Virus record (IMG/VR): IMGVR_UViG_3300030060_004838
Location: 31,976-95,975 of that record
Direction: 5' to 3' (one strand)
Length of the DNA: 64,000 nt
DNA from: a virus
Part shown: positions 1-64,000 of the stretch, piece after piece
Layout: each line of letters begins with the position of its first letter
How positions within the stretch are numbered: position 1 is the stretch's first letter
Translations under genes and position numbers: made by a program
The notes under the pieces: generated by a model
Seen by the model: the letters and a program-made list of their open reading frames with translations, nothing else
Told to the model about the DNA's origin: nothing
The model's database searches: none

Positions 1-81
1 AGTCATGGGCTTTGAAGTAGTTAGTCGCAAATCTCTATCAGAAGAATTGAAAACAAAAGTGAGAGTGTATTTCCATGACGA

Positions 82-291
82 ATGAAGGACTTTAGTAAAT
101 TAACATTTGATGCTATGATTTCAGCATTAATGAATGTAGATGACCAATTTCAGCAATTTGATGACATTTCTATTAATGTCAAGCAAGGCGGCATTCAATT
201 AAGAATGAAGAAGAATTGGAAGGGCGTTTCTATGAGTTTGAAAAACGAGGAACGACTAAGAAGGCATGAAGAAAGCATGTCGGAATACTGA
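82..291 (+). CDS. hypothetical early protein
   Basis: 69-aa ORF whose ATG overlaps the stop of an upstream partial ORF (2..85); followed by a terminator hairpin. Confidence 0.55.
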   Translation: MKDFSKLTFDAMISALMNVDDQFQQFDDISINVKQGGIQLRMKKNWKGVSMSLKNEERLRRHEESMSEY

Positions 292-317
292 TTAAAATCA
301 GGTAAGTTTGGAAAATT

Positions 318-362
318 GAGGGATTTTGGGGCTTTTCGGAGTCCTGAAATCTCTCTTTTTTT
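318..362 (+). terminator. hairpin with UUCG loop plus U-tract
   Basis: GAGGGATTTTGGGGCTT-TTCG-GAGTCCTGAAATCTCTC followed by a T run. Confidence 0.65.
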
Positions 363-448
363 AGGGTGCGTCATTTCCACAAATTTACAATTTAATACTT
401 ACCATATGGTAGGCGATAGCACATTCTACCGCAGGAGGGATAATAAGA

Positions 449-469
449 ATGTTTGATTGTGATGAGTGA
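449..469 (+). CDS. micro-ORF MFDCDE
   Basis: ATG TTT GAT TGT GAT GAG TGA, with GGAGG at 434-438. Confidence 0.45.
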   Translation: MFDCDE

Positions 470-540
470 TGTTAGTTTATTTTCTTATTACCATATGGTT
501 CATGCGTTAGCATATGATGAACCGCAGGGGGGATAACAGA

Positions 541-564
541 ATGTTCTTTGACGATGACGAGTGA
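541..564 (+). CDS. micro-ORF MFFDDDE
   Basis: ATG TTC TTT GAC GAT GAC GAG TGA, with GGGGGG at 527-532. Confidence 0.45.
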   Translation: MFFDDDE

Positions 565-697
565 TTACATCAGTTAAGAACATTTTAATCTGTTACCATA
601 TGGTAATGCTTTGCAATTACCTTAGATTTTTCAAAAATGGTATTTTTTATTTTCCTGCATTGGAAAAAAATACCAAAAAACCAAATATATCAAGATA

Positions 698-880
698 CTA
701 AAAATGGAAAGAAACTCCCCAATAATGTTCTATTGCGCCTCTAAATTTATCTTCATTAAATCTCTCATTATCCTCTTTGAAAAATTGACAAAACGAATTT
801 ATCGTATATTCATCTATTTTCAAATCTCCAAATAAACGAGCCACTATTTCATAATGTCTTTGTTGAAATTTAGGATTCAT
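698..880 (-). CDS. hypothetical early protein
   Basis: 60-aa ORF, last in an overlapping minus-strand chain. Confidence 0.6.
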   Translation of the reverse strand: MNPKFQQRHYEIVARLFGDLKIDEYTINSFCQFFKEDNERFNEDKFRGAIEHYWGVSFHF

Positions 881-1136
881 TTAAATTCCACCCCCTATAA
901 AATGGATAATCAGGTAAGTGTCTACAAATTTGATTAAATGCTACACAATACATATCTAATGTTTCATAAAATGATGGGTGGTCATCTTCTTCATAAATTT
1001 CTTCCATTTGATGAATTAGGAATCTAACAGTCATAAGTATATCTGTAATTTCATCATTTGTGATATTATCAGCATACCATTGTTTTATCATCTTCAATCT
1101 TTTTTCTGTAAATTTTACCATAATATCAAGCCTCAA
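870..1136 (-). CDS. hypothetical early protein
   Basis: ORF overlapping both neighbours. Confidence 0.6.
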   Translation of the reverse strand: MRLDIMVKFTEKRLKMIKQWYADNITNDEITDILMTVRFLIHQMEEIYEEDDHPSFYETLDMYCVAFNQICRHLPDYPFYRGWNLNES

Positions 1137-1404
1137 ATGTAAATATTTTTCTAATATTTTCTAATTCTTCTTTTACAGGTTTTGCACAACATTCACAATC
1201 CCAATCTTCAAGATTACTTAGAATATATAGGATTTGTGTAGAAACTCCTTCACTTCCATATTCCATCCATGCTCTATCCATAGCCAAAAAATATGATATT
1301 GCATATTCTCGGTATGTTGGTTTTTTATCGTTATAGCAATTCTTTGCACTTATTACTTTGAATCTTAGGCTGTATAATTTTCTAAATATTTCTTCCGTTG
1401 GCAT
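1126..1404 (-). CDS. hypothetical phage protein (YxxAM...LYILSNLxxW type)
   Basis: start moved to the ATG (MPTEE) next to the upstream stop at 1406. Confidence 0.6.
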   Translation of the reverse strand: MPTEEIFRKLYSLRFKVISAKNCYNDKKPTYREYAISYFLAMDRAWMEYGSEGVSTQILYILSNLEDWDCECCAKPVKEELENIRKIFTFEA

Positions 1405-1405
1405 T

Positions 1406-1615
1406 TTACTCATCTCCATTAACTTCATTTGTTTTCTCAATTACTGCTTGAATTAGTGCTTCCATATTTTCTTTCACTTCATCAATTGTATCACCTTGCA
1501 CTCTTGCGCTTTCACAAATCCAATTTTTATATCGGTCTTGTTTTAGTTTAACAACAAAATTTTTCTGCACAGGCTCGCTTTTTTCTTCTTCTAAATTCTT
1601 TTTCCAGAATGGCAT
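1406..1615 (-). CDS. hypothetical early protein
   Basis: GTGGTGA SD upstream of the ATG. Confidence 0.65.
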   Translation of the reverse strand: MPFWKKNLEEEKSEPVQKNFVVKLKQDRYKNWICESARVQGDTIDEVKENMEALIQAVIEKTNEVNGDE

Positions 1616-1660
1616 ATTTTTTCACCACATAATTATATTTTGAACGGTTTATGGTTCGTG

Positions 1661-1697
1661 CTTCAAAGTAGCCTTACCATATGGTTCTGCTTTGAAG
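1661..1697. promoter_or_regulatory. extended palindromic element CTTCAAAG..ACCATATGGT..CTTTGAAG
   Basis: core at 1676-1685, about 60 bp upstream of the 1615 start. Confidence 0.6.
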
Positions 1698-1888
1698 AAC
1701 CTTAAAAAATTAAAAAAAATAAAATTTTAAAAAATATTTTTTTGGTGAAGGAAAAAATAATTAAAAACCTTGATTTTTTTTGACAAGAAAAATTCTAAAA
1801 ACTTGTGGCAATTTTTTGTGTGATTGCCAAATCAATATCTACGGGCTTCTCAAAATATTTGATGTATCTAAAGATTCAATCTTCATCT

Positions 1889-2524
1889 TCAATTAGAAGA
1901 TTCATCAGATTCACCTTCGTCATTATCAGATTCTGTTGCATTTTCTTCTGATGGTGGTGGCGCAATTGTCATTCCATCTTCAAGAGAAAAGTTTCCATCC
2001 CAACGACCATCATTGAAATATTTTGTAAATCTTTGATTTACTGCTACTCCACGACCATCTCCGAAATCTAAACCGTTCTCAAATGGTGAACCACCAACCT
2101 CTTTATTTCTATCAGAAATTACAGATGTCATTTGGATAATCGGATTTGAATTCCAAAATTCTGCGTATGCTTCTGCAACCAATTTCTTTAGAGTTTTCAA
2201 ACTTGCTTGAGCGTGTGCTGGCAAATTTGATTCTTTTCCAATTGAAACAGGCCAATCCATAGCCAATTTTCCATCTGTTTTTTCTACTGTCCAATCTCGA
2301 CCTTCAATGAGGATTTGATTCCATAAATTCTTCCGCTTTTCTGCATTTCTGTTTCCTCTACGGATATTCATGTTAATCAATTCAACAGCATCAATAATAT
2401 CATCTGAAGAATTCAAAAATTCTTGATTACCTTCAAGGCTCAAGAAATCCTCAATTCTTCCAATTCTCTTATTCCATGCTTCATCTGTCATTGACAAATC
2501 TTTTTCTTTCTTTTCTTTCGGCAT
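1889..2524 (-). CDS. hypothetical early protein with acidic C-terminus
   Basis: 211-aa ORF, AAGGAG SD. Confidence 0.8.
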   Translation of the reverse strand: MPKEKKEKDLSMTDEAWNKRIGRIEDFLSLEGNQEFLNSSDDIIDAVELINMNIRRGNRNAEKRKNLWNQILIEGRDWTVEKTDGKLAMDWPVSIGKESNLPAHAQASLKTLKKLVAEAYAEFWNSNPIIQMTSVISDRNKEVGGSPFENGLDFGDGRGVAVNQRFTKYFNDGRWDGNFSLEDGMTIAPPPSEENATESDNDEGESDESSN

Positions 2525-2604
2525 ATTTATTTCTCCTTATTTTTTTTCTGTCGCCAATATTTTTTGGCGTAGAATATCATCATTTTTTATTATTCAAGGT
2601 AATT

Positions 2605-2633
2605 CAAAGTATTACCATATGGTTGCAACTTTG
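2605..2633. promoter_or_regulatory. extended palindromic element CAAAGT..ACCATATGGT..ACTTTG between divergent genes
   Basis: core at 2614-2623. Confidence 0.6.
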
Positions 2634-2680
2634 TGAAAACCCTATACCTGAAACCCTCTTTTATTATGTGGTGAAAACCA

Positions 2681-3160
2681 ATGAGTAAAGAAAAATACGA
2701 AACTGATGAGGGCTATGAAGCATTTGTAGCACCTCTTGAAGAATATATGAAGAAGAACAAAGCCAAAGATGCTGAAATGACAGATGCCTATGAGTATGCT
2801 GTGAACACCATCAAAAGAGGTCGAAAGTTTGCTAACAAAAGAAAAAGATGTTTTGACAGTCTGTATGATGAGTGGAACCATCTTAATTTTGAAGGTTGGC
2901 CTTTGAAGAAGTTAGATGATGAAACCACTAAGGAAATTCAAAAGATGGCTGATGATATGGACACACCAAATGAAGATTATTGGAATGCCCTACCTATCAA
3001 ACCTACATTTAAGGTCAAAGGTAAGGAATACATTGATGCTGATGGCAAATCCTTTGCTAAGAGGATGAATGAATCACTTGTGAAGAAATGGACTGTTCAC
3101 GCCAAAGAGAACGGTTCACTTTGGAAGTCCCAAGATGATATACCCACCCGAGAGGCTTGA
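2681..3160 (+). CDS. hypothetical early protein
   Basis: 159-aa ORF, GTGGTGA SD. Confidence 0.8.
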   Translation: MSKEKYETDEGYEAFVAPLEEYMKKNKAKDAEMTDAYEYAVNTIKRGRKFANKRKRCFDSLYDEWNHLNFEGWPLKKLDDETTKEIQKMADDMDTPNEDYWNALPIKPTFKVKGKEYIDADGKSFAKRMNESLVKKWTVHAKENGSLWKSQDDIPTREA

Positions 3161-3162
3161 AT

Positions 3163-3183
3163 ATGTTTGACGATGATGAATGA
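3163..3183 (+). CDS. micro-ORF MFDDDE
   Basis: ATG TTT GAC GAT GAT GAA TGA, 2 nt after the upstream stop; GAGG at 3152-3155. Confidence 0.45.
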   Translation: MFDDDE

Positions 3184-3314
3184 TTGACAAAAATTGACCC
3201 CTAATTTTGCCCATACCCCATGCTGTTTTGGTGATTCAGCACAAAAAAAATCACCACCCTTCGGGGTTTCTTACCACTATTCAAAGAATCGTTTTTACAA
3301 TGTTTATTGTTAGT

Positions 3315-3326
3315 AACCATATGGTT
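3315..3326. repeat. palindrome AACCATATGGTT
   Basis: sixth copy of the ACCATATGGT core. Confidence 0.7.
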
Positions 3327-3854
3327 GTAATTTTTACACCCTGAAAAAAATAAAAAAAATAAAAAAGGTGGTAGAGAAATCATTTAAGATTTTTTTAAAA
3401 TATCGGGGATGATATTTATGCATGATAATATGATACAACAAACAAAGAACCAATTAAGAAACTCTACCATGAGTTATTTGTTGTAAAAGGGTGTGGGCAG
3501 GATTAGGTCGGTTAAACCATAACTTACCTGCAAATTTTCACGGAAACACCTGCTTTTATTCTTGATTTGCAAATAAAATCGGCCGCTACTTCTAACTTCC
3601 CCACTTGAGCGTTTGTTCTCAAATGTTCCCACAGACAATTCGCTAAAACTGTTCACGCTATTAAATCGTTCACAAATGCAGCCTTTGATTATTACGCCAC
3701 TCCTTCTCGATGGAAAGATTAATTGCATTTATCCGCTAAGAAAATCTCGGGAGGAATACCTTAAAGTGTTCAATCTCTTTTTCAGTCACCACAATATCTT
3801 GACCCGCTAAAGCCAAGATGTAGAATATGATTGATTTATAGCCGTAAGGTCATC

Positions 3855-3887
3855 ACAAAGAGATTACCATATGGTTCTAAAACTTGT
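3855..3887. promoter_or_regulatory. palindromic element, core at 3866-3875
   Basis: flanks 3821-3887 resemble 2570-2633 (TAGAATAT...AAGGT...CAAAG...ATTACCATATGGTT). Confidence 0.6.
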
Positions 3888-3899
3888 AGATATTCGAGG

Positions 3900-4460
3900 C
3901 TATCTTCATATGAAGGGGTCGGCAGGAGAGGGCTACCCCTTATAAGTGGGTCGGGGTCGGATTGGGTGTCAATAATTGACAGAATGTAGCAGATTATTTC
4001 AGATAATTTGTTTTATTTATGTAATAATAACCAAAACAATATATAAACTATATCTAATAGATTCAATATATTATTATCTCTTTATTCTTCTTTATCTTTA
4101 TTCAGTTAATAGAAGTAAGTCATTTTGTATTAGATAATTTTCCCGATGGGATTTCCCATCTTTTCCCATTCCTATGAGAAAACATTTTGTTTTAGATAAT
4201 TATATTATCTTAATCATTATGTTTATTTTAGTATCTTTTCCCCTTTTCCCTTTCCTTCCTTACTTACTTACCTTACTTCTCTCTCTATTTATGTATATAT
4301 TTGTGTATATATGTGAGAGGGGTAAAGTGTGGGAAAAGTGGGATTATGGGAAAAGGTATCAAAATGTTTAAGAAAAAGCAATTATCTTATGCAAAATATT
4401 ATCTCATACATTTTGTAGCATGGGATAATGGGAAAAGCCTACATTTTGTATTAGATAAAG
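3900..4460. other. putative replication origin (or terminus/packaging region)
   Basis: noncoding; CATTTTGTWTTAGATAA at 4121, 4183 and 4442 with a degenerate inverted copy at 4382-4397; TTTTCCC tracts left and GGGAAAA tracts right of an AT-alternating core; directly precedes the long + strand block. Confidence 0.55.
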
Positions 4461-4471
4461 TTTTGAATTAA

Positions 4472-4765
4472 ATGAAAAAGACTGAAGTTCTGGTGGACAG
4501 CATGGAAACAAAAAAGAAGATAAAAGAAACAATGGATGAAATTAGGGATTTCCTAATCCAAAAGAATGAACAATATGGCGATTCTGTGATGAACCCAATT
4601 AGGGTTTTTTCAAAAGCAGGAATTGATGAAGGGTTAAGAATTAGAATTGATGACAAACTCAATAGATTAATGCAAGGTAATGATAGCATGGAATCTGATG
4701 AGGATGTTGTTAAAGATTTGATAGGTTATTTGACCCTACTATTAATTCAAATTAGGGAGGAATAA
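4472..4765 (+). CDS. DUF1599/Nmad1-like protein (nucleotide-modification associated)
   Basis: KNEQYGDS...GLRIRIDDKLNRL...EDVVKDLIGY pattern. Confidence 0.7.
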   Translation: MKKTEVLVDSMETKKKIKETMDEIRDFLIQKNEQYGDSVMNPIRVFSKAGIDEGLRIRIDDKLNRLMQGNDSMESDEDVVKDLIGYLTLLLIQIREE

Positions 4766-4776
4766 ACCTGGGAAAA

Positions 4777-4983
4777 ATGAAAATGATTCACTACATGTTA
4801 GAAAATGAATTTAGCGAAGATAGAATTGCTTGGTTTATATTCTTAAATGGTCGTGCTGGCAATTGGCATAAGTGTAAAAAAATTGCAAGAGAAATGAGGA
4901 ATGATTATGAAAATACAAGAAAAGAAAATGAAAATGCAAAACAAACTGAACAAGCAAAAGAAAGAATTGAAGAAGATTCTTGA
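4777..4983 (+). CDS. hypothetical protein
   Basis: ORF in operon chain. Confidence 0.5.
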   Translation: MKMIHYMLENEFSEDRIAWFIFLNGRAGNWHKCKKIAREMRNDYENTRKENENAKQTEQAKERIEEDS

Positions 4984-5302
4984 TGAGATTGAAACTAAGA
5001 AACAAAAAGATATTGCTATATTTGGCAAACCTTTGAGTAATAAAAGAGGTACAGATAAGGCTGAATCTAAGAAACGAGCAATCAAACTAACACAAAAAAG
5101 TTTAGATAAAATTGAAGATGATTTGAATAGAAAGTTCAAACTATCCGCAAGAGATTCTAAGGTTCTCGATTCAATTAGAAACGGAACTAATATTGGGAAT
5201 ACAACTGCCGATGATAAAGGTTCAAAATGGGATAACCGTTGGAATGGTTCATCAGCATCAAGAAGAAATGCAAAAATATATCATAGGAGAGGTACAAGAT
5301 GA
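4901..5302 (+). CDS. basic coiled-coil hypothetical protein
   Basis: Lys-rich ORF; start uncertain. Confidence 0.6.
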   Translation: MIMKIQEKKMKMQNKLNKQKKELKKILDEIETKKQKDIAIFGKPLSNKRGTDKAESKKRAIKLTQKSLDKIEDDLNRKFKLSARDSKVLDSIRNGTNIGNTTADDKGSKWDNRWNGSSASRRNAKIYHRRGTR

Positions 5303-5514
5303 TAGAACCTAAATTAACAAACTGCGCTTTTTGTCAATGTAAATTATCTATTGGAGAAAAGTTTCTTTGTACTGATTGTTTGACTGATGGTAGAAATCTT
5401 TTGAGAAAGGTTGAACAATTAAAAGAGTGGAGGAAAACTCTCGATGAAAAACTTGAAGTAGTCGAAAAATTAGTAGATGATATAGAAAATATCGTTGCAG
5501 ATATGCAGGAGTGA
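5299..5514 (+). CDS. small Zn-finger plus coiled-coil protein
   Basis: CAFC...CTDC; ATGA overlap. Confidence 0.65.
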   Translation: MIEPKLTNCAFCQCKLSIGEKFLCTDCLTDGRNLLRKVEQLKEWRKTLDEKLEVVEKLVDDIENIVADMQE

Positions 5515-5519
5515 AGTAA

Positions 5520-5753
5520 ATGAAATATAAAAGAATCAAAGCAAAAATAATTAAGTTTTTGAAAGAAAATGGTGAGAAGTCTACTATGGAAATATACGCC
5601 CACATTAATCGTATAGATAAGAATGGGATTACAACAGCAGCCCTTAGTAATGTGCTTGCAAAAACACCTGAATTTATCAAGGTTGATACAATGAGAGTTT
5701 CAGGCATGACACAAAGCACATACAATTTGATGATGTGGAGAGTTGAAAAATAA
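5520..5753 (+). CDS. winged-helix DNA-binding protein
   Basis: IIKFLKENGEKSTMEIYAHI...TTAALSNVL...W pattern. Confidence 0.6.
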   Translation: MKYKRIKAKIIKFLKENGEKSTMEIYAHINRIDKNGITTAALSNVLAKTPEFIKVDTMRVSGMTQSTYNLMMWRVEK

Positions 5754-5908
5754 TGCGATTCTAATACTGTACAAAATGTGCAGTATAACATAATGATAAT
5801 TTATCATTATAGCAGACATAATTTACAAGAATCTTTATAGACTCAGTATTTTATGTAAATATGGTGAGGAACTGCCTTAAGTCCAACACAAAAAATGGAA
5901 GTGAAGAA

Positions 5909-6226
5909 ATGAGCAAGAATGTAAATGAATTGGAAACAATGTTGAAGGAACAAGTAGAAGCAGGTCTTATTACGGATTTTGAACTCCGTAGAATTATGAG
6001 TCGTGCAACAGGCGGAGTTTATCTTGATGAGAACCAAAATGCACAATTTGAATTGGCAAAAGAATTCATCAATGAAACACTAACTACTCTATCTAACTTG
6101 AATGTTGTAAGTGAAAAGAGAATGGATAGCACACGAAGAAAAATGGAAAAGGCAATTGTAAAGCATATTACAAGTGGCGGAAATCTAACAGATTCAGGTG
6201 CGCCAATTTGGAACGATGAAGTTTGA
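5909..6226 (+). CDS. hypothetical protein
   Basis: ATG after GGAAGTGA SD (MSKNV). Confidence 0.75.
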   Translation: MSKNVNELETMLKEQVEAGLITDFELRRIMSRATGGVYLDENQNAQFELAKEFINETLTTLSNLNVVSEKRMDSTRRKMEKAIVKHITSGGNLTDSGAPIWNDEV

Positions 6227-6248
6227 ATAAAAAAGGAAGTGAAGAAAA

Positions 6249-6455
6249 ATGGTAAAGATAACAATTTTGAATGAAACAGGACACACAGAACTAACTCTAA
6301 GTGCTAATGAAGCATTAGACCAAATTATTGACCACCCTACCCATTGGGCATATATTGATGGTGAATTGGTTACAAGAGAAGAAATTGCTAACATTGATTT
6401 TAATGCGGTTGATGAAGTCGTATTAACACAAGCAATTGTTGGCGGTTCTGTTTAA
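6249..6455 (+). CDS. ubiquitin-like beta-grasp protein (SAMP/ThiS/MoaD-like), precursor ending GG-SV
   Basis: 68 aa; beta-beta-alpha pattern, AYIDGELV...DEVVLTQAIVGG followed by SV; AAAAGGAAGTGA SD. Confidence 0.75.
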   Translation: MVKITILNETGHTELTLSANEALDQIIDHPTHWAYIDGELVTREEIANIDFNAVDEVVLTQAIVGGSV

Positions 6456-6476
6456 GTTTCTAAATAAAATAGAAAT

Positions 6477-6602
6477 CACCCGTAAGGGTTTAGGTGGCAC
6501 ACTATTTATGCGTAAATAGTATTACTAAAGTTAGTGGAACTTACCAAAATCCACACAACACATAGCAGTTTCCCGTCTGCTTTATCAAAACGGGATTTTT
6601 TT
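6477..6602 (+). ncRNA. structured 3' UTR or ncRNA: three hairpins, H-type pseudoknot, U-tract
   Basis: ACCC-GTAA-GGGT; ACTATTTA-TGCG-TAAATAGT; GTGGA/TCCAC; AGCAG(6564)/CTGCT(6577) with TCCCGT(6571)/ACGGGA(6590); T7. Confidence 0.45.
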
Positions 6603-6616
6603 ATTGAGGATTTACT

Positions 6617-7024
6617 ATGAGTAATTTTTGGAGAAAGAGTGAAGGTGCCGATGACTTTATCGAAATAGCGAGGATAGCATTGGGTAAAAATATAAAAGAA
6701 GATTATACTGAATGGTGTCATTATGCAAACCCAATGCATTTTTGTAAATACCCTGTATTTCATAAAGGGTTTGAAACATTATTAGCGGAGTGGAGAAATG
6801 AAGTTAATAGCCCAAAGATACAAAAATCAAGTTATTTAAGTGCAAATTTAAATTTAAAAGTTGCTGATGAATTTGAAGAATGGAGAAATTTATATCTAAT
6901 TCGCAAGGTAGATGATTACCTTAGTAGACACTTAAGATGGTCTAACAGTCAAAACCCAAAACAACAATTTGGTAGAGCAAAAGATATATTTATTTATTTC
7001 CAGAAAGAGGCGAATTATCAATGA
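6617..7024 (+). CDS. hypothetical protein
   Basis: 135 aa, GAGG SD. Confidence 0.7.
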   Translation: MSNFWRKSEGADDFIEIARIALGKNIKEDYTEWCHYANPMHFCKYPVFHKGFETLLAEWRNEVNSPKIQKSSYLSANLNLKVADEFEEWRNLYLIRKVDDYLSRHLRWSNSQNPKQQFGRAKDIFIYFQKEANYQ

Positions 7025-7329
7025 TAAATGACATATTGAAAACTCTTCGTGCGATGCCAAAACTGTTCAAAGAGTTTAGAAAAGAAACAAAATACATTAA
7101 TAGGTTATCAAAAATGGAAAAGAAGGAAGGAATGGTAGGAACTTTTCTTCATGTATTTGAAACAGAATTAATGGACATACTACCAACAGAAGTATTAGTA
7201 TTAATACTAACAGAATTCGTAAAAGAGTATGAAAGCAAAAAAGAAGAACATCAGCATGATATGGATGTTGTAAATATACCTGCTTTTAATGCTTATTGTG
7301 ATAAATATGGGGTAAAAACTGCCCTATGA
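7021..7329 (+). CDS. hypothetical protein
   Basis: ATGA overlap. Confidence 0.7.
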   Translation: MINDILKTLRAMPKLFKEFRKETKYINRLSKMEKKEGMVGTFLHVFETELMDILPTEVLVLILTEFVKEYESKKEEHQHDMDVVNIPAFNAYCDKYGVKTAL

Positions 7330-7339
7330 AATACAAAAT

Positions 7340-7427
7340 GCTAAGGTGGCTGAGTTTGGTTAAAAGCGCAGGGCTTAAATTCCTGTCCAAAAATGGTTCG
7401 TAGGTTCAAATCCTACCCTTAGCACCA
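7340..7427 (+). tRNA. trnL: tRNA-Leu (anticodon UAA), CCA encoded
   Basis: acceptor GCTAAGG/CCTTAGC, anticodon arm CAGGG-CTTAAAT-TCCTG, long variable arm, T-arm GTAGG-TTCAAAT-CCTAC, ACCA end. Confidence 0.93.
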
Positions 7428-7445
7428 ATTCAAAAAGTGATGATT

Positions 7446-7676
7446 ATGTATAGAAACAGAAAAGAAATTAAGAAAATGACAAAAGCAATAGAATCTTTAG
7501 GTGTTGAAATTGTTGATTTTGAAATTAGCAAACATTTTAAGATTCGGGTTAAAAATCCGACAACAGGAACTGTAAAATTAATTACAGTTTCAAGTAGTCC
7601 AAAATGTAAGGGGGTTTATCATGAGATTAAATCCTCAGTAAGAAAAGTTTTTAGAAAAGAAGGTGAAATAATATGA
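7446..7676 (+). CDS. HicA-like (dsRBD-fold) protein
   Basis: SKHFKIRV...LITVSSSP...HEIKSSVRK resembles the HicA alpha-beta3-alpha fold with conserved His. Confidence 0.4.
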   Translation: MYRNRKEIKKMTKAIESLGVEIVDFEISKHFKIRVKNPTTGTVKLITVSSSPKCKGVYHEIKSSVRKVFRKEGEII

Positions 7677-7954
7677 GTTATAAATGTATAAGTTGTGAAA
7701 AAGAGATAGAGGTAGTAGAAACAGGCTCAGAGGAAAAGATATTAAATCCTAAAAAAGCAGTAATGCTTCTTTCTTATGCAGCGTATGGTAGTAAATTTGA
7801 CTATGGTAAAACATCGTATAATTACAGTAGTAAAGTTAGTATGTTTTTTATGTGCGATGATTGCTTTGAAAAGAATATTTCAATGGCTGTTAAATTAACA
7901 ACATTGTCTAATGGTAAAATAGAACCAGCAGTACTACCTAATTCTAATGAATAA
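7673..7954 (+). CDS. Zn-finger hypothetical protein
   Basis: CISC...YGSKFD...CDDC. Confidence 0.65.
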   Translation: MSYKCISCEKEIEVVETGSEEKILNPKKAVMLLSYAAYGSKFDYGKTSYNYSSKVSMFFMCDDCFEKNISMAVKLTTLSNGKIEPAVLPNSNE

Positions 7955-8010
7955 TTTGAAAATAACTAATTATGGACCTAATAAAACCGTAATTTTTTAC
8001 AAAAAACCCT

Positions 8011-8493
8011 ATGATTAAAATTGTAGGTAATATATATGGTGATAAAATGAGAATAACAGAATTTTACAAAGAGTATGACATAGATGAAGAAGCCTACGAT
8101 TTCGTACCAACCAAGATGTTTGAATTAGATTTAAAACAATCAGGATGGAAGATTAAAGAGGGTAAATCTTTATCAAAATTGCATGATAAATTTAATGACT
8201 TAAATATTATCTGTGCTAACCCTAACTTTTATAACGATGGAACAATAATTGCAGAAAGCCGAAAAAGCATAATTCAAGCGAGTGGACACCCTATTATCAA
8301 ATATAATAACAAAGAATATTGGGAAATAGGCCATTTAGTAAAAATTTACGGTGATGAAGCAATAAAAGAAATGGATAAATGGGAGTGGCTTCAAGTAATG
8401 GATTGGATAATAGTAGAAAAGAAAACAAATAAACTTCTACTACAATTTGATTCATGGGAAGATTTACCAACAAGAAAGGAAGTGGAACAATGA
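8011..8493 (+). CDS. hypothetical protein
   Basis: ORF; start may be the later ATG (MRITE) after GGTGA. Confidence 0.7.
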   Translation: MIKIVGNIYGDKMRITEFYKEYDIDEEAYDFVPTKMFELDLKQSGWKIKEGKSLSKLHDKFNDLNIICANPNFYNDGTIIAESRKSIIQASGHPIIKYNNKEYWEIGHLVKIYGDEAIKEMDKWEWLQVMDWIIVEKKTNKLLLQFDSWEDLPTRKEVEQ

Positions 8494-10349
8494 CAAGAGC
8501 AAATAAAATATTAAGTGATGTAACTGTGCATATGAAATACGCAAAATATGTACCTGAGAAAGAAAGAAGAGAAACATGGAGTGATATATGTTTTAGAAAT
8601 ATGCAAATGCATACTAAACAATACCCACAATTAAAAGAACAAATAGAACAGATATATTCTGAGTTTGTAGTAACAAAGAAAGTATTACCTTCTATGCGTT
8701 CTTTACAGTTTGGAGGAAAGCCGATTGAAGTAGCACCCAATAGAATTTATAATTGTGCATATATGCCCGTAGATAATATTGCTGCTTTTTGGGAATCAAT
8801 GTTTTTACTTCTTGGCGGAACAGGCGTAGGATATTCAGTACAGTTTAATCATATAGATAAACTACCAGAAATAAAACAACCTAATTCTAAAAGAACAAGA
8901 AGATATTTAATTGGTGATTCGATTGAAGGTTGGGCTGATGCAGTTAAGGTATTAATTAAATCTTATTTTGGTAGACTTTCAAGCACACCAATATTTGATT
9001 ATTCTGATATTCGTGCAAAAGGTGAAAGATTAATTACTTCTGGAGGAAAAGCACCCGGCCCTCAACCGTTAAAAGAATGTTTAGTTAAAGTTGAAGGAAT
9101 TCTAAAAGATGTTCAAACAGGGGATAGATTATCTCCTATTCAAGCACATGATATTATGTGTCATATTGCTGATGCAGTTTTAGCAGGTGGTATTAGACGA
9201 GCCGCTTTGATTTCTTTATTTAGTGCAGATGATATGGATATGATAACTGCAAAAACGGGTAATTGGTGGGAACTAAATCCACAAAGAGGAAGGGCTAATA
9301 ATTCAGCCGTTCTTATTAGAAGTAGAATTGATAAAGACTATTTTATGAATTTATGGAAAAGAATTGAAGAATCAGGTTCTGGAGAGCCAGGAATTTATTT
9401 TTCAAACGATAAAGATTGGGGAACAAACCCGTGTTGTGAAATTGCATTAAGACCAAATCAATTTTGTAATCTAACAGAAATAAATGTAAGTGATGTTGAA
9501 AGTCAAGAGGATTTAAATTCAAGAGTTACTGCGGCTACCATATTAGGAACTTTACAAGCAGGTTATACCGATTTCCATTATCTAAGAGAAACATGGAAAA
9601 CTACAACAGAAAAGGATGCATTACTTGGTGTTAGTATGACAGGTATTGCTTCTAATAAACTAAAAGGATTAGATTTAAAATTAGCGGCAAGATTATCAAA
9701 GAAAGTTAATGAAACAATTGCTAAAGAAATAGGAATAAAACCTGCGGCAAGAATTACTTGTGTAAAACCTGCGGGAACTACATCTTGTGTTTTAGGAACT
9801 TCAAGTGGTATTCATGCATGGCATGACGATTATTATATTAGAAGGATAAGAGTTGGAAAGAATGAAGCAATTTATAATTATTTAGTTGAAAACCACCCAT
9901 CTATTATTGAAGACGAACAGTTTAGACCACACGATACTGCTGTAATTTCTTTACCACAAAAAGCACCCGAAGGTTCTACAACAAGAAGTGAAGATGCAAT
10001 TCAATTACTTGAGAGAGTAAAAAATATTGCTACTAATTGGGTAAATGAAGGACATACATTAGGTATGAATACTCATAATGTTTCAGCAACCATTTCAATT
10101 AGAAAATGGGAATGGGAAGAAGTTGGAAATTGGATGTGGAATAACAGGAAATTTTACAACGGTTTGTCTGTATTGCCCTATGATGGCGGAACATATGTTC
10201 AAGCCCCATTTGAGTCAATTACAAGGCTAAAATACGACCAAATGATAGCGGGTTTAGATGAGATAGACTTGACTAAAATTATTGAAACAGAAGATAATAC
10301 AGATTTACAGGGCGAGGTTGCTTGTGCAGGTGGCCTTTGTGAAATCTAA
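8490..10349 (+). CDS. nrdJ: class II (adenosylcobalamin-dependent) ribonucleotide reductase
   Basis: YNC, GGIRRAA, TNPCCEI (thiyl Cys), KPAGTTS, C-terminal CAGGLC; no R2 gene in the window. Confidence 0.92.
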   Translation: MTRANKILSDVTVHMKYAKYVPEKERRETWSDICFRNMQMHTKQYPQLKEQIEQIYSEFVVTKKVLPSMRSLQFGGKPIEVAPNRIYNCAYMPVDNIAAFWESMFLLLGGTGVGYSVQFNHIDKLPEIKQPNSKRTRRYLIGDSIEGWADAVKVLIKSYFGRLSSTPIFDYSDIRAKGERLITSGGKAPGPQPLKECLVKVEGILKDVQTGDRLSPIQAHDIMCHIADAVLAGGIRRAALISLFSADDMDMITAKTGNWWELNPQRGRANNSAVLIRSRIDKDYFMNLWKRIEESGSGEPGIYFSNDKDWGTNPCCEIALRPNQFCNLTEINVSDVESQEDLNSRVTAATILGTLQAGYTDFHYLRETWKTTTEKDALLGVSMTGIASNKLKGLDLKLAARLSKKVNETIAKEIGIKPAARITCVKPAGTTSCVLGTSSGIHAWHDDYYIRRIRVGKNEAIYNYLVENHPSIIEDEQFRPHDTAVISLPQKAPEGSTTRSEDAIQLLERVKNIATNWVNEGHTLGMNTHNVSATISIRKWEWEEVGNWMWNNRKFYNGLSVLPYDGGTYVQAPFESITRLKYDQMIAGLDEIDLTKIIETEDNTDLQGEVACAGGLCEI

Positions 10350-10452
10350 TACAATATGTAATAGATAAAAAATGTAGTTTTACTATTTTCTACACGATAG
10401 GATGGATATTCCACCCTTTTCAAAAAAATAGAATTAAAAAGGAAATGATAGA

Positions 10453-10668
10453 ATGAGCGAAAGCAAGGATTATGAAAATGAAGAAAGATATGAAGTGTTT
10501 AGGATAACTTCTTTGAAGTCAAACGGTAGCGTTTGGACAAAACAATACGATAGCAATATTGATTGGAATAAGGTAATACCAATGTTATTATCTAAGTTTC
10601 CACATATTTTGCTAAGTAAGCAAGTAATGAAGACAGACCCACTAACACACTTAATGAATTTGGAGTGA
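10453..10668 (+). CDS. hypothetical protein
   Basis: ORF with SD. Confidence 0.6.
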   Translation: MSESKDYENEERYEVFRITSLKSNGSVWTKQYDSNIDWNKVIPMLLSKFPHILLSKQVMKTDPLTHLMNLE

Positions 10669-10673
10669 TATAA

Positions 10674-10907
10674 ATGAAAAAAGCAGTAGAATTTAGATTG
10701 ATAGAAAGCGAAGAAATGCCACCTGTGGTAATTAAGAAAGATGAAGATACTAACGGATGTATTATTGTATTAAATAGAGCACATACTATTTGGCTTAGTT
10801 TAAATCGTAGTACAATTCCAGGAATTACACAAAGTTTAGCCGAAAAACTAAATCAAATGTGTGATGGTTATTTAGAACAACAATTATTCAATATGGGAAT
10901 GGAGTGA
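10674..10907 (+). CDS. hypothetical protein
   Basis: GGAGTGA SD. Confidence 0.65.
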   Translation: MKKAVEFRLIESEEMPPVVIKKDEDTNGCIIVLNRAHTIWLSLNRSTIPGITQSLAEKLNQMCDGYLEQQLFNMGME

Positions 10908-10912
10908 TTTGA

Positions 10913-12112
10913 ATGGAAGATTTTATTGGACACCATATAGAAGGCGAACATAGACATGAAATTAATATTAATCAAAGCGGGGCTTTCAATAAATCACTAA
11001 TTAATAATTTAGTAGATATAAGTGTATCTAATGATTGGGAAGAAGCAAAACATGAATGGAGAGCAACAGGTAATGTTTGGTATAGACCTATGAGATATTT
11101 AGATACTACAATACAAGAATTACCTGAACCTCATTGTGATAATCACCCTAATTATTGTGTTTGTGGACACCCGATTGCTTGGCATTTTGAAGTAGAAAAT
11201 ACTGAAAATGGTACATTAGAAATTCTTGGTAGTGAACACATTACAAATTGGATGATTATTAGACACTTAAAAGAAAACAAAGGTATTCCTGAAGATGCAA
11301 TTACTGAAGAAAAAATTATTGAATGGATGAAAGAAGCAGTTAAAACTATGAAAGCCGAATGGTGGTGGAAAGAACATGGTGATGATTGGGAAGAAATGTT
11401 TAATGAAGTTAAAGAATTAGATTTAAGAATCAATGTTCGTTCTAATGGACAATATTGGGATTCTTCTACAAAAAGACATGAAGATAAAATGGTTATTGCA
11501 AAAACCAAAACTAATTCATTAGGTAAAATGGCTTCTGTTGTATGGAGATGGAATCACCCTGATAATCCAAGACGACAAATTGATACAAGAGGTTATCCTA
11601 ATGAAAAACTTTGGAGAGATGTGCAATTGTTATTTGCTAAGGCTCAAAGATTTGAAAAGCAATTAGATATACAAATGGAAGAAGTAGAACAAAGAAAATC
11701 ATATATCCGTGAACAACAAGCAAAGCAAGATGAATTGGCTGAACAAAGAAGAATGATGATTAAAGAAGAAGCCATGAAAATTAGAGCAGAAGCAATATAT
11801 GAAAGAGATGATAAAACATTAGCGGAGGCTTGTGAGTATTATGATTTACCACCTTTCACAGTAGAGAAAGGTAATAATGAATGGGAAAGAAATTTCTTGA
11901 AAGATATGAAAGGTAAAATTATTGCAAGAAAACAACTTTCACCAAGACAATTAAACAGAATATTACAAATTATTATGCCCGAAGTGGCTGAAGAAGAACC
12001 TGCAACATCAAAACAAATTAATTATATTAAAAAGTTAGGTGGAGAGGTTTTAGAAAACATGACAAAAACCCAAGCAAGTGATTTGATTGGTGAATTATTA
12101 AGGAGAAATTAA
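10913..12112 (+). CDS. Zn-binding protein with C-terminal PATxKQ helical module
   Basis: CVCGHPI...GSEHI; coiled coil; PATSKQINYIKKLGG...QASDLIGEL. Confidence 0.75.
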   Translation: MEDFIGHHIEGEHRHEININQSGAFNKSLINNLVDISVSNDWEEAKHEWRATGNVWYRPMRYLDTTIQELPEPHCDNHPNYCVCGHPIAWHFEVENTENGTLEILGSEHITNWMIIRHLKENKGIPEDAITEEKIIEWMKEAVKTMKAEWWWKEHGDDWEEMFNEVKELDLRINVRSNGQYWDSSTKRHEDKMVIAKTKTNSLGKMASVVWRWNHPDNPRRQIDTRGYPNEKLWRDVQLLFAKAQRFEKQLDIQMEEVEQRKSYIREQQAKQDELAEQRRMMIKEEAMKIRAEAIYERDDKTLAEACEYYDLPPFTVEKGNNEWERNFLKDMKGKIIARKQLSPRQLNRILQIIMPEVAEEEPATSKQINYIKKLGGEVLENMTKTQASDLIGELLRRN

Positions 12113-12113
12113 A

Positions 12114-13367
12114 ATGGGAACAGTAACATTTAGAGTAAGACATGCAAGCGATGACAGAAACTCAGTATTAGAAACAACACTATCTTGTAATAAATTTACA
12201 AGAGATAGAAATGTAGATATTTGGGCACAAAGACAAAGACAGAATATTTCTAAAGAACCGACAATTGAAAGTATTCACAATACACTTAAGGGAACATTGA
12301 ATATAACAGGATTAGTTAGAAGCGATGAAAAGAAGTCCTTGTTTATGAGAGTAGGTAATTGTAAATATCTAATTAATATGCGTAAAGTAGGAAATAGATA
12401 TATGGCTAATGGAGATTTTGCTAACTTAGATACTATTATGAAAGCAATTAGTAGAACTATTATGCGTTCTGCTTATATTAATGGAGAAGGTCAAGAAGCA
12501 CAAGAAGCATTAGATGATTATTTTCTAAGATGTGTTGAAGTGCCTGAAAATGTTTCTTATGCTATGGAAAATAGAGTGCCATATAAATTCTTTGAGAGAG
12601 ATGGTAGTGAAATCCATGAAAGAAGCACAAGACTTTCTTTAATGAGAATTGCTCAAAACAATTATGCTCTTGAAATTAGTAGTGGTGTTTGGGGAGAAAT
12701 AAATGCTAAGAATCTAAATACATTTATTAATTCTTATTTGTATAATAAGCGTTCAGGAAAATGGTATATGGTTTCTCCTGCTGAACTTTGGTTTAGAACT
12801 GTTGGTACAAAAGGAACTCCTGCACAGATTAAAATTATGAAAGAGTTTTTGAAACAAAATAGAAGAAGTGATTTGGCTGAACAAAGGGCTATGCAATTGT
12901 TTAATGATATGGTCAATAAATATGATACTGTCACAAAAGGAACATTTGAAAGAAATGGAGAAAAGGTTTTGGCTATGTTTGTTAGAGGTAAATATGCTGA
13001 TTGGATGATTGTTGATAATAAATCAAAGCGTGGAATCCAAGATGTAAGCACATATGTTTTGACAACAAAAACATTAGGAGAAGGACAAGCAGTTACTGTT
13101 TTAGATAATGTAATAAATAATACTGACAAAGAACCTTATTGGGCTGGACCGATTTGTATTGATAATTTATCAAGTGGTGCTTCTGTTGGTGACCAATTTG
13201 CAGCAAGAGCATTTGCTTGTATGAATGATACTATGCTTCTTAAATTAGTTTCTACTGTTAGTAGATATATTAAAGGGCATGATGCAGAACAAAATGATAT
13301 AAGGTTGGATTGGGATGCCATGTGTAAATTGTCAAGCAAAGCACCTGAACTTAAACAAAGAGATTAA
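12114..13367 (+). CDS. hypothetical protein, candidate E2-like C-terminal domain
   Basis: 417-aa ORF is solid; function rests only on the GPICIDNL motif and is speculative. Confidence 0.6.
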   Translation: MGTVTFRVRHASDDRNSVLETTLSCNKFTRDRNVDIWAQRQRQNISKEPTIESIHNTLKGTLNITGLVRSDEKKSLFMRVGNCKYLINMRKVGNRYMANGDFANLDTIMKAISRTIMRSAYINGEGQEAQEALDDYFLRCVEVPENVSYAMENRVPYKFFERDGSEIHERSTRLSLMRIAQNNYALEISSGVWGEINAKNLNTFINSYLYNKRSGKWYMVSPAELWFRTVGTKGTPAQIKIMKEFLKQNRRSDLAEQRAMQLFNDMVNKYDTVTKGTFERNGEKVLAMFVRGKYADWMIVDNKSKRGIQDVSTYVLTTKTLGEGQAVTVLDNVINNTDKEPYWAGPICIDNLSSGASVGDQFAARAFACMNDTMLLKLVSTVSRYIKGHDAEQNDIRLDWDAMCKLSSKAPELKQRD

Positions 13368-13938
13368 TTTACCTGTTTGTTCAGTTTGTGGTTGTATTCA
13401 GGCATATAGAATATATGAGGTAAGTGATATACCTAAAAATGAAAAAACATTTAGCACAGACTTAATGATGCTTATGAATGAGTTTGATATAGAAGATAAA
13501 GATGAAGTTATCAAAAATGATAAATATATTTCTTATACTAATATATATTATACTTATGATTTAGCGGAGAGGGCTTGTGCTATCTTATACTATACTATGA
13601 GGGATTTAAATAAACCTGCTATCATGTTGGATTATTGTAAATTTTTGGGATGCAAAACAAGTAGAGTAAGTAGACTTGCAAAAAGAATAGCAAGACATTA
13701 TTCAAATAGTGGAGTGTTTGGTATAAATGATATTGACGAGTTTTTGGATAATATGGAAATCAATAGTAAAGAAATTAGTGAAGCGTGTAAAGCGTGGAAT
13801 GAGCAACAAACCTTGACAAGAGGAATAATTGCGGCATATGTATATGAACACACAACATATACTCAAAAACAAGTGTGTGAAAAATTTGGAGTTAGTTTGC
13901 CAAGATTAAAAAGAAACTTAAGGAAAGTGAGAAAATGA
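13315..13938 (+). CDS. tfb: viral transcription factor B (TFB/TFIIB)-like
   Basis: N-terminal Zn ribbon CVNC...VCSVCG, cyclin-like ACAILYYTMR, C-terminal HTH TQKQVCEKFGVS..RLKRNL. Confidence 0.8.
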   Translation: MPCVNCQAKHLNLNKEINLPVCSVCGCIQAYRIYEVSDIPKNEKTFSTDLMMLMNEFDIEDKDEVIKNDKYISYTNIYYTYDLAERACAILYYTMRDLNKPAIMLDYCKFLGCKTSRVSRLAKRIARHYSNSGVFGINDIDEFLDNMEINSKEISEACKAWNEQQTLTRGIIAAYVYEHTTYTQKQVCEKFGVSLPRLKRNLRKVRK

Positions 13939-14489
13939 AAAAGAGAGATGTATTGATAATAGGCGCAGGTGGAATTGGAAGTTTTCTAATACCATTGTTG
14001 GATAAAGTAGGATTGTATGACATAACAGTTTATGACCCTGATATTGTAGAGGAAAAGAATCTAACATATCAAAACTTTACCAAAGTAGACTTAGAAAAGA
14101 AAAAGGTAGATGCTATGAGTGAAAGATATAATATTGATGCTCAACCATATCCTGTTCTAACAGCAGGACAATTAAAGGGATATGATTTGGTAGTATGTTG
14201 TGCTGATAATTTAGATATTAGAAGAACAATGTATAATTCAAATGTTAAATGGTTAGACTTAAGAGCACAAGCAAGAAACGCTGCTATGATTTCACATTTA
14301 GAAGACCCGAAATTATATACTGTTTTTACAAGTGGACCAGATGGTTCTTTTTCTTGTCAAGGAGAATGGGATGGAAAACCTGAAGGGATTAATTTTATGC
14401 AAGTTGTAATTGCAGGTTATGGCGCACAATGGATTCAAAGATTCTTTACAGGCGACCATGTAGAAAAACACTTTAAAATTAATGGGTGA
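13935..14489 (+). CDS. ThiF/MoeB/E1-like adenylyltransferase (Ubl-activating)
   Basis: IIGAGGIGS, DPDIVEEKNLTYQ, KVDA, CADN..RR, candidate catalytic Cys in SFSCQ. Confidence 0.88.
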   Translation: MKKRDVLIIGAGGIGSFLIPLLDKVGLYDITVYDPDIVEEKNLTYQNFTKVDLEKKKVDAMSERYNIDAQPYPVLTAGQLKGYDLVVCCADNLDIRRTMYNSNVKWLDLRAQARNAAMISHLEDPKLYTVFTSGPDGSFSCQGEWDGKPEGINFMQVVIAGYGAQWIQRFFTGDHVEKHFKING

Positions 14490-14493
14490 TATA

Positions 14494-14817
14494 ATGTCTA
14501 AGATTGATTATAATAAACAATCTAAAAAATTACTAATAGCCATGTTAGAAGAACAAGATGATATTATTAATGCAGTATGTAACTTTATGGGAACATCTAC
14601 TGTTATGGATTTATTTATGTCTTTTAAAGGAGAGGAAGAAGAATGAAAAACGAATGGATTTGGATGAGAGATATTATTAAAAAGATAGAAGATTTAGGAT
14701 ATGCAGTAGTTAATGACATAGGAGATGAAGAAGATGAGTGAATTAATTATAGGAATTATAGGTATGGTATGTTTGTATGTTATAGGAAAATTTCTTTATA
14801 GATGGGAGGAAGAATAA
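14494..14817 (+). CDS. three chained small ORFs (14494-14646, 14643-14741, 14734-14817; the last has one TM helix)
   Basis: translated by hand; each start overlaps the end of the previous ORF. Confidence 0.5.
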
Positions 14818-15350
14818 TGAATTTCTTTTACATAGAAACTTGCCCTGTCGCTATTGCTAAAAGTCATAACAATGCACATTGTATTAAAATGATTTTAGAA
14901 TATGCACAAATGCTATCTACGACTCATAGAGTTGTAGACCAATATTATCATGAAGTAGATGGTAAATATGTATTTGTAGGATTACCCAAAGATATGCAAA
15001 AAGTGTACAAGATTGCTCATTTAAATCACCCCACTACAATTTGGGTTAGAGAATCTGTACAACATTACAATTTTATGTTTGATGTATTTGAAGCATTATG
15101 TGATGAATATACTTATCGTTATGGTAAAGTGCATCAATCAGATAGATTATTAAGAGAGATGTTAAGAAAACCACCATCAAGATTAGAAGATAATGGATTT
15201 GAAGAACCGCCTCAATGTATGCCTGATAAATATAAAGTAGAAGGAAATAGTCTACAAGCCTATCGTAATTTTTACATGGGTGATAAACAATGGAAAGGTT
15301 GGAGAAGTGAATATAAGAAAAGAGATAAACCAAAATGGATGTGTGTATAA
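14817..15350 (+). CDS. pyrimidine-dimer DNA glycosylase (DenV/endonuclease V family)
   Basis: MNFFY...HCIKMILEYAQMLSTTH, HLNHPTTIWVRES, PPQCMPD...AYRNFY. Confidence 0.8.
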   Translation: MNFFYIETCPVAIAKSHNNAHCIKMILEYAQMLSTTHRVVDQYYHEVDGKYVFVGLPKDMQKVYKIAHLNHPTTIWVRESVQHYNFMFDVFEALCDEYTYRYGKVHQSDRLLREMLRKPPSRLEDNGFEEPPQCMPDKYKVEGNSLQAYRNFYMGDKQWKGWRSEYKKRDKPKWMCV

Positions 15351-15544
15351 TGACAGAATGGAAATTAGGAATAGGAACAGGAAATGCAAAATGTAGAGTA
15401 TGTGGTAAGCCAATTAAAGAAGGCCAACCAATGATTAAAATAATTAATTCAAGGATTAGTGGACAGGTTCATTCTAATCCCTTTGAATGTGGAAAAGAAA
15501 GACAAGAACAATTAGGATTTGAATATGTAGGAGAGGAAGTATAA
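15350..15544 (+). CDS. small Zn-finger protein (PARP-type-like)
   Basis: AKCRVCGKPIKEG...H...C. Confidence 0.6.
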   Translation: MTEWKLGIGTGNAKCRVCGKPIKEGQPMIKIINSRISGQVHSNPFECGKERQEQLGFEYVGEEV

Positions 15545-15987
15545 TGATAGAAAGAATGAATGATAATGAACTGTGGGATATGTGTAAAGATTTGATAAAT
15601 GCCGCTTATGTAAATAATTATGATGATGAAGATTTTCATGCATCTATTTGGCAGGTATCAGTAGATTTACTTGAAGGAAAAGAAGTTTCTGTAATTGTAG
15701 ATAAAGATAATAAATTATTTATTAGTAGAGGAACTGCAAGTTTCGTAGACTACAAAAATGAAAATGTAGCAGGTATGAAAATCCCTCTTAAATGCTGGAT
15801 TCATACTCACCCTTTTGGAACTGCTTATTTTAGTAGCACAGATTGGGGAACAATTAATGCCCAAGCACCTATATTAAATTCAGCAATTGTTCTTGGAAAT
15901 AAGGAGAGAATGAAATGGTGGAAGAACGATGGAAAAGAATTTCTGAGCAAGACTCATCTAATGGATTTAGACGAGTGCGAAGAATAA
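15544..15987 (+). CDS. JAB/MPN+ metalloprotease
   Basis: E(VSV)...WIHTHPFGTAYFSSTD fits the JAMM motif E-xn-HxH-x7-S-x2-D. Confidence 0.85.
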   Translation: MIERMNDNELWDMCKDLINAAYVNNYDDEDFHASIWQVSVDLLEGKEVSVIVDKDNKLFISRGTASFVDYKNENVAGMKIPLKCWIHTHPFGTAYFSSTDWGTINAQAPILNSAIVLGNKERMKWWKNDGKEFLSKTHLMDLDECEE

Positions 15988-16337
15988 GATTCCCTGTATT
16001 ATCAAACTTAATTATAGAATGCCCTATTTGTAATGGGGCTAAATGTAATGTTTGTAATCAAACAGGTGAATATGAATTATCTTCAGAACCGTATGTAGAA
16101 ATCCAACAACCTTTGATAATAAAATATATTGTTGATAATTTACCAATTATTGCAAGTGAAATTCAAAGACTATATGGAAAAACACCAACGGTAGAAACTT
16201 ATTTTGTTTCTGAAGAATATGAAATAATTAGAGTCGATTCTCTAAGTGGTTCGGTTTGGATTGCCTTAAACCTTAAAAAATTAGAAAATCCAAAATATTT
16301 TTACAACAAGGAGAGTGTAGATAAATGGTTAGCGTAA
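15915..16337 (+). CDS. Zn-finger hypothetical protein
   Basis: CPICNGAKCNVC; start uncertain. Confidence 0.65.
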   Translation: MVEERWKRISEQDSSNGFRRVRRIRFPVLSNLIIECPICNGAKCNVCNQTGEYELSSEPYVEIQQPLIIKYIVDNLPIIASEIQRLYGKTPTVETYFVSEEYEIIRVDSLSGSVWIALNLKKLENPKYFYNKESVDKWLA

Positions 16338-16612
16338 GAGAAATAAAAAGAATATTTGAGAAAATAGCACCCGATAGACAATTGCCTTTACCTGCAATTA
16401 TAGAATATCAAACAAGAGCCGAAAAGATTTTGGAACAGTTTGCTGAATTATGTAATTTAGAAGCAGGTGGAGATATGACAAAAACAAGATTGACAGTAAA
16501 TCATGTGAAGTTAGCATCAGTTAATTTTAACGATAGAGTTGTTGAAAGAAAAGAAGAAGAATTGGAATTTGGTGAATGGAATACAGATGAAGGAGATGAA
16601 GAAGATGAGTGA
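16325..16612 (+). CDS. histone-fold protein with acidic tail
   Basis: three-helix pattern REIKRIF / AIIEYQTRAEKILEQFAELCNLEA / TRLTVNHVKLA (compare archaeal KTIKAEDIELA, H2A RITPRHLQLA). Confidence 0.65.
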   Translation: MVSVREIKRIFEKIAPDRQLPLPAIIEYQTRAEKILEQFAELCNLEAGGDMTKTRLTVNHVKLASVNFNDRVVERKEEELEFGEWNTDEGDEEDE

Positions 16613-16769
16613 ATGGTATGAAGATTGGAGTAATATAAGAGCATTAATTAGATTTTTACACGATGTAAAAGGTGTAGATTTTGATAATCTAATGTATGCT
16701 ATGGAAAAACCGTGGAAATATAATGATGAATATAAAGAAATGAGAGAATTGGAGAGTGAAGAAGAATGA
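16605..16769 (+). CDS. hypothetical protein
   Basis: start at MSEWY, overlapping the histone gene end. Confidence 0.55.
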   Translation: MSEWYEDWSNIRALIRFLHDVKGVDFDNLMYAMEKPWKYNDEYKEMRELESEEE

Positions 16770-18253
16770 TGTGGAATGAATTTGCAAGAGTTAATGAAGA
16801 ATTTATAGATATGACACCTACACAAATGGTAAAGTATTTTGATGAAAACCCGATGGATAATACTGAAGAAATATTAAACCTATGGGCAAGAAATTATCCT
16901 AATAATGGTGCAGGTGAATCAGGTCTTATATCAAGAGTAGCAAAAAGATATGGAGTAGATGTTGATACAATTGAAACTTTAGTAGAAATACATGGTGGAG
17001 TAGGTGAAGCAATTGAAACTTTATTTGATGAGGCTGATGGAAATAGAGATATTACAGTATCAGATGTTTATAGTGCTTTACATGGACAAGATATGGAAAC
17101 TGTATTTACTGAAATAATGGATTGCTTTGACAATGTAAATGCTATGGGTAAGAAATGGCTTGCTGCTTTTCTTCTAAATCAAACAAGAAATAAATGTGGT
17201 AATAATGTTGTTAAAAAGATTTTACAAAAGACATACGGTATTCCTGCTGATGATATTAAGAAAGCAGTAAGTTTCCTACCTATCGAAGATGTAATTTACC
17301 AAGCAGTTAATAATGGTGCTTTAGTATATGTTCCCGAAGCAGGTAATTATATGAAACCAATGTTAGCAAAAGGTGGAGATTTTACAGTAAGAAATCGTAG
17401 ATTCTGTGATTATAAATATGATGGTATTAGAGCACAAATTCATAATAGTGAAGAAGGTATTACAATCTTCAATAGAAAGGGTGATGATATTACATCTAAA
17501 TTTGCTAATGATTTGGTCGAAGTAATAAAGAAAAATTCTGACCCTGTTGATTGGATTGCTGATGGGGAAATATATCCTATTGATGCTGACGGTAATCCTG
17601 CTGAATTTAAAAATATCATGAGTCGTATTCATGGTAAAACAGATGATGTTATTTATCGTAATCCTGTAACTATTAAATTATTTGACTGTATGATGTATGG
17701 TGGACAACCCGTGTTTGAAGATGATTTAGATACCCGTTGGGAAACTTTGAAAATGCATTTTGATAATAGTTTAGTTGCTAAAATGATAGAAATTAACTCT
17801 CATGAAGAAATGTTAGAAGTTTATAATGATGCTATTGAAGCAGGGTTTGAAGGAGTAATTGTAAAAGACCCTGAAATGATTTATGAATTTGGTGCAAGAA
17901 GTAAAGGTTGGTTAAAGTATAAACCACCTATGGTTGAAGTAGATGCTATTATTACAGGTGCTACAATGGGAACAGGAAAAAGAGCAGGTGTTTATGGTGC
18001 TTATGATATTTCTATTAAAGATGGAGATAATTTAATTTCTGTTGGAAAAGTAGGAAGTGGATTTACAGATTCTGACCTAACATTTTTAACCCAAGAGTAT
18101 AACCGATTAGGCGCAGGGAATTTAATTATTGAGGTAAAAGGTGACATGCTTACTAAAAATGAATCAGGAGATTATGGATTAAGATTTCCAAGATATGTTA
18201 AATACCGAGATGATAAAGAAGAACCTACACAATTAAAAGAAATATTGGAGTGA
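16766..18253 (+). CDS. lig: ATP-dependent DNA ligase
   Basis: PMLA, KYDGIR, DGEI, EGVIVK, WLKYKP, KVGSGF, LRFPR. Confidence 0.93.
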   Translation: MMWNEFARVNEEFIDMTPTQMVKYFDENPMDNTEEILNLWARNYPNNGAGESGLISRVAKRYGVDVDTIETLVEIHGGVGEAIETLFDEADGNRDITVSDVYSALHGQDMETVFTEIMDCFDNVNAMGKKWLAAFLLNQTRNKCGNNVVKKILQKTYGIPADDIKKAVSFLPIEDVIYQAVNNGALVYVPEAGNYMKPMLAKGGDFTVRNRRFCDYKYDGIRAQIHNSEEGITIFNRKGDDITSKFANDLVEVIKKNSDPVDWIADGEIYPIDADGNPAEFKNIMSRIHGKTDDVIYRNPVTIKLFDCMMYGGQPVFEDDLDTRWETLKMHFDNSLVAKMIEINSHEEMLEVYNDAIEAGFEGVIVKDPEMIYEFGARSKGWLKYKPPMVEVDAIITGATMGTGKRAGVYGAYDISIKDGDNLISVGKVGSGFTDSDLTFLTQEYNRLGAGNLIIEVKGDMLTKNESGDYGLRFPRYVKYRDDKEEPTQLKEILE

Positions 18254-18259
18254 ATATAA

Positions 18260-18532
18260 ATGGATGTAAGAAAAATAGAAGAAGGAAAAGTTTGTCATTA
18301 TTGTCATCAGCCTTTCAATGGAATAGAAGAAGGATTGGTACAAACACTACCTAATGGTGAGGAATCATATTATCATCTTAGATGTGTCGGTAAATTAATG
18401 GTTTATAGAATTGAAGGTGTATTACCTCAACATTTATTTGAGGCATGTATTGATAAATTAAATCAACCTTTACCACAGAAATTAAAAGATGAACAACAAA
18501 TGTCTTTAGATGATTTTAGTGAGCAAGAATAA
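18260..18532 (+). CDS. Zn-finger protein with C-terminal PIP-like box
   Basis: CHYC...HLRC; QMSLDDF. Confidence 0.65.
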   Translation: MDVRKIEEGKVCHYCHQPFNGIEEGLVQTLPNGEESYYHLRCVGKLMVYRIEGVLPQHLFEACIDKLNQPLPQKLKDEQQMSLDDFSEQE

Positions 18533-18595
18533 TATTATATAAATATAAAAATATAGATATTATTATAAGGTATTAGTAAAAAAGGTGATATAATT

Positions 18596-19009
18596 ATGTT
18601 TAATAATGAACAATTACAAGGTATATTACTTACAATAGCAAGACCTGAAACGACAGTATATCGTTCACAAAGTAAAACAGGGTGGACAATAAGAACAAGA
18701 ATTATGTTTAGAGCAAAAAGAACATTCTTAATTGCTTTACAAAGAAAGTTTGAACAGTTAGAAATAAGTTCAATATTAAGAGATAAAGAAGGAGTGAATA
18801 GAAAAGCACCTGTATTAATTATAGGTAAGCAAGATTCTATTACTAAACTTAGAAGTCTTATGCCTAAACATATACCTTGTTCACATGCTAATTGGGAATT
18901 GTTTGATACAGTAATTACTAAGATAAAAGATAAAGAACATTTAGAAATAGAAGGAATGAAAAGATTGAGAGAGTTGTTAGAAAATGAAAACAAAAGCGAA
19001 GAAGTTTAA
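18596..19009 (+). CDS. degenerate LAGLIDADG-fold protein
   Basis: QLQGILLTIA helix and KEHLEIEGMKRL C-terminal motif; catalytic acid absent. Confidence 0.55.
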   Translation: MFNNEQLQGILLTIARPETTVYRSQSKTGWTIRTRIMFRAKRTFLIALQRKFEQLEISSILRDKEGVNRKAPVLIIGKQDSITKLRSLMPKHIPCSHANWELFDTVITKIKDKEHLEIEGMKRLRELLENENKSEEV

Positions 19010-19814
19010 TTTGTATGTTGGTGGTCATGGTAGTGGTAAAACTAAGAAGGCTAAGTTAGAATTAGGTAGTAGACCTTACACTATAATGCAAGCGTGTGAT
19101 ATTACTATTGATGATATTTATTCTTATCCTAAACATCACGGTGTATTGATTGAAGATGTACATTACAAACCTGAGAAGGATAAAATATTACAAATATTAT
19201 ATGTTCTTCCTTATGTAGCATTAACATCATTAAATGAAAGAGATGTGCCAAAAGCAATTATGAATCTATGCACAAGAAAAAGAATGGGTAGAATAGATAA
19301 TAGACAAATAGATATTAAAAAGTTAGCCCCAAACTGTGAGGATATTAAAAATCTTGATAGAACAATATATGATTTGAATGTTGAATACTTAAAAAACAAA
19401 GATAGGAGAGAAGTGTTAGATTTAATTAAACACAATAAGCCTGCTGATTTACAGTTAATTAGTTGGATTCAACCTAATATTGATTGTAGAAATATAGCAT
19501 TTGCTGATAATATTATGAGGCGTTGGAGTATAGATTATTTCTATGAAATACTTACATACTCTTGGTCAGGTTATCATGGCGGAAGAATTGAATTTCCTAA
19601 AAGATATTCGTATTCACCTGTTCCAAAGATATGTAATAAGTTAGGTCTTAAAACAAAGGATGCTTATTTAGTTAAAACATTCTTAAAGAATGATAAATAT
19701 AAAGAATGGGCTATTTCTAAATTAGATAAAGACGAATGTAAAATATTGGGACTACAAAAACCAAGAAAGAAATCTATTAGAGTAGTAAATACAAAATTGG
19801 GTGATTGGATTTGA
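18984..19814 (+). CDS. divergent replication factor C large subunit-like
   Basis: Walker A GGHGSGKT, Walker B LIEDVH, PIP-like end TKLGDW. Confidence 0.6.
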   Translation: MKTKAKKFNLYVGGHGSGKTKKAKLELGSRPYTIMQACDITIDDIYSYPKHHGVLIEDVHYKPEKDKILQILYVLPYVALTSLNERDVPKAIMNLCTRKRMGRIDNRQIDIKKLAPNCEDIKNLDRTIYDLNVEYLKNKDRREVLDLIKHNKPADLQLISWIQPNIDCRNIAFADNIMRRWSIDYFYEILTYSWSGYHGGRIEFPKRYSYSPVPKICNKLGLKTKDAYLVKTFLKNDKYKEWAISKLDKDECKILGLQKPRKKSIRVVNTKLGDWI

Positions 19815-19958
19815 GATTGGCTAAAGGAACAGGAGTTTCATTTAATGTTTGGTTAGGTAAGTTAGATAAGTCAGTTACAGATAGAGTAAAATTCTTACAG
19901 TTAAGGGAATATTATGAAGATGACTTAACACCTGATGAAGTAAAAATAAAGGTGGATA

Positions 19959-20315
19959 TTGATGGTTAGACGAAATTGGATTAGGGGAGTTAGGCGTAAA
20001 AGAAATAAAACTTATGCTGAAAGGTTTATTGATAGAGCCATGAATGATGGTGAAGAAAGAACGGCAAGTCTAATATTAGACGCTATTCTTGATTATATTG
20101 ATAAATCAAAAAGAAAAATTACTTATACTTTTGTTCCAACAAAAGGTAAAATATCTTCTTATATTAGTAATAACCCTAATTATATTTTAGTCGAAAAAGC
20201 AAACAATAAACATAGTACGATTTATCGTAAAAAAGAAATATGTGATACCTGTGATGGTTCAGGTTTTAAAAACCATAAGAATTGCGAAGAATGTAATAGT
20301 GAGGAAGAAGAATGA
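19959..20315 (+). CDS. wHTH-like protein with CxxCxGxG Zn finger
   Basis: CDTCDGSG...CEEC. Confidence 0.6.
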   Translation: MMVRRNWIRGVRRKRNKTYAERFIDRAMNDGEERTASLILDAILDYIDKSKRKITYTFVPTKGKISSYISNNPNYILVEKANNKHSTIYRKKEICDTCDGSGFKNHKNCEECNSEEEE

Positions 20316-20518
20316 AATGTGAAATGTGCGGTAGAGAAAATGCAGAATCAGTAGGAATGCATTGTGGTAAATATAAAGTTTGTAACAATTGTGTGAGTAA
20401 ATCTATTCATACAAGAATGTGGGTTTTAGGAAAACCAACAAAATATACTGATTATTTATACGGTGTTGAATATAAGGTGAGTAGCGATGATGGAGAAAAC
20501 GAATCAGTTATTAAATAA
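20312..20518 (+). CDS. small Zn-finger protein
   Basis: CEMC...CNNC. Confidence 0.6.
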   Translation: MKCEMCGRENAESVGMHCGKYKVCNNCVSKSIHTRMWVLGKPTKYTDYLYGVEYKVSSDDGENESVIK

Positions 20519-20611
20519 ACTCAATGATAATATTGAGAGAGGAAATAGAATATTAGTTATTGTCACGATTGTTAATATTCTAACTGTAATTATGATAGGA
20601 TTAGTGCTATT

Positions 20612-20734
20612 ATGATTTGTAAATATTGTGACGGAAGTGGTGTGGCTATTGAAATGCCATGCCCTGAATGTAAAGGATTAGGAGAGATTGAAAATGAATT
20701 GGACAGAAAAATACAGACCGAAAAGAGTAAGTGA
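20612..20734 (+). CDS. 40-aa DnaJ-type Zn-finger peptide
   Basis: CKYCDGSG...CPECKGLG, translated by hand. Confidence 0.5.
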   Translation: MICKYCDGSGVAIEMPCPECKGLGEIENELDRKIQTEKSK

Positions 20735-21608
20735 TATTAGAGGACAAAATAAATTTGTAAATGATGCTACATCATGGATAGAAAAAGGTAATATGCCTAA
20801 TGTATTAATTTATGGAAATCCTGGAAATGGTAAAACAACAGCAGGACATTGTTTAGGTAATGAATTCTTAGGTGAATCAAAAGCCCTAAACTATTTAGAA
20901 ATTAATGCAAGTCAAGATAGAAGATTAGAAACTATTAGAACTACCATTACAAATTTTGCTAATACAAGAGGAACAGATGATGTACCATTTAAGATTTGTT
21001 TATTAGATGAAATTGATGGTATGACAAGAGATTCTCAAAGAGCATTAAAAAGAACAATGGAAAGAGCAACCAATGTTAGATTTATTATTACTTGTAATAA
21101 TGTTGCTGATGTTGATTATGCTATTCGTAGTAGATGTGCTAATTATTATTTTGAACCACTTAGTATAGATGGTATGGTAGAAATGCTTTGGCAGATTGCT
21201 GAAGAAGAAAATATTGTATTATTAAAAGATGAAGTTATTGATTTCTGTAAATCACTTAACGGTGATATGCGTAGAGGAATTAATGAATTACAAGCAACAG
21301 CATTTAGTGGTGCTGGATTAAAAGAAAAGACAAAAGAGTTTATGATAAATTATGATAAGATTTTGGATATGCTTGCGGCTGGACAGATATTTGAAGCAAA
21401 TGAAATACTTACAAAAGAAATAGTAAGTGGTCGTTCTGTAAAAGAAATCTGTAATAATCTGCATCATTGTGTATTAGAAAAAGAAGAATATGATAGAGTC
21501 GCTATGTTTAAGTGCCTAAGTCATATTGGAGAAATGGAATGGAGAAGTAAGTCAATGACTCCTAAAATTGTTGTGTCATGGTTTGTGGCGCAATTCATTG
21601 ACAATTGA
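20694..21608 (+). CDS. rfcS: replication factor C small subunit (clamp loader)
   Basis: WTEKYRP, GNPGNGKTT, EINAS, LDEID, SRC, GDMR. Confidence 0.93.
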   Translation: MNWTEKYRPKRVSDIRGQNKFVNDATSWIEKGNMPNVLIYGNPGNGKTTAGHCLGNEFLGESKALNYLEINASQDRRLETIRTTITNFANTRGTDDVPFKICLLDEIDGMTRDSQRALKRTMERATNVRFIITCNNVADVDYAIRSRCANYYFEPLSIDGMVEMLWQIAEEENIVLLKDEVIDFCKSLNGDMRRGINELQATAFSGAGLKEKTKEFMINYDKILDMLAAGQIFEANEILTKEIVSGRSVKEICNNLHHCVLEKEEYDRVAMFKCLSHIGEMEWRSKSMTPKIVVSWFVAQFIDN

Positions 21609-21634
21609 AAAAAGAAAAACAGGAAGTGAAAAAA

Positions 21635-22873
21635 ATGAATGAAAGAATAGAAAATGAATTGAATGGTTTGGCTACCAAATTAGGTAAGTCCGAAGAAGAA
21701 ATGTTAGCAAAGTTTAATGAAATTGCTGAGAGTAATAACCTTGATTTAGAAAATGAGCGACAGTCTATGGTTGCACTAACTCTAACAAGAAACTTTGTGC
21801 GAGGTTCTTTGAAAGGAAATACATCATCAAGGAGAGGCGGATATGGTAATGATGCTTTTGGATTTGTTGTTGGTAGTGAACCTGCAAGAGATGTACAAGA
21901 ATGGAGTAGAAAAAGATTGCTAAGTGATTATAATAGTAATTCTAATACTGTGTTTAATGAAGAAAGATGTGCTGAAGTTACACTAACAGATGCAGGATAT
22001 GAAAAGAGTCAAGTTGTTAATGGTGATGTTCAAACAAAGACAATTCCTCAATTACCAAATTCTGCTATTGAAGTAGATGAGAATAAGTGGATTGTACCTA
22101 TTGATAATATTAAAGCATTTATGAGTGGAGATTCTAACCCTCGATATGGTAAGCCTCTACCTGCTGAAGAATTTAGAAGGAGAGTACATTTGATTGCTAA
22201 GAAAGATGGTGGCGATTTCCAATATTGGACTTTTGGTTTGAAGAATATTGCCGCTAAAGAATGGGATGTAAAAAACTTTGAATGGCTACATCTTAATGCT
22301 ATCTTTAATGATGATAGAAATGCTTGTTATGGTATTAAGGGAAGAACACTTTCTTCTCTACAATATAATGCTAACTTAGATGAAGATGATGATTTATATG
22401 TTGGTAATCTACCTTCTATGGAAGATTTACTTGTAGAATGTATGGGTGATTATATTGCTGATTTGTTAGAAATTGAAGATTATCATTCAACAATTATGTC
22501 AAATCCAGGAATGAAACTATGTATTACTGATGGAATTGTTAGCAGTATGAATTTGACTGTTAATGAAAAGACAGGAAATAGAGTATTGTGGATTGAACCT
22601 GCTGATGCAAGTTATGGTTTTGAAGAAGCAGATATTCCTGATTCAACCCCATGTTGGATTCCTTCTAATGTAGATATTGATTTTGGTGTAGGTAGTGATG
22701 TTATTATTATCGGAAGAACAAATCAAACACAAAAGAGAGATGAAGATGGTAATTATCTTGAAGATGAATATAATCCTGTTTCTTTGAACATTTATGGTAT
22801 TCTACCGAGAGTTGCTCTTGGTGCGCCTAATGAAGTTGCAGAAGCAGTAGATGATGATTTAAATTATTGGTGA
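21635..22873 (+). CDS. RPA/SSB-like single-stranded DNA-binding protein
   Basis: archaeal RPA-like N-terminal helices, OB-like C-terminal region, acidic-aromatic tail DDDLNYW, replication-module context. Confidence 0.6.
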   Translation: MNERIENELNGLATKLGKSEEEMLAKFNEIAESNNLDLENERQSMVALTLTRNFVRGSLKGNTSSRRGGYGNDAFGFVVGSEPARDVQEWSRKRLLSDYNSNSNTVFNEERCAEVTLTDAGYEKSQVVNGDVQTKTIPQLPNSAIEVDENKWIVPIDNIKAFMSGDSNPRYGKPLPAEEFRRRVHLIAKKDGGDFQYWTFGLKNIAAKEWDVKNFEWLHLNAIFNDDRNACYGIKGRTLSSLQYNANLDEDDDLYVGNLPSMEDLLVECMGDYIADLLEIEDYHSTIMSNPGMKLCITDGIVSSMNLTVNEKTGNRVLWIEPADASYGFEEADIPDSTPCWIPSNVDIDFGVGSDVIIIGRTNQTQKRDEDGNYLEDEYNPVSLNIYGILPRVALGAPNEVAEAVDDDLNYW

Positions 22874-22878
22874 TTTGA

Positions 22879-23034
22879 ATGAATTGGAAAAAATTAGGAC
22901 TTTATAGTAGTTTATTTTCTATTGTTAGTAGTATTGCTATTTATGCTTTACATGATGAAAACTTAGGTATCTTTGTTGGATTGTGGGCTTCAGCATTATT
23001 GCTTCTAACAGATAGAGTAGACGAAGTAGTTTGA
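22879..23034 (+). CDS. 51-aa two-TM membrane protein
   Basis: MNWKKLGLYSSLFSIVSSIAIYAL...LGIFVGLWASALLLL; GGTGA SD. Confidence 0.6.
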   Translation: MNWKKLGLYSSLFSIVSSIAIYALHDENLGIFVGLWASALLLLTDRVDEVV

Positions 23035-23110
23035 TTAGTTATTTGTGTAATCGTAGGCGTTAATGACGGTCAAATAGGTGCGAAGCCTATCCTCTAAAGG
23101 AGAAATTAAA

Positions 23111-23323
23111 ATGAAAAGATATGTAAGAATGAATCAGTTAAGTATGGATTTAGCGGAAGTTGAATCTATTGAATGGAAGAAAATTGATGACGATGAAGTA
23201 ATTGCTGACCAAGATTTGTATTCAGTTAGAATACATATGAAAAGTGGTAAGATGTACACACGACAGATATTTGAAACACAGTTTGAAGAATTGAAAGAAC
23301 AATTCAAAGAATTAATAGTATAA
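23111..23323 (+). CDS. hypothetical protein
   Basis: AAGGAG SD before MKRYV. Confidence 0.65.
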   Translation: MKRYVRMNQLSMDLAEVESIEWKKIDDDEVIADQDLYSVRIHMKSGKMYTRQIFETQFEELKEQFKELIV

Positions 23324-23342
23324 AAAAAAGGAAGTGAAATAA

Positions 23343-24257
23343 ATGGGAATAGGAAATAAGAAAGGAATTGCGGCAGGAAAGGTATTGAATAATGCAAAAG
23401 AAGAACAAGGTTTATCAGCGTTTAAACAAGCAAAGTTAAAGGCTATGAATCAAAGAAAGATTTTGTTAGAACAAGAATCAGCATATATGATTTGTGGTAT
23501 TAGCGGAAATCCGGGAACAGGAAAAACAGGTATTGCTTTAGATTGTAGAACCGAAAAAGAAAGAAAAACACATTGGTTGTTTATTCTTGATTTTGATGAA
23601 GGTGCAGAACCTACATGGCGACAACATTGGGCTAATGATGAAAAAATTGTTATCTTTAATCCATATATGTATAATGAAGATATGACTGTTGATTATATGG
23701 CTACTGCTGATATGGCAAGATATTTTATTGCTATGGTAAATGAAGCAATTGAATCAGGAGAAATTGAAGATGGTGAAGATACTGTAAAAATTGAAGCAGT
23801 AAAAGCAATTATTTTTGATGGTCTTGATTCATGGTTAGATACTACTAATATGATTGCAAGATTAAATCATATTAAGGGTAAAGACCCAAGAGCAGCAGAT
23901 AAAGTAAAAATGGTGCCGACACAATGGTATGCAAGAACAGAAGAATATAAAAGATTATTTAAGGCGGCTTGTCAATTAAGATGCCATAAATTCTTTATTA
24001 CACATATGAAAGAAGTCCATGATGGATTTGATATTGTTGGTCTAAAGCCTGATTGGGAGAAATCTACAACGGCTAAATTATTCCAACACATTGAGTGTAA
24101 AATGGAAGAAAGAGGCAAGAACTTTAAGTTGGTAGGACAAGTTAAGAAATCTAAAACTAATGCAGATAATGTAGGTCAATCTTTTACTATTATGGAAAAT
24201 GATAATGGTAAGATTAAGTGGACAGGTATTCCTGCAATTAGCGAAGGAACTCTTTGA
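23343..24257 (+). CDS. RecA-superfamily ATPase (RadA/Sak4-like recombinase)
   Basis: GNPGTGKT, LDFDEG, IIFDGLD, FITH. Confidence 0.8.
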   Translation: MGIGNKKGIAAGKVLNNAKEEQGLSAFKQAKLKAMNQRKILLEQESAYMICGISGNPGTGKTGIALDCRTEKERKTHWLFILDFDEGAEPTWRQHWANDEKIVIFNPYMYNEDMTVDYMATADMARYFIAMVNEAIESGEIEDGEDTVKIEAVKAIIFDGLDSWLDTTNMIARLNHIKGKDPRAADKVKMVPTQWYARTEEYKRLFKAACQLRCHKFFITHMKEVHDGFDIVGLKPDWEKSTTAKLFQHIECKMEERGKNFKLVGQVKKSKTNADNVGQSFTIMENDNGKIKWTGIPAISEGTL

Positions 24258-24280
24258 GGATTTAATTCCTCTTTGAAATT

Positions 24281-24369
24281 ATAGGGTTTTGTTAGAGTAA
24301 TGAATAAAAAAGTGGGCATCACTAACAGGGTTTTCCTCCAACCCTTTATTCCCCCTATGCACATTGGAG
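24281..24369 (+). promoter_or_regulatory. structured leader able to occlude the PCNA ribosome-binding site
   Basis: ATAGGG/CCCTAT, TGTTAG/CTAACA, AGGGTT/AACCCT; CTCCAA(24336) complementary to TTGGAG(24364). Confidence 0.4.
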
Positions 24370-25143
24370 ATGAAAAAAATGAAATGTAAAGTAAATGGAA
24401 AGATATTGAAAGGAAAGATTGAGAGTGTTTTACTAAAAGGTAAATGGAACAATGGCGGAACAAATAAAAATTCTGTACTATGTCCTACTATTGTATTTAG
24501 TGTAGATAAAGAAGGTAACAATTGTATATTAACAAATGGTAATCCTTCTACTTATATTACCAACTCATTAGATTTAATTGAGATGGATGAAACTAAATCA
24601 GGTAGAGTAGCATTAGATTCAGATATTCTATTGAAATATTTACCTAAAGAAGATTGTATTTTTCAATTGAAAAATAATAATTTGCAATTGGTAACTGAAA
24701 AGAAATCTGTATCTTTGCCTATTTTAGATAGACATGAGAATAATGATAGTATATTATTTGTTGAAAAGAATCTAAAGGTAAGTAGAGATACTAAAGAAAA
24801 GGTAATTGTAAGTTCAAAAACTCAATTAGAAACAAGAATTAAAGTTAGTTCTGATGAATTATCAGAAGCGTTTTCAGATTGTGAAGCCGTAGGTAATTCA
24901 GTTTATAAATTAGATTATGATGGTGAAAGATTAACTATTTCATCTTCTACTAATACTGAATCTGTTTCAGTAAATATAGAGCCTGTTGATTCAATAGGTG
25001 TAAAAGCAACGATGGAATTTAGTGCGCCCTTCTTTAAATATTTAGAAGGTAGGACTACTATTCTATCATTTAATGATGAGTCACCACTCTCAGTAATTAG
25101 TGGTAATATGAAAATATTAAGAGCACCAAGAATAGAAGCGTGA
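24370..25143 (+). CDS. pcn: PCNA-like sliding clamp
   Basis: about 255 aa, two-domain beta-rich pattern, ends ESPLSVISGNMKILRAPRIE (compare archaeal PCNA LAPRIE). Confidence 0.75.
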   Translation: MKKMKCKVNGKILKGKIESVLLKGKWNNGGTNKNSVLCPTIVFSVDKEGNNCILTNGNPSTYITNSLDLIEMDETKSGRVALDSDILLKYLPKEDCIFQLKNNNLQLVTEKKSVSLPILDRHENNDSILFVEKNLKVSRDTKEKVIVSSKTQLETRIKVSSDELSEAFSDCEAVGNSVYKLDYDGERLTISSSTNTESVSVNIEPVDSIGVKATMEFSAPFFKYLEGRTTILSFNDESPLSVISGNMKILRAPRIEA

Positions 25144-25147
25144 TATT

Positions 25148-25384
25148 ATGAGTAAAAAGAAAAAAGAAGAAAAGCCTAAAATAGAAAAACAAGACCCCCA
25201 AGTATTAATACAAAGCCTATTACAAATGATACAGTATATGGCTAACGCTCTAAATTTAGAAGCGGCAGGTGTATTACATAATACCGGTTGGTGTAAAGAT
25301 TTAATTGCCGATGACGGTTGCCCTGTTTGTAAGATTGAAAAGGAGAGGGAAAACGATGAATTGGTGGAATCAAAAGATAATTGA
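25148..25384 (+). CDS. hypothetical protein
   Basis: H..C..CPVC. Confidence 0.55.
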   Translation: MSKKKKEEKPKIEKQDPQVLIQSLLQMIQYMANALNLEAAGVLHNTGWCKDLIADDGCPVCKIEKERENDELVESKDN

Positions 25385-25571
25385 TAAAACCGTTTGTGGC
25401 TTTGATGATTGTGATAATTCAATTGTAAATAATTCTTTTGATGGAAACCCTGTAATAAATAAAGACATTTGTGTTTATTGTTATAGAGAAAGAGTCCATA
25501 AAAAGGCTATGCAATTGTATAGAAAACAAACAAGAGAAAGATTGGAGGAAGAATTACATGCCAATGTCTGA
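25305..25571 (+). CDS. small Zn-finger protein
   Basis: CGFDDC...CVYC; start probably MNWW. Confidence 0.5.
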   Translation: MPMTVALFVRLKRRGKTMNWWNQKIIDKTVCGFDDCDNSIVNNSFDGNPVINKDICVYCYRERVHKKAMQLYRKQTRERLEEELHANV

Positions 25572-25830
25572 CCATCAAGATTCTGAAAACTTTGCTTATG
25601 ATAAAACATGGGAACAAATTGAAGCACTTTTAGATGAGGCTGAAAGAGAACAAAATAGAAGATGGGTAGCATTTCAAAAATGCCCACCAACTTTAAGACA
25701 ACAACATTGGAATAATTATAAAGGATTAGAAGGAGTAATTAATGCTCTTAGATGGGTTCTTGGCGACCTTAAAACGCCAAAAGATAAAGTATTAGGGAGA
25801 GATAGATTTGAAAATAGAAGAAAGAGATAG
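25471..25830 (+). CDS. hypothetical protein
   Basis: GVINALRWVLG; start probably MPMSD. Confidence 0.6.
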   Translation: MFIVIEKESIKRLCNCIENKQEKDWRKNYMPMSDHQDSENFAYDKTWEQIEALLDEAEREQNRRWVAFQKCPPTLRQQHWNNYKGLEGVINALRWVLGDLKTPKDKVLGRDRFENRRKR

Positions 25831-26860
25831 TTTAACTTATGATGATATTAGTATTATACCGAGTATGTCTGATATAAAATCAAGAAGTCATTGTGATACA
25901 GCAGTTGGATTCGGCAATTTTAATTTAAATGTGCCATTAATTGCTTCACCAATGGACACAGTTTGCGGTTCAGAAATGTGTATTGAATTAGCAAAACTTG
26001 GTGGGATTGGAGTATTGCATAGATTTCAAAATATCAAAGAACAGGTAGCATTATGCTATGATATTGAAGCAGAAGTAAGAGGACAATATATTGCTGCAAT
26101 TGGTGTAGGCCAAAGAGGTAAAAATAGATTTGATTCTTTAGTAGGTTATACTAATATTCAAGGTGTCTGTATTGATGTAGCACATGGCGACCATGAATTA
26201 GTAGGTGAAATGATTTCTTATATTAAAGAAGAATTTGAAGATGTACATGTAATGGCAGGTAATATTGTAACTAAAGGTGCGGCTGAAAGATTAATTGAAG
26301 CAGGTGCTGATTCTTTAAGAGTAGGAATAGGTAATGGTTCTATGTGTGAAACAAGAATTAGAGCAGGTGTAGGAGTTCCTCAAGCAACAGCATTATTAGA
26401 TATTGCATATCATATAAATGAAGTTTTAGACTTAGATGAAATACCATATATTATTGCTGATGGTGGTTGTAAAACAGTAGGAGATATTCCTAAAGCAATT
26501 GCTCTTGGTGCTGATGCAGTTATGATAGGTTCTTTATTTGCAGGAACAAAAGAAACTCCTGGAATTATATCTAAAATGGGTCAATGGCCTAATGAACAAT
26601 TATACAAAAAGTATCAAGGTTCAGCATCTATTGATTCTAAAACAGCAAGGGGTGAAGAAACTAAAAATGTAGAGGGTAATTCTAAAATTACACCATACAA
26701 AGGAAAGGTAAGAAGAATAGTTGAAGATATATCTGATGGAATTAAAAGTTCTATGAGTTATGTTGGGGCATATACAATTGCTGATTTCCAAACTAAAGCA
26801 AAGTTTTGTAGAGTTACACAAGCAGGACAATTAGAAGCAAAACCACACGGATTATATTAG
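25808..26860 (+). CDS. IMPDH/GMP reductase family protein, CBS-less
   Basis: [57 protein letters not shown]. Confidence 0.9.
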
Positions 26861-26868
26861 GTGATAAA

Positions 26869-29268
26869 ATGATAATTAGTGAAGCAAAAAATAATGTAGA
26901 ATTAAGATGGAGAGATAAAGATAACAGAAGGGTTAATAAAACTATTACTAATTTTAAACCATACTTTTTTATTGAAAGAACAGAACAAATGCCTGAGTAT
27001 ATAGATTCATCAAGTAAGTATGGGGCTAACAGAATAAAGCCTACATATGTATTTGGTGAGTGGAAATCATTGGGTGGTAAAGAATTAACTAAAGTTGTAT
27101 TTGATACTGTTGGTGATTTTCATAATGGTAAAAAGCATTGGACTATTACATATGAAGCCGACATAGGTTTAGCAAGAAAATATACAAATGACTGTATGGA
27201 AGAAATAAAAGAATATAACTTGCGTAAATGGTATCTTGATATTGAAACTCAAGTTGGTGGTAGATATGACGGGCAAATAAATGCTTTGACTTTCTATGAT
27301 TCTTTTGATGATTACTATTATGTTATGACCCATTTTCCTATTGAACCACTACCATCATATAAAGATGTATTAGTTTATGAAGACGAACAGGATATGTTAG
27401 AAGCATTTGTTAAATTTGTAGAAGATAAAGACCCTGACATGATTATAGGTTGGTATGTATTAGGTTTTGATATACCTACTATTCTTAAAAGATTAATTGC
27501 TAATGATATTAATCCTAAGAAATTATCACCACATAGAGAAGTTAGAGGCGTTTCTCATAATAGAGTTTATAATATTAATTATGCAAATACTTCACAACCA
27601 ATAAAAGGTAGAATTACTTATTGTCTTATGACTCGATTTGAAAGATTATGGTTAGATTCTCAAAAAGGAACATTACCTTCTCTTAAATTAGATTATTGTT
27701 CAAGAAGATTATTAGGTGAAGATATTGGTAAAGAAAAATCAAATGCTAAGTTTGGTGATGATGAATTTTTCTTGCGTTCTTGGTTAGAAGATACAGAAGT
27801 TTTTCTTGAGTATAACCGAGTAGATGTAGAATTGATGGTTAGAATGGATAATGAAATGAATATTACTGAAAATGATATTGCACTTCAACATTTATTCGTA
27901 TGTCCTTTTGAATGTGTATTTCATAATTCACAAATGGGGGCGGCATATTTTATGCGTCATTCTGATTGGATTGCACCAACAGGTCAAAAAGGTATTAAAA
28001 CAAAATATGAGGCAGCATTCGTAATGAATCCTGAAGAAGAAGATACTTTTGGATTACATGAAAATGTCGCAGTATTTGATTTTAAATCGCTATATCCAAG
28101 CATGATGGCAAGTCGTAATATTTCATGGGAAACAAAATCTAACCATGACAATGCTCACAATGTTTATTTCTCTACACCTAAAAATCTTAGAGAGTGGGAA
28201 GGAGAAAACATTAGTGTATCATTTAGAAAAGATAACTTAGGAGTATTACCAAATGCCGTTTTAACACTCATGAAAATGCGTGATGGGTATAAGAAAAATA
28301 TGCGTGATGCTAAGACTGATGAAGAATATAGAAAATGGGATTCAGCACAAATGGCTACTAAGCGTGGTGTAAATGCTTTGTATGGAGTATTAGCAAAAGA
28401 TGGTTATGGTTGGGGCGATATGGAAATGGCTCAAGCGATTACCGCTTCAGCAAGAGAAGCCATGAGAAGCGTAGCATTCAAAGCAATAGAGTTAGGCTAT
28501 GAAGTAATTTACGGTCATACTGATTCTATATTTGTAAAGGTAAAAAATGTTGATGATGCAAAAGGTCTTTGTGTTTTACTAAATCAACATATACAAAATG
28601 AAGTTTTCAATGAACATGTAGTTTTAGAATTTGAAAAGTATGCTAAGTCATTTTTCCTATCTATGAAAAAGAATCGCTATTGTGGTTATTTATCTTGGAA
28701 AGATAATAAAGATGTAGACGAATTTTTTGTAATGGGATTTGAAATGAAAAAATCTAATGAAACTAAACTTGCAAAAGAAGTGCAATCCAAAATATTACAA
28801 ATGGTAGCACAAGGTAAATCAGAATCTACTGTTACTAAATATGCAAAGGCTATGTATAAAATAGTAAAGGCAGGTAAATATAAACCGTCTTCTGTTATTA
28901 AACAAAGTAGGTTAAGAAAATCATTAGATGAATACGAATCAATCGCTGGCGGTTCTGCTGGTGTATTGTTTTACAATCAAGAAATTGGTGAAATAAAAGA
29001 AGGTGATAGTTATTATTATTATACAGTAGATAATAAAGGTATTACTAAATACCCCCGACAGTATGAAACTAAAGGTAGGGTAAGAAATGTAGATTATATT
29101 GCATTTAAAAAATTAGACGAAGTTATTAATAACTTTCCGATTAATTGGAGTCGTTTGGCTGAATCTGAAATTAGTAAGAAAGTCAAACTGATATATGAAT
29201 CTCTAAGGTGGGATTTATCAGCGATAGCCAATGATGGCAGACAAACAACATTAGATAATTGGTGGTAA
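26869..29268 (+). CDS. polB: family B DNA polymerase with 3'-5' exonuclease
   Basis: LDIET, FDFKSLYPS, KRGVNALYG, YGHTDS, KNRY, C-terminal PIP QTTLDNWW. Confidence 0.96.
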   Translation: MIISEAKNNVELRWRDKDNRRVNKTITNFKPYFFIERTEQMPEYIDSSSKYGANRIKPTYVFGEWKSLGGKELTKVVFDTVGDFHNGKKHWTITYEADIGLARKYTNDCMEEIKEYNLRKWYLDIETQVGGRYDGQINALTFYDSFDDYYYVMTHFPIEPLPSYKDVLVYEDEQDMLEAFVKFVEDKDPDMIIGWYVLGFDIPTILKRLIANDINPKKLSPHREVRGVSHNRVYNINYANTSQPIKGRITYCLMTRFERLWLDSQKGTLPSLKLDYCSRRLLGEDIGKEKSNAKFGDDEFFLRSWLEDTEVFLEYNRVDVELMVRMDNEMNITENDIALQHLFVCPFECVFHNSQMGAAYFMRHSDWIAPTGQKGIKTKYEAAFVMNPEEEDTFGLHENVAVFDFKSLYPSMMASRNISWETKSNHDNAHNVYFSTPKNLREWEGENISVSFRKDNLGVLPNAVLTLMKMRDGYKKNMRDAKTDEEYRKWDSAQMATKRGVNALYGVLAKDGYGWGDMEMAQAITASAREAMRSVAFKAIELGYEVIYGHTDSIFVKVKNVDDAKGLCVLLNQHIQNEVFNEHVVLEFEKYAKSFFLSMKKNRYCGYLSWKDNKDVDEFFVMGFEMKKSNETKLAKEVQSKILQMVAQGKSESTVTKYAKAMYKIVKAGKYKPSSVIKQSRLRKSLDEYESIAGGSAGVLFYNQEIGEIKEGDSYYYYTVDNKGITKYPRQYETKGRVRNVDYIAFKKLDEVINNFPINWSRLAESEISKKVKLIYESLRWDLSAIANDGRQTTLDNWW

Positions 29269-29269
29269 T

Positions 29270-29743
29270 TTGAGAGAACAAAGTAATATAAAAGAAATAA
29301 TTAAATTAAAGAAAGAAATGGATAGATTGGAAGAACGATATAATAAAGCGGAAGAAAAGATTGCCAAGTTACAGACAGAAGAAGAAAATCTTTGGGTTAA
29401 AACAGGCATTTGTAGTATTTGTATGGAAGCCCCTAAAGATGGCTATACTGAATGGCATCATATTATTTCACAGCATAAATGTAAAAAAGAAGGACTATTA
29501 CACTTAATTAGTGCAAGGTCTAATGTTGTTGAATTATGTAAAGCATGTCATGATTTAACTACGGCTTCTATGTTAAGAACAAATTTAGAAAACTCTACTT
29601 CAAGGGTTTCTAAAGAAAACGCTGATAAAGAACCAACAGAAAATCAAATCAAGTATATCAAAAAACTGGGTGGAGATATACCTGATGACCTTACCCGACA
29701 GGGGGCAAGTCAATTAATTGACGAACTAAAAAAAGTGAGTTAA
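29270..29743 (+). CDS. HNH-like protein with C-terminal PTxxQ module
   Basis: CSIC...EWHHII...NVVELCKACH; PTENQIKYIKKLGG. Confidence 0.75.
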   Translation: MREQSNIKEIIKLKKEMDRLEERYNKAEEKIAKLQTEEENLWVKTGICSICMEAPKDGYTEWHHIISQHKCKKEGLLHLISARSNVVELCKACHDLTTASMLRTNLENSTSRVSKENADKEPTENQIKYIKKLGGDIPDDLTRQGASQLIDELKKVS

Positions 29744-29772
29744 GAATCCTCCCAAATAAAAATTATGAAAAG

Positions 29773-30651
29773 GTGTTTAGAGTGAGAAAAGAGAATGGAG
29801 AATATACATATAAATGGGAAGGAAATATAGATGGAAGTCCACCTATATTGAAAATTACTAAATCTTCTATTGGTAGTTATGGTTTTTGTAATCTTAATTA
29901 TAAGTATGGATATATTGATGATATAAAACAGAAAACAAGTCCTGCTATGATTAAAGGAACAATTGTGCACAATGCCCAAGAAGATTTTTGGAAAATGGTA
30001 AATGTTGATAATGCATTAGAGTTTATAGAAGAACCTATGAAATTACAAAAACATTTCCGTAGTTTATATCCTGAAACAGATAAAGAAGATATTGAAGAAT
30101 TATATACCTCTATGTCGGCATATAATACTGAAAGATTTATTGAATGTCATCACGAAGAAACACTAAATGAATTTATACCTGTTGGTAATGAAATTATGCT
30201 TGATGCAAGATACACTACTGAATCAGGAATAGAAGTACATCTTCAAGGGATTATTGATAGATTATTTTTAGAAGGTGATGGTTATATTCCTATGGAATTA
30301 AAAACAGGTGCATGGAAGGATTCTAAGAAAACTATGATGCGTAAAGAAATGGCTTTTTATAAAATACTATTTGAGAATGCTGACCCCGATGAACTTAGAA
30401 AGTTAGGCTTAAACCCCGAAACTCCTTTTACTCATTGGGCTTGGTATTATCCAGCAAGTAATTATGTATATGCTGAAAAAGTTTCTAAGCGTTCAGAAAC
30501 AGCAGTTAAAAACTCTTTTGAAAAATTAATTAATTCTTATATTGAAGAAGAATGGAAAGCATCTTATTTCTATAAGAAATGTATTCATTGTGGACATTAT
30601 GACCATTGTGAAGCGGCAGATGGAGGAAGTCAAAATGACGATTGGTTCTGA
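29773..30651 (+). CDS. Cas4-like PD-(D/E)XK nuclease with Fe-S cysteines
   Basis: FC, GTIVH, GIIDRL, ELKTG, CIHC..YDHC. Confidence 0.85.
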   Translation: MFRVRKENGEYTYKWEGNIDGSPPILKITKSSIGSYGFCNLNYKYGYIDDIKQKTSPAMIKGTIVHNAQEDFWKMVNVDNALEFIEEPMKLQKHFRSLYPETDKEDIEELYTSMSAYNTERFIECHHEETLNEFIPVGNEIMLDARYTTESGIEVHLQGIIDRLFLEGDGYIPMELKTGAWKDSKKTMMRKEMAFYKILFENADPDELRKLGLNPETPFTHWAWYYPASNYVYAEKVSKRSETAVKNSFEKLINSYIEEEWKASYFYKKCIHCGHYDHCEAADGGSQNDDWF

Positions 30652-31117
30652 TAATGCAGGTCAAGCATTTTATAAAAGTGGTGTTATAGAAGATAAAATA
30701 ATGGAAAGACAATGGACTCTTAATGATATTATTAACAAAAAAGATACTATATCAGAATTAGCAAGTGAATTATTATCAGATATGGATATAGAAACTAAAT
30801 ACTATATTGTGTGTGATACAGCATTACCTAAAAGTCCAATGTCTTTTGCTAAAGCAATACACAATAGAGCATTTGATATAGTAGAAAATTGGATTACTGC
30901 AAAGTTATCTATGTATTTAAAAACAGCAACGGTGAATTTTAATGAAGAAGAACCTATGGAATTACTTGAAGAACACTTGGAAAGAACTGAAACTAAGTTG
31001 GAAACAGTTGAAGGAAGTCTTAGTGAAGATGAGAAGGTAATGACTCTAAAAGATAGAATTAGAGCCGATACAAAACAATTAAATAAAGACGAAATGAAAA
31101 AGAGAGGAATGGAATGA
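30635..31117 (+). CDS. hypothetical protein
   Basis: GGAGG SD before MTIGS. Confidence 0.65.
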   Translation: MTIGSDNAGQAFYKSGVIEDKIMERQWTLNDIINKKDTISELASELLSDMDIETKYYIVCDTALPKSPMSFAKAIHNRAFDIVENWITAKLSMYLKTATVNFNEEEPMELLEEHLERTETKLETVEGSLSEDEKVMTLKDRIRADTKQLNKDEMKKRGME

Positions 31118-31201
31118 AAAGAAGGTGTAAAGTTATAGGGTGTAAAGCCCAATTAACTAATCCTGAAAAATTATTTTGTTCAATACATGAATATGTGAAA
31201 G

Positions 31202-32260
31202 GTGAGAATGGTGTATTTTCCGAGAGAAATGTGGGCAGGGAGTCTAAGAAATAAAGCAAGAGAAGCGTCAAGAATAGTAGTAAAGAATGAAGAAGAATAC
31301 AGAAACTTTATACAAATGTATAATGGTAAAATGAACCTTTTTACATCTGTATATGATTACAAACACTTTACTCCGAATAGAGGATTAGAATATTCTATTA
31401 TCATTGATAGAATATTTCTTGATTTTGATGCTCACGGTGATGAAGAATCTATGCCTAAGTTATATCAAGATGTATTGAGAATGCATAATTGGTTATTAGA
31501 AAAAGACTATAAACATAATATATCTTTTTCTGGTAGAGGTTTTCATATATTTGTATATGGTAATGTAGCAAGAACATTTAGACAAGTTAAAGCATTTTTT
31601 AATATCTGTTATGATGTTGTAAATAGAAGTCCTTATCTTGATACAGTTGTTATTAATACGAGTAGACTCAGAAGAATACAAAATACCTTTCACCTAAAAG
31701 CGAATCGTTGGTGTATTCCTATTACTCATGAAGATTTACTTGCGGGGTTGCCCACAATATATAAACTGTCAAAAGAAGGTAAAAGAAAAATAAAACCTGT
31801 TTATTATGGAAACAAATTAGTTGAATGGCCTGAAGTCAAAAAGATGGAAACAGCAGATATAGAAATTGATAGTGTTGAAAGTCCTGGAGATTTACCAATT
31901 TTACCTTGTTTAAAAAATGCTGTTATGTCTGAGAATCCTAATCATAGAGCAAGGGTTCTTTTAGTACAATGGTATAATGAGTTTTTATCTGAATTAATGG
32001 TAGTAAAAGATAATTTAGATTGTAGACCAAGAGATATTACAGGTAATGCTTTAGAAGATATTAAAGCGATAATTGAAAATGAAATCAAAACCATAGCATC
32101 TAACGAAGATACATGGATAGATTATGATTCAAATGAAACAAGAAAGCATGTAAGATTTATTGTTGATGGTAGGTATATGTCGCCTCATTGTAACACTCTT
32201 ATTGAAGAAGGACTTTGTATAGGTAAATGTTGGAGGTATGGTCATGATAATAATAGATAG
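31202..32260 (+). CDS. archaeo-eukaryotic primase, PriS-PriL fusion
   Basis: FLDFD, SGRGFH, RLRR; C-terminal LPC, NHRAR, PHC..GLC..KC. Confidence 0.87.
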   Translation: MRMVYFPREMWAGSLRNKAREASRIVVKNEEEYRNFIQMYNGKMNLFTSVYDYKHFTPNRGLEYSIIIDRIFLDFDAHGDEESMPKLYQDVLRMHNWLLEKDYKHNISFSGRGFHIFVYGNVARTFRQVKAFFNICYDVVNRSPYLDTVVINTSRLRRIQNTFHLKANRWCIPITHEDLLAGLPTIYKLSKEGKRKIKPVYYGNKLVEWPEVKKMETADIEIDSVESPGDLPILPCLKNAVMSENPNHRARVLLVQWYNEFLSELMVVKDNLDCRPRDITGNALEDIKAIIENEIKTIASNEDTWIDYDSNETRKHVRFIVDGRYMSPHCNTLIEEGLCIGKCWRYGHDNNR

Positions 32261-32921
32261 TAGAGAAGATTCACAATTAAGTAGAACATTAGAAACAATA
32301 GCAAAAAAAGCAAAAATTAAAACAGAAAAGAAATGGTTAGAGATTGGAGATTATATTGTAGGCGATTGTTGTATAGAAGCAAAATCAGCCGCAGACTTTT
32401 TACAATCTGTAAGAAATAAAAGAATATTTAATCAATTAGATAATATGGATAGAACATATAACAAAAATATAATATTAATATACGGAACATTAGACGATGC
32501 ATTAGAATATTTACATAGAACAAATTACAATTCAATGAGTTGGAGAACTAAACTAAAGAAAATGTTTGTAGGGGCTATCACTTCAATAGCATTACATACA
32601 GATGTTAAACCAATATGGGTAGATAGTTATAGAACTGCGGCTCATCTAATATTAGCAACAACAGAACATATAGATAAAAAATTAATTATACACAAAGAAT
32701 TACCAAAGAAAATAAGAACAGATGATGTAAGAGTAGATGTGCTATCTGAAATAAAGGGTGTTTCAGTAGAAAAAGCAAAAGCCCTATTAAAGTCCTTTGG
32801 AAGTATTGTAGAAATATCAATGGCTGATATTCAGGATATAACTAAGATAAAAGGAATTGGTAATAAAACTGCATACCATATTCTAAAGGCATTAAATTCA
32901 GAAAATGAGGTGAGATATTAA
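32238..32921 (+). CDS. XPF/ERCC4 endonuclease with HhH2
   Basis: IDSRE, GDY, EAKS..DF..S, GIGNKTA. Confidence 0.9.
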   Translation: MVMIIIDSREDSQLSRTLETIAKKAKIKTEKKWLEIGDYIVGDCCIEAKSAADFLQSVRNKRIFNQLDNMDRTYNKNIILIYGTLDDALEYLHRTNYNSMSWRTKLKKMFVGAITSIALHTDVKPIWVDSYRTAAHLILATTEHIDKKLIIHKELPKKIRTDDVRVDVLSEIKGVSVEKAKALLKSFGSIVEISMADIQDITKIKGIGNKTAYHILKALNSENEVRY

Positions 32922-34447
32922 TGGCAGAAGATTTAAATGTAGACGAATGGGAATTATATGAAGCGATGATTAAAGTTACTGATGATAGTAGTTTAGAAGT
33001 TATACGCTCAAGAAAAATTGAATTACCTAAAGATGTTATTAGATGGAAGAATGTAGTTGGTGAGTTTTCATTATATAATGATTATTCAGCAACAATGTCC
33101 TACTTTGTATCTTTAGGACAGATATTAAAGGATGTAGTAAGAGTTCCAATAGGTAGATTAGCGTTAGACCCAAGAATACACTATTGTTGGATTCAAACTT
33201 CAAGAAGTGGAAAGACAACAATGTTTGATTTCTTATGTCCTGTATGGGAAAGAACCTTTGAATTAATCAATTCTTATCCAACAACAAGAAACAATTTACC
33301 ACTATCAGGAGTTAAACAATTTACACTAAACAATCCTGATAGTTTTACTGACCAAGCGTTATTAGGTACTATGAAGATGAATGTTCCTAATCCTGATTAT
33401 AATAGACAAGATGCAAGAGAAGATGATGATTATGATATACCTGAATTTGAAGATAAAACAATTTATGGTAGTCTTTACGGTTCTGGTATTATTGCTTTTG
33501 ATGAGTTTGAACATTCTGGTATATTCAAAGAATCACAACATAAGCAAGAAACCGTTATGTTATTTCAAAAGTTTATGAATCGCTTAGATTCAAAGAGTCA
33601 TCTAATTAAGAAAAGACTAACTGAGTGGGGTAAAGATTTAGTGGTTGATTCACAAAGAAGTTTGTGGGCTACAACATTACCACCTGAAGGATTAGAAAAA
33701 GTTATTTTGACAAAAGGTGTATTTCAGCGAATGTGGCTTTATGTCCGAGATGTTCCTGAATCTTTAAGAGCACAAATGGAAGAAGATTATATTGACATGG
33801 TTGGGGAAATTTTAGAAGATGAAGATGGTTCGGCAGTTTATCATGAAGAATTTTCTGAGATGCTTTACAATACTTATAGATGGGTTCAAGAAAGATTAGA
33901 AGCAGTAGAAGGAGATAAAAGAAAAGTTGTTGTGTGGACTGAAGATGGACAAAAAGCATTAAAGAATGTATGGCGAGGTATGAAAAAATATATGAATACT
34001 TTTGATGATTCTATATACGAAGCGTTAAATACCTTCCTTATGAACATGATTAATAACATATGTATTGCGGCCGCTTTATGTGCAATTTCAGAAAGAAGTC
34101 CAAAGATAACTGCTAAACATATTAAACAAGGGAGGCAATTAACAGACGAATCTTTTGACTCAATTACAAGTTGGTTCACAGAAAAACTAAAGAAAAGACC
34201 AAAGAGATTCTCGGATAAGAATAATGAGAAGATGTATATTGCTGCTTATAACTCAACAAACCCCAAAGTTAAAGTTAATGGTACTAATGGTTGGGTAGAT
34301 AAGAAGTTGATGATTGAATCTTTCAGAAAAAATGAACAATGTGGAAGGAATAAATTTTATCGTCATTGGCAAAGTGTAAAACATATTTTTGAAGAAGTGC
34401 GAAAAACACAGACATATGTAAAATTAAAGGTGGAAAAAAATGAATAA
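32921..34447 (+). CDS. MCM-like AAA+ replicative helicase
   Basis: SRSGKTT, AFDEFE, GVFQR; position after primase and XPF. Confidence 0.65.
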   Translation: MAEDLNVDEWELYEAMIKVTDDSSLEVIRSRKIELPKDVIRWKNVVGEFSLYNDYSATMSYFVSLGQILKDVVRVPIGRLALDPRIHYCWIQTSRSGKTTMFDFLCPVWERTFELINSYPTTRNNLPLSGVKQFTLNNPDSFTDQALLGTMKMNVPNPDYNRQDAREDDDYDIPEFEDKTIYGSLYGSGIIAFDEFEHSGIFKESQHKQETVMLFQKFMNRLDSKSHLIKKRLTEWGKDLVVDSQRSLWATTLPPEGLEKVILTKGVFQRMWLYVRDVPESLRAQMEEDYIDMVGEILEDEDGSAVYHEEFSEMLYNTYRWVQERLEAVEGDKRKVVVWTEDGQKALKNVWRGMKKYMNTFDDSIYEALNTFLMNMINNICIAAALCAISERSPKITAKHIKQGRQLTDESFDSITSWFTEKLKKRPKRFSDKNNEKMYIAAYNSTNPKVKVNGTNGWVDKKLMIESFRKNEQCGRNKFYRHWQSVKHIFEEVRKTQTYVKLKVEKNE

Positions 34448-35045
34448 TATTTTATCGTTTGATATAGAAACAAAAAATTTAAGTTACGAGATTGGTGGTT
34501 GGGGTAACACCCATTTATTTAAAGTTGCGTGTGTTACAACATGGGATGGAAATAAGGGAGTTATCTATGTAGATGAACCATTAAGTGAACTAAAAAAAGG
34601 GACAGATGTAGAAATCAAATCATTAAGAGAACTTAAGTTTGATTTAGATGACCATTTTCAAAAAGGAGGTATTTTATTAGGGCATAATATTAATGCTTTT
34701 GATTTACCTGTGCTTAGAGATTCTATGGATATTTATATTGTAAGGAAATATTTAGAAGATAAATCAAATAGATGTATAGATACAAGTGCGTATTTAGTAA
34801 AAGAACATGGTAAAAGAATTCACTTAGATAATTTAGTAAAATGTAGTATAGGTGACCAAAAAAATATGAGTAGTATTGATTCTGTTGTAAAATGGAAAGC
34901 AGGAGAATACGATGAAGTGGTAGATTATTGTCTAAAAGATTCACAATTAACATATGATTTGTGGAAATATGGACAAGAAAATGGTATAGTAAAATACTTT
35001 GATGAAGTAGAAAATGTATTTACCGAGTTGCAGGTAAATTGGTAG
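34440..35045 (+). CDS. DEDD/RNase H-like 3'-5' exonuclease
   Basis: SFDIET, GHNINAFD, YCLKD. Confidence 0.85.
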   Translation: MNNILSFDIETKNLSYEIGGWGNTHLFKVACVTTWDGNKGVIYVDEPLSELKKGTDVEIKSLRELKFDLDDHFQKGGILLGHNINAFDLPVLRDSMDIYIVRKYLEDKSNRCIDTSAYLVKEHGKRIHLDNLVKCSIGDQKNMSSIDSVVKWKAGEYDEVVDYCLKDSQLTYDLWKYGQENGIVKYFDEVENVFTELQVNW

Positions 35046-35139
35046 TGCCTTTTATGCGCTTTATGGCGATATGTAAATTGAAAAAGTGGTAAGTCACTCT
35101 AAAGCCGAAGAAAAAGAATTATTACCAAAAGAAAAATTA

Positions 35140-35180
35140 GGGGTGTAGTCGTGTAAAATCGGCTATGCCCCGCTTTTTTT
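35140..35180 (+). terminator. terminator between the convergent replication and virion modules
   Basis: GGGGTGTAGTCG-8 nt-CGGCTATGCCCC followed by T7. Confidence 0.75.
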
Positions 35181-35347
35181 GCAAAATTTTTAAAAATTTC
35201 ATTTTTTGTAATTTTTTATTTTAGCGTTTTTGAATTTTTTATAGCCAAAAAAACCCAATCCGCCCCAAAATAATATTTCTAATATTATCAAAATTGCTAT
35301 TTGATAACCACTAACACAATAATTAACTAAACAGTATTCCATATTAA

Positions 35348-36046
35348 TCACGAAAAATTTATTTTAAAATAAAATGTGTCTGTTGCTATTGCATTACTAT
35401 TTCCTGCGATAACATCGGAATCTACATTTGTTGTGAATCCCGTACCATTATGTGTTATTTTTATAATAGCGAATCCCGCTGTTCCTGTATTATTTGTATT
35501 TATAGTAAATCCTGCAAAATTACTATTGGTGTTGACGGGATTAGGAGGCGTAGATAAATTATTATTTGCATCAACAAGAATCGAAAAAGTAACTGTTAAT
35601 GGAGAGGTACTATTATTAGGCATATATGCACCAAAATCTATATTATAATGACTTGTTCCACTTGGTAGATTACTTCCCGCAATTAATGTAACTTCTCCAT
35701 CATATTGATGAAAAGCACCCCCGTTAAAATTAGTAGCCCCTTGTATTCCTGTTGCTACATAATCTTCAACATCTATTGATGACCAAACAGTAGTACCACC
35801 TGAAGGATTAGATAAAGAAACATTATTAGAACTACCATTTGAAAAAATCTCTCTTATATCCAACTTTGCTTGAGAATGAGGAATATTAAAACCTGACTTT
35901 GCAGCCCCAGCACCTACTATGGTATTAACTAAATTTGGCGAAGCACCACCACCACCACCACTACCTGCTAATCTTTTCTTTTTGGCTTTTACACCCTTTC
36001 TAATCAATTGCATATGTATATCCATAATCAACCAACCTTTAGCCAT
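35348..36046 (-). CDS. tail fibre-associated or receptor-binding protein
   Basis: Gly linker, Asn/Ser/Thr-rich beta composition, last gene of the tail module. Confidence 0.55.
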   Translation of the reverse strand: MAKGWLIMDIHMQLIRKGVKAKKKRLAGSGGGGGASPNLVNTIVGAGAAKSGFNIPHSQAKLDIREIFSNGSSNNVSLSNPSGGTTVWSSIDVEDYVATGIQGATNFNGGAFHQYDGEVTLIAGSNLPSGTSHYNIDFGAYMPNNSTSPLTVTFSILVDANNNLSTPPNPVNTNSNFAGFTINTNNTGTAGFAIIKITHNGTGFTTNVDSDVIAGNSNAIATDTFYFKINFS

Positions 36047-38241
36047 TCAGTAGCAGTTATTTTAAGATAAGTAGCCATATCAAAAGCGGCTAAAGCATCG
36101 CTTGTAGAAGTTGTTGCAGTAGCCGTTCTAATTACATCAGCAGGAGTTGTAGTACCAGCAGCATTAAGATGTCCACCAGCAGATAAAGAACAGGCTTGAA
36201 CTGTACATGCTTGTTGTGCATAAATAAAGAATGATGTTCCTAATTTACAATTATGGGGTAACATGACAACACCTGAACCTGCATTCATTATAATAGTGCT
36301 ACCTGATTGACTTTGACCTAAAATAGTATTTGCTGTATTAGTAGATACCTTAGCATTCAAATTATTAGAAGTAGAACCAATTACTTTCCAAAATGCTAAC
36401 TCTTGATTATAACCTGTACTGTTAAAATATTCTCCGTGAAATTGGTCTACTTCATAATTTGGTTCTTCTTCTGATGCGTTTCTAACTGCCTGTATAGTTA
36501 TAGATTCATTAGGTCTAATTAATAGTGCTGATTCTGCACCTGCAAGCGTTGGAAATGCGTATAAAGGATTACCATCAATAGAAGGTATTCCGCCTACATG
36601 ATGAGTATTGGCAATACAATTTGTTAAATTAACAGTATGAGCATTATATGTTGTACCTGTATTATCAACAGCATCAAACCCTTTATGCCAGCATTGTTGA
36701 ATTTTAATACCATGTGGCAATTCAGGATTATCAACACAAAATACAAACATAGGTACATTTGCTATATTGGATAAAGTTAATCTTCTACCTGTAAATGACA
36801 TTGGTTTTGCTAAGTGTACAAATGCACCACCACCTAACAACCCATTAGTAGGATTAGATGTTTTTCCTTCTAACATTGTTGTATAAGTAGCATGGGCTGA
36901 ATTACCTGCTGCAATAAATTCTTGATGTAAGATTTGATTTTTAGCCTCTATACCAATGTAAATTACTTCAGCAGTATTAGGGCTAATCATTTGCGAAGGG
37001 TCAAGGGCTAATTGTATAGTAGACCTTGCAGAAATTGTTGTTCCAGCACCTGTTTCATTTAATTTGTAAAGTTTTATTCTTGATGCATTATATGTTCCTA
37101 AGTTACCGATTGTATTATCAGCAGCAATATTTAACCCTTGACTAAAAGTTACAGCCGTAGGGGCAGTATTAAATGTTACAGAACCTCCCGTTACAACAAG
37201 ACTATTAGCAAGAGTCAAATGACCTGCTTCTGTTAATGTAGCAATTGTAGTATTAGTATTATTTACAAAGGTAAAAGTTTGTGTTGTTTCATCATTATCA
37301 CTATCTATTTTGAAAGAGATATTACCATCTGATTTAATTGTTAAATCACCATCAGTCGGTCCAATTAAATCTCCACCACTTACTGTTAAATCCCCTCCTA
37401 TTACTACATTATCATCGGTGTCCATTGTAATTGTGCTTCCTGAGTCTGATGCTTTGATAATATTGCTTCCCACAGTTAAACTACCTGCAATTGACAAATC
37501 TCCATTACCATCAATTGAACCTTTAGAAGCACCACCATATTTAACATCCAATACGGGATTAGTAATTGTACCATCTTGTCCTTCAATAACTGCACCTGCT
37601 TCTCCCCCTGTATTTTTAACATGGAGAATAGGTTTAGAACCTTCACCTCTTTCCATTTGTATTGCGCCTACATTTGTAGAACCATAAAAAGAAATATCTG
37701 TTCCGCTAATACTTACTATTTCAGTACCTGCCGTATTATATATTTTGTCAATAGATTCTGAAAAGGTAGATTTATCATACCCATATAATTGTACATGTCT
37801 ATCTTCTGCATTTGGACTTGAACCACCAACAACCTTTACTAATGCAACGGGTACATCATTAGGCTCTAAATCAGGAACAACGGGAGTAGTAGAATTATTA
37901 CCTGTTCTAACTGCTAATGCCGTACCCGATATTACAATTAAATCATATCTATCATTTGCACCATTAGGATTAGATGCTAATTCAACCGCATTAGGTGTTC
38001 CTTGATATATTCTACCATCTCTCATATATTTTATATTGCCACTAAAACCAAATTGGGTTCTTGTACTACCTGCTGTTTGTTGAAACTGTGCGGAAAGATA
38101 ATCCGCAACAAAGTTTCCTTTATTTGCTTTTGTTATAACTTTGATAAGACCGCTATGAAGGTGGTCTACTCCGTCTGTTAATCCATCTGAACTTGCCGCA
38201 CTAAGGGAAGTTATTTTATCTGTTCCTGTATAATTTACCAT
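36028..38241 (-). CDS. tail fibre protein
   Basis: DRYDLIV..VPVALV anchor domain; GDLTVSG-type beta repeats. Confidence 0.7.
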   Translation of the reverse strand: MVNYTGTDKITSLSAASSDGLTDGVDHLHSGLIKVITKANKGNFVADYLSAQFQQTAGSTRTQFGFSGNIKYMRDGRIYQGTPNAVELASNPNGANDRYDLIVISGTALAVRTGNNSTTPVVPDLEPNDVPVALVKVVGGSSPNAEDRHVQLYGYDKSTFSESIDKIYNTAGTEIVSISGTDISFYGSTNVGAIQMERGEGSKPILHVKNTGGEAGAVIEGQDGTITNPVLDVKYGGASKGSIDGNGDLSIAGSLTVGSNIIKASDSGSTITMDTDDNVVIGGDLTVSGGDLIGPTDGDLTIKSDGNISFKIDSDNDETTQTFTFVNNTNTTIATLTEAGHLTLANSLVVTGGSVTFNTAPTAVTFSQGLNIAADNTIGNLGTYNASRIKLYKLNETGAGTTISARSTIQLALDPSQMISPNTAEVIYIGIEAKNQILHQEFIAAGNSAHATYTTMLEGKTSNPTNGLLGGGAFVHLAKPMSFTGRRLTLSNIANVPMFVFCVDNPELPHGIKIQQCWHKGFDAVDNTGTTYNAHTVNLTNCIANTHHVGGIPSIDGNPLYAFPTLAGAESALLIRPNESITIQAVRNASEEEPNYEVDQFHGEYFNSTGYNQELAFWKVIGSTSNNLNAKVSTNTANTILGQSQSGSTIIMNAGSGVVMLPHNCKLGTSFFIYAQQACTVQACSLSAGGHLNAAGTTTPADVIRTATATTSTSDALAAFDMATYLKITATEWLKVG

Positions 38242-38242
38242 T

Positions 38243-38578
38243 TTAATCTACCTCTAATGTAAAAACTATTTCTATTGATTCTGATGCTGTAAATGGGCCA
38301 AGCGCATTAAAATTAACTCTACCTAACATAATACCAGCCCCATCAAAAACACCTACTTCTTTAATTGTTTGACCTGCTATTGTTGCCCCTGCAAAAGTCG
38401 CTACAAAATCTAATGCTGATTGTCCTGTACTAACCTTTGTAGCAGTTGTACTTGCTAATGGAGAATCTAAATCAGTAGCCATAGGATTTGTAGTATCTCC
38501 CCCTGTTCCTATTTTCATTGTAGTAAATTGAGCACTAATTAAATCTCTAATTTTTGCTTTGCCTGCTTCTGTTATCAT
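38243..38578 (-). CDS. tail tip/baseplate small protein
   Basis: MITEAGKAKI...IKEVGVFD pattern. Confidence 0.6.
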   Translation of the reverse strand: MITEAGKAKIRDLISAQFTTMKIGTGGDTTNPMATDLDSPLASTTATKVSTGQSALDFVATFAGATIAGQTIKEVGVFDGAGIMLGRVNFNALGPFTASESIEIVFTLEVD

Positions 38579-38582
38579 TTTA

Positions 38583-41500
38583 TCACACCGTTAAATCTTC
38601 ATCTAATATTACTTCAGGGGTGGCTAATGTAGTAGCAACAAATCCTATATTACTGTTAAATCCTATTAGGTTATTAAAACCTATTGTAGTATTAGCACCT
38701 AAAGTAGTAGTGCTTTTTGTCACTTTTAATTTCATAGGTTTAATAATTGGTTCTATACCTTCTGTAATAGGTGCAGTTTTATCAGCATACCTATCCCCTC
38801 TTATTTGTCCATCTATCTCTTGATTTTTAATTATTATATCTGTATATTGTGAAGCCATATTTTTACTATATCTCCCAACAATAACTTTAGGTAATTGTCC
38901 AAAAATATTTTGTATTTCTAATACTTGATAAAAACCAATAGGTATTTTTTGTGATGGATAATCTAAAGTAATAATATGTCCAGGTTTTAAATATGGTATT
39001 TTAGTTTTTGAAATACTAAACTTAACTTGTGAATTTAATGAATTAATAGTTTCAAGTTCTGATAAAGCCCTATCACTTGCAGCCTTCTGTGTTTTGATAG
39101 TTAGGTCTGTTATTTCTTTAGATATTGTTCTGCCTATTTCTTTAATAGATTTTCTATCTCTTGCTACACCTTTTACTGCATCACCAAATACAGTAATATT
39201 GTTGAAGAAATCAAAAGTAGATTTGATTCTTTCTATATTACTAACTTGACTGTCAATATCATTTTCTGACAGCACCACATCAGTTTGCCAAATATTAGGT
39301 ATAGAATCAATACTTTTAATATCTCTACCATCAATATACAATCTTTTATTTTTATAACTTAATAATTTATTAATTACATAAAAAGCGTTATTACCTTGAT
39401 AATTATTACCTATAAAATACAAATCGGTATTAGTATCATATTGCGGAGTATATTGCACATTATTATTTTCTAATATACTATTTACTGTTTCATCTACTTC
39501 TTCTACTATATCTACCGTACTTCCTATATTACATCTTTTAGTGGTATTACTTGCAGGACTTCTAAAAGTTGTTATTGTAAATGCTTCACCTATGGAAACA
39601 ATACCCTTTAGATTAACCATGCTTCCAGAAAATATAATTCTATCACGGTCTGTAAATGAACCTGAACCCGTAAATAATAAATCTTTTTGAACATCTTTTA
39701 TACCGTCTGTTAATAAACAATAATAAGACCTGTCTTTTATAAAAGTATTATTACTACCATCAACAGTTGCAAAACTATTTTTTACTCTTTTAACAACATA
39801 ATCTGAATTAGGTTTTCCATCTACATCTAACCCTACATACATAGATAATACTGCTTCATTAGATTCGGTTAATACAGTACTCGGTGAACCTCTTATTGGG
39901 AAAATATTTGAATTACCTATAACTGTATAACATTTTTTCTCAGCAGGCATACGAGTAAATCTATTACTCATTCTATACATTTCAACATCATTAGGTGTAA
40001 ATTCAAAAGTACAATCTTTTGCGATTCTCATAACTCTATAAATTTTAGATAGTTGATGGCTACCACTACTATAAGGTACATTATCTATTTCTAAATAATG
40101 ATTGACTAATGTTCCCGTATGACTAATTTTATGACTAATAATTTGATGTATATGTTCTGGTTCTCCCTCTTGTATTTTACCTCTATCACTATCATTTTGA
40201 AGTGTAACTTCACCTGAATGGCGAGGCGTTTCTGAAACCAAATAATGACCCGTCAAATCATTTACAAATTGAATCCAATGGTTTAATCTTGTAAATGCAT
40301 TATGTGTAGTAGAATTAAGGATTCCATCATTAGTTGCTGAACCAATATCTGATTGTGTAATTTTAATTACTGCTCTACCATTTGTTGTAGAACCGTTAGC
40401 ATTAACAGTTAAACTTCCACTTGTTTGAGATAAATTATCTAATTCTATAACTGATATATTATCTGCAAGAAGACTTAGATTAAATTTAAAAAATATTTCA
40501 GCCCCGTATATTTGGTCTGAATGTTCTAATAAATTATCTCCATCTTCATCCATTACTGTTGCACCACCTGTTGATGATAAAAATCTAAAATCATTTACTC
40601 CTTCAGAACCATATGCTGTACTTCCTGTCCAACCATATGTAGTTCTATTATCATATACTATATTTTTAAAATCATAAGCATAAAATATAGAAGGAAATAC
40701 ACTTCGACTATCTGTTAAACAAAAAGATAAATGTAAGTTCGGTATTGTTGCCCCATCAAATATTTCTTCTTTGTTAAGAGTTGTCTGTTCAATATAATTA
40801 TCTGAACTATCATATCTATAACCTACTTTTGAATGGTCGTGTCCTCTTAACGCTTTTATAATACAAGTAGTATCTGTATATAAATGACTTGGTGCATAAC
40901 CAATAGGTCTATTATTAGCAGTTGCTTGAGTGTCACCCCATTGAGCAAGTGCATCAAATACCCTTGAATATTCTTTTCGAGTAGTTCCTGTACCACTTCT
41001 TGTTGATATATCACTTGTATCAAAAGTAAAACCAACAGTAGAAGTTGGGGTACCAAATTTTAATGCATTTGTTGTAATTGCTTCGTATAAATTATTTCTT
41101 GCAGGTGAGTTATATTGTAAATGGAAAGGAATAAATAAATGAAAACCTTTTTGTTTTTCAGCAGCAGTTTGAGTAGTAATTGTTGTACCTTCTAAATACC
41201 CTTTATAATATTCATCATCATCTTGAATTCCTCCTAAGATTGTAGTATAGTTAAAGAAATAATTTTCTACTGTTCCCGAAGACCATAGTAAAGTATTAGG
41301 TTGATAACTTCCTTCATTTGTACTAATTGTTCCTGCATTTCTTGATTGAGGTTTTATAGTTTGAGATTCAGAAGCAATTTTAGGTTTTCCTGTATAGTCG
41401 CATCTTTTAACAGCAGTTCCATAAATAACATTTTCTAAATTTGTTCCATTTGCTTCTGCATGATTTAAATAAATTCTATGTTCGGTAGTTAAATCAGCAC

Positions 41501-44500
41501 CTGTAAGAGTAATAATAATATCTTGTGAAGAACCAATAGCAGAACCAGCAATAGTAACAGTATTTCCTGCTTCATAAAATGCACCTTTATGATGAACATT
41601 TTTTCCTGAAAATACACTACTCGCTGCTTCATGAAATATTATAGATGATATTGTTGTTGCATTATCTACTATAATATCACATCTAAATCCTATTGCCCTA
41701 TTAGTATTATTAGTTGTTGTTGCTACATTTGTATATGTACCAGCAGTTGCACCAGCAGGTGCTTGAGTAATTCTTGATACTAATTGAGTTGCTAATATTC
41801 CTGTAACTGTATGAAATGCCCCTTGTACAAAATTAGAAGAACCCGAATTTGCTAATCTATAACCACCGTTAATATGTGTTGTTGCTAAAAGATGAGATTG
41901 ATATGTACCAAATAAGTTAGTAATACCAGAATTAAAGTTATTAAAATCTGTATATAAATATACAAAGTCTAATGTTGGTGTTGTAGTAGGTCCATTTGTT
42001 GTAATATAATATGGTATAGCAAGACCATTATGAGCACCTGTATCACTATATGATGAAGTTGGTGAACCACCATCTATACTAAATCCTGTTATATTAGGGT
42101 TGCCCTTAGTTGAAGAAAATACATCAAGTTGAGCATTATTATGTTCTATTAAATCACCTAAAGGTTGTAAATATGAATATCCTCTTTTTCTATTTTTACT
42201 TATATCAGGTAAATTTTCATAATCTACTTCATTAAAATGCCAATCATATGTAACTTCTATTAGTCTTGCTAATCCCATTCTTTTTAATTCAGAAGTATTT
42301 TTATCAGAACCATGTATAGGTAATATTTCGTAACTTGAATCTGATTCTACTGTATCTGATATTCTTCCTTTATAATTACTATGCGCTATACTTGATTCTG
42401 TTTGTGTACCTTTTGTTTTAAAAGTAATAGCATAGTTAGACAAATCTCTATTAATAAACCCTATACTGTTTGTTCTTTTATAACTATCAGGGTATATATC
42501 TCCCGTTGAGAATAAATAAAAGTTTTCTATGCTTTTATCAAATGCTTCATAATTTTCTCTATAACTATAAATTGTATTAGCGGTGTTTGCTGTTATACCA
42601 TCAGGAAAACCTATTCTTTGAGATACTTTAGGATAATAACTTGTTAAACTATTTTCTTTATATGCAAAGGAAGGACTTAATACTGCACCCCATTCAGGCG
42701 GTTGATTTTTAATATCAGTAGGCATTTTAAGAATATCCCAAAATCTTGTACCCTCTATATTATGAAATCCTTCTCTACCTTCAGGTGAATTTTGTTTTAA
42801 CCATATATCTGTTATTACAGATTGATAATCCCATGCTCTAACTGTACCATCATATTCTACTCTAACTGCTGAAGCATAACCTGTAATTTGAGATTTATTA
42901 CCATACATGTTATTTAATTCTCTATTAGTACTACTATACTTAACATCCCAAACTCTATCTAAATATGCATTATTCCAAATCAAAGAACTTTCTGAATCCT
43001 GAAGACCAATATATCTCCATATAAAAGTTCCATAATTATCTTCAAATCTATAATCAATACCATCTGTATTTATAGGGTCATCAATATACCCTGGATTTGT
43101 AAAGGTTTTAGATGCACCATTATTATTAGTTTCACTACTTAGATAATGTAAAAATCCACCATTAGATAGACCTTGTGTATTTACAAAATATATACCTTGA
43201 GAGTTTGTCAAAGTTGTATCTAATGTATTATCAGCAGTTTTCGCTAAAACAACAGGGAAGATAGGTGCTAAAGTAATAAGAGATAGTCTATTTTCTAATG
43301 CTTCTATTTTCAAAACACCCATTTCAGTTGTGCTACTAATTGTATCATAATTTTGTATAGTATTTTCGGCAATATCTGTGGATATATTAAATCTATAATC
43401 AGGTAAATTAGCACTTATTTCATTACCCTTTATATTAGAAATAGGAAATCCTTGTGAAAATTGAGAATCATTAACTTTAAAATCTACTAAAAATTCTTCT
43501 AAAGCCCCTGTTGCAAGGTTAATTTTTTCACCATCAACAAATATTAAACCTTTATTTGAACACCCTTCTAATGAAGTAGGTCTGGTACTATTTGATAAAT
43601 TAGCAGATAAAGCCTTACCTAATGCGGTAGATTTTTTACTAATTTTTAAGTTATCTGCACCGTAGGTTTGATTCTTAGAAGAATAATTTGTTGCTTCTGT
43701 TAAAGTAATATCATATCCAAAGTTAGGGTCGGGAATACTTACTCTTGATGAACCATTCCAATATGTACCTGTTACTGCTGTTTCTGCTGATACACTTTGT
43801 ACTATACCTACTAATCTACATTTACCATTAATATTACAAAATAATGTATCTCCTGCTTTTATTTCTGGTGTAGAACCTAAAGCGTTTGAACTAAATATAC
43901 TAACTACTGTATCTCCATAATCAAAGTCTTTTATATTTACTGCGCCTCCATCAAATGTTAAAGAAGTTAAATCATTAACAGGATTATTTGTACTATAAAT
44001 ATAATCTGATGTATGAGTAAAGTTATCATTAACTACAATATCCAATACTTTAGAAACTTCATCTCTACCTGTTATTTTATACTTTAACACTCCACCTTCT
44101 AAAGAATCTTCCATATATTCTATATTACCTTCAAATATTTTATTATCAAAAATAGCATTACCATTAATATATTCATATAAATTAGGAACATTTTTTACTG
44201 TAAAACTACCCCTAACTTTAGTTTTAATTTGATAACAATCATAAGTATTATACAATGGTCTAACATATTTTAAATTATTATCACCATATTGTATAGGTAT
44301 TCTAAAACCTGTTAAATCTTTATCTCTAATAAATAATTCTGTATTAGATAAAAACGAATCTGCAATTTGTATTGTATTACCATCTCTTAGTAAATTAGTA
44401 CCATCCCAAATAGTATCAATATTAAAATTATTCATAAACAAATTTGTTCTTCCATTATAACTATAAACAAATGCTGTTGCATTTACAATGGGGTCTAATG

Positions 44501-46211
44501 ACCAATCACCTGTACACTCTTGCCAAACACCTTGAGTTAATATATTTCTTCTATGTGTAATTGTTAAAACCTGTTCAAAACCATCTGTTCCTTGAACTGG
44601 GGCTGAATTAAAATCTCCAACAAATATATGATTTCCCACTCTTAATTTATTTAAATTGTCACTATGAGCAGAACCATCAGGGTTTAATGCTGCAACATCA
44701 GAACTTCCCCATATTGTTCTTAAATCTTGAGTTGAATTTAAACCTTTAATTGTTAAACTCCAACCCGTTGTACTTGAGTTAGCATTACCCATTAAAGGAA
44801 TACTCATTCTTCCTTCATACTCAAGTTCATCTATTTCTTCTCTTAAACTTATTTTATCATACTCTTTAAGTTTTAAATCTACTAATCTATTAGGGTCGGG
44901 TATATTTACTTCAACATAATTACCTACATTTACTATTGATTCATAAATATCTATATTTGATACTTGAGGTATTACATTATTTTTAGTATCTGAGTTTTCA
45001 TATTCAATATATCTTTTAATATCTGAATCATAAGATTCTTTACTTAGACCTGTTGAATGGTGTCCATCTCTATTAATATTTTTAAAACATTTATCCCATT
45101 CACCTAAACTTGAATCATAACTATCCATAAAGTTATTTGTACTCCATGTTGAAGCAGCACCACCACCAACAATTTTTTGTTGTATTACCCCTCCTATTTG
45201 TCTTAAATTATCATCAGCAATTTTTAAACTATCTGTTATTAAACCAAATTGACTATATCTTGATTTATCTTTAATAAAATTACCATGAACAGCAGTAGTT
45301 TTAAAACAAATAGATGAACCATGTTTATGTAAATCAGGGGTAGTTAAATGAAATAAACTATGAGCAGTTGCTTGCTTTTTACCAAAATCAAAAGTTAAAT
45401 TACCACCACTAATATGTGCTGAAGTTTTAGTAACTTTATATTTTGTATCTCCTAATAATTTATTAACATCACATCTATCTTCATAAAAATAAAATGTTGG
45501 CCTACTAACTTCTACATATGTATCATGTCTTTCATCACTTGTAGTAGAATCACCTAATAACCCATAACCTACTGCTACTATATGTGTATCAGTTGAATCT
45601 GGACCTTTGTATATACTAATTTTAGTGCCTTTTGGAACTTCTTTATGATATGCAGGTTCAAAATCAAAACCATCTCCTAATACTTCATAAGTATGCAATT
45701 CTGTAATCTTAGCAATATGATGATTTAATGGGTCATCAGCATTTATTATAACAAAATAATCACTTGTAGTATCTAAAGCAGAACCACTAACAATAGTAGA
45801 TAAAGCACTTTGTCCTTCTAAACAAATTCTATTTCCTCTTGTTGCTGCGCTTACTTCTAAATAACTTTCAAGTGTATTATTAAAAGGATAAATTCTATTT
45901 AATACAGAATTAGTAGATGTCCCACCACCACTCCATTGAATATTTCTAACTTCAAAAACACTTGAAGCATTACTTGATAATGGTGTATCAGGTGAATTAT
46001 GTATTTCATAACAATTTATACTTTTACCAACATATGTATTTTTAGTAATTATTCTTGGGTTTTGGCTTACATTAATAAAAGCACTTCTAATATTAGTAGT
46101 TGCGGTATCATCATATGTTCCTGAAGTATGAGGCCATGTAGATGCAGGGCTAAGAAGTGGAACACCTATATTCAAGGGAATAATTGTTGAATTATATTCT
46201 ACATCAACCAT
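38583..46211 (-). CDS. giant tail tip/hub protein (about 2540 aa)
   Basis: IFEGNIE..ITGRD and FNNITVFGD..SIKEIG hub motifs flanking large inserts; start MVDVE. Confidence 0.7.
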   Translation of the reverse strand: MVDVEYNSTIIPLNIGVPLLSPASTWPHTSGTYDDTATTNIRSAFINVSQNPRIITKNTYVGKSINCYEIHNSPDTPLSSNASSVFEVRNIQWSGGGTSTNSVLNRIYPFNNTLESYLEVSAATRGNRICLEGQSALSTIVSGSALDTTSDYFVIINADDPLNHHIAKITELHTYEVLGDGFDFEPAYHKEVPKGTKISIYKGPDSTDTHIVAVGYGLLGDSTTSDERHDTYVEVSRPTFYFYEDRCDVNKLLGDTKYKVTKTSAHISGGNLTFDFGKKQATAHSLFHLTTPDLHKHGSSICFKTTAVHGNFIKDKSRYSQFGLITDSLKIADDNLRQIGGVIQQKIVGGGAASTWSTNNFMDSYDSSLGEWDKCFKNINRDGHHSTGLSKESYDSDIKRYIEYENSDTKNNVIPQVSNIDIYESIVNVGNYVEVNIPDPNRLVDLKLKEYDKISLREEIDELEYEGRMSIPLMGNANSSTTGWSLTIKGLNSTQDLRTIWGSSDVAALNPDGSAHSDNLNKLRVGNHIFVGDFNSAPVQGTDGFEQVLTITHRRNILTQGVWQECTGDWSLDPIVNATAFVYSYNGRTNLFMNNFNIDTIWDGTNLLRDGNTIQIADSFLSNTELFIRDKDLTGFRIPIQYGDNNLKYVRPLYNTYDCYQIKTKVRGSFTVKNVPNLYEYINGNAIFDNKIFEGNIEYMEDSLEGGVLKYKITGRDEVSKVLDIVVNDNFTHTSDYIYSTNNPVNDLTSLTFDGGAVNIKDFDYGDTVVSIFSSNALGSTPEIKAGDTLFCNINGKCRLVGIVQSVSAETAVTGTYWNGSSRVSIPDPNFGYDITLTEATNYSSKNQTYGADNLKISKKSTALGKALSANLSNSTRPTSLEGCSNKGLIFVDGEKINLATGALEEFLVDFKVNDSQFSQGFPISNIKGNEISANLPDYRFNISTDIAENTIQNYDTISSTTEMGVLKIEALENRLSLITLAPIFPVVLAKTADNTLDTTLTNSQGIYFVNTQGLSNGGFLHYLSSETNNNGASKTFTNPGYIDDPINTDGIDYRFEDNYGTFIWRYIGLQDSESSLIWNNAYLDRVWDVKYSSTNRELNNMYGNKSQITGYASAVRVEYDGTVRAWDYQSVITDIWLKQNSPEGREGFHNIEGTRFWDILKMPTDIKNQPPEWGAVLSPSFAYKENSLTSYYPKVSQRIGFPDGITANTANTIYSYRENYEAFDKSIENFYLFSTGDIYPDSYKRTNSIGFINRDLSNYAITFKTKGTQTESSIAHSNYKGRISDTVESDSSYEILPIHGSDKNTSELKRMGLARLIEVTYDWHFNEVDYENLPDISKNRKRGYSYLQPLGDLIEHNNAQLDVFSSTKGNPNITGFSIDGGSPTSSYSDTGAHNGLAIPYYITTNGPTTTPTLDFVYLYTDFNNFNSGITNLFGTYQSHLLATTHINGGYRLANSGSSNFVQGAFHTVTGILATQLVSRITQAPAGATAGTYTNVATTTNNTNRAIGFRCDIIVDNATTISSIIFHEAASSVFSGKNVHHKGAFYEAGNTVTIAGSAIGSSQDIIITLTGADLTTEHRIYLNHAEANGTNLENVIYGTAVKRCDYTGKPKIASESQTIKPQSRNAGTISTNEGSYQPNTLLWSSGTVENYFFNYTTILGGIQDDDEYYKGYLEGTTITTQTAAEKQKGFHLFIPFHLQYNSPARNNLYEAITTNALKFGTPTSTVGFTFDTSDISTRSGTGTTRKEYSRVFDALAQWGDTQATANNRPIGYAPSHLYTDTTCIIKALRGHDHSKVGYRYDSSDNYIEQTTLNKEEIFDGATIPNLHLSFCLTDSRSVFPSIFYAYDFKNIVYDNRTTYGWTGSTAYGSEGVNDFRFLSSTGGATVMDEDGDNLLEHSDQIYGAEIFFKFNLSLLADNISVIELDNLSQTSGSLTVNANGSTTNGRAVIKITQSDIGSATNDGILNSTTHNAFTRLNHWIQFVNDLTGHYLVSETPRHSGEVTLQNDSDRGKIQEGEPEHIHQIISHKISHTGTLVNHYLEIDNVPYSSGSHQLSKIYRVMRIAKDCTFEFTPNDVEMYRMSNRFTRMPAEKKCYTVIGNSNIFPIRGSPSTVLTESNEAVLSMYVGLDVDGKPNSDYVVKRVKNSFATVDGSNNTFIKDRSYYCLLTDGIKDVQKDLLFTGSGSFTDRDRIIFSGSMVNLKGIVSIGEAFTITTFRSPASNTTKRCNIGSTVDIVEEVDETVNSILENNNVQYTPQYDTNTDLYFIGNNYQGNNAFYVINKLLSYKNKRLYIDGRDIKSIDSIPNIWQTDVVLSENDIDSQVSNIERIKSTFDFFNNITVFGDAVKGVARDRKSIKEIGRTISKEITDLTIKTQKAASDRALSELETINSLNSQVKFSISKTKIPYLKPGHIITLDYPSQKIPIGFYQVLEIQNIFGQLPKVIVGRYSKNMASQYTDIIIKNQEIDGQIRGDRYADKTAPITEGIEPIIKPMKLKVTKSTTTLGANTTIGFNNLIGFNSNIGFVATTLATPEVILDEDLTV

Positions 46212-47511
46212 TATCTTTCCCCTCACTAAAATCATAATAAAGCATAATACTTTCAAACGGTGCTACTGTATTAAATATCTGACTATAATTTGTTGTATAT
46301 GTATTGGTAAATAATATACTTTCTATCTCTCCCATAAATTGCGTTTTACGATTATTGGGATATGATAGGGTTGGATTCTGCCCAATATATACATCAGTAT
46401 TATCTAAAGAAAAACTACCTGCGGTTGCCCCATGTGTCGTAGTAGCGACTTCTAAACCATTTACAAAGATACTCATTCTTCTTGTGGCTTGTTCATAACC
46501 GATAGCAATATGTGTGCTACTGTGAATATACATCGGCTCACGCTCAACAGGAACATATACTTTTGCTCTATCTCTAAATGTAGGTATTGGTGAACCTTCG
46601 GGAAGTGGATGAAATGCTATTGAGTGATGTGTAAAAATACCGCCTTTAGGAATAACCAGCATTACTTTACCTAATAATATACCATCTTCCGTGTACATTT
46701 CAGAACCAATAGGTATAGAATTTATTGGTGTTGGTTGATTGCCCGTAGGGTCATATATTACAACTGCCGATTGATTTGTATTTGTATCAAATAGTGAAGT
46801 TGGGTTTGATGATGGGGTATATTTTATTTCCCAACCTTCTGTATATTCATTACCTACATGAAAGAAAGGTGGCTGACCTGCCTCTTTTCCTACTATTTTA
46901 TATCTATCATATACAAATTGTGTATGGTAGTCATCAAATAATGTAACTGTTGTACCATCGGGTCTAACTTGATTTCTTTCTTTAGATACATCTGAGTAAT
47001 GATATTTTCTACTTGTAAATACATTACCTGATTCTAATACTGTTTCTGTACCATTTACTGTTAATTTAAATTGTACTTTATATTCAGCAGGATTATTTTG
47101 ATTATATGTAGTAGTATTAACTAAATTTAGAGTAATATTTGTATTATGAAATAAACACATTGAATGAGTATATCTTTCCGTATTAGGTAAATATTTTTGG
47201 TCTTGATTATCTGTATATACAAAACCAAAGTGATTAACATTATCTGCAATAGAAGGCATAGTTTTTTTATTTGATATATTACCTGCACCACCATTTGATA
47301 CTAAATCAGGATTAGTTTGTTGTGTATTATCTCCATAACCATTTACATCATATGGTTTTACAACAAATTGACCTGTAAAAGAACCATCAATAGACCACAA
47401 ACCATTATTTGTATTCATATTATGCTTTCCATATTCTAAATGAATATGTCCTACGCACATTGTAGGAAATACTAAACATTTTCCCTCATCAACATAAGCA
47501 CTCATTGTCAT
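46204..47511 (-). CDS. LamG/concanavalin-like tail protein
   Basis: HIAIGYE..MSIFVNG..VYIGQ..FMGEI. Confidence 0.7.
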   Translation of the reverse strand: MTMSAYVDEGKCLVFPTMCVGHIHLEYGKHNMNTNNGLWSIDGSFTGQFVVKPYDVNGYGDNTQQTNPDLVSNGGAGNISNKKTMPSIADNVNHFGFVYTDNQDQKYLPNTERYTHSMCLFHNTNITLNLVNTTTYNQNNPAEYKVQFKLTVNGTETVLESGNVFTSRKYHYSDVSKERNQVRPDGTTVTLFDDYHTQFVYDRYKIVGKEAGQPPFFHVGNEYTEGWEIKYTPSSNPTSLFDTNTNQSAVVIYDPTGNQPTPINSIPIGSEMYTEDGILLGKVMLVIPKGGIFTHHSIAFHPLPEGSPIPTFRDRAKVYVPVEREPMYIHSSTHIAIGYEQATRRMSIFVNGLEVATTTHGATAGSFSLDNTDVYIGQNPTLSYPNNRKTQFMGEIESILFTNTYTTNYSQIFNTVAPFESIMLYYDFSEGKDNG

Positions 47512-47524
47512 AAATATACTCTCC

Positions 47525-48286
47525 TTAAATTACGAATGCTACCTCAAAATCTAATGTAAAAGTAAGATATGGAATACCTGCTGTAACTTGAGAATTAAAA
47601 CTTCTAATAAATCCTCTAAGTCCTGATACTTCCTCCGTATCTTGTAAAGGTTTAGGAAAGTTAGAATGGTCGGGTATAGAACCAAATATTGTACCTTTAT
47701 TATCTTGATTTCTTGTTTTATATGTAAAAGGTATTAATGGTAAATGTTCAACGGGTGTTAATGCACCACCTGATGCTTCAGATAACCCTGTATGATATTC
47801 AAACTGATGATTAACTCTACTTGGTACTAATATAATTAACTCATTCATAGATTGATGTTTTTGAAATCCTGAAGAATCAACATAAGAATGCAATAATTGT
47901 GCTATTTCAAATGCTGTCATTTCAACAGTTGGATTTGCTGGTTCTGTACCTTCTACATCATCAAAAGATTTACTTATCACTTGATTAGTTATAATACCTG
48001 ATAAACTAATTGCTTTATTAGCCATACCTAAATCCATTCCTATTGTTTGAGATTCACCTGTAACTACACCTACACCCGGAATTGGAATAGATGGAATTGT
48101 TCTTGAAGTAGTAATATTTACACTTTCACATTTTAAACCAATTCTATTAGTTTCAAAATTCTTTCCTGTATGGTCATCATTTCTTGCTTTTAAATTTAAA
48201 AAAACATGATGTAAAGGTTTGCTACTATCTGCACTTGACATAGCATCTGTTAAATATTCAGTATTGTATATTGTCATTTTAATCAC
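47525..48286 (-). CDS. distal tail protein-like
   Basis: directly after tape measure; MDLG..ISLSGII, FTLDF. Confidence 0.55.
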   Translation of the reverse strand: MIKMTIYNTEYLTDAMSSADSSKPLHHVFLNLKARNDDHTGKNFETNRIGLKCESVNITTSRTIPSIPIPGVGVVTGESQTIGMDLGMANKAISLSGIITNQVISKSFDDVEGTEPANPTVEMTAFEIAQLLHSYVDSSGFQKHQSMNELIILVPSRVNHQFEYHTGLSEASGGALTPVEHLPLIPFTYKTRNQDNKGTIFGSIPDHSNFPKPLQDTEEVSGLRGFIRSFNSQVTAGIPYLTFTLDFEVAFVI

Positions 48287-50319
48287 CTATAAATTCCTGT
48301 TGGGCTTGTTCTTTGCATTTCTAATGAAATTTTTCTACTTAGTTTATTTGCTATATCATTTAATTCTGTATCTGATGCGCCTAATCTTCCATTTACATTT
48401 ACTGTAATATTATTTGTCATACCGCCTAATTGATTATTAGGTGTAACATAATTTCCCGCCTTTAAATTAACTATTTCAGGTCCTCTTTCTCCTACTAAAT
48501 AACTTCCTGATTTATTTACCATACCACCATTAGCCATAGCACCATCAAGTCCTACAAGTCCTAATAACCAATTTTTAACTTTAGCACCAAAGAGAAGAGA
48601 AGCAAAACCAGCAACAATAGCAGCAGGTAGACTAAAAGGTAGTGCCATCATAAATATTTTTATAGCACCAGCGAGAAGAACTAAATCATATACTGCTGAT
48701 GCTATACTATCAAATTTATCTACTCCTTCTTTAAAATAATGTCCAAATAAACCCTCAAAGAACAATGTAACTAATCCCCATAATATATCCACAAAGAATA
48801 GTTCAATAAATGCTATAAATAAATCTTTTAAAGCATATAGTATTGTTTGTAAAGCAGCCCACGCTTCACCACTATTACCATTAAATAAAGCACCGATAAA
48901 TGCTATCGTAGCACCAAATAAATCACCAATAACAATAAATATTTCAATAATACCTTGATATATATTAAATAAAAATCTACCAGCCACAGAAATAAAATTA
49001 CTTACCATATCAAAGAAACCTGCTTCTTTTAAAGCCATTAAACCAAATATTAATAGTGGAATCCACATAAACATACCTCTTAACATTCTCATCGCTAATC
49101 TTGCAAATCCTTTAAACATTTCTTGAGCCTTAGCCATTTTATCTTTCATTGTAGGATGGTCTTTATGAAATTTAGCCATTCCTCTAAATATACCTGTAAT
49201 TAAATTACCACCTGGAATTTTATCTAAAAATCCTGTAACTTTTCCAATCATTTTTTTCATAAATTTTTGTTGTGGTGGGTCTTGTATAATTTTACCACCG
49301 TCTTGCATAGAAACAGTAATACCTTCATTAGTTAATTTACTAAATGCATTAGTTATTTCTGTTTGTGCATTTGTTATTTCATCAATAAATTTTCCTTCGC
49401 CCGAAGCCTTTTCTTGCTCTTGTAGTCTTATCAAATCTTCTTTAATTTTTAGTTCTTCTTTTAAATCTTCTATTCTTTCAGAATAATTATCAATACCATA
49501 TATAGCCATTAGTTGTTGTTTTTCTTCTAATTCTATTTTTTCTTGTTCTAATGCAATTTGTTCATTTACAGATTGTGCTATTTTGTCATCATTTTCTTCT
49601 CGTAGTTTAGCCAAATCTTTTTCTAATTTTTCTTTTTGACCATGAGAATCTATATATTGCATAAATGTTCTTTGCTGTTCATCTGTTATAGCATTAAACC
49701 TTCTAAGTTGTTCATCAGACGATTGTGCATCTATCGTACCAAATATTATATTTCTATATGACTGTCCTTGTTTTAATAAATTTTTAAAGTTTTTAACTCT
49801 ATTATTTAGCATATCTTTATCAGTTAATGCTAATTTTGCAGATGCATTCTCTATTCTATTTTGCATTTCTTCTAATGCTTTAGTTGGACCCATAATTTGT
49901 TCTAAATATTTATACTGTTCCGATTTGTAAAATGTAACTCTTTCTTCTGATGTTGCAGTATCATTGATAACTTTCTGAAGTAATTTTTCTGCTGCATCAA
50001 TATCCTTTTTTAATTTAACCTGCTTTGCTAATCTTTTAATTGCTTTATTTTCACTTTCAGCAATTGCTTCAGCCCTTTTATCTTGAAATTGTAAAAAGTT
50101 AGAAATAGCACGAACCCTATTCTGTATTCTCCAAAAACCTGTTCCTGAAGTTAAACGGGAAATAACTGTCCAAGCATTACCAGCAGCAGTACCTGATTTA
50201 GATAATTCTAAGAAAGTTTCTCTTAGTTTGTTTGATGTAGTAGCCGCATCTTGAATTGATTGAGTTAGGTTATCAAAAACTTCCTCAAGTTTTTCAGCGT
50301 CTTTTTTTACATCTGACAT
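48283..50319 (-). CDS. tail tape measure protein
   Basis: coiled coil, hydrophobic helices, MANGG..YLVGERGPE. Confidence 0.85.
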   Translation of the reverse strand: MSDVKKDAEKLEEVFDNLTQSIQDAATTSNKLRETFLELSKSGTAAGNAWTVISRLTSGTGFWRIQNRVRAISNFLQFQDKRAEAIAESENKAIKRLAKQVKLKKDIDAAEKLLQKVINDTATSEERVTFYKSEQYKYLEQIMGPTKALEEMQNRIENASAKLALTDKDMLNNRVKNFKNLLKQGQSYRNIIFGTIDAQSSDEQLRRFNAITDEQQRTFMQYIDSHGQKEKLEKDLAKLREENDDKIAQSVNEQIALEQEKIELEEKQQLMAIYGIDNYSERIEDLKEELKIKEDLIRLQEQEKASGEGKFIDEITNAQTEITNAFSKLTNEGITVSMQDGGKIIQDPPQQKFMKKMIGKVTGFLDKIPGGNLITGIFRGMAKFHKDHPTMKDKMAKAQEMFKGFARLAMRMLRGMFMWIPLLIFGLMALKEAGFFDMVSNFISVAGRFLFNIYQGIIEIFIVIGDLFGATIAFIGALFNGNSGEAWAALQTILYALKDLFIAFIELFFVDILWGLVTLFFEGLFGHYFKEGVDKFDSIASAVYDLVLLAGAIKIFMMALPFSLPAAIVAGFASLLFGAKVKNWLLGLVGLDGAMANGGMVNKSGSYLVGERGPEIVNLKAGNYVTPNNQLGGMTNNITVNVNGRLGASDTELNDIANKLSRKISLEMQRTSPTGIYR

Positions 50320-50323
50320 TTTA

Positions 50324-50533
50324 TCACTTCATTTTATTTAATGATTTTTGAATTTCTTCCCCTTTATATGATTCAATTTCTTGATGTACCATTAATAATT
50401 CTTGTACTAAACTAAAAGGTAATTCAAATACCTCCTTTGGAGATATGTTTAAATCTTTAGCCAAAGTATAAAGTGAGAGTCTTGATGCTACTTTAGGATT
50501 GGTTATTTTACCACTCCTAATAGCAACCCTCAC
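50324..50533 (-). CDS. tail assembly chaperone, -1 frameshift extension (gpT-like)
   Basis: lies in the -1 frame of the upstream ORF; LAKDLNISPKEV. Confidence 0.7.
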   Translation of the reverse strand: MRVAIRSGKITNPKVASRLSLYTLAKDLNISPKEVFELPFSLVQELLMVHQEIESYKGEEIQKSLNKMK

Positions 50534-50898
50534 TTCTCTTTTAAATTATCATCCCCCTCCATCAAACTGAATGGGTCTGGAAGGATTGCTCTAATTTGTG
50601 AACCAACATAAGGCTTTAGCCTAATTAAATCAATAGCATTTAAAGCGGGTTCTGTTCTTTCAACAAAAGCATCCCATAAATATCTATAAACTTCATTCAT
50701 GTCAAATGAAACATCTTTGTTTTGCATATCTACATTAAACAGTTTCATCTGTGCTTGCTCTAATTGTAAATAAGTAGGTTCTTTAATCCACACCTTTAGG
50801 TATTCATCACCTTCAGGTTCAATCTTTACATAATGTAATTGCGCTTCTGTTCCTACTAATAATTTACTTTTGTCTCCTAAAATTTTCTTTTGTTCCAT
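50530..50898 (-). CDS. tail assembly chaperone (gpG-like)
   Basis: between tail tube and tape measure; slippery T TTA AAA near its end. Confidence 0.75.
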   Translation of the reverse strand: MEQKKILGDKSKLLVGTEAQLHYVKIEPEGDEYLKVWIKEPTYLQLEQAQMKLFNVDMQNKDVSFDMNEVYRYLWDAFVERTEPALNAIDLIRLKPYVGSQIRAILPDPFSLMEGDDNLKEK

Positions 50899-50930
50899 AA
50901 TATTTCACCATATACATAATTATCCACACC

Positions 50931-53249
50931 TTAACTTTGTAGTACCCAATGAGTTGTAGCACTAATTGTTCCTGTTCTAATAGGCATAATAGTAAAGTCT
51001 ACCATTACAGGACCTCTATCATCTTGAATAGGCCACGAAGCGGCACTAATCATATAATCATCAAATTCTAAACTTATGGATTCACCATTTGGCTTTGTAA
51101 ATGATAAAGCAATTTTAGCATTTGTACCATCGGCTGTTTCTCCTAAGTTAAAACGATGTGGAGATTGTCTTCTTAATTCATCAAATAATCTTCTGTCTGT
51201 AACCATAGCCTGAAATGTTACTTCATAAGTTCTTTGGCCTGGAACATAATACTTAATTTGATTGTTATAATTACCAACATATCTTTTGTCGGTCAATGTG
51301 TTATTTAGACTAATACTAAAAGTGCTAACTTTCAAAAATTCTTGTCCAAATAATGTAATAGAACCATTAGAGAAAAAGAATGGGTCTACAAATGACTGTA
51401 CAATATTACTGCTATCACCTGTTTGTTGTCCAAAGTTTAATAGATTTTTAAATTCAGAAGTATCATTATTTGTAGTATCATAACACTTTCCTACATATCC
51501 AGCAGGTGCTTCAAATACTCTCTTGGTATTTAGATTCAAAGTGACCTTTACTTCTTCATTTTCATTTGCAGATAGCGACATATCAGAAACTACACAGTTA
51601 GGATATACTTGTGCATATACACTCTCACTAAATGTATTTCTATCAACCATCAAAGTTTTGTTTGTACCATCTAATACATTACCCTTTTGTACTAATAACT
51701 CTAAAGCAAAAGATGGTAATTCATTATCATTTCTTTCTCCAAATGTATAAGTAATTCCTTTTTCTAATATACCTGATGTATTTTCAGCAGGGTTATCAAC
51801 TAAATATGCTGATGTAAAAGGCAATAAAGGAGGACATAGTGTTTGTGTACCTTTTAATACTCTATGGAATTTACCATTTGAAGTATGACCGCTTGATGCA
51901 AAATCATTATCAGTACCTGTATTTACACCTTGATATAATAAATGATTTGCTGCATTTCCATCACCACTCGGATGATTAAAAGCATTAGTATGTGTTTTTT
52001 GTGCACTTGCAGTAGAAGTTGCACTTGCTAATTTACCGAATGCATAATAAAGCCAAGAACCATGATTTAGATTAACATCAATACTTGCAGCACCAGCAGT
52101 TTCAATTCCTCTATATTGATATGAGTAATTTCTACTACCTGCTAAAGATAGATTCATTTGTTTTGTTTCCATCTCTACTTGTGGAATACCAACAGAATTA
52201 GTTAATCCAATCCAATTGTTTGATAAAATTCTTGGCGAAACAGTATTAATACTTGTTTGTGTAGTAATAACACTTGATACTCTTTTACCCCAATAAATTT
52301 CATCAGCCGCAGTAGCGGTAGCACTTGCACTTTGAGCATATGTAACTGTTAAACCATCTGCTGAAAGGCTAATTACCTTTCCTAAAACTGTTGCACTTGC
52401 TCTTGTATCAGCATGATTAGAAATATAATCACCAGAAGTAAGATAACCTGTTAAACTTGAAGGAACAGTAATGCTTCCAATACCATTTGATTCTGTTGAA
52501 CCACCTGCTAATGTGCCTAATGTATCTGATAAGAAATGAATTGTATCATCTGTTGAAGTACCATCATGTTCTTCGGGATAATTAGCCTTAGTTAATGCAG
52601 TACCATCAGCACTAAAACCCCAAACTTTACCAACAAATACTTGAGAATCTGTATAAATTAAATCTCCAACTTTTAAGTTTTCAACACTACCATCAATTCC
52701 TGAATCAGCAGACACCACTAATTGATGAGCACTATAACCACTTGTATTATTTGAATTTCTTTTTTCTAAACTAATAGGTGCTGGAATAACTGCACCGTTA
52801 GCCTTCAAAATAATATAACCTCTTTCTCTACCTGTTCCTACTGCGGCATCTTGGTCTGCAAAAAGATTGGGATAATCGCTTAATTGTCCTGAAAAATAAA
52901 TTGCATCAGCATCATTACCTGCAACATTAGCACTAAATTTTAATGTTGGGGCTGTTGATGAATTATCGGTATAATAAAATTCAGCAGTACAACCTGTATA
53001 TAAATCAGGAACCAAATGATAATAATCAGTAAAATGTTTTACTGCATCTGTTCCTTCTCCGTGTGCATTTTCAATTACTACACTTGAACCATCTACTCCA
53101 TATCCTAATGAATATTTAATTAGATGTGCTTTGTTCGTTCCTGTTCTTCCTAAAGTTGGACCATAAGGCATATAACCTAAGAATAATTCGCTTTCAGGGG
53201 CTAAGGTTACTGATTGACCTGAACCCATCCATGTTTCTGTACTTACCAT
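50931..53249 (-). CDS. major tail tube protein with large inserted domains
   Basis: LPSFALE, FSISLNNTL, RTYEVTF C-terminal tube motifs; synteny. Confidence 0.75.
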   Translation of the reverse strand: MVSTETWMGSGQSVTLAPESELFLGYMPYGPTLGRTGTNKAHLIKYSLGYGVDGSSVVIENAHGEGTDAVKHFTDYYHLVPDLYTGCTAEFYYTDNSSTAPTLKFSANVAGNDADAIYFSGQLSDYPNLFADQDAAVGTGRERGYIILKANGAVIPAPISLEKRNSNNTSGYSAHQLVVSADSGIDGSVENLKVGDLIYTDSQVFVGKVWGFSADGTALTKANYPEEHDGTSTDDTIHFLSDTLGTLAGGSTESNGIGSITVPSSLTGYLTSGDYISNHADTRASATVLGKVISLSADGLTVTYAQSASATATAADEIYWGKRVSSVITTQTSINTVSPRILSNNWIGLTNSVGIPQVEMETKQMNLSLAGSRNYSYQYRGIETAGAASIDVNLNHGSWLYYAFGKLASATSTASAQKTHTNAFNHPSGDGNAANHLLYQGVNTGTDNDFASSGHTSNGKFHRVLKGTQTLCPPLLPFTSAYLVDNPAENTSGILEKGITYTFGERNDNELPSFALELLVQKGNVLDGTNKTLMVDRNTFSESVYAQVYPNCVVSDMSLSANENEEVKVTLNLNTKRVFEAPAGYVGKCYDTTNNDTSEFKNLLNFGQQTGDSSNIVQSFVDPFFFSNGSITLFGQEFLKVSTFSISLNNTLTDKRYVGNYNNQIKYYVPGQRTYEVTFQAMVTDRRLFDELRRQSPHRFNLGETADGTNAKIALSFTKPNGESISLEFDDYMISAASWPIQDDRGPVMVDFTIMPIRTGTISATTHWVLQS

Positions 53250-53284
53250 TTTATCACCGTTTTATTTTACTTTTCCATAACAAC

Positions 53285-53905
53285 CTATACGGGAATTGCT
53301 AATCGTTTCATAACAACATTCACTTTAAATCCAAAAATTCTATTCTTTTTATCATTCGCATCCGTTCTATCTTGTACAGTTATCAAATTGATATTTTCAT
53401 AAATTTGCGAGCCAGTTTTAAACCAACCCCTTCTCCTTTGCTCAAGTATATAGCGTACAAGTAAATAAAGACTACGGATTCTCTCTTTACCAAAACTACT
53501 TGTAGGAGAAACCCTTGTATCATCATTTAAAATTCTATCATCTTGTCTTGTTCTAATACTAATAGACATTGTAAAAGTTTCATTTCTAATATCATAAGCA
53601 TAAGAAGGATATTCAGTAGAAGCACTTGAAGTACTAACCACTATAATATCTCTTGAATAAATAAAACCATCAGGATTAGTAGATTCTTTTTTACTTGCAG
53701 TATTAATTCTATTACCGCCTCTTGACCTACCTTGAGCATCTACTGTTCTACCTGTTGAAAAATCTGTTGTAGTCATAATAATTGGGTGAACTGCATGAAC
53801 ATCTAATAATGTTCCATTACCACTTGAAGTATTTAATGCGTTAATAGCATCATTCCAATTAGAATCTAATAAATCTACAAGATAACTTGACTCACTCACC
53901 ACCAA
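53285..53905 (-). CDS. tail terminator/completion-like protein
   Basis: synteny upstream of the tube gene. Confidence 0.5.
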   Translation of the reverse strand: MVVSESSYLVDLLDSNWNDAINALNTSSGNGTLLDVHAVHPIIMTTTDFSTGRTVDAQGRSRGGNRINTASKKESTNPDGFIYSRDIIVVSTSSASTEYPSYAYDIRNETFTMSISIRTRQDDRILNDDTRVSPTSSFGKERIRSLYLLVRYILEQRRRGWFKTGSQIYENINLITVQDRTDANDKKNRIFGFKVNVVMKRLAIPV

Positions 53906-54125
53906 ATAAAATCCTCCTTAGTTTGTCTGATAATTCTTTATTAAATTCATCATTAATAATTTTTGCCATAATTTTATCGCTATATTGTTCTCCTAAATAT
54001 TCTTTAGTTATTTCTTGAAGATTATCATTTTCTTCAATTATTCTATTACGAATAGCATCAATAGAACTTCTTAATACCCTTATTTTATCTACTTGTTCTT
54101 TAGTAAAAAACGGCATATCAATCAC
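53892..54125 (-). CDS. hypothetical neck-region protein
   Basis: overlapping ORF. Confidence 0.55.
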   Translation of the reverse strand: MIDMPFFTKEQVDKIRVLRSSIDAIRNRIIEENDNLQEITKEYLGEQYSDKIMAKIINDEFNKELSDKLRRILFGGE

Positions 54126-55200
54126 TATCTATCAAATATATTAATCTCTTTTTCATATTTAAAATCTTTTCAACATCTGCTCTATAAGTATCAAATTTAG
54201 TTTTAATATCTAATCCTGATTGATTATTTTCTCCTAATAAAATCGTATTATCATCAGAAGACATTAATTCACAACAAACTAATTTAGTTGCCGCTTCTGT
54301 AATTACTGCTGGTACAGTTTGTTTTCCTGTTTGGTATGTGCACTTAAGAGAATGTTTAACTTGATATGGATAAGAACTTCTAAAGAATACCGCACCTGTT
54401 TGATTATCAATCCACCAATCATTATCTCTACCCATATTTTCATTATCTACAAAATCTTCCTTTGTAATTCCTGCACCACTAACTGTAACTGTACAATTTT
54501 TACCATCATCAGCAGGTAATAAAGATGAAATTAAAACTGAATTATCTTCTTCTAAAGAAGCATAGAAAAATTTACTAATACCACTTAAAGATTTTTTACC
54601 ATTAGAACCTGTAAAATCTCTTGTATTTGCAGGAACTTGTTCATTAATTAAATAAACAATTTCTTGTGCTGTTGTAGTATTACCAAATTGATTATTAAAA
54701 CTACCTGAATCAGTAGGATGTGTTAGTAATGTAAATGTTGTACCGCTATTAGGTAATTGTAATACTATATTAGTTATAGCAGTAAAATCTGTAATTTTAA
54801 TTTTACAAGTAGCACCTGCTAATTCAGTCCAATTATCTCCTTTCCATGCGGCTAATCTTAGAACCTTTCTTACATCTTCTCTATTTAATCTAATAAAACC
54901 GACATAATCTGTATATTTATAATCTCTTGAATATCTGTACATTCTTTGCCAATCAAAATCAAAGTCCTTAAATTCATTTTCTACAATAGATGGTCGCCAT
55001 GATTGTTTTGTAAATTCATCAATATAATCTTCAGCATATCTAATTAATTCACCAATGTTAGCAAGTGTAGGAATTGTATCTGTTGTAAATGGGGCAATAC
55101 CTAATAAATCACAAATCTTATTCATGTTTGTGTAATGTCCTATACCTGCATCATAATCAAGAGAATTTATTGCTGTATCTGATGGTCTAATAATACTCAT
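54118..55200 (-). CDS. head-tail adaptor protein
   Basis: YT..ICDLL, LIRYAEDYID, TYQTG..VPAVITEAATKL. Confidence 0.7.
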   Translation of the reverse strand: MSIIRPSDTAINSLDYDAGIGHYTNMNKICDLLGIAPFTTDTIPTLANIGELIRYAEDYIDEFTKQSWRPSIVENEFKDFDFDWQRMYRYSRDYKYTDYVGFIRLNREDVRKVLRLAAWKGDNWTELAGATCKIKITDFTAITNIVLQLPNSGTTFTLLTHPTDSGSFNNQFGNTTTAQEIVYLINEQVPANTRDFTGSNGKKSLSGISKFFYASLEEDNSVLISSLLPADDGKNCTVTVSGAGITKEDFVDNENMGRDNDWWIDNQTGAVFFRSSYPYQVKHSLKCTYQTGKQTVPAVITEAATKLVCCELMSSDDNTILLGENNQSGLDIKTKFDTYRADVEKILNMKKRLIYLIDSD

Positions 55201-58200
55201 TGTCTAACTGCCCCCAATAATACATTTATTCTATTTTTAATTTCTTTGAAAAATTCATACCTTAATTGATTAAAGTTTGTTCCTCTTAAACCTGCACTTT
55301 GGATTCTACCCGCACCTGTAACTCTTTTTCCTCTAATTTTCTTTGCTTGGTCGGGTCGCATACCTGCTGTTCTTTTAATAGGATTATATGCTTCTGTACC
55401 TGCTACTCTATAACCGACATAAGATTCTGCATCGGAAACCCAATCAATTTTACCTTTTAGTAATAATTTTTTCTTAGCATAATCTACCTGTACCTCTAAA
55501 TTTCTACTTGTTGCAGTAACTTGTCCAAGTTTTGCATTATTAAAAAGACTGTTTTTTTCTAAATCTTCTGATAATGCTTTTCTTAAATCTAAACTATTTA
55601 CTAATCTAATCATATCTCCCGCTTCAGGAACTTGAAATTGTTTGGATTGTTTTATTTCATTCCAATATTCTTCCATATCTAATTTATATTCTTTAACCTT
55701 TTTCTTAACATCATCTTGTGGCTTTAAAAAATTACCATCATTATCTTTTGTTTCATCAATACTATCAAGTATTGCCTTTAACTTTGGTATTGTTTTCCCT
55801 CTCTTATCTTTAAATCTATCATCATATCCTACAAGTTCAGACCATTCATCTAATAATGTTTTAAAACCTGTTGTTGTAATATTAGATTCTTTAATTTTTT
55901 TAACTCTAAGAATACCTCTAACTAATATTCTAATATTTTCGTATAAAGAAACAAATCTTCTATTGTTATCTTTTACTTCTTTTATAGCATCAAGTAATTG
56001 AATATTTTTTATTTCATTAATAGTAAGACCTGTTTCTTCATCTTCATAATTATCAAATGTATCATCATCTATTAATGCTTGAGCGAGAACACCTTCTCCT
56101 TCTTCTCCTGCTGCTTCTTCTTCTTTTTCTCTTTCGGCTAATTCTCTTGCTTCTTGTAATTCTTGTTGTGATGCTATTCTTTGCATTTCTTGTTGTACTC
56201 TTGCTTCTGCTGCTTCTTTAGAATCATCTTCTTCTAATAATTCAGAAGCCTCTTGTATTTCTTCTTCATTATCTTCAGCATATTCAATAATTTTGTTTAA
56301 ATTTTTAGAAACATAACCAAGTTGTTTAGTTAAATTACCTGATTGTACTTTTGAATCTTCTTTAATTTTATTTCTAAATTCCTTAAGAGTAAATTTAAAT
56401 CTTCCTCTATTAAAAAAGTAAGTAGAAGAATGATTTTCTAAATTAATTAAATCTTTACCAATACTCTCTTTTTGTATTTTATCTACTTCATCTATTAATT
56501 CTATGGCTACTTGTAAATCGCCCAACATTCCCCTTGTAACATTTTCTTTAATTAAAGCGTCAATTTTTTCTTCCATTGATGCTTTCTTTGTTGCAGTATA
56601 ATTATTCATAGTATCTCTAATTATTTTCCATTGATAATCAGCATTTAAACCTGGAAGTTTATCTCTTATTGCTTTATCAATATTACCACTATAATTAATC
56701 ACTACTGTACCCTTTGTATTTGTACCTCTTTCAAGGTCGGCTTCACTTGATATTACATTTCTTGAACCTGCACCAATTGTTTTTGCATAACCTGATTCAA
56801 AGTCTAATTCTTGATTTTCAAATTTAATTTCCATTTTAAATTTAGTTTTAGTTGTATCAGTAAAACCTAAATCTAATTTTGCTTCGTTAGCACCTGCACC
56901 CTTGTACCCTTTTGAAGTAATAGCATTTCCTGAAATATATACATTATCAGGATTAACTACATTATCTAATAAAAATTCTTCAATTGTATCTCTACTCATT
57001 CTAACAGGTCTATCTTCTAAATCATCGGGTGTTGCCTCTCTTAGAGATACTGTTTCAAATGTAACATTAGATTGTATATTTAATAGTGGGTCAATATTTT
57101 TTCTAAACCAATTACTAACAATTCTTTCTACTATTCTTATTACTGCTTTTTTATCTGTTTTAAATGTATCAGTAATATATTTTACAACATCTTTTTTACT
57201 GCTTAATGTTATATCTTCTCCTACATTTATAGGATATTTAATTTGTTTATCTAATAGTGAAACTAAACTTGGTCTAACTAAATCTTTATTTGCATCTCTT
57301 GTTTCTGTATTTATTAATTTTTTAATATCAACAGGAATTTCTGTACCGCTTTCATCTTTTACAATACCTGTTAATTTTTGAGATATTACAAACGGTATTG
57401 ATGAAATTTTAAGATACTCAGCCTCTTTTTCTTCTATTAGTTTTACAAAATCCTGATAACTACCATATTTTTCTTCGTATTCTTTAAATTCTTCAGCATT
57501 TATATTTTTATGTATTGTTTCTATTAGTAGTCCTAATGCTACTTTTTGTTCATCTGTTTCAGGATTCATACTATAAGCAGCATAAAATTTTTCTACTTTA
57601 GGAGAATTATTTACTACTTCTTTTAGTTTAATATTATCATCGTATGTTGGCTTTTTAATTTGTTCCAACATTTCTTCTACTTCTCTTATTGCATCTTGTT
57701 GGTCTTTAATTTTCTTAGTAAAAGCAGCCTTTACAGAACCTTTAGTAAAATCTCTATCAACCTTTAGAGCATTTAATTCATTTTTTGCAGTAATTACTTT
57801 ATTACGATAATTTTTATATTCTTCTTTATCATAATTTTCTAAACCTGATGGGTTAGCACCTAAGTTTTTACCATAATTAAATGCTATATCTACTTCTTCC
57901 CCTTTCTTATTCTTTTGTTTGTGGGTTTTATCTGTAAATGTTTTAGGAGTATATACATTATCTTCTATTTGATAATATCTATTTTGGTTTAAATCTCCTA
58001 ATGAAGTTTCAAGTAATATTTCTATTGCCTGTTTATTAATTCTATCAAAGGTAGCCTTATCAAAATTAATAACATCTTTATATCTTTCTTCCCAATTTCT
58101 ACTTGTTCCTGCCCATCTTAAAAGACCTGCTCTAACTCTTTTTTGTTTAGAAGTATGCATATCTCCTTGAGGTATTAGAAATTGATAAAAGAAATTCAAA

Positions 58201-58277
58201 GCAGAATCTACATTCCATTCTGAACCCATTACATCAAATACTCCCCTAAAAGGGGGAACTTCTGTTGAATCTGCCAT
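55197..58277 (-). CDS. large charged virion-module protein of unknown function
   Basis: 1026-aa ORF between head and neck genes. Confidence 0.75.
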   Translation of the reverse strand: MADSTEVPPFRGVFDVMGSEWNVDSALNFFYQFLIPQGDMHTSKQKRVRAGLLRWAGTSRNWEERYKDVINFDKATFDRINKQAIEILLETSLGDLNQNRYYQIEDNVYTPKTFTDKTHKQKNKKGEEVDIAFNYGKNLGANPSGLENYDKEEYKNYRNKVITAKNELNALKVDRDFTKGSVKAAFTKKIKDQQDAIREVEEMLEQIKKPTYDDNIKLKEVVNNSPKVEKFYAAYSMNPETDEQKVALGLLIETIHKNINAEEFKEYEEKYGSYQDFVKLIEEKEAEYLKISSIPFVISQKLTGIVKDESGTEIPVDIKKLINTETRDANKDLVRPSLVSLLDKQIKYPINVGEDITLSSKKDVVKYITDTFKTDKKAVIRIVERIVSNWFRKNIDPLLNIQSNVTFETVSLREATPDDLEDRPVRMSRDTIEEFLLDNVVNPDNVYISGNAITSKGYKGAGANEAKLDLGFTDTTKTKFKMEIKFENQELDFESGYAKTIGAGSRNVISSEADLERGTNTKGTVVINYSGNIDKAIRDKLPGLNADYQWKIIRDTMNNYTATKKASMEEKIDALIKENVTRGMLGDLQVAIELIDEVDKIQKESIGKDLINLENHSSTYFFNRGRFKFTLKEFRNKIKEDSKVQSGNLTKQLGYVSKNLNKIIEYAEDNEEEIQEASELLEEDDSKEAAEARVQQEMQRIASQQELQEARELAEREKEEEAAGEEGEGVLAQALIDDDTFDNYEDEETGLTINEIKNIQLLDAIKEVKDNNRRFVSLYENIRILVRGILRVKKIKESNITTTGFKTLLDEWSELVGYDDRFKDKRGKTIPKLKAILDSIDETKDNDGNFLKPQDDVKKKVKEYKLDMEEYWNEIKQSKQFQVPEAGDMIRLVNSLDLRKALSEDLEKNSLFNNAKLGQVTATSRNLEVQVDYAKKKLLLKGKIDWVSDAESYVGYRVAGTEAYNPIKRTAGMRPDQAKKIRGKRVTGAGRIQSAGLRGTNFNQLRYEFFKEIKNRINVLLGAVRQ

Positions 58278-58289
58278 GCTTTACACCCC

Positions 58290-58607
58290 CTAAGAGTGTA
58301 AAACAAATAATTCAAGTCCTGTCCAATCATCACATTCAATTCTTAGACCACTTCTACACAATATACCATCTGTATAATGATGTTGTTTAGAGTCTGTTGC
58401 TAATAAACCAGCATCAAAACTATATCTTGCTATCAAATTAGTAGTACCTGTTCCTGTATTATCAGAATAAACTGAAATTGTTCTTGCGGCACCAGCACCT
58501 AAAGCCCCTGTTGGACTTAAAATAAAACCATTGTAAACACAAGGACTTTCAGCAGTTGGTACTACATTAGTATTATCTGTTATTCTCGTACTTTGAATTC
58601 TTCCCAT
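58290..58607 (-). CDS. putative minor head protein
   Basis: start MGRIQ after GGGTG; beta-rich. Confidence 0.6.
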   Translation of the reverse strand: MGRIQSTRITDNTNVVPTAESPCVYNGFILSPTGALGAGAARTISVYSDNTGTGTTNLIARYSFDAGLLATDSKQHHYTDGILCRSGLRIECDDWTGLELFVLHS

Positions 58608-58628
58608 AATAAACACCCTTTCGGTATA

Positions 58629-58672
58629 AAGAAAGGAGGGAGTCGCCACTAATAAAAGTAGCGACAACCCTC
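58629..58672 (-). terminator. hairpin terminator after the capsid operon
   Basis: GAGGG.GTCGC.ACT-loop-AGT.GCGAC.CCCTC followed by CTTTCTTT on the minus strand. Confidence 0.6.
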
Positions 58673-58696
58673 AATTCAATTATATTATATTTTTAT

Positions 58697-59029
58697 TTAT
58701 TCTTCTTCATCAGATAGCAAAGAAATTAGTACAGATTTGTTATCAAAAGCCTTGTACTCAAGACCTTTTTCATCACAAAGAGCCTGTAATTCTTTCTTTG
58801 TTAGTGTAGATAAATCAACAGTTTCATCGACTACTTCAACAGTTTCTTCTACTGCTTCCACAACCTCAACAGTTTCCTTTACTTCTTCAACAGTTTCCTC
58901 GCCTCTAATTTCCCAACCAGCAGCGTTTCTAACTTTTAGAAGAATTTGTGCATTGACTTCTTGCCATGCTCTACCAAATTCTCTACCATAGATGCGACAA
59001 ACACCCAAAGTATATCTAACTTCTACCAT
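58697..59029 (-). CDS. protein with C-terminal HeH/SAP-like motif
   Basis: DLSTLTKKELQALCDEKGL...KSVLISLL after an E/V/T-rich linker. Confidence 0.7.
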   Translation of the reverse strand: MVEVRYTLGVCRIYGREFGRAWQEVNAQILLKVRNAAGWEIRGEETVEEVKETVEVVEAVEETVEVVDETVDLSTLTKKELQALCDEKGLEYKAFDNKSVLISLLSDEEE

Positions 59030-59040
59030 TTAATTCACCT

Positions 59041-59415
59041 TCAAGAATTGTTCTGAAGTTGTCCAAATACTCTAACCCTAATTTCTCCTACATTATCTGT
59101 ATTAGAAGCAGCAGGTACATGAATTTGGAATTCAGCATCAGAAGCAGAAGCATATTTACCACCATGAGCAGCACCTGATTGTACTTCAGCAGCAATAGCA
59201 GAAACAGCATATCCACCTGCAATAGTATCAGTAGATAGACCTGTAATTAGTACACATGAAATAGAACCTAATCCTAACTCTTGTGCAGTTACTTGTTCTC
59301 CGTTTGCAGTATATGAAGTAATATCAACCACCGCATCTACATAATATTCTGTTCCCATAACTCTTGGTGCAGTAGAACCTAAATGGTCTGCAATTAATGT
59401 TATTGTTTTAGTCAT
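59041..59415 (-). CDS. head decoration/cement protein (putative)
   Basis: directly after MCP; SYTANGE..ELGL..RVRVFG. Confidence 0.55.
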   Translation of the reverse strand: MTKTITLIADHLGSTAPRVMGTEYYVDAVVDITSYTANGEQVTAQELGLGSISCVLITGLSTDTIAGGYAVSAIAAEVQSGAAHGGKYASASDAEFQIHVPAASNTDNVGEIRVRVFGQLQNNS

Positions 59416-59444
59416 TTTTAATCACCTAATAAAGTTAATTAACC

Positions 59445-60749
59445 TCAAGATAGGTTAGTAATCTTTCCTTGTGCTTTCAAATATGTACAAACAACTTCAC
59501 CAATGGTACGATACATACCTTTGTTTCGTAGACCATCAACCGAGAACGGGTCACCAGAATCAATACCAGTTTCAAAGTACTCAGTTGGTTTCAAAGTAGC
59601 AAAGTGCAAATGGTCAGTATCAAGAATGAAAATATCACTCAATCCACTACCTGAACCTGTGCTTCCCATTTCCTTACAAGGAATGATTGGAATATCGTGA
59701 TAAGTAGCAACCTTAAATCCAATTTCTCTACCCTTTACACCCTTAATACCATTTACAGTAGGTAGGACTTCTGTTCTTCCCATGAATCTTTCTTGAGATT
59801 GTAGAAGTTCTCCTAATGCTTGAATAGTATCATATCCTGTTAGAATAACCTTTGGTGAAGCACCACGAATTTGCAATTCTCTTAGAGCAGTATTTAGCAA
59901 GTTAAGAGTAAGTGGTCTTCGTGAAGCATAATCTCCAAAAGATACAAAAGAGTCCATCCAAACATTGTTAGCGGTAGCAGTTCTATCTTTACCATATAGA
60001 GTCTTCATGTTTGTTGATAGAGCACCAGCAAACAATCCACCGCCATCAGCAGCCTCTAATTCTTCCTTTGATGTAATAATTTCATATAGAGAATGAATGT
60101 TGTTTTCAGCACCTGAAACAATTCCACCTGCACCATCAGACTTAGATTCCAATGGAGTTAATAGCATATGGTTCATCATTTCAGCGTGTGTAACACCGAC
60201 TTCTTCTCTATAAGCAGCCATAATATCGCCAATTCCATCATCAATCTTTGCCATAGCAGCAGCAAGTTCTGAAATCTCGAATTGATGAGCAATAGTTTTA
60301 GGAGAAACATATAGTGTTTCATACTTTGGTGCAATAGGAGAAAATCCATCAGTAGCACTTGTAGTAAATGATGCGTTTTCTGCAACACCACCAATAATAC
60401 CTTCTGTTTGACTTCCTTGACCTGTTCCACCTGTTAGATTAATCAAATCTCCTTGACCACCTAATGCTCGCTCAATCATGACTCTCCAGCCGCTTGACTG
60501 ATATGGCTTTTTAGGTAGCATAGCAAATGCGTTAATTTCACGGTTTAGCATAGACCAAACTTTCTGTCCATAAACCAAATTGTATAGAGCATTAGGAGTA
60601 AAAGCACCAGCGTTAGAATCCGAGTGAATTCCTGTATTTACACCAGCAGCCAATCCATAAGCCTTTAGAAGATTATTACTTCCAAAAGTGCCACCATAGG
60701 TTGCAGCCTCTAAATCTTGTATTGTTCTAATTTTATTAATTCCTGTCAT
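59445..60749 (-). CDS. major capsid protein (HK97 fold)
   Basis: follows the prohead protease; YGQKVWSMLN, PKTIAH, YHDIPII, IFILD, QGKITNL; GGAAGTGA SD before MTGIN. Confidence 0.88.
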   Translation of the reverse strand: MTGINKIRTIQDLEAATYGGTFGSNNLLKAYGLAAGVNTGIHSDSNAGAFTPNALYNLVYGQKVWSMLNREINAFAMLPKKPYQSSGWRVMIERALGGQGDLINLTGGTGQGSQTEGIIGGVAENASFTTSATDGFSPIAPKYETLYVSPKTIAHQFEISELAAAMAKIDDGIGDIMAAYREEVGVTHAEMMNHMLLTPLESKSDGAGGIVSGAENNIHSLYEIITSKEELEAADGGGLFAGALSTNMKTLYGKDRTATANNVWMDSFVSFGDYASRRPLTLNLLNTALRELQIRGASPKVILTGYDTIQALGELLQSQERFMGRTEVLPTVNGIKGVKGREIGFKVATYHDIPIIPCKEMGSTGSGSGLSDIFILDTDHLHFATLKPTEYFETGIDSGDPFSVDGLRNKGMYRTIGEVVCTYLKAQGKITNLS

Positions 60750-60789
60750 ATTTTTCACTTCCTTTTTTTATTTTGGATTCTTATAAGAA

Positions 60790-61536
60790 TCAGCCTTGCA
60801 CCTCACGAACAAGGTCATTAATTTCATCCCAAGACATTTCACCAATATTGTTCATCTTTGCGATTACATCTTCGGATAGTCCTGTTGGAGTTGTTGCTTC
60901 TGTAACTTGCTTTGCAATTACTTCATTGTTTGATTCAAGAGATTTACGAAGTTCAGCAAACTCATTCTTTAGAGCAGTAACTTCAGCACTTGCATCATAG
61001 TTAGACTTAGCAATAGCATCTGCTTCAGCCTTTAATTCAGCATTATATCGTGCCTCAAATTCATTCTTAATCAAATCATATGCTCTTGCTTCTTCTTTTT
61101 CAGCCTTAAATTGTGCATATGCCTTTGCTACATTTTCTTCACTTAGGTCAAGAGTTTCAAGAGTTTCAGACTTTCGAGCAATAAATTCACTAAACTCGGA
61201 ATCAAATCTTCCTGTTAGGTTGCTTTCGCCCATTTTCTGTCCTGTTGCATTGTGTCCATATACGATTGAATCAGCCGCTTTCTTTTCTTTATCTCCTTCA
61301 GCCATATCTTCTTCATCGTCATTAGATTCAGCCTTGTATGACAAATCTTCTTCATCATCCATTGACTCTTTATCTTCTTCTGCCATCATTTCTTCATCAC
61401 TACGACCAGCCATCATTTCTTCGTTAGCCATTGATTCTTCATCTTCCTTAACTACTACATTGTTGTTAATTTGATTTCTGAGTTGGCCTACAATGTCTTC
61501 AAACTCGCTTAGTGCTTTACTAATTTCATCGGTCAT
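60790..61536 (-). CDS. nested in-frame scaffolding protein
   Basis: internal ATG (MTDEI) preceded by AAAGGAAGTGAAAAA, the same SD as MCP. Confidence 0.6.
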   Translation of the reverse strand: MTDEISKALSEFEDIVGQLRNQINNNVVVKEDEESMANEEMMAGRSDEEMMAEEDKESMDDEEDLSYKAESNDDEEDMAEGDKEKKAADSIVYGHNATGQKMGESNLTGRFDSEFSEFIARKSETLETLDLSEENVAKAYAQFKAEKEEARAYDLIKNEFEARYNAELKAEADAIAKSNYDASAEVTALKNEFAELRKSLESNNEVIAKQVTEATTPTGLSEDVIAKMNNIGEMSWDEINDLVREVQG

Positions 61537-62097
61537 TTTTTCACTTCCTTTATTTTTATTTTCCTTTACGATTTCAAATTTGGCTTCAGGGTTAATTCCT
61601 TCTTCGCAAATTGTTATCTCATGGAGTTCTAACTTATCTATTTCTTTGTATGTTCCTATATCGGGGTCGTGAACATTATGCTTATTTATAGCCTGTCCAC
61701 CAATACTAAAAGAACGAAGTTTGCCTCTCTTAATATCTCTTGCAACTTCTTTCGCTTTTTCAATATCGTTCCTCATTTTTATAACTACAAAGAATCCTGT
61801 ATCATCGCAACCTGTCTTTAACAAATTGCCTTTTGTATCTGTGTAAGAATCAATTACTTCTCCCACTTGTACATTTGAATGAGTAATCATAACATTTTTA
61901 TAATCACTTTTCATAAATTTATTAGCAGCATCATTTAATGCTTCTAATGTAATTAAATCGTTTTGCTTATCTACTACATCAACAGATGCATAACCAGCAA
62001 TAACTAAATCTCTTCCTGTTCCCTTTAATACTGCGAATTCTGAACCACTTGAGTAATGATTACCTAATCGCATAGGTCTAACCTTTAAGGAACTCAT
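60790..62097 (-). CDS. prohead protease fused to scaffold region
   Basis: IAGYAS..VDKQND, H, SFSIGG, LHEITI..NP; acidic coiled-coil C-terminal half. Confidence 0.88.
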   Translation of the reverse strand: MSSLKVRPMRLGNHYSSGSEFAVLKGTGRDLVIAGYASVDVVDKQNDLITLEALNDAANKFMKSDYKNVMITHSNVQVGEVIDSYTDTKGNLLKTGCDDTGFFVVIKMRNDIEKAKEVARDIKRGKLRSFSIGGQAINKHNVHDPDIGTYKEIDKLELHEITICEEGINPEAKFEIVKENKNKGSEKMTDEISKALSEFEDIVGQLRNQINNNVVVKEDEESMANEEMMAGRSDEEMMAEEDKESMDDEEDLSYKAESNDDEEDMAEGDKEKKAADSIVYGHNATGQKMGESNLTGRFDSEFSEFIARKSETLETLDLSEENVAKAYAQFKAEKEEARAYDLIKNEFEARYNAELKAEADAIAKSNYDASAEVTALKNEFAELRKSLESNNEVIAKQVTEATTPTGLSEDVIAKMNNIGEMSWDEINDLVREVQG

Positions 62098-62121
62098 TGG
62101 TAGTATATTTGTTTTTTCAAC

Positions 62122-62129
62122 TATATAAA
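62122..62129 (-). promoter_or_regulatory. archaeal TATA box for the protease-capsid operon
   Basis: TTTATATA 24 nt upstream of the 62097 ATG, leaderless geometry. Confidence 0.55.
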
Positions 62130-62138
62130 GGATAACCT

Positions 62139-63998
62139 TTAATCATTAGAATATGTAATAGATTTATATTTATCTTTACCTAAATCCCACAAACCTTCAT
62201 CGCTATCTTTATCAGTTGGTTTAGTTTCATAACCTGTCCATGCTATCCACTTATTTTCATCCATAATTGGTACTACTCTAATATGAAATTTACCTTGATA
62301 CATTTTACCATCTAATAAATATTCATGATAACCATCTCTTTGTGCACCTAATTTTATAATGCCTTCATCTAACATTTTATTTTTATCAGGCTTATCATCT
62401 ATTTCTGCTAAGTATTTGGTAGCCTTTCCAAACAATTCATAAATATCTTTTGTATTATCTTGTTCTATTCTCCAATTAAATGTTTTACCTTTAGCACTAT
62501 AAATAAAATTCAAATCACCATCTTCTCTTTTCCAAACTTCATATTTATCTTCAGCCTTTCCTATTTTATTAAAATCTGATTCTGGTAATTTAACTAATGT
62601 TTTTTCATCGTAATAATAAACTTTAGTTTTATCATTATACAAAATACCAAAAGCCTTTGCTCTTTCGTTAATCCATTTAATTAAATCATTATCGCTTTTT
62701 TCGTCAAACATTCTTTTAATAATATCAGGTGCTCTTTTATTTATTTCTTGAATTAATTCTTTTTTAGTAATATTTCTTTCATTAACTATCTGTGAAACAA
62801 CGGACATTAATTTACCACTATCTTTTTTGTAAAGTTTGCCTAATTCTTCTTTCCATAAATCAATATCTATAATCGCATTTTTAGCCATTAAGTTATCTTG
62901 ATAAAATCCTGATAGTACGAAACCATCAGTATCAATACTTGTATTTAATTCTACTATACCGTGTATATTATCAGTTAAAGTATAAGATTTTTTTAAGGCT
63001 TCTAAGTTATAATCTGATGCTGATTTCTTGTTATCTTTAGATAAAAACTCAAGTGTAATAATTTTTTCAGGTTCCGTAACTTCAGGTTTTTCTATAACTT
63101 TAGCACTATACACAGAAAATCCGGTTTTTGTTTTCTTTACTTCATCTACTTTAACTCTAATAATTTTACCTATTTCAGATTTAATTTTAGTATTGAGTGC
63201 TTTACCTACTGAAAGATAATCTCTATTATTATATCTTTTAATTGGTTTATATTCTTCATTACCAATTGGTCCTGCACCTAAAGTATAACTAAATGTTCCA
63301 TTTTTATTTTTTCTAACATCTAATACAAGTAAATCTAAATCAACAAACTTTTTCCATTTTACCCATTTAGGATTTTTCTTTTTACCTACTATATATGATG
63401 ACTTAGAATCTTTAATCATTACACCTTCTGATGTAGGATTATTCATAATCACCTTAGCGTATTCTTCAATTTCTTCTAATGAGTCAGCGAATCTTGTATT
63501 TGATTTAGTAGGGAATTGCAAGTAAGTATCTGAAAGTTTTGTAAATTCACCCATTAATAATCTCAATCTTTCTTCAAGTTTATTTTTCCAAATATGTTCT
63601 CCCCTTAACTTCATTATATCAAAAACATGAACCTTTAACTCAAATGCTTTATCATCCTTTTTTGAGTTAATATAAGAAATGGTATCGGCTCTATGTAATG
63701 GTTCATCGTTTTCGTATAAAACTACTTCAGCATCTAATACACATTCAGGGAAATCTTTATCCTGTAAAATTTTAATCTGTCTATCAAATTTACTTGTAAT
63801 ATCTCTATTATTAAAAGAGTAAATTTTTATTGTATTCTTTTTATGAATTTGTATTCTCATACCATCATACTTTTCTTGTACAACATATTCACCTGTAAAT
63901 CCTTTTAATTCTTTCATATCGTCTATTTCAAAAATGCGATACATTGGCTTATTAGGAATAATAAAATCATTAAGGGTATCTTTTTCTTCTTTTAACAT
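62139..63998 (-). CDS. second ATP-dependent DNA ligase with LigD phosphoesterase-like tail (may extend beyond the window)
   Basis: QEKYDGMR, LDAEV, FDI, EGVMIKD, WVKWK, VGKA; C-terminal DEG..HEYLLDG..YQGKF..W. Confidence 0.8.
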   Translation of the reverse strand: MLKEEKDTLNDFIIPNKPMYRIFEIDDMKELKGFTGEYVVQEKYDGMRIQIHKKNTIKIYSFNNRDITSKFDRQIKILQDKDFPECVLDAEVVLYENDEPLHRADTISYINSKKDDKAFELKVHVFDIMKLRGEHIWKNKLEERLRLLMGEFTKLSDTYLQFPTKSNTRFADSLEEIEEYAKVIMNNPTSEGVMIKDSKSSYIVGKKKNPKWVKWKKFVDLDLLVLDVRKNKNGTFSYTLGAGPIGNEEYKPIKRYNNRDYLSVGKALNTKIKSEIGKIIRVKVDEVKKTKTGFSVYSAKVIEKPEVTEPEKIITLEFLSKDNKKSASDYNLEALKKSYTLTDNIHGIVELNTSIDTDGFVLSGFYQDNLMAKNAIIDIDLWKEELGKLYKKDSGKLMSVVSQIVNERNITKKELIQEINKRAPDIIKRMFDEKSDNDLIKWINERAKAFGILYNDKTKVYYYDEKTLVKLPESDFNKIGKAEDKYEVWKREDGDLNFIYSAKGKTFNWRIEQDNTKDIYELFGKATKYLAEIDDKPDKNKMLDEGIIKLGAQRDGYHEYLLDGKMYQGKFHIRVVPIMDENKWIAWTGYETKPTDKDSDEGLWDLGKDKYKSITYSND

Positions 63999-64000
63999 TT

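What the first reader, a model, noticed from the sequence alone, without database searches (positions are those of the whole stretch)
399..3185. Three SD-led micro-ORFs conserving an acidic peptide MF(F)D(D/C)DE
Seen: 449-469 MFDCDE, 541-564 MFFDDDE and 3163-3183 MFDDDE. The copies differ mainly by synonymous changes (GAT/GAC, GAG/GAA) and one in-frame codon insertion, and each has a purine-rich SD 7-10 nt upstream. Two lie about 40 nt downstream of an ACCATATGGT palindrome as stand-alone cassettes; the third is coupled to the stop of gene 2681-3160. Inference: this variation pattern suggests selection at peptide level, although only three copies support it. Possible functions: mimic of acidic-aromatic docking tails (the viral RPA ends DDDLNYW), a minigene draining peptidyl-tRNA, a signal peptide, or a substrate for the ThiF enzyme as in microcin C-type chemistry (weak, since the E1 is too short for a peptide-recognition domain).
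Basis: partly seen in the sequence, partly recalled or inferred. Interest (0 to 1): 0.85.

Follow-up and report, generated by a model that had tools for sequence, protein, structure and literature searches.

The report
Acidic micropeptide mini-genes, ocean archaeal virus
A marine archaeal virus (magrovirus type) carries three tiny genes of six or seven codons for a greasy-then-acidic peptide; related viruses keep the peptide rather than the DNA letters, and always place one copy at the stop codon of the same viral protein, yet its job is unknown and I found no description of it in the papers I searched.

Summary
Window 449-469, 541-564 and 3163-3183 encode MFDCDE, MFFDDDE and MFDDDE, each with a Shine-Dalgarno (SD) site 7-10 nt upstream. 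They are the only such ORFs with an SD in the 96-kb record.

The virus is magrovirus-like (PolB, two ATP ligases, RFC; nearest isolates are haloarchaeal tailed viruses).

The family is large. Searches that did not specify the peptide gave 76 distinct ORF sequences and 51 distinct peptides.
- Start codons interchange (ATG/GTG/TTG), and so do stop codons (TGA/TAA).
- Variation sits at third codon positions.
- None of about 50 homologs defined by their leader alone is broken.

The peptide occurs in three layouts:
- stand-alone cassettes between ACCATATGGT palindromes;
- coupled to or overlapping the stop of the 159-aa protein family (8 of 8 homologs with DNA, 28-71% identity);
- nested in frame, with an internal SD, as the tail of an unrelated 157-aa family.

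So the peptide is what is selected. My best guess is a detachable docking tail made in bulk; binding has not been tested. A microcin-C-type role is rejected. RNA hairpin gating holds only for cassette 2. One SD-less copy is conserved without a start codon.

This scan found the same family before in other magrovirus genomes (e1-5965745, e1-6005447, e1-5996581). The papers I searched do not mention it.

The parts
318..362 (+). Terminator-like hairpin plus T7 that closes the upstream unit (gene 82-291), so the cassette array is a separate unit
   Evidence: 17-pair stem, T-run; sequence
379..388 (+). ACAAATTTAC element 12-20 nt before the first palindrome of an array; conserved in relatives; possibly a promoter element (inferred)
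   Evidence: same element before the first cassette in L017, L038, L041, L043, L045
401..410 (.). ACCATATGGT palindrome 1, left border of cassette 1
408..430 (+). Leader hairpin 1 of cassette 1 (GGTAG / CTACC, GC-GAUA-GC tip); its stem begins in the 3' half of the palindrome
   Evidence: across the family the leader hairpin has mean z -1.7, but this copy alone has z -1.1
433..439 (+). Shine-Dalgarno site AGGAGGG, 9 nt before the ATG
449..469 (+). Micro-ORF 1, MFDCDE, stop TGA
   Evidence: The ortholog in L005/L017 has the Cys one codon further on (MFDDCE) behind a nearly identical leader
470..489 (+). T-rich spacer between the stop and the next palindrome; possible oligo-T terminator (inferred)
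490..499 (.). Palindrome 2, shared border of cassettes 1 and 2
497..523 (+). Leader hairpin 1 of cassette 2 (GGTTCAT / ATGAACC)
   Evidence: (z -2.3)
526..532 (+). Shine-Dalgarno site AGGGGGG, 8 nt before the ATG
541..564 (+). Micro-ORF 2, MFFDDDE, stop TGA
   Evidence: same peptide from 5 different coding sequences in relatives
534..594 (+). Hairpin 2 of cassette 2: spacer plus start codon (534-548) pairs with 575-594, with the ORF in the loop
   Evidence: region 494-594: z -3.07, 0 of 200 shuffles; duplex z -3.4
595..604 (.). Palindrome 3, right border of the array
2614..2623 (.). Palindrome between divergent genes 1889-2524 (-) and 2681-3160 (+)
2681..3160 (+). 159-aa protein of unknown function, conserved partner of the coupled micro-ORF
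   Evidence: no Pfam, PHROG or fold match
3150..3155 (+). SD GAGAGG inside the last codons (R-E-A) of the 159-aa gene, 7 nt before the micro-ORF ATG
3163..3183 (+). Micro-ORF 3, MFDDDE, 2 nt after the gene's TGA and in a different frame; no surrounding hairpin
   Evidence: z +0.14
1676..1685 (.). Palindrome before the minus-strand gene block 1615-698
3316..3325 (.). Palindrome
3866..3875 (.). Palindrome, last of the cluster, next to the GC-skew minimum

Best explanation
The three micro-ORFs are real, separately translated mini-genes of a magrovirus-type archaeal virus. Each has a strong SD and makes a free peptide of the form Met, then one or two bulky hydrophobic residues (mostly Phe), then three to five Asp/Glu (sometimes one Cys), ending in a free acidic C-terminus. 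I read this peptide as a detachable docking tail. In some viral proteins it is the in-frame C-terminal tail. In others it is made as a separate product from a start codon placed at or over the protein's stop codon. Extra stand-alone copies between ACCATATGGT palindromes raise the dose. The free peptide would occupy the pocket of a partner that recognises this tail. That partner could be the 159-aa protein itself, another viral protein or a host hub protein. The peptide would then either complete or compete with that contact early in infection. ORF lengths of 6-8 codons fit high-yield repeated translation of one short mRNA. Shown: the ORFs, their signals, peptide-level conservation and the three layouts. 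Inferred: that the peptide binds a partner, which partner, and the timing.
For: Translation signals vary in the way coding sequence does:
- Starts are ATG 16, GTG 10, TTG 3; stops are TGA 20, TAA 9; the SD lies 7-10 nt upstream in 28 of 29 stand-alone cassettes. The metagenome set gives the same picture (ATG 30, GTG 18, TTG 1; TGA 34, TAA 15).
- Frame test that does not assume an ORF: of 38 palindrome-downstream segments with at least three GAN triplets, 25 have a stop directly after in frame, against 0 and 0 in the other frames. 30 have an in-frame start within 3 codons.
- 76 distinct coding sequences give 51 peptides. MFDDDE alone is encoded by 6 DNA versions. Variation is concentrated at third positions, with pS 0.80 against pN 0.23.
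- Of 51 peptides, 47 end in E or D, 44 have a hydrophobic second residue, and 37 are 6-8 residues long.

No decay and good specificity:
- A scan for palindrome plus leader plus SD, which did not specify the peptide, gave 63 unique hits. About 50 are followed by an intact acidic micro-ORF; the rest are GC-rich unrelated DNA.
- Control: palindrome pairs in cellular genomes carry the ORF in 1 of 33 intervals, against 27 of 47 in viral contigs.

The peptide, not the RNA context, is what the layouts share:
- Copy 3 has no hairpin.
- All 7 homologs of the 159-aa protein with DNA (28-71% identity) have an acidic micro-ORF at the stop. The layouts are a 2-nt spacer, a TAATG overlap, or an 8-11-nt overlap in another frame. 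GAGG or GGGG lies 9-10 nt upstream, while the overlapped amino acids vary E/G.
- Two distant homologs carry an in-frame acidic tail.
- An unrelated 157-aa family always ends M-F-x-(I)-F-D-D-E, with Met and both Phe invariant. An exact GGAGG lies 8 nt before that Met in 3 of 3 DNAs, against a background of 0.63%.

Precedent: ORFs of 2-8 codons can be translated repeatedly without ribosome release (PMC6495379).
Against: - No binding partner is identified and no binding was tested.
- The 159-aa and 157-aa proteins have no family or fold match, so nothing points to a pocket.
- There is no expression evidence for the cassettes. Metatranscriptome contigs cover neighbouring genes but not 400-600 or 3163-3183. 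This is uninformative for RNAs of 60-100 nt.
- Known acidic docking tails, such as bacterial SSB (recalled from memory) and the virus's own DDDLNYW tail, have the aromatic residue after the acidic run, not before it.
- The stand-alone cassettes carry a conserved, covarying leader hairpin. A pure peptide story does not need it.
- An SD-less copy upstream of the window is conserved over 42 nt although four relatives have ATA for ATG. Some nucleotide-level constraint on this sequence therefore exists.
- The pN/pS value is biased, because sequences were selected for acidic content.
Confidence: 0.45

Rival explanations
1. Translation itself is the function. A ribosome loaded on a strong SD and a very short ORF stabilises a small abundant RNA, or controls termination or read-through at the cassette, as ribosome binding does for the mccA transcript. 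The peptide is then a by-product, constrained only by effects of the nascent chain.
For: Stand-alone cassettes have a conserved leader hairpin (mean z -1.7). In about a quarter of cassettes, including window cassette 2 (z -3.07), a second hairpin holds the SD or start, followed by T-rich sequence. Precedent: ribosome binding to the 7-codon mccA ORF induces termination and makes the RNA exceptionally stable (PMC4231749). In L007 a cassette sits directly upstream of the 211-aa gene on the same strand.
Against: The peptide is conserved in contexts without either hairpin: copy 3, the overlapping copies and the nested copies. The three window copies have no downstream gene to regulate. Hairpin 2 is absent or not significant in 76% of cassettes, including window cassette 1. 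Mere ribosome loading does not explain the conserved Phe and acidic C-terminus.
Confidence: 0.2
2. These are minigenes that perturb translation. An acidic run directly after the start destabilises the ribosome (intrinsic ribosome destabilisation, IRD) or causes peptidyl-tRNA drop-off, as with lambda bar minigenes. This would drain tRNA or split ribosomes to help host takeover or to sense Mg2+.
For: Clusters of D/E within the first six residues abort translation and yield peptidyl-tRNA in E. coli (10.1101/2021.02.02.429294). The ORFs are very short, have some of the strongest SDs in the window (exact GGAGG in 1 of 45 long ORFs) and are multi-copy.
Against: The same paper reports that bulky residues near the peptidyl-transferase centre counteract IRD. 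Position 2 here is Phe, Tyr, Leu or Ile in 44 of 51 peptides. Cys replaces acidic residues in 9 peptides. The last sense codon varies among GAG, GAA, GAT and GAC, so no single tRNA is targeted. The nested tail has only three acidic residues behind invariant Phe residues. No data exist for archaeal ribosomes.
Confidence: 0.1
3. An untranslated RNA or DNA motif: the GA-rich repeat serves as a protein-binding site, a kink-turn or an antisense target, and the ORF appearance is incidental.
For: The SD-less copy at window -259 to -239 keeps 42 nt nearly identical in five viruses, with ATA instead of ATG in four. Among close relatives the ORFs are nearly invariant at the DNA level as well.
Against: Across the family the third codon positions are close to saturated, while start, frame and stop are always kept. 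Lengths change by whole codons. There is no Rfam match even at E up to 1. The peptide recurs as a protein tail in unrelated sequence contexts.
Confidence: 0.07
4. Metal-binding micropeptides: the carboxylates, with occasional Cys, chelate a divalent or trace metal during infection.
For: Cys recurs at shifting positions in 9 of 51 peptides, one with three Cys. One variant carries a D-x-D-x-D-G stretch like calcium-binding loops, a resemblance recalled from memory.
Against: Most members have no Cys. Affinity of such short carboxylate peptides for Mg/Ca is expected to be weak (general knowledge). This does not explain the conserved Phe or the link to the 159-aa protein.
Confidence: 0.05
5. Substrate of the viral ThiF/E1-like enzyme (microcin-C-type chemistry), or a tail fused to the 159-aa protein by programmed frameshifting rather than made separately.
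For: A ThiF-family gene exists at 13935-14489. In distant homologs the site TCT-TGA-A at the stop resembles known +1 frameshift sites (recalled from memory), and a +1 shift would append EEED.
Against: MccA precursors all end in Asn, which MccB needs (PMC6495379). Here 2 of 51 peptides end in N, and none in the window. The ThiF gene is 10.8 kb away and only 184 aa. In the window and in L092 no single frameshift joins the frames: a 2-nt spacer follows the stop and the peptide frame is closed by a TGA upstream at 3136-3138. Every layout keeps its own ATG and SD.
Confidence: 0.04

Closest known systems
mccA, the 7-codon microcin C precursor gene (PMC4231749, PMC6495379)
   Same: A functional gene of about 7 codons with a strong SD, carried on a short dedicated RNA inside a hairpin/terminator context. 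ORFs of 2-8 codons allow repeated translation by one ribosome. The product is a free peptide used as such.
   Different: MccA peptides are variable apart from Met1 and an obligatory C-terminal Asn, and lie next to MccB. Here the sequence is conserved, the C-terminus is Glu/Asp, no modifying enzyme is adjacent, and the host is archaeal.
Phage lambda bar minigenes (toxic minigenes; discussed in PMC2490762)
   Same: Virus-encoded, SD-led ORFs of a few codons with no obvious protein product.
   Different: As I recall, bar minigenes have 2-3 codons, act through drop-off of one peptidyl-tRNA species and show no peptide conservation. Here the peptide is conserved over 51 variants, and the last codon varies.
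PeSLs, promoter-early stem-loop cassettes of T4-type phages (PMC2839356)
   Same: A short repeated regulatory motif plus stem-loop at the borders of small genes, confined to a plastic early region. The number and order of units differ between close relatives (window has 2 stand-alone cassettes, L005 has 3).
   Different: The repeat here is an exact 10-bp palindrome in an archaeal virus. Promoter activity is not shown. PeSLs frame ordinary ORFan genes, not a dedicated micropeptide family.
Acidic C-terminal docking tails (bacterial SSB tail, T7 gp2.5 tail; eukaryotic FFAT motif 'two Phe in an acidic tract') - recalled from memory, leads only
   Same: A short hydrophobic-plus-acidic linear motif with a free C-terminus, appended to different proteins and read by a partner pocket.
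   Different: In SSB-type tails the aromatic residue follows the acidic run. None of these motifs is known to be encoded as a separate gene. No partner is known here.
Leader peptides of attenuators and IRD sensors such as mgtL (10.1101/2021.02.02.429294)
   Same: A very short ORF with acidic residues right after the start, embedded in RNA structure.
   Different: There is no regulated gene downstream of the three window copies. A conserved bulky residue sits at position 2. The same peptide also serves as a protein tail.

Membership tests
Microcin C-type precursor (MccA with MccB) | C-terminal Asn, required for the N-P bond made by MccB | tested here: not met
   The window peptides end in E. 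Of 51 peptide variants, 34 end in E, 13 in D and 2 in N. The requirement is stated in PMC6495379.
Microcin C-type precursor (MccA with MccB) | MccB-type E1 enzyme encoded next to the precursor (within about 300 bp) | tested here: not met
   The only ThiF-family gene is at 13935-14489, 10.8 kb from copy 3. It is 184 aa with a partial ThiF match.
Microcin C-type precursor (MccA with MccB) | Strong SD and an ORF of about 7 codons | tested here: met
   SD 7-10 nt upstream; 37 of 51 peptides are 6-8 residues long.
Lambda bar-type toxic minigenes | Toxicity through peptidyl-tRNA drop-off when hydrolase is limiting, specific to the last sense codon | not testable with these tools
   The last sense codon varies among four codons, which argues against a single-tRNA target.
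Transcription attenuator leader peptide | A regulated gene downstream in the same transcript, with alternative hairpins | tested here: not met
   Cassettes 1 and 2 are followed by another palindrome and then by convergent genes. Copy 3 is followed by hairpins and the palindrome at 3316.
PeSL-like regulatory cassette borders | A repeated motif with stem-loop at the borders of small genes, confined to one plastic region | tested here: met
   7 of 7 palindromes lie within 3.5 kb. Hairpins start in the palindrome's 3' half. Unit number differs from L005.
PeSL-like regulatory cassette borders | Demonstrated promoter and terminator activity | not testable with these tools
   The sigma-70 scan is at chance level (15 found, 17.5 expected), as expected for an archaeal host. 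RNA contigs give no transcript ends.
C/D-box or other kink-turn small RNA (Rfam families) | Match to a curated covariance model, with C and D boxes | tested here: inconclusive
   No Rfam hit at gathering score or at E up to 1 beyond two chance-level rows. I saw no CUGA D box on reading the cassettes.
Intrinsic ribosome destabilisation (IRD) sequence | A D/E(/P) cluster within the first residues after Met, favoured by small neighbouring residues | tested here: inconclusive
   The acidic cluster is present. However, position 2 is a bulky hydrophobic residue in 44 of 51 peptides, and the IRD paper reports that bulky residues counteract IRD.
SSB-type acidic C-terminal tail | An acidic run followed by a hydrophobic or aromatic C-terminus | tested here: not met
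   The order is reversed: hydrophobic residues first and an acidic C-terminus (47 of 51 peptides end in E or D). The virus's own SSB-like protein does end in DDDLNYW.

The most novel reading that the evidence does not exclude
Magroviruses encode a short linear docking motif as free-standing genes. The tail is written in frame, overlapping the stop, just behind the stop, or as multi-copy stand-alone cassettes with their own leader, and is produced in bulk by repeated translation of 6-8-codon mRNAs. It would switch or saturate a hub protein early in infection of Poseidoniales archaea. This would be among the smallest conserved protein-coding gene families known, and a case of a 'motif-only' gene.
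Probability: 0.3. Interest if true: 0.85.

Novelty: new variant of a known kind. Interest (0 to 1): 0.74.

Why it matters
Magroviruses are among the most abundant viruses of ocean-surface archaea, and neither they nor their hosts are cultured. A conserved, multi-copy family of 6-8-codon genes is invisible to gene callers. It shows that part of these viruses' early programme is carried by peptides far below annotation thresholds.

The three layouts (in-frame tail, tail split off at the stop codon, stand-alone cassette) give a natural series for studying how a protein tail becomes an independent gene. The fixed pairing with one 159-aa protein family gives a concrete, testable candidate partner. 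Because the peptide can be made synthetically, pull-down and binding tests are possible without a culture.

Tried and rejected
- Nucleotide search of window 1-6000 against the phage collection: no match.
- Pfam and PHROGs on ten neighbouring ORFs: nothing informative.
- Rfam at gathering score and at E up to 1: only a tRNA and two chance-level rows.
- Metatranscriptomes: four runs from one study hold small parts of the region. The contigs laid cover 1842-2521 and 3496-3805, but not the cassettes or copy 3. With contigs and RNAs of 60-100 nt this says nothing either way.
- Structure models of the 159-aa family (pLDDT 81) and the 157-aa family (pLDDT 74): no Foldseek PDB match at E up to 0.001. 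The wide VIA search gave best Z 6.6, on generic helical bundles.
- ESM Atlas: no usable lead.
- Homology between the 159-aa and 157-aa families: hhalign probability 0.4%; the 157-aa family is absent from this genome by tblastn.
- Close homologs of the 159-aa protein carry no attached tail.
- Alternative genetic codes: rejected on reading. TAA stops occur as well as TGA, and long ORFs are open under table 11.
- Hairpin gating as a general rule: rejected. SD/start pairing with downstream sequence is significant in only 24% of cassettes.
- Palindrome pairs in cellular genomes: 33 hits, none from Poseidoniales, so no host link from this search.
- Complex prediction was not used, because a 6-7-residue chain is below what the tool scores.


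Full report
**1. The observation.** They are 449-469 (MFDCDE), 541-564 (MFFDDDE) and 3163-3183 (MFDDDE).
- A degenerate pattern for them matches 3 times, against 0.05 expected from shuffles.
- The window is bases 31976-95975 of a 95,975-bp viral record. A scan of the whole record finds no further SD-led copy.
- SD cores lie 7-10 nt upstream of each ATG.
- ORFs 1 and 2 start 38 and 41 nt after ACCATATGGT palindromes. ORF 3 starts 2 nt after the TGA of gene 2681-3160.
- The palindrome occurs 7 times in the record, all within window 401-3875, against 0.08 expected.

**2. The virus.**
- The window encodes a family-B DNA polymerase, two ATP-dependent ligases, a clamp-loader-type ATPase and a B12-type ribonucleotide reductase.
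- The polymerase's nearest cultured relatives are haloarchaeal tailed viruses, at 24-25% identity.
- This gene set, a size near 100 kb and marine metagenome relatives match the magroviruses of marine group II archaea (PMC5434244).
- Sigma-70-type promoters are at chance level.
- SD-like sites precede 40% of long ORFs against 6% of random positions, and only one long ORF has an exact GGAGG. The micro-ORFs therefore carry some of the strongest ribosome-binding sites in the window.

**3. A large family, found without asking for the peptide.**
- Loci fetched through two neighbouring proteins all contained palindromes and similar micro-ORFs.
- A scan of viral contigs for two palindromes 78-108 nt apart gave 38 loci. 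Of 47 unique intervals, 27 hold an SD-led acidic micro-ORF, in 19 of 34 contigs.
- The same pattern in cellular genomes gave 33 intervals, with one positive. That one lies on a contig with five palindromes that is probably a misbinned virus.
- A metagenome scan for palindrome, 15-40 nt and the SD context gave 63 unique hits. About 50 are followed at the right distance by an intact acidic micro-ORF. The rest are GC-rich unrelated DNA.
- None of the true homologs has a frameshift, a lost start or a lost stop.

**4. Coding-type variation.**
- Starts are ATG, GTG or TTG and stops are TGA or TAA. SD spacing is 7-10 nt in 28 of 29 cassettes.
- In a test that does not presuppose an ORF, runs of three or more GAN triplets downstream of palindromes are followed directly by an in-frame stop in 25 of 38 cases. 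This never happens in the other two frames. 30 of the 38 have an in-frame start within three codons.
- In total, 76 distinct coding sequences give 51 peptides. MFDDDE alone is written in six ways. Third positions are close to saturated (pS 0.80, pN 0.23). The pN value is biased by how the set was chosen.
- 47 of 51 peptides end in Glu or Asp. 44 have a hydrophobic second residue, Phe in 32. 37 are 6-8 residues long and 9 contain Cys.
- The ortholog of window ORF 1 in the closest relative has the Cys codon one position further along, behind an almost identical leader.

**5. Three layouts.**
- (a) Stand-alone cassettes run: palindrome, leader hairpin starting in the palindrome's 3' half, SD, ORF, T-rich spacer, next palindrome.
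- (b) A copy sits at the stop of the 159-aa protein family. All seven homologs for which I had DNA (28-71% identity) have an acidic micro-ORF there. The layouts are a 2-nt spacer (window, L092), a TAATG overlap (L116/L005), or an 8-11-nt overlap in another frame encoding M-x-L-E-E-E-D-type peptides. GAGG or GGGG lies 9-10 nt upstream, while the overlapped residues vary between Glu and Gly. Two distant homologs have an in-frame acidic tail instead.
- (c) An unrelated 157-aa family is found in relatives but is absent from this genome. It always ends M-F-x-(I)-F-D-D-E, with the Met and both Phe invariant. An exact GGAGG lies 8 nt before that Met in all three DNAs, against a background of 0.63% for internal ATGs. 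The free peptide can therefore probably be made from inside that gene as well.
- This confirms the earlier scan note (e1-5965745) that the tail occurs attached or detached.

**6. RNA structure.**
- The leader hairpin is better than shuffles across the family (mean z -1.7) and its stem sequences covary.
- Pairing of the SD or start with sequence after the stop is significant in only 24% of cassettes. In the window it holds for cassette 2 (z -3.07, 0 of 200 shuffles). It does not hold for cassette 1 (z -0.5) or copy 3 (z +0.14).
- Hairpin gating is therefore not the common denominator. The peptide is.

**7. An exception.**
- Just upstream of the window (-259 to -239) lies a fourth unit, between ACCATATGGA variants of the palindrome.
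- It reads as MRDDDE but has CCCTCCGCC, an anti-SD-like sequence, where the SD should be.
- In four relatives its start is ATA, yet 42 nt are almost identical.
- It may be a decayed copy kept for an RNA-level role, such as pairing with the SD or the coding part of the other cassettes. It keeps the RNA-motif rival alive at a low level.

**8. Mechanism.**
- The data best fit free peptides that act as a detachable docking tail. The 159-aa protein is the most concrete candidate partner, because the pairing is conserved down to 28% identity.
- The ORF length fits repeated translation of ORFs of 2-8 codons, as shown for mccA (PMC6495379).
- The leader hairpin may serve mRNA stability; this is inference.
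- Rivals are ribosome-loading RNA elements as in mccA (PMC4231749), ribosome-destabilising or tRNA-draining minigenes, an untranslated motif, metal binding, and E1 substrate or frameshift fusion.
- The microcin-C idea fails on the C-terminal Asn and on the missing adjacent enzyme.
- No function could be assigned to either partner protein.

**9. Novelty.**
- None of the three magrovirus papers I searched mentions palindromes, promoters or small ORFs. No paper holding the palindrome string concerns these viruses.
- This scan has already reported the same family in other magrovirus genomes. I re-tested its main claims here.

Noticed in passing
window 3496-3805: A very abundant RNA in four marine metatranscriptome runs (contig depth about 100-300, against 4-25 for gene 1889-2524). 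It lies between the palindromes at 3316 and 3866 and covers minus-strand ORF 3474-3728 (84 aa) plus about 80 nt upstream. It could be a highly expressed early gene or a non-coding RNA. No Rfam match.
   Followed up: partly
genome 31716-31736 (window -259 to -239, outside the window): An SD-less fourth unit (MRDDDE) between ACCATATGGA variants of the palindrome, preceded by the anti-SD-like CCCTCCGCC. In L017, L019, L025 and L027 the start is ATA, yet 42 nt are nearly identical.
   Followed up: partly
L041:1690 (+) and L013:4876 (+): A second micro-ORF type at the same 48-nt offset from a palindrome, encoding MNNTATTQ and MSNTAST (ATG to TGA) in two different contigs. The palindrome units may carry more than one micropeptide family.
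   Followed up: no
window 379-388: An ACAAATTTAC-like element 12-20 nt before the first palindrome of cassette arrays. It is conserved in several relatives behind a T-run and is a candidate archaeal promoter element.
   Followed up: partly
window 3900-4460: Cumulative GC skew has its minimum near 4000, and gene orientation diverges around 2600.
   Followed up: partly
L057 (NZ_NZTP01000016.1, labelled Altibacter sp. MAG): A 43-kb contig in a bacterial MAG carries five ACCATATGGT palindromes and an MFDDDDE cassette with the typical leader. It is probably a misbinned magrovirus contig.
   Followed up: no
metagenome loci: Longer variants such as MINPDDDIDHDGE carry a D-x-D-x-D-G stretch reminiscent of calcium-binding loops. 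Others carry up to three Cys (MICEDDECDCE).
   Followed up: no
whole record (G000): CheckV rates the 95,975-bp record as 51% complete. Published magroviruses are 65-100 kb, so the record may be nearly complete.
   Followed up: no
L007:4807-5001: In this relative a cassette (MYCDDE) sits directly upstream of the 211-aa gene on the same strand. In the window that gene (1889-2524, minus strand) has only a palindrome upstream. Cassettes move between positions at the palindromes.
   Followed up: partly

Follow-up and report, generated by a model that had tools for sequence, protein, structure and literature searches.

A candidate ubiquitin-like conjugation system carried by a magrovirus-type virus of marine archaea

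The 95,975-bp (96-kb) genome of a magrovirus-type archaeal tailed virus, an ocean virus of marine archaea, raises the question of whether a virus can possess a ubiquitin-like (Ubl) tagging pathway of its own, or whether its small Ubl protein, its E1-like enzyme and its JAMM protease serve sulfur transfer instead. The original prediction, made on a window of 64,000 nucleotides (the whole stretch of DNA that was analysed), joined these three genes into one pathway and favoured protein conjugation. Reading of the open reading frames confirms all three on the + strand at the predicted positions, and a fourth gene, encoding a 417-aa protein with a candidate E2-like domain, is now placed beside them. 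Together the four genes occupy 9.7 kb, interspersed with unrelated genes. We consider it moderately probable that they constitute a virus-owned Ubl-E1-E2-like-JAMM conjugation system that works in the manner of the BilABCD system without being a member of it at the sequence level; as read from the genes alone, the virus probably tags proteins itself. The magrovirus papers that could be searched contain no description of the four-gene set.

The Ubl precursor (6249..6455, + strand; ORF, family alignment, AF2 model and fold matches) is 68 aa long and ends in AIVGG-SV followed by TAA, with G65-G66 encoded at 6441-6446 and the S67-V68 cap at 6447-6452. Its family comprises 126 clusters with three invariant motifs in the alignment, NETGHTEL, HPTHW and AIVGG. 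The cap that follows AIVGG varies freely in length and sequence (0-24 residues in the alignment; 1-24 variable residues after the GG among 120 listed relatives), often contains or starts with Cys (GG-CY, GG-C, GG-SC), and is missing in 8 of 80 IMG/VR loci, where the protein ends in a bare GG. The AF2 model is beta-grasp-like and nearly all fold-search matches are MoaD, TtuB, ThiS or ubiquitin-like chains; the protein is thus predicted to be a beta-grasp, as originally proposed. No match was found in Pfam (including ThiS, PF02597), NCBIfam or PHROG, and the family profile retrieved nothing from PDB sequences at E-values up to 10. The sole Lys is K3, in agreement with the prediction of a single one. 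Because R43 is the last basic residue ahead of the GG, tryptic digestion of conjugates would leave a remnant of 23 residues, and diGly proteomics would not work in the form proposed.

The Shine-Dalgarno-like GGAAGTGA (6235..6242, + strand, by direct sequence reading) lies 6 nt ahead of the start codon of the Ubl gene. The capsid gene had been said to use the same element, and GGAAGTGA does precede it (60755-60762, - strand), with a AAAAAAGGAAGTGAA context common to both upstream regions. The window holds seven copies of GGAAGTGA against 1.57 expected, a number reached in none of 100 shuffles. About 115 nt past the Ubl stop, a TCCCGT...ACGGGA hairpin followed by T7 (6571..6602, + strand) looks like a terminator on direct reading; a consensus scan did not list it on the + strand. 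With such a terminator-like hairpin, the Ubl gene would be a separate, well-translated unit.

The JAMM/MPN+ metalloprotease (JAB; 15544..15987, + strand; motif, alignment and profile matches) has 147 aa and carries E47 together with WIHTHPFGTAYFSSTD, which reads HxHx7Sx2D. The JAMM motif is complete, and E47, H87, H89, S97 and D100 are invariant in 23 sequences. The match to Prok-JAB (PF14464; E 8e-4, 19.7 bits) lies under the Pfam cut-off of 25, and with E-values from 1e-4 to 0.03 the family profile matches AMSH-LP, AMSH, Sst2 and an archaeal Rpn11-like protein, reaching AMSH-LP (E 1e-4) across the motif region only. All 7 relatives that combine a bare-GG Ubl with sufficient flank keep the protease, and its retention alongside an uncapped Ubl supports conjugation over sulfur transfer.

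The adenylating enzyme (13935..14489, + strand; Pfam ThiF match, alignment and PDB profile search) has 184 aa and is, to judge from its sequence, a real but minimal ThiF/E1 enzyme. It matches Pfam ThiF (PF00899) with an E-value of 4.4e-16 and 59.2 bits (cut-off 28.1), across profile positions 20-129 of 238 only. The family (693 clusters of ~185 aa) conserves GAGGIGS, D34/D36, K41-N42-L-T-Y45-Q46, K57, CCADN (D91), R96, WLDLRxQxR and SFSC141QG, the GAGGIGS loop and the Asp of CCADN being invariant in 23 members. The only invariant cysteines are C88, C89 and C141, the last of which, in SFSCQG, lies 50 residues past D91; in ThiF and MoeB the loop Cys follows the equivalent Asp by 57 residues. Some features weigh against a role in conjugation: the invariant Tyr45 aligns with the usual Arg of NLxRQ (NLTYQN vs NLNRQN of 9egc), the family alignment has no CxxC zinc pairs of the ThiF/MoeB type, and likeness to known E1s is confined to the first ~100 residues. 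The protein is also shorter than MoeB and ThiF chains (184 vs 249-253 aa). NCBIfam matches are all far below their cut-offs, the UbaA model giving 32 bits against a cut-off of 450 and being ~85 residues longer (184 vs 270 positions). The viral E1 matches Cap2 chains and the PADLOC E1-E2 models by way of its Rossmann part.

The fourth gene (12114..13367, + strand; ORF and a family of 290 clusters, none named) encodes a virus-specific 417-aa protein that is a candidate E2-like carrier or ligase. N-terminal alpha/beta domains of unassigned fold are predicted to be followed by a C-terminal UBC/UEV-like domain (residues ~250-400; 12861..13313, + strand). Two independent fold searches listed mostly E2, UEV and RWD chains, colinear over residues 250-400 and with weak scores, and UQ_con, Prok-E2_D or E2-CBASS domains are present in the protein’s neighbours by language model; a UBC/E2 fold is therefore probable for the C-terminal domain, the matches being weak but consistent. 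Cys348 (codon 13155-13157), within GPICIDNL, follows the last strand of this domain and precedes the helix that comes next, and the Cys of GPICIDN is at least 97% conserved among ~195 family members. The stretch from the fourth strand to Cys348 contains a variable loop (residues 322-335) that is modelled with low confidence. There is no conserved His-Pro-Asn (HPN) before Cys348 and no invariant His in the C-terminal domain. Counting against the conjugation reading, sequence methods (Pfam, HMMER, PADLOC) gave no link to any E2 family: the protein has no Pfam, PHROG or PADLOC match, Pfam was also blank on 21 family members, PF00179 had no match in the whole genome, and a HMMER profile of the family searched against 1.84 billion representatives returned its own family only.

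The E2-like gene is coupled to the E1 gene via overlapping ORFs. It starts 1 nt past the stop of the preceding ORF, and its 3′ end overlaps by 53 nt the gene for a 207-aa TFB (TFIIB-like) homolog (13315..13938, + strand), which in turn overlaps the E1 gene at ATGA. A conserved one-Cys protein with a probable UBC-like domain, coupled in this way to the E1 gene, supports conjugation over sulfur transfer. The JAB start overlaps the stop of its own preceding ORF (TAATGA). The TFB assignment derives from relatives, whose ~290-aa proteins at this position have matches to both Zn_Ribbon_TF and the TFIIB repeat; the 207-aa homolog of this virus has weak HTH and zinc-ribbon matches alone. The TFB gene has no obvious role, yet it is kept at the same conserved position.

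Across relatives, the order Ubl, E2-like, E1, JAB is constant, although RNR and other genes are present in some and absent from others, and the gene block spans as little as 4.1 kb in some of them. Each of the 36 E1-seeded loci that extend at least 9.9 kb upstream contains all four genes. Of 80 loci seeded with the Ubl, 76 include the 417-aa gene, as does every E1-seeded locus whose upstream flank is long enough; JAB occurs in all 78 loci for which downstream flank is available. Co-occurrence of Ubl, E1 and JAB had been put forward as a check on the pathway; wherever a related viral locus has sufficient flank, the three stand together with order and strand preserved, and they were never found apart in the sampled contigs. 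As an argument for a common pathway this co-occurrence is weak evidence, because the genomes all come from a single virus lineage whose gene order is conserved; unrelated genes lie within the block as well. The original reading of one pathway that favours conjugation is supported: three of the four refutation tests named for it were run (the fold of the Ubl, conservation of its GG and co-occurrence of the genes), and none refuted it.

The chemical steps of this pathway, the transfer of the Ubl to the 417-aa protein and the protein targets, host or viral, are all inferred, as follows. The Ubl would be produced as a capped precursor (AIVGG-SV) from a separate, strongly translated gene, and the JAMM protease would take off the cap, exposing the Gly-Gly, and probably also cut Ubl conjugates. 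The 184-aa E1 would adenylate the Gly-Gly carboxylate with ATP, and the Ubl would probably be loaded onto its invariant loop Cys141 and then be handed to Cys348 in the UBC-like C-terminal domain of the 417-aa protein. Targets may be chosen by the N-terminal domains of that protein together with its variable pre-Cys loop.

The best-surviving alternative, which we regard as unlikely, is that the Ubl is a sulfur carrier, trimmed by JAB and adenylated by the E1, whose thiocarboxylate gives sulfur to tRNA, a nucleotide or a cofactor; the sulfurtransferase would be supplied by host enzymes or by the one-Cys 417-aa protein, the invariant Cys of which could bear a persulfide. JGI labels several Ubl family members ‘sulfur carrier protein ThiS’, the E1 scores highest with ThiF-type models, and capped GG carriers trimmed by a JAB protease exist in sulfur pathways as well (QbsE with QbsD, CysO with Mec+). 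In QbsE/QbsD/QbsC (thioquinolobactin synthesis) and CysO/Mec+, a short cap after the GG is removed by the JAMM protease before the E1-like enzyme acts, and the viral Ubl likewise has a GG with a short cap and a JAMM protease; the many Cys-bearing viral caps resemble that of QbsE (GG-CF). The Qbs and CysO/Mec+ operons, however, hold a rhodanese-fused E1 and sulfur-accepting biosynthetic enzymes, and neither was found in the viral genome. The viral E1 has no rhodanese domain, and the whole 95,975-bp genome yields no match to PF01171 (PP-loop), PF00581 (rhodanese) or PF02391 (MoaE), no PP-loop thiolase gene of the TtuA/NcsA type, and for ThiG (PF05690) only a 15-bit cross-match inside an IMPDH/GMP-reductase ORF, which bears out the absence of such partners noted at the outset. 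A sulfur carrier is further disfavoured by the lack of a Pfam ThiS match for the Ubl, by fold matches in which MoaD and TtuB are level with ubiquitins to within 1 Z unit, and by the C-terminal domain of the 417-aa protein, which fits an E2/UEV fold and not a sulfurtransferase fold. Host enzymes could still act as sulfur acceptors.

It is more doubtful still that Ubl, E1 and JAB make up a whole conjugation system of the SAMP type, to which the 417-aa protein would be an unrelated core gene or a target. Haloferax sampylation, in which the E1 UbaA and the SAMPs suffice and HvJAMM1 reverses the modification, is an archaeal precedent; the E2 assignment is built on weak scores, and a TFB gene of no obvious role occupies the same conserved position. 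Against this stand the near-invariance of the GPICIDN Cys across the family, the convergence of fold searches and language-model neighbours on the E2 clan, the strict co-occurrence of the 417-aa gene with Ubl, E1 and JAB, and the low UbaA score of the viral E1. Very improbable is a set of core genes that share a syntenic early region but function independently, with a ThiF-like enzyme that acts on some other substrate, for instance a peptide or nucleotide, as do MccB, PaaA and TcdA: the E1 profile matches these three about as well as true E1s in the PDB profile search, the conserved block also holds unrelated genes (TFB, RNR, a DNA-binding protein), and in crAss-like phages, too, a ThiF-like gene is accompanied by a metalloprotease-domain gene (no Ubl being annotated within the 8.3 kb viewed), but an invariant GG with a freely varying cap, a JAMM protease and an E1 are mutually dependent parts.

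A virus-owned conjugation system, the reading preferred here, has partial counterparts among known systems. CBASS type II Cap2/Cap3 likewise joins E1 and E2 activities, predicted ones in the viral case, to a JAMM protease, but Cap2 has E2 and E1 fused in one protein and conjugates the cyclase itself, a separate Ubl is missing from CBASS, and the likeness of the viral E1 to Cap2 is restricted to residues ~2-110; the CBASS E1-E2 models, through their Rossmann part, are the only PADLOC models to match. SAMPs have a bare GG end, need no E2 and are also used in sulfur transfer. Sampylation in Haloferax volcanii (SAMP1-3, UbaA, HvJAMM1; PMC4443979, PMC4895103) is also archaeal, and like the viral set it employs a JAMM protease, a ThiF-type E1 of one domain and a small protein of ThiS/MoaD size, predicted in the virus to be a beta-grasp, that has a GG end; the viral set differs in its candidate E2 and in an E1 that scores 32 bits against the 450-bit cut-off of the UbaA model and is ~85 residues shorter than that model. 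The Asgard archaeal virus Nidhogg also has ThiF/E1-like genes, which were read as part of a ubiquitin system with host Ubl and E2 assumed, E1 homologs only being described (bioRxiv 10.1101/2021.07.29.454249), whereas the magrovirus-type virus carries a Ubl, a protease and a candidate E2 as well.

The closest parallel in working is found in the bacterial BilABCD systems, above all Type II, which consists of the Ubl BilA, the E2 BilB, the JAMM protease BilC and the E1 BilD (PMC10557695). BilABCD is a bacterial defence operon, whereas the viral genes are carried by an archaeal virus and scattered over 9.7 kb among unrelated genes. BilD combines two adenylation domains, one inactive and one active, with a separate, mobile Cys domain that is held by zinc (PMC10557695), and the viral E1 is a single 184-aa domain; unlike BilB, the E2-like domain forms the end of a 417-aa protein with no detectable sequence similarity to any E2. 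Both sets are without an E3 and have the roles of Ubl, JAMM protease and E1 in common, joined in the virus by a candidate E2. BilA bears up to nine variable residues after its conserved Gly, which BilC trims, and in BilB strand 4 is joined to the catalytic Cys by a loop that is variable and disordered (PMC10557695); the viral Ubl likewise has variable residues past its conserved Gly, and the E2-like protein is predicted to have a variable loop between strand 4 and its Cys.

Comparative analysis supports the single pathway that the original prediction had drawn from three genes, those for a ubiquitin-like protein (Ubl), a ThiF-type E1 and a JAB protease, and extends it by a probable fourth component, a 417-aa protein with E2-like features. 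The window is a 64-kb part of one viral contig of 95,975 bp, with an archaeal-type replication set in the plus-strand half (family B DNA polymerase, RFC-like AAA protein, ATP-dependent DNA ligase, ERCC4/XPF nuclease, and class II ribonucleotide reductase) and tailed-virus structural genes in the minus-strand half (SU10/HK97-type capsid protein, S78 prohead protease, and tail tube protein). Relatives of its genes are found on 90-100 kb contigs from marine metagenomes, and the gene content and relatives together fit the magroviruses, which infect Marine Group II archaea (PMC5434244). A search of GenBank phages gave no close relative.

The Ubl is encoded, as predicted, by a 68-aa ORF (6249-6455, + strand) with the C-terminus AIVGG-SV. 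A search of 5.8 billion proteins recovered a family of 126 clusters, nearly all without a name; a few members are called 'sulfur carrier protein ThiS' by JGI. The motifs NETGHTEL, HPTHW, and AIVGG are invariant in a 29-member alignment, and the tail after the GG varies freely, its length being 1-24 residues among the database sequences and 0-9 residues at 80 IMG/VR loci, the commonest cap being two residues of which the first is N, S or C. Judged from sequence, a fixed GG with an unconstrained cap behind it marks a modifier whose activation would depend on prior trimming. The elements of an AF2 model (pLDDT 76) follow beta-grasp order, and its Foldseek matches, with weak E values, are nearly all to ubiquitin, NEDD8, and ThiS; the family profile gave zero matches against PDB sequences. 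Among the capped family members, N, S or C directly follows the GG in 74 of 118, and the last residue is often Y or C (GG-CY, GG-NY, GG-SC). Three histidines (H12, H29, H32) are also invariant and could conceivably form a metal site or a recognition surface. A tRNA-Leu gene (anticodon UAA) lies at 7340-7427, about 0.9 kb downstream of the Ubl gene.

The ribosome-binding site that the Ubl gene was said to share with the capsid gene, GGAAGTGA, is real and over-represented, with 7 copies in the window (plus strand, 5897, 6235, 21622, and 23330; minus strand, 60755, 61541, and 1250) versus 1.6 expected. It stands upstream of both of these genes, of the genes at 21635 and 23343, and of an internal ATG in ORF 5861-6226 that is likely the true start (about 5909). 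Another copy falls within the prohead protease ORF, where it may mark a nested scaffold start.

The JAB protease corresponds to the predicted 147-aa ORF (15544-15987, + strand) and has a complete JAMM motif (E47 and H87-x-H89-x7-S97-xx-D100). Its score against Pfam Prok-JAB is under the cut-off; a profile built from 23 family members, in which all five motif residues are invariant, matches AMSH-LP, AMSH, Sst2, and an archaeal Rpn11-like protein (E 1e-4 to 0.03). The Ubl ends in a bare GG in 8 of 80 relatives, and the JAB, E1, and E2-like genes are kept in all seven of these that have enough flanking sequence. Retention of the JAB alongside bare-GG Ubls means that its role exceeds cap trimming, and cleavage of conjugates would be the obvious second job. 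Most JAB homologs in the 23-sequence alignment carry an acidic tail at the C-terminus, EEE or similar, as do the products of small ORFs at 14482-14646, 16325-16612, and 16539-16769; these tails may be explained by a GAGGAGGA-type ribosome-binding site of the next gene lying within the coding sequence.

The E1 is likewise found where it was predicted, as a 184-aa ORF (13935-14489, + strand) that matches Pfam ThiF with 59 bits along the profile's first half alone and scores far under the cut-offs of the NCBIfam ThiF, MoeB, PRTRC-ThiF, and UbaA models. Its family comprises 693 clusters, almost all of 180-200 aa, in which the Gly loop, D34, D36, K41, N42, Q46, K57, D91-N92, R96, R110, R114, and C141 (in SFSCQG) are invariant. 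The position of the NLxRQ Arg, which is Arg in all aligned E1s, is an invariant Tyr in the viral enzymes, and the zinc-binding CxxC pairs are absent. Likeness to solved E1-like proteins is limited to the first ~100 residues; the second half, in which the Ubl-holding part is expected to lie, is family-specific. From these features we infer that the viral E1 would be an active yet minimal adenylating enzyme. The family is nearly confined to viruses: E1 patterns scanned against 185,579 GTDB species genomes matched three loci alone, in bacterial MAGs named Maricaulis sp. and Altibacter sp., and these contigs are probably magrovirus DNA that was binned wrongly. In crAss-like phages a ThiF-like protein, gp76, is encoded directly after a 'metalloprotease domain' protein, gp77, in the replication module (Bacteroides phage crAss001, NC_049977.1 81394-83792), and gp76 is ~30% identical to the viral E1 over the latter's first 108 residues.

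The 417-aa ORF (12114-13367, + strand) starts 1 nt past the stop of the preceding ORF and overlaps by 53 nt a TFB (TFIIB-like) gene (13315-13938, + strand), which lies between it and the E1 gene and overlaps the E1 start (ATGA). TFB relatives at the same position are ~290 aa in length and contain the zinc ribbon and the cyclin repeat of TFIIB; in the window's clade the protein is shortened to 207 aa. A conserved 399-aa protein of unassigned family (10913-12112; conserved C82, C84, 'HF..EN', and 'WRWNHPDN') is encoded upstream of the E2-like gene here, with a 1-nt gap, and directly upstream of the Ubl gene in most relatives.

By sequence the 417-aa protein stands apart. It has no match in Pfam, PHROG or PADLOC; Pfam at E 10 gave scattered single matches for 21 family members, the family profile drew chance-level rows only from PDB sequences, and a profile of the C-terminal domain recovered its own family alone from 1.84 billion representatives. 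That family consists of 290 clusters, none of them named, and a viral structure library returned three family members and nothing else. A Foldseek search of the PDB with the AF2 model (pLDDT 78) places Rad6, Ubc2, UbcH5, and UBE2A high in its ranking (probability 0.6-0.8, E 0.04-0.1), and a second search had the same outcome, the alignments spanning E2 domains over their full length. In a language-model comparison, the clusters nearest to residues 232-417 carry UQ_con, Prok-E2_D or E2-CBASS, at scores (0.76-0.79) that serve as leads only. Cys348, at least 97% conserved in ~195 members, stands directly after the last strand in the stretch GPICIDNL, which we take to resemble the G-x-I-C-L-D-I-L of canonical E2s. 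It is preceded in the model by a variable, low-confidence loop. The bacterial E2 BilB has the same kind of variable loop before its Cys, proposed to pick targets (Chambers et al., PMC10557695). The 417-aa protein is a probable fourth component of the pathway. A predicted complex of E1, Ubl(1-66), and residues 232-417 gave an ipSAE of 0.00 and was counted neither way. A role as a Cys protease was rejected, the C-terminal domain having no invariant His.

The four genes, each present in one copy in this genome, keep a constant order among relatives (Ubl, E2-like, (TFB), E1, JAB), with ribonucleotide reductase and other genes varying within a block that spans 4.1-10.2 kb from Ubl to JAB; E1 and JAB adjoin or overlap in ~10 loci. 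Among 80 Ubl-seeded IMG/VR loci the E1 is present in 74, the JAB in 71, and the 417-aa gene in 76, and the examined cases of missing genes are loci that end early downstream. Seeding with the E1 (80 loci) recovered all four genes in 36 of 36 loci with at least 9.9 kb upstream and the JAB in 78 of 78 with downstream flank. Co-occurrence alone proves little, because the contigs all come from one virus lineage whose synteny is conserved, and the block also contains unrelated genes; the biochemical interdependence of the parts is the stronger argument.

We lean towards a four-part conjugation scheme of Ubl, E1, E2-like protein and JAB, since the JAB is kept with bare-GG Ubls and an E2-like candidate accompanies it. 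On such conjugates trypsin would leave behind 23 Ubl residues (E44-G66), which makes standard diGly enrichment unsuitable. The main alternative is that the Ubl carries sulfur. As originally claimed for the window, its usual partners are missing: a PP-loop thiolase, rhodanese, MoaE, and true ThiG were all without a match in the whole genome. Host enzymes could take the sulfur, however, the structures nearest the Ubl are sulfur carriers, and sulfur pathways include capped carriers trimmed by a JAB; for these reasons sulfur transfer is retained as an unlikely but serious reading. Conjugation of the SAMP type by the E1 alone, which would leave the E2-like candidate outside the pathway, seems less likely still. 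A 15-bit ThiG match at 26405-26557 was rejected, as it lies within an IMPDH/GMP-reductase TIM-barrel ORF, and small ORFs near the gene set had no family match.

Extending the four-part scheme, we propose tentatively, and a little short of calling it probable, that all magroviruses carry a private and complete Ubl cascade that tags host or viral proteins during infection, with the smallest E1 known (~185 aa, no zinc site, no NLxRQ Arg) and an E2-like family without sequence links to known E2s; the position of the TFB gene, flanked by those for the E2-like protein and the E1, may hint at a link to transcription. To our knowledge, prokaryotic Ubl conjugation has so far been shown in cells for archaeal sampylation and for bacterial Bil and CBASS defence. 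Here its logic would be a core module, strictly conserved, in a virus lineage, and this carrier is both unexpected and of ecological importance: magroviruses rank with the most abundant viruses of ocean surface waters, and their hosts are some of the ocean's most abundant archaea. If true, viruses of prokaryotes, and not only those of eukaryotes, would use Ubls to rewrite host or viral proteins, the 184-aa E1 would offer a natural minimal enzyme for study, and an E2-like family beyond all current sequence models would bear on the origin of E1-E2 cascades.

In the literature searched on archaeal viruses, the sole comparable report found is of E1-like genes in Asgard archaeal viruses (bioRxiv 10.1101/2021.07.29.454249). 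The main text of the magrovirus literature searched leaves ubiquitin, ThiF, and JAB unmentioned; one supplement includes moeB (K21029, adenylyltransferase) and PF03435 among auxiliary metabolic genes, an entry that is probably this viral E1. The closest working analogue is bacterial Type II BilABCD, in which as many as nine residues follow the Gly of the Ubl, a JAMM protease pre-processes the Ubl, the E2 has a variable loop, and there is no E3 (PMC10557695). The viral E1 differs in architecture, however, the viral sequences showed no Bil-type similarity, and the viral genes do not form an operon, which places the set outside the Bil family; part of its logic is also common to archaeal sampylation and to CBASS Cap2/Cap3.
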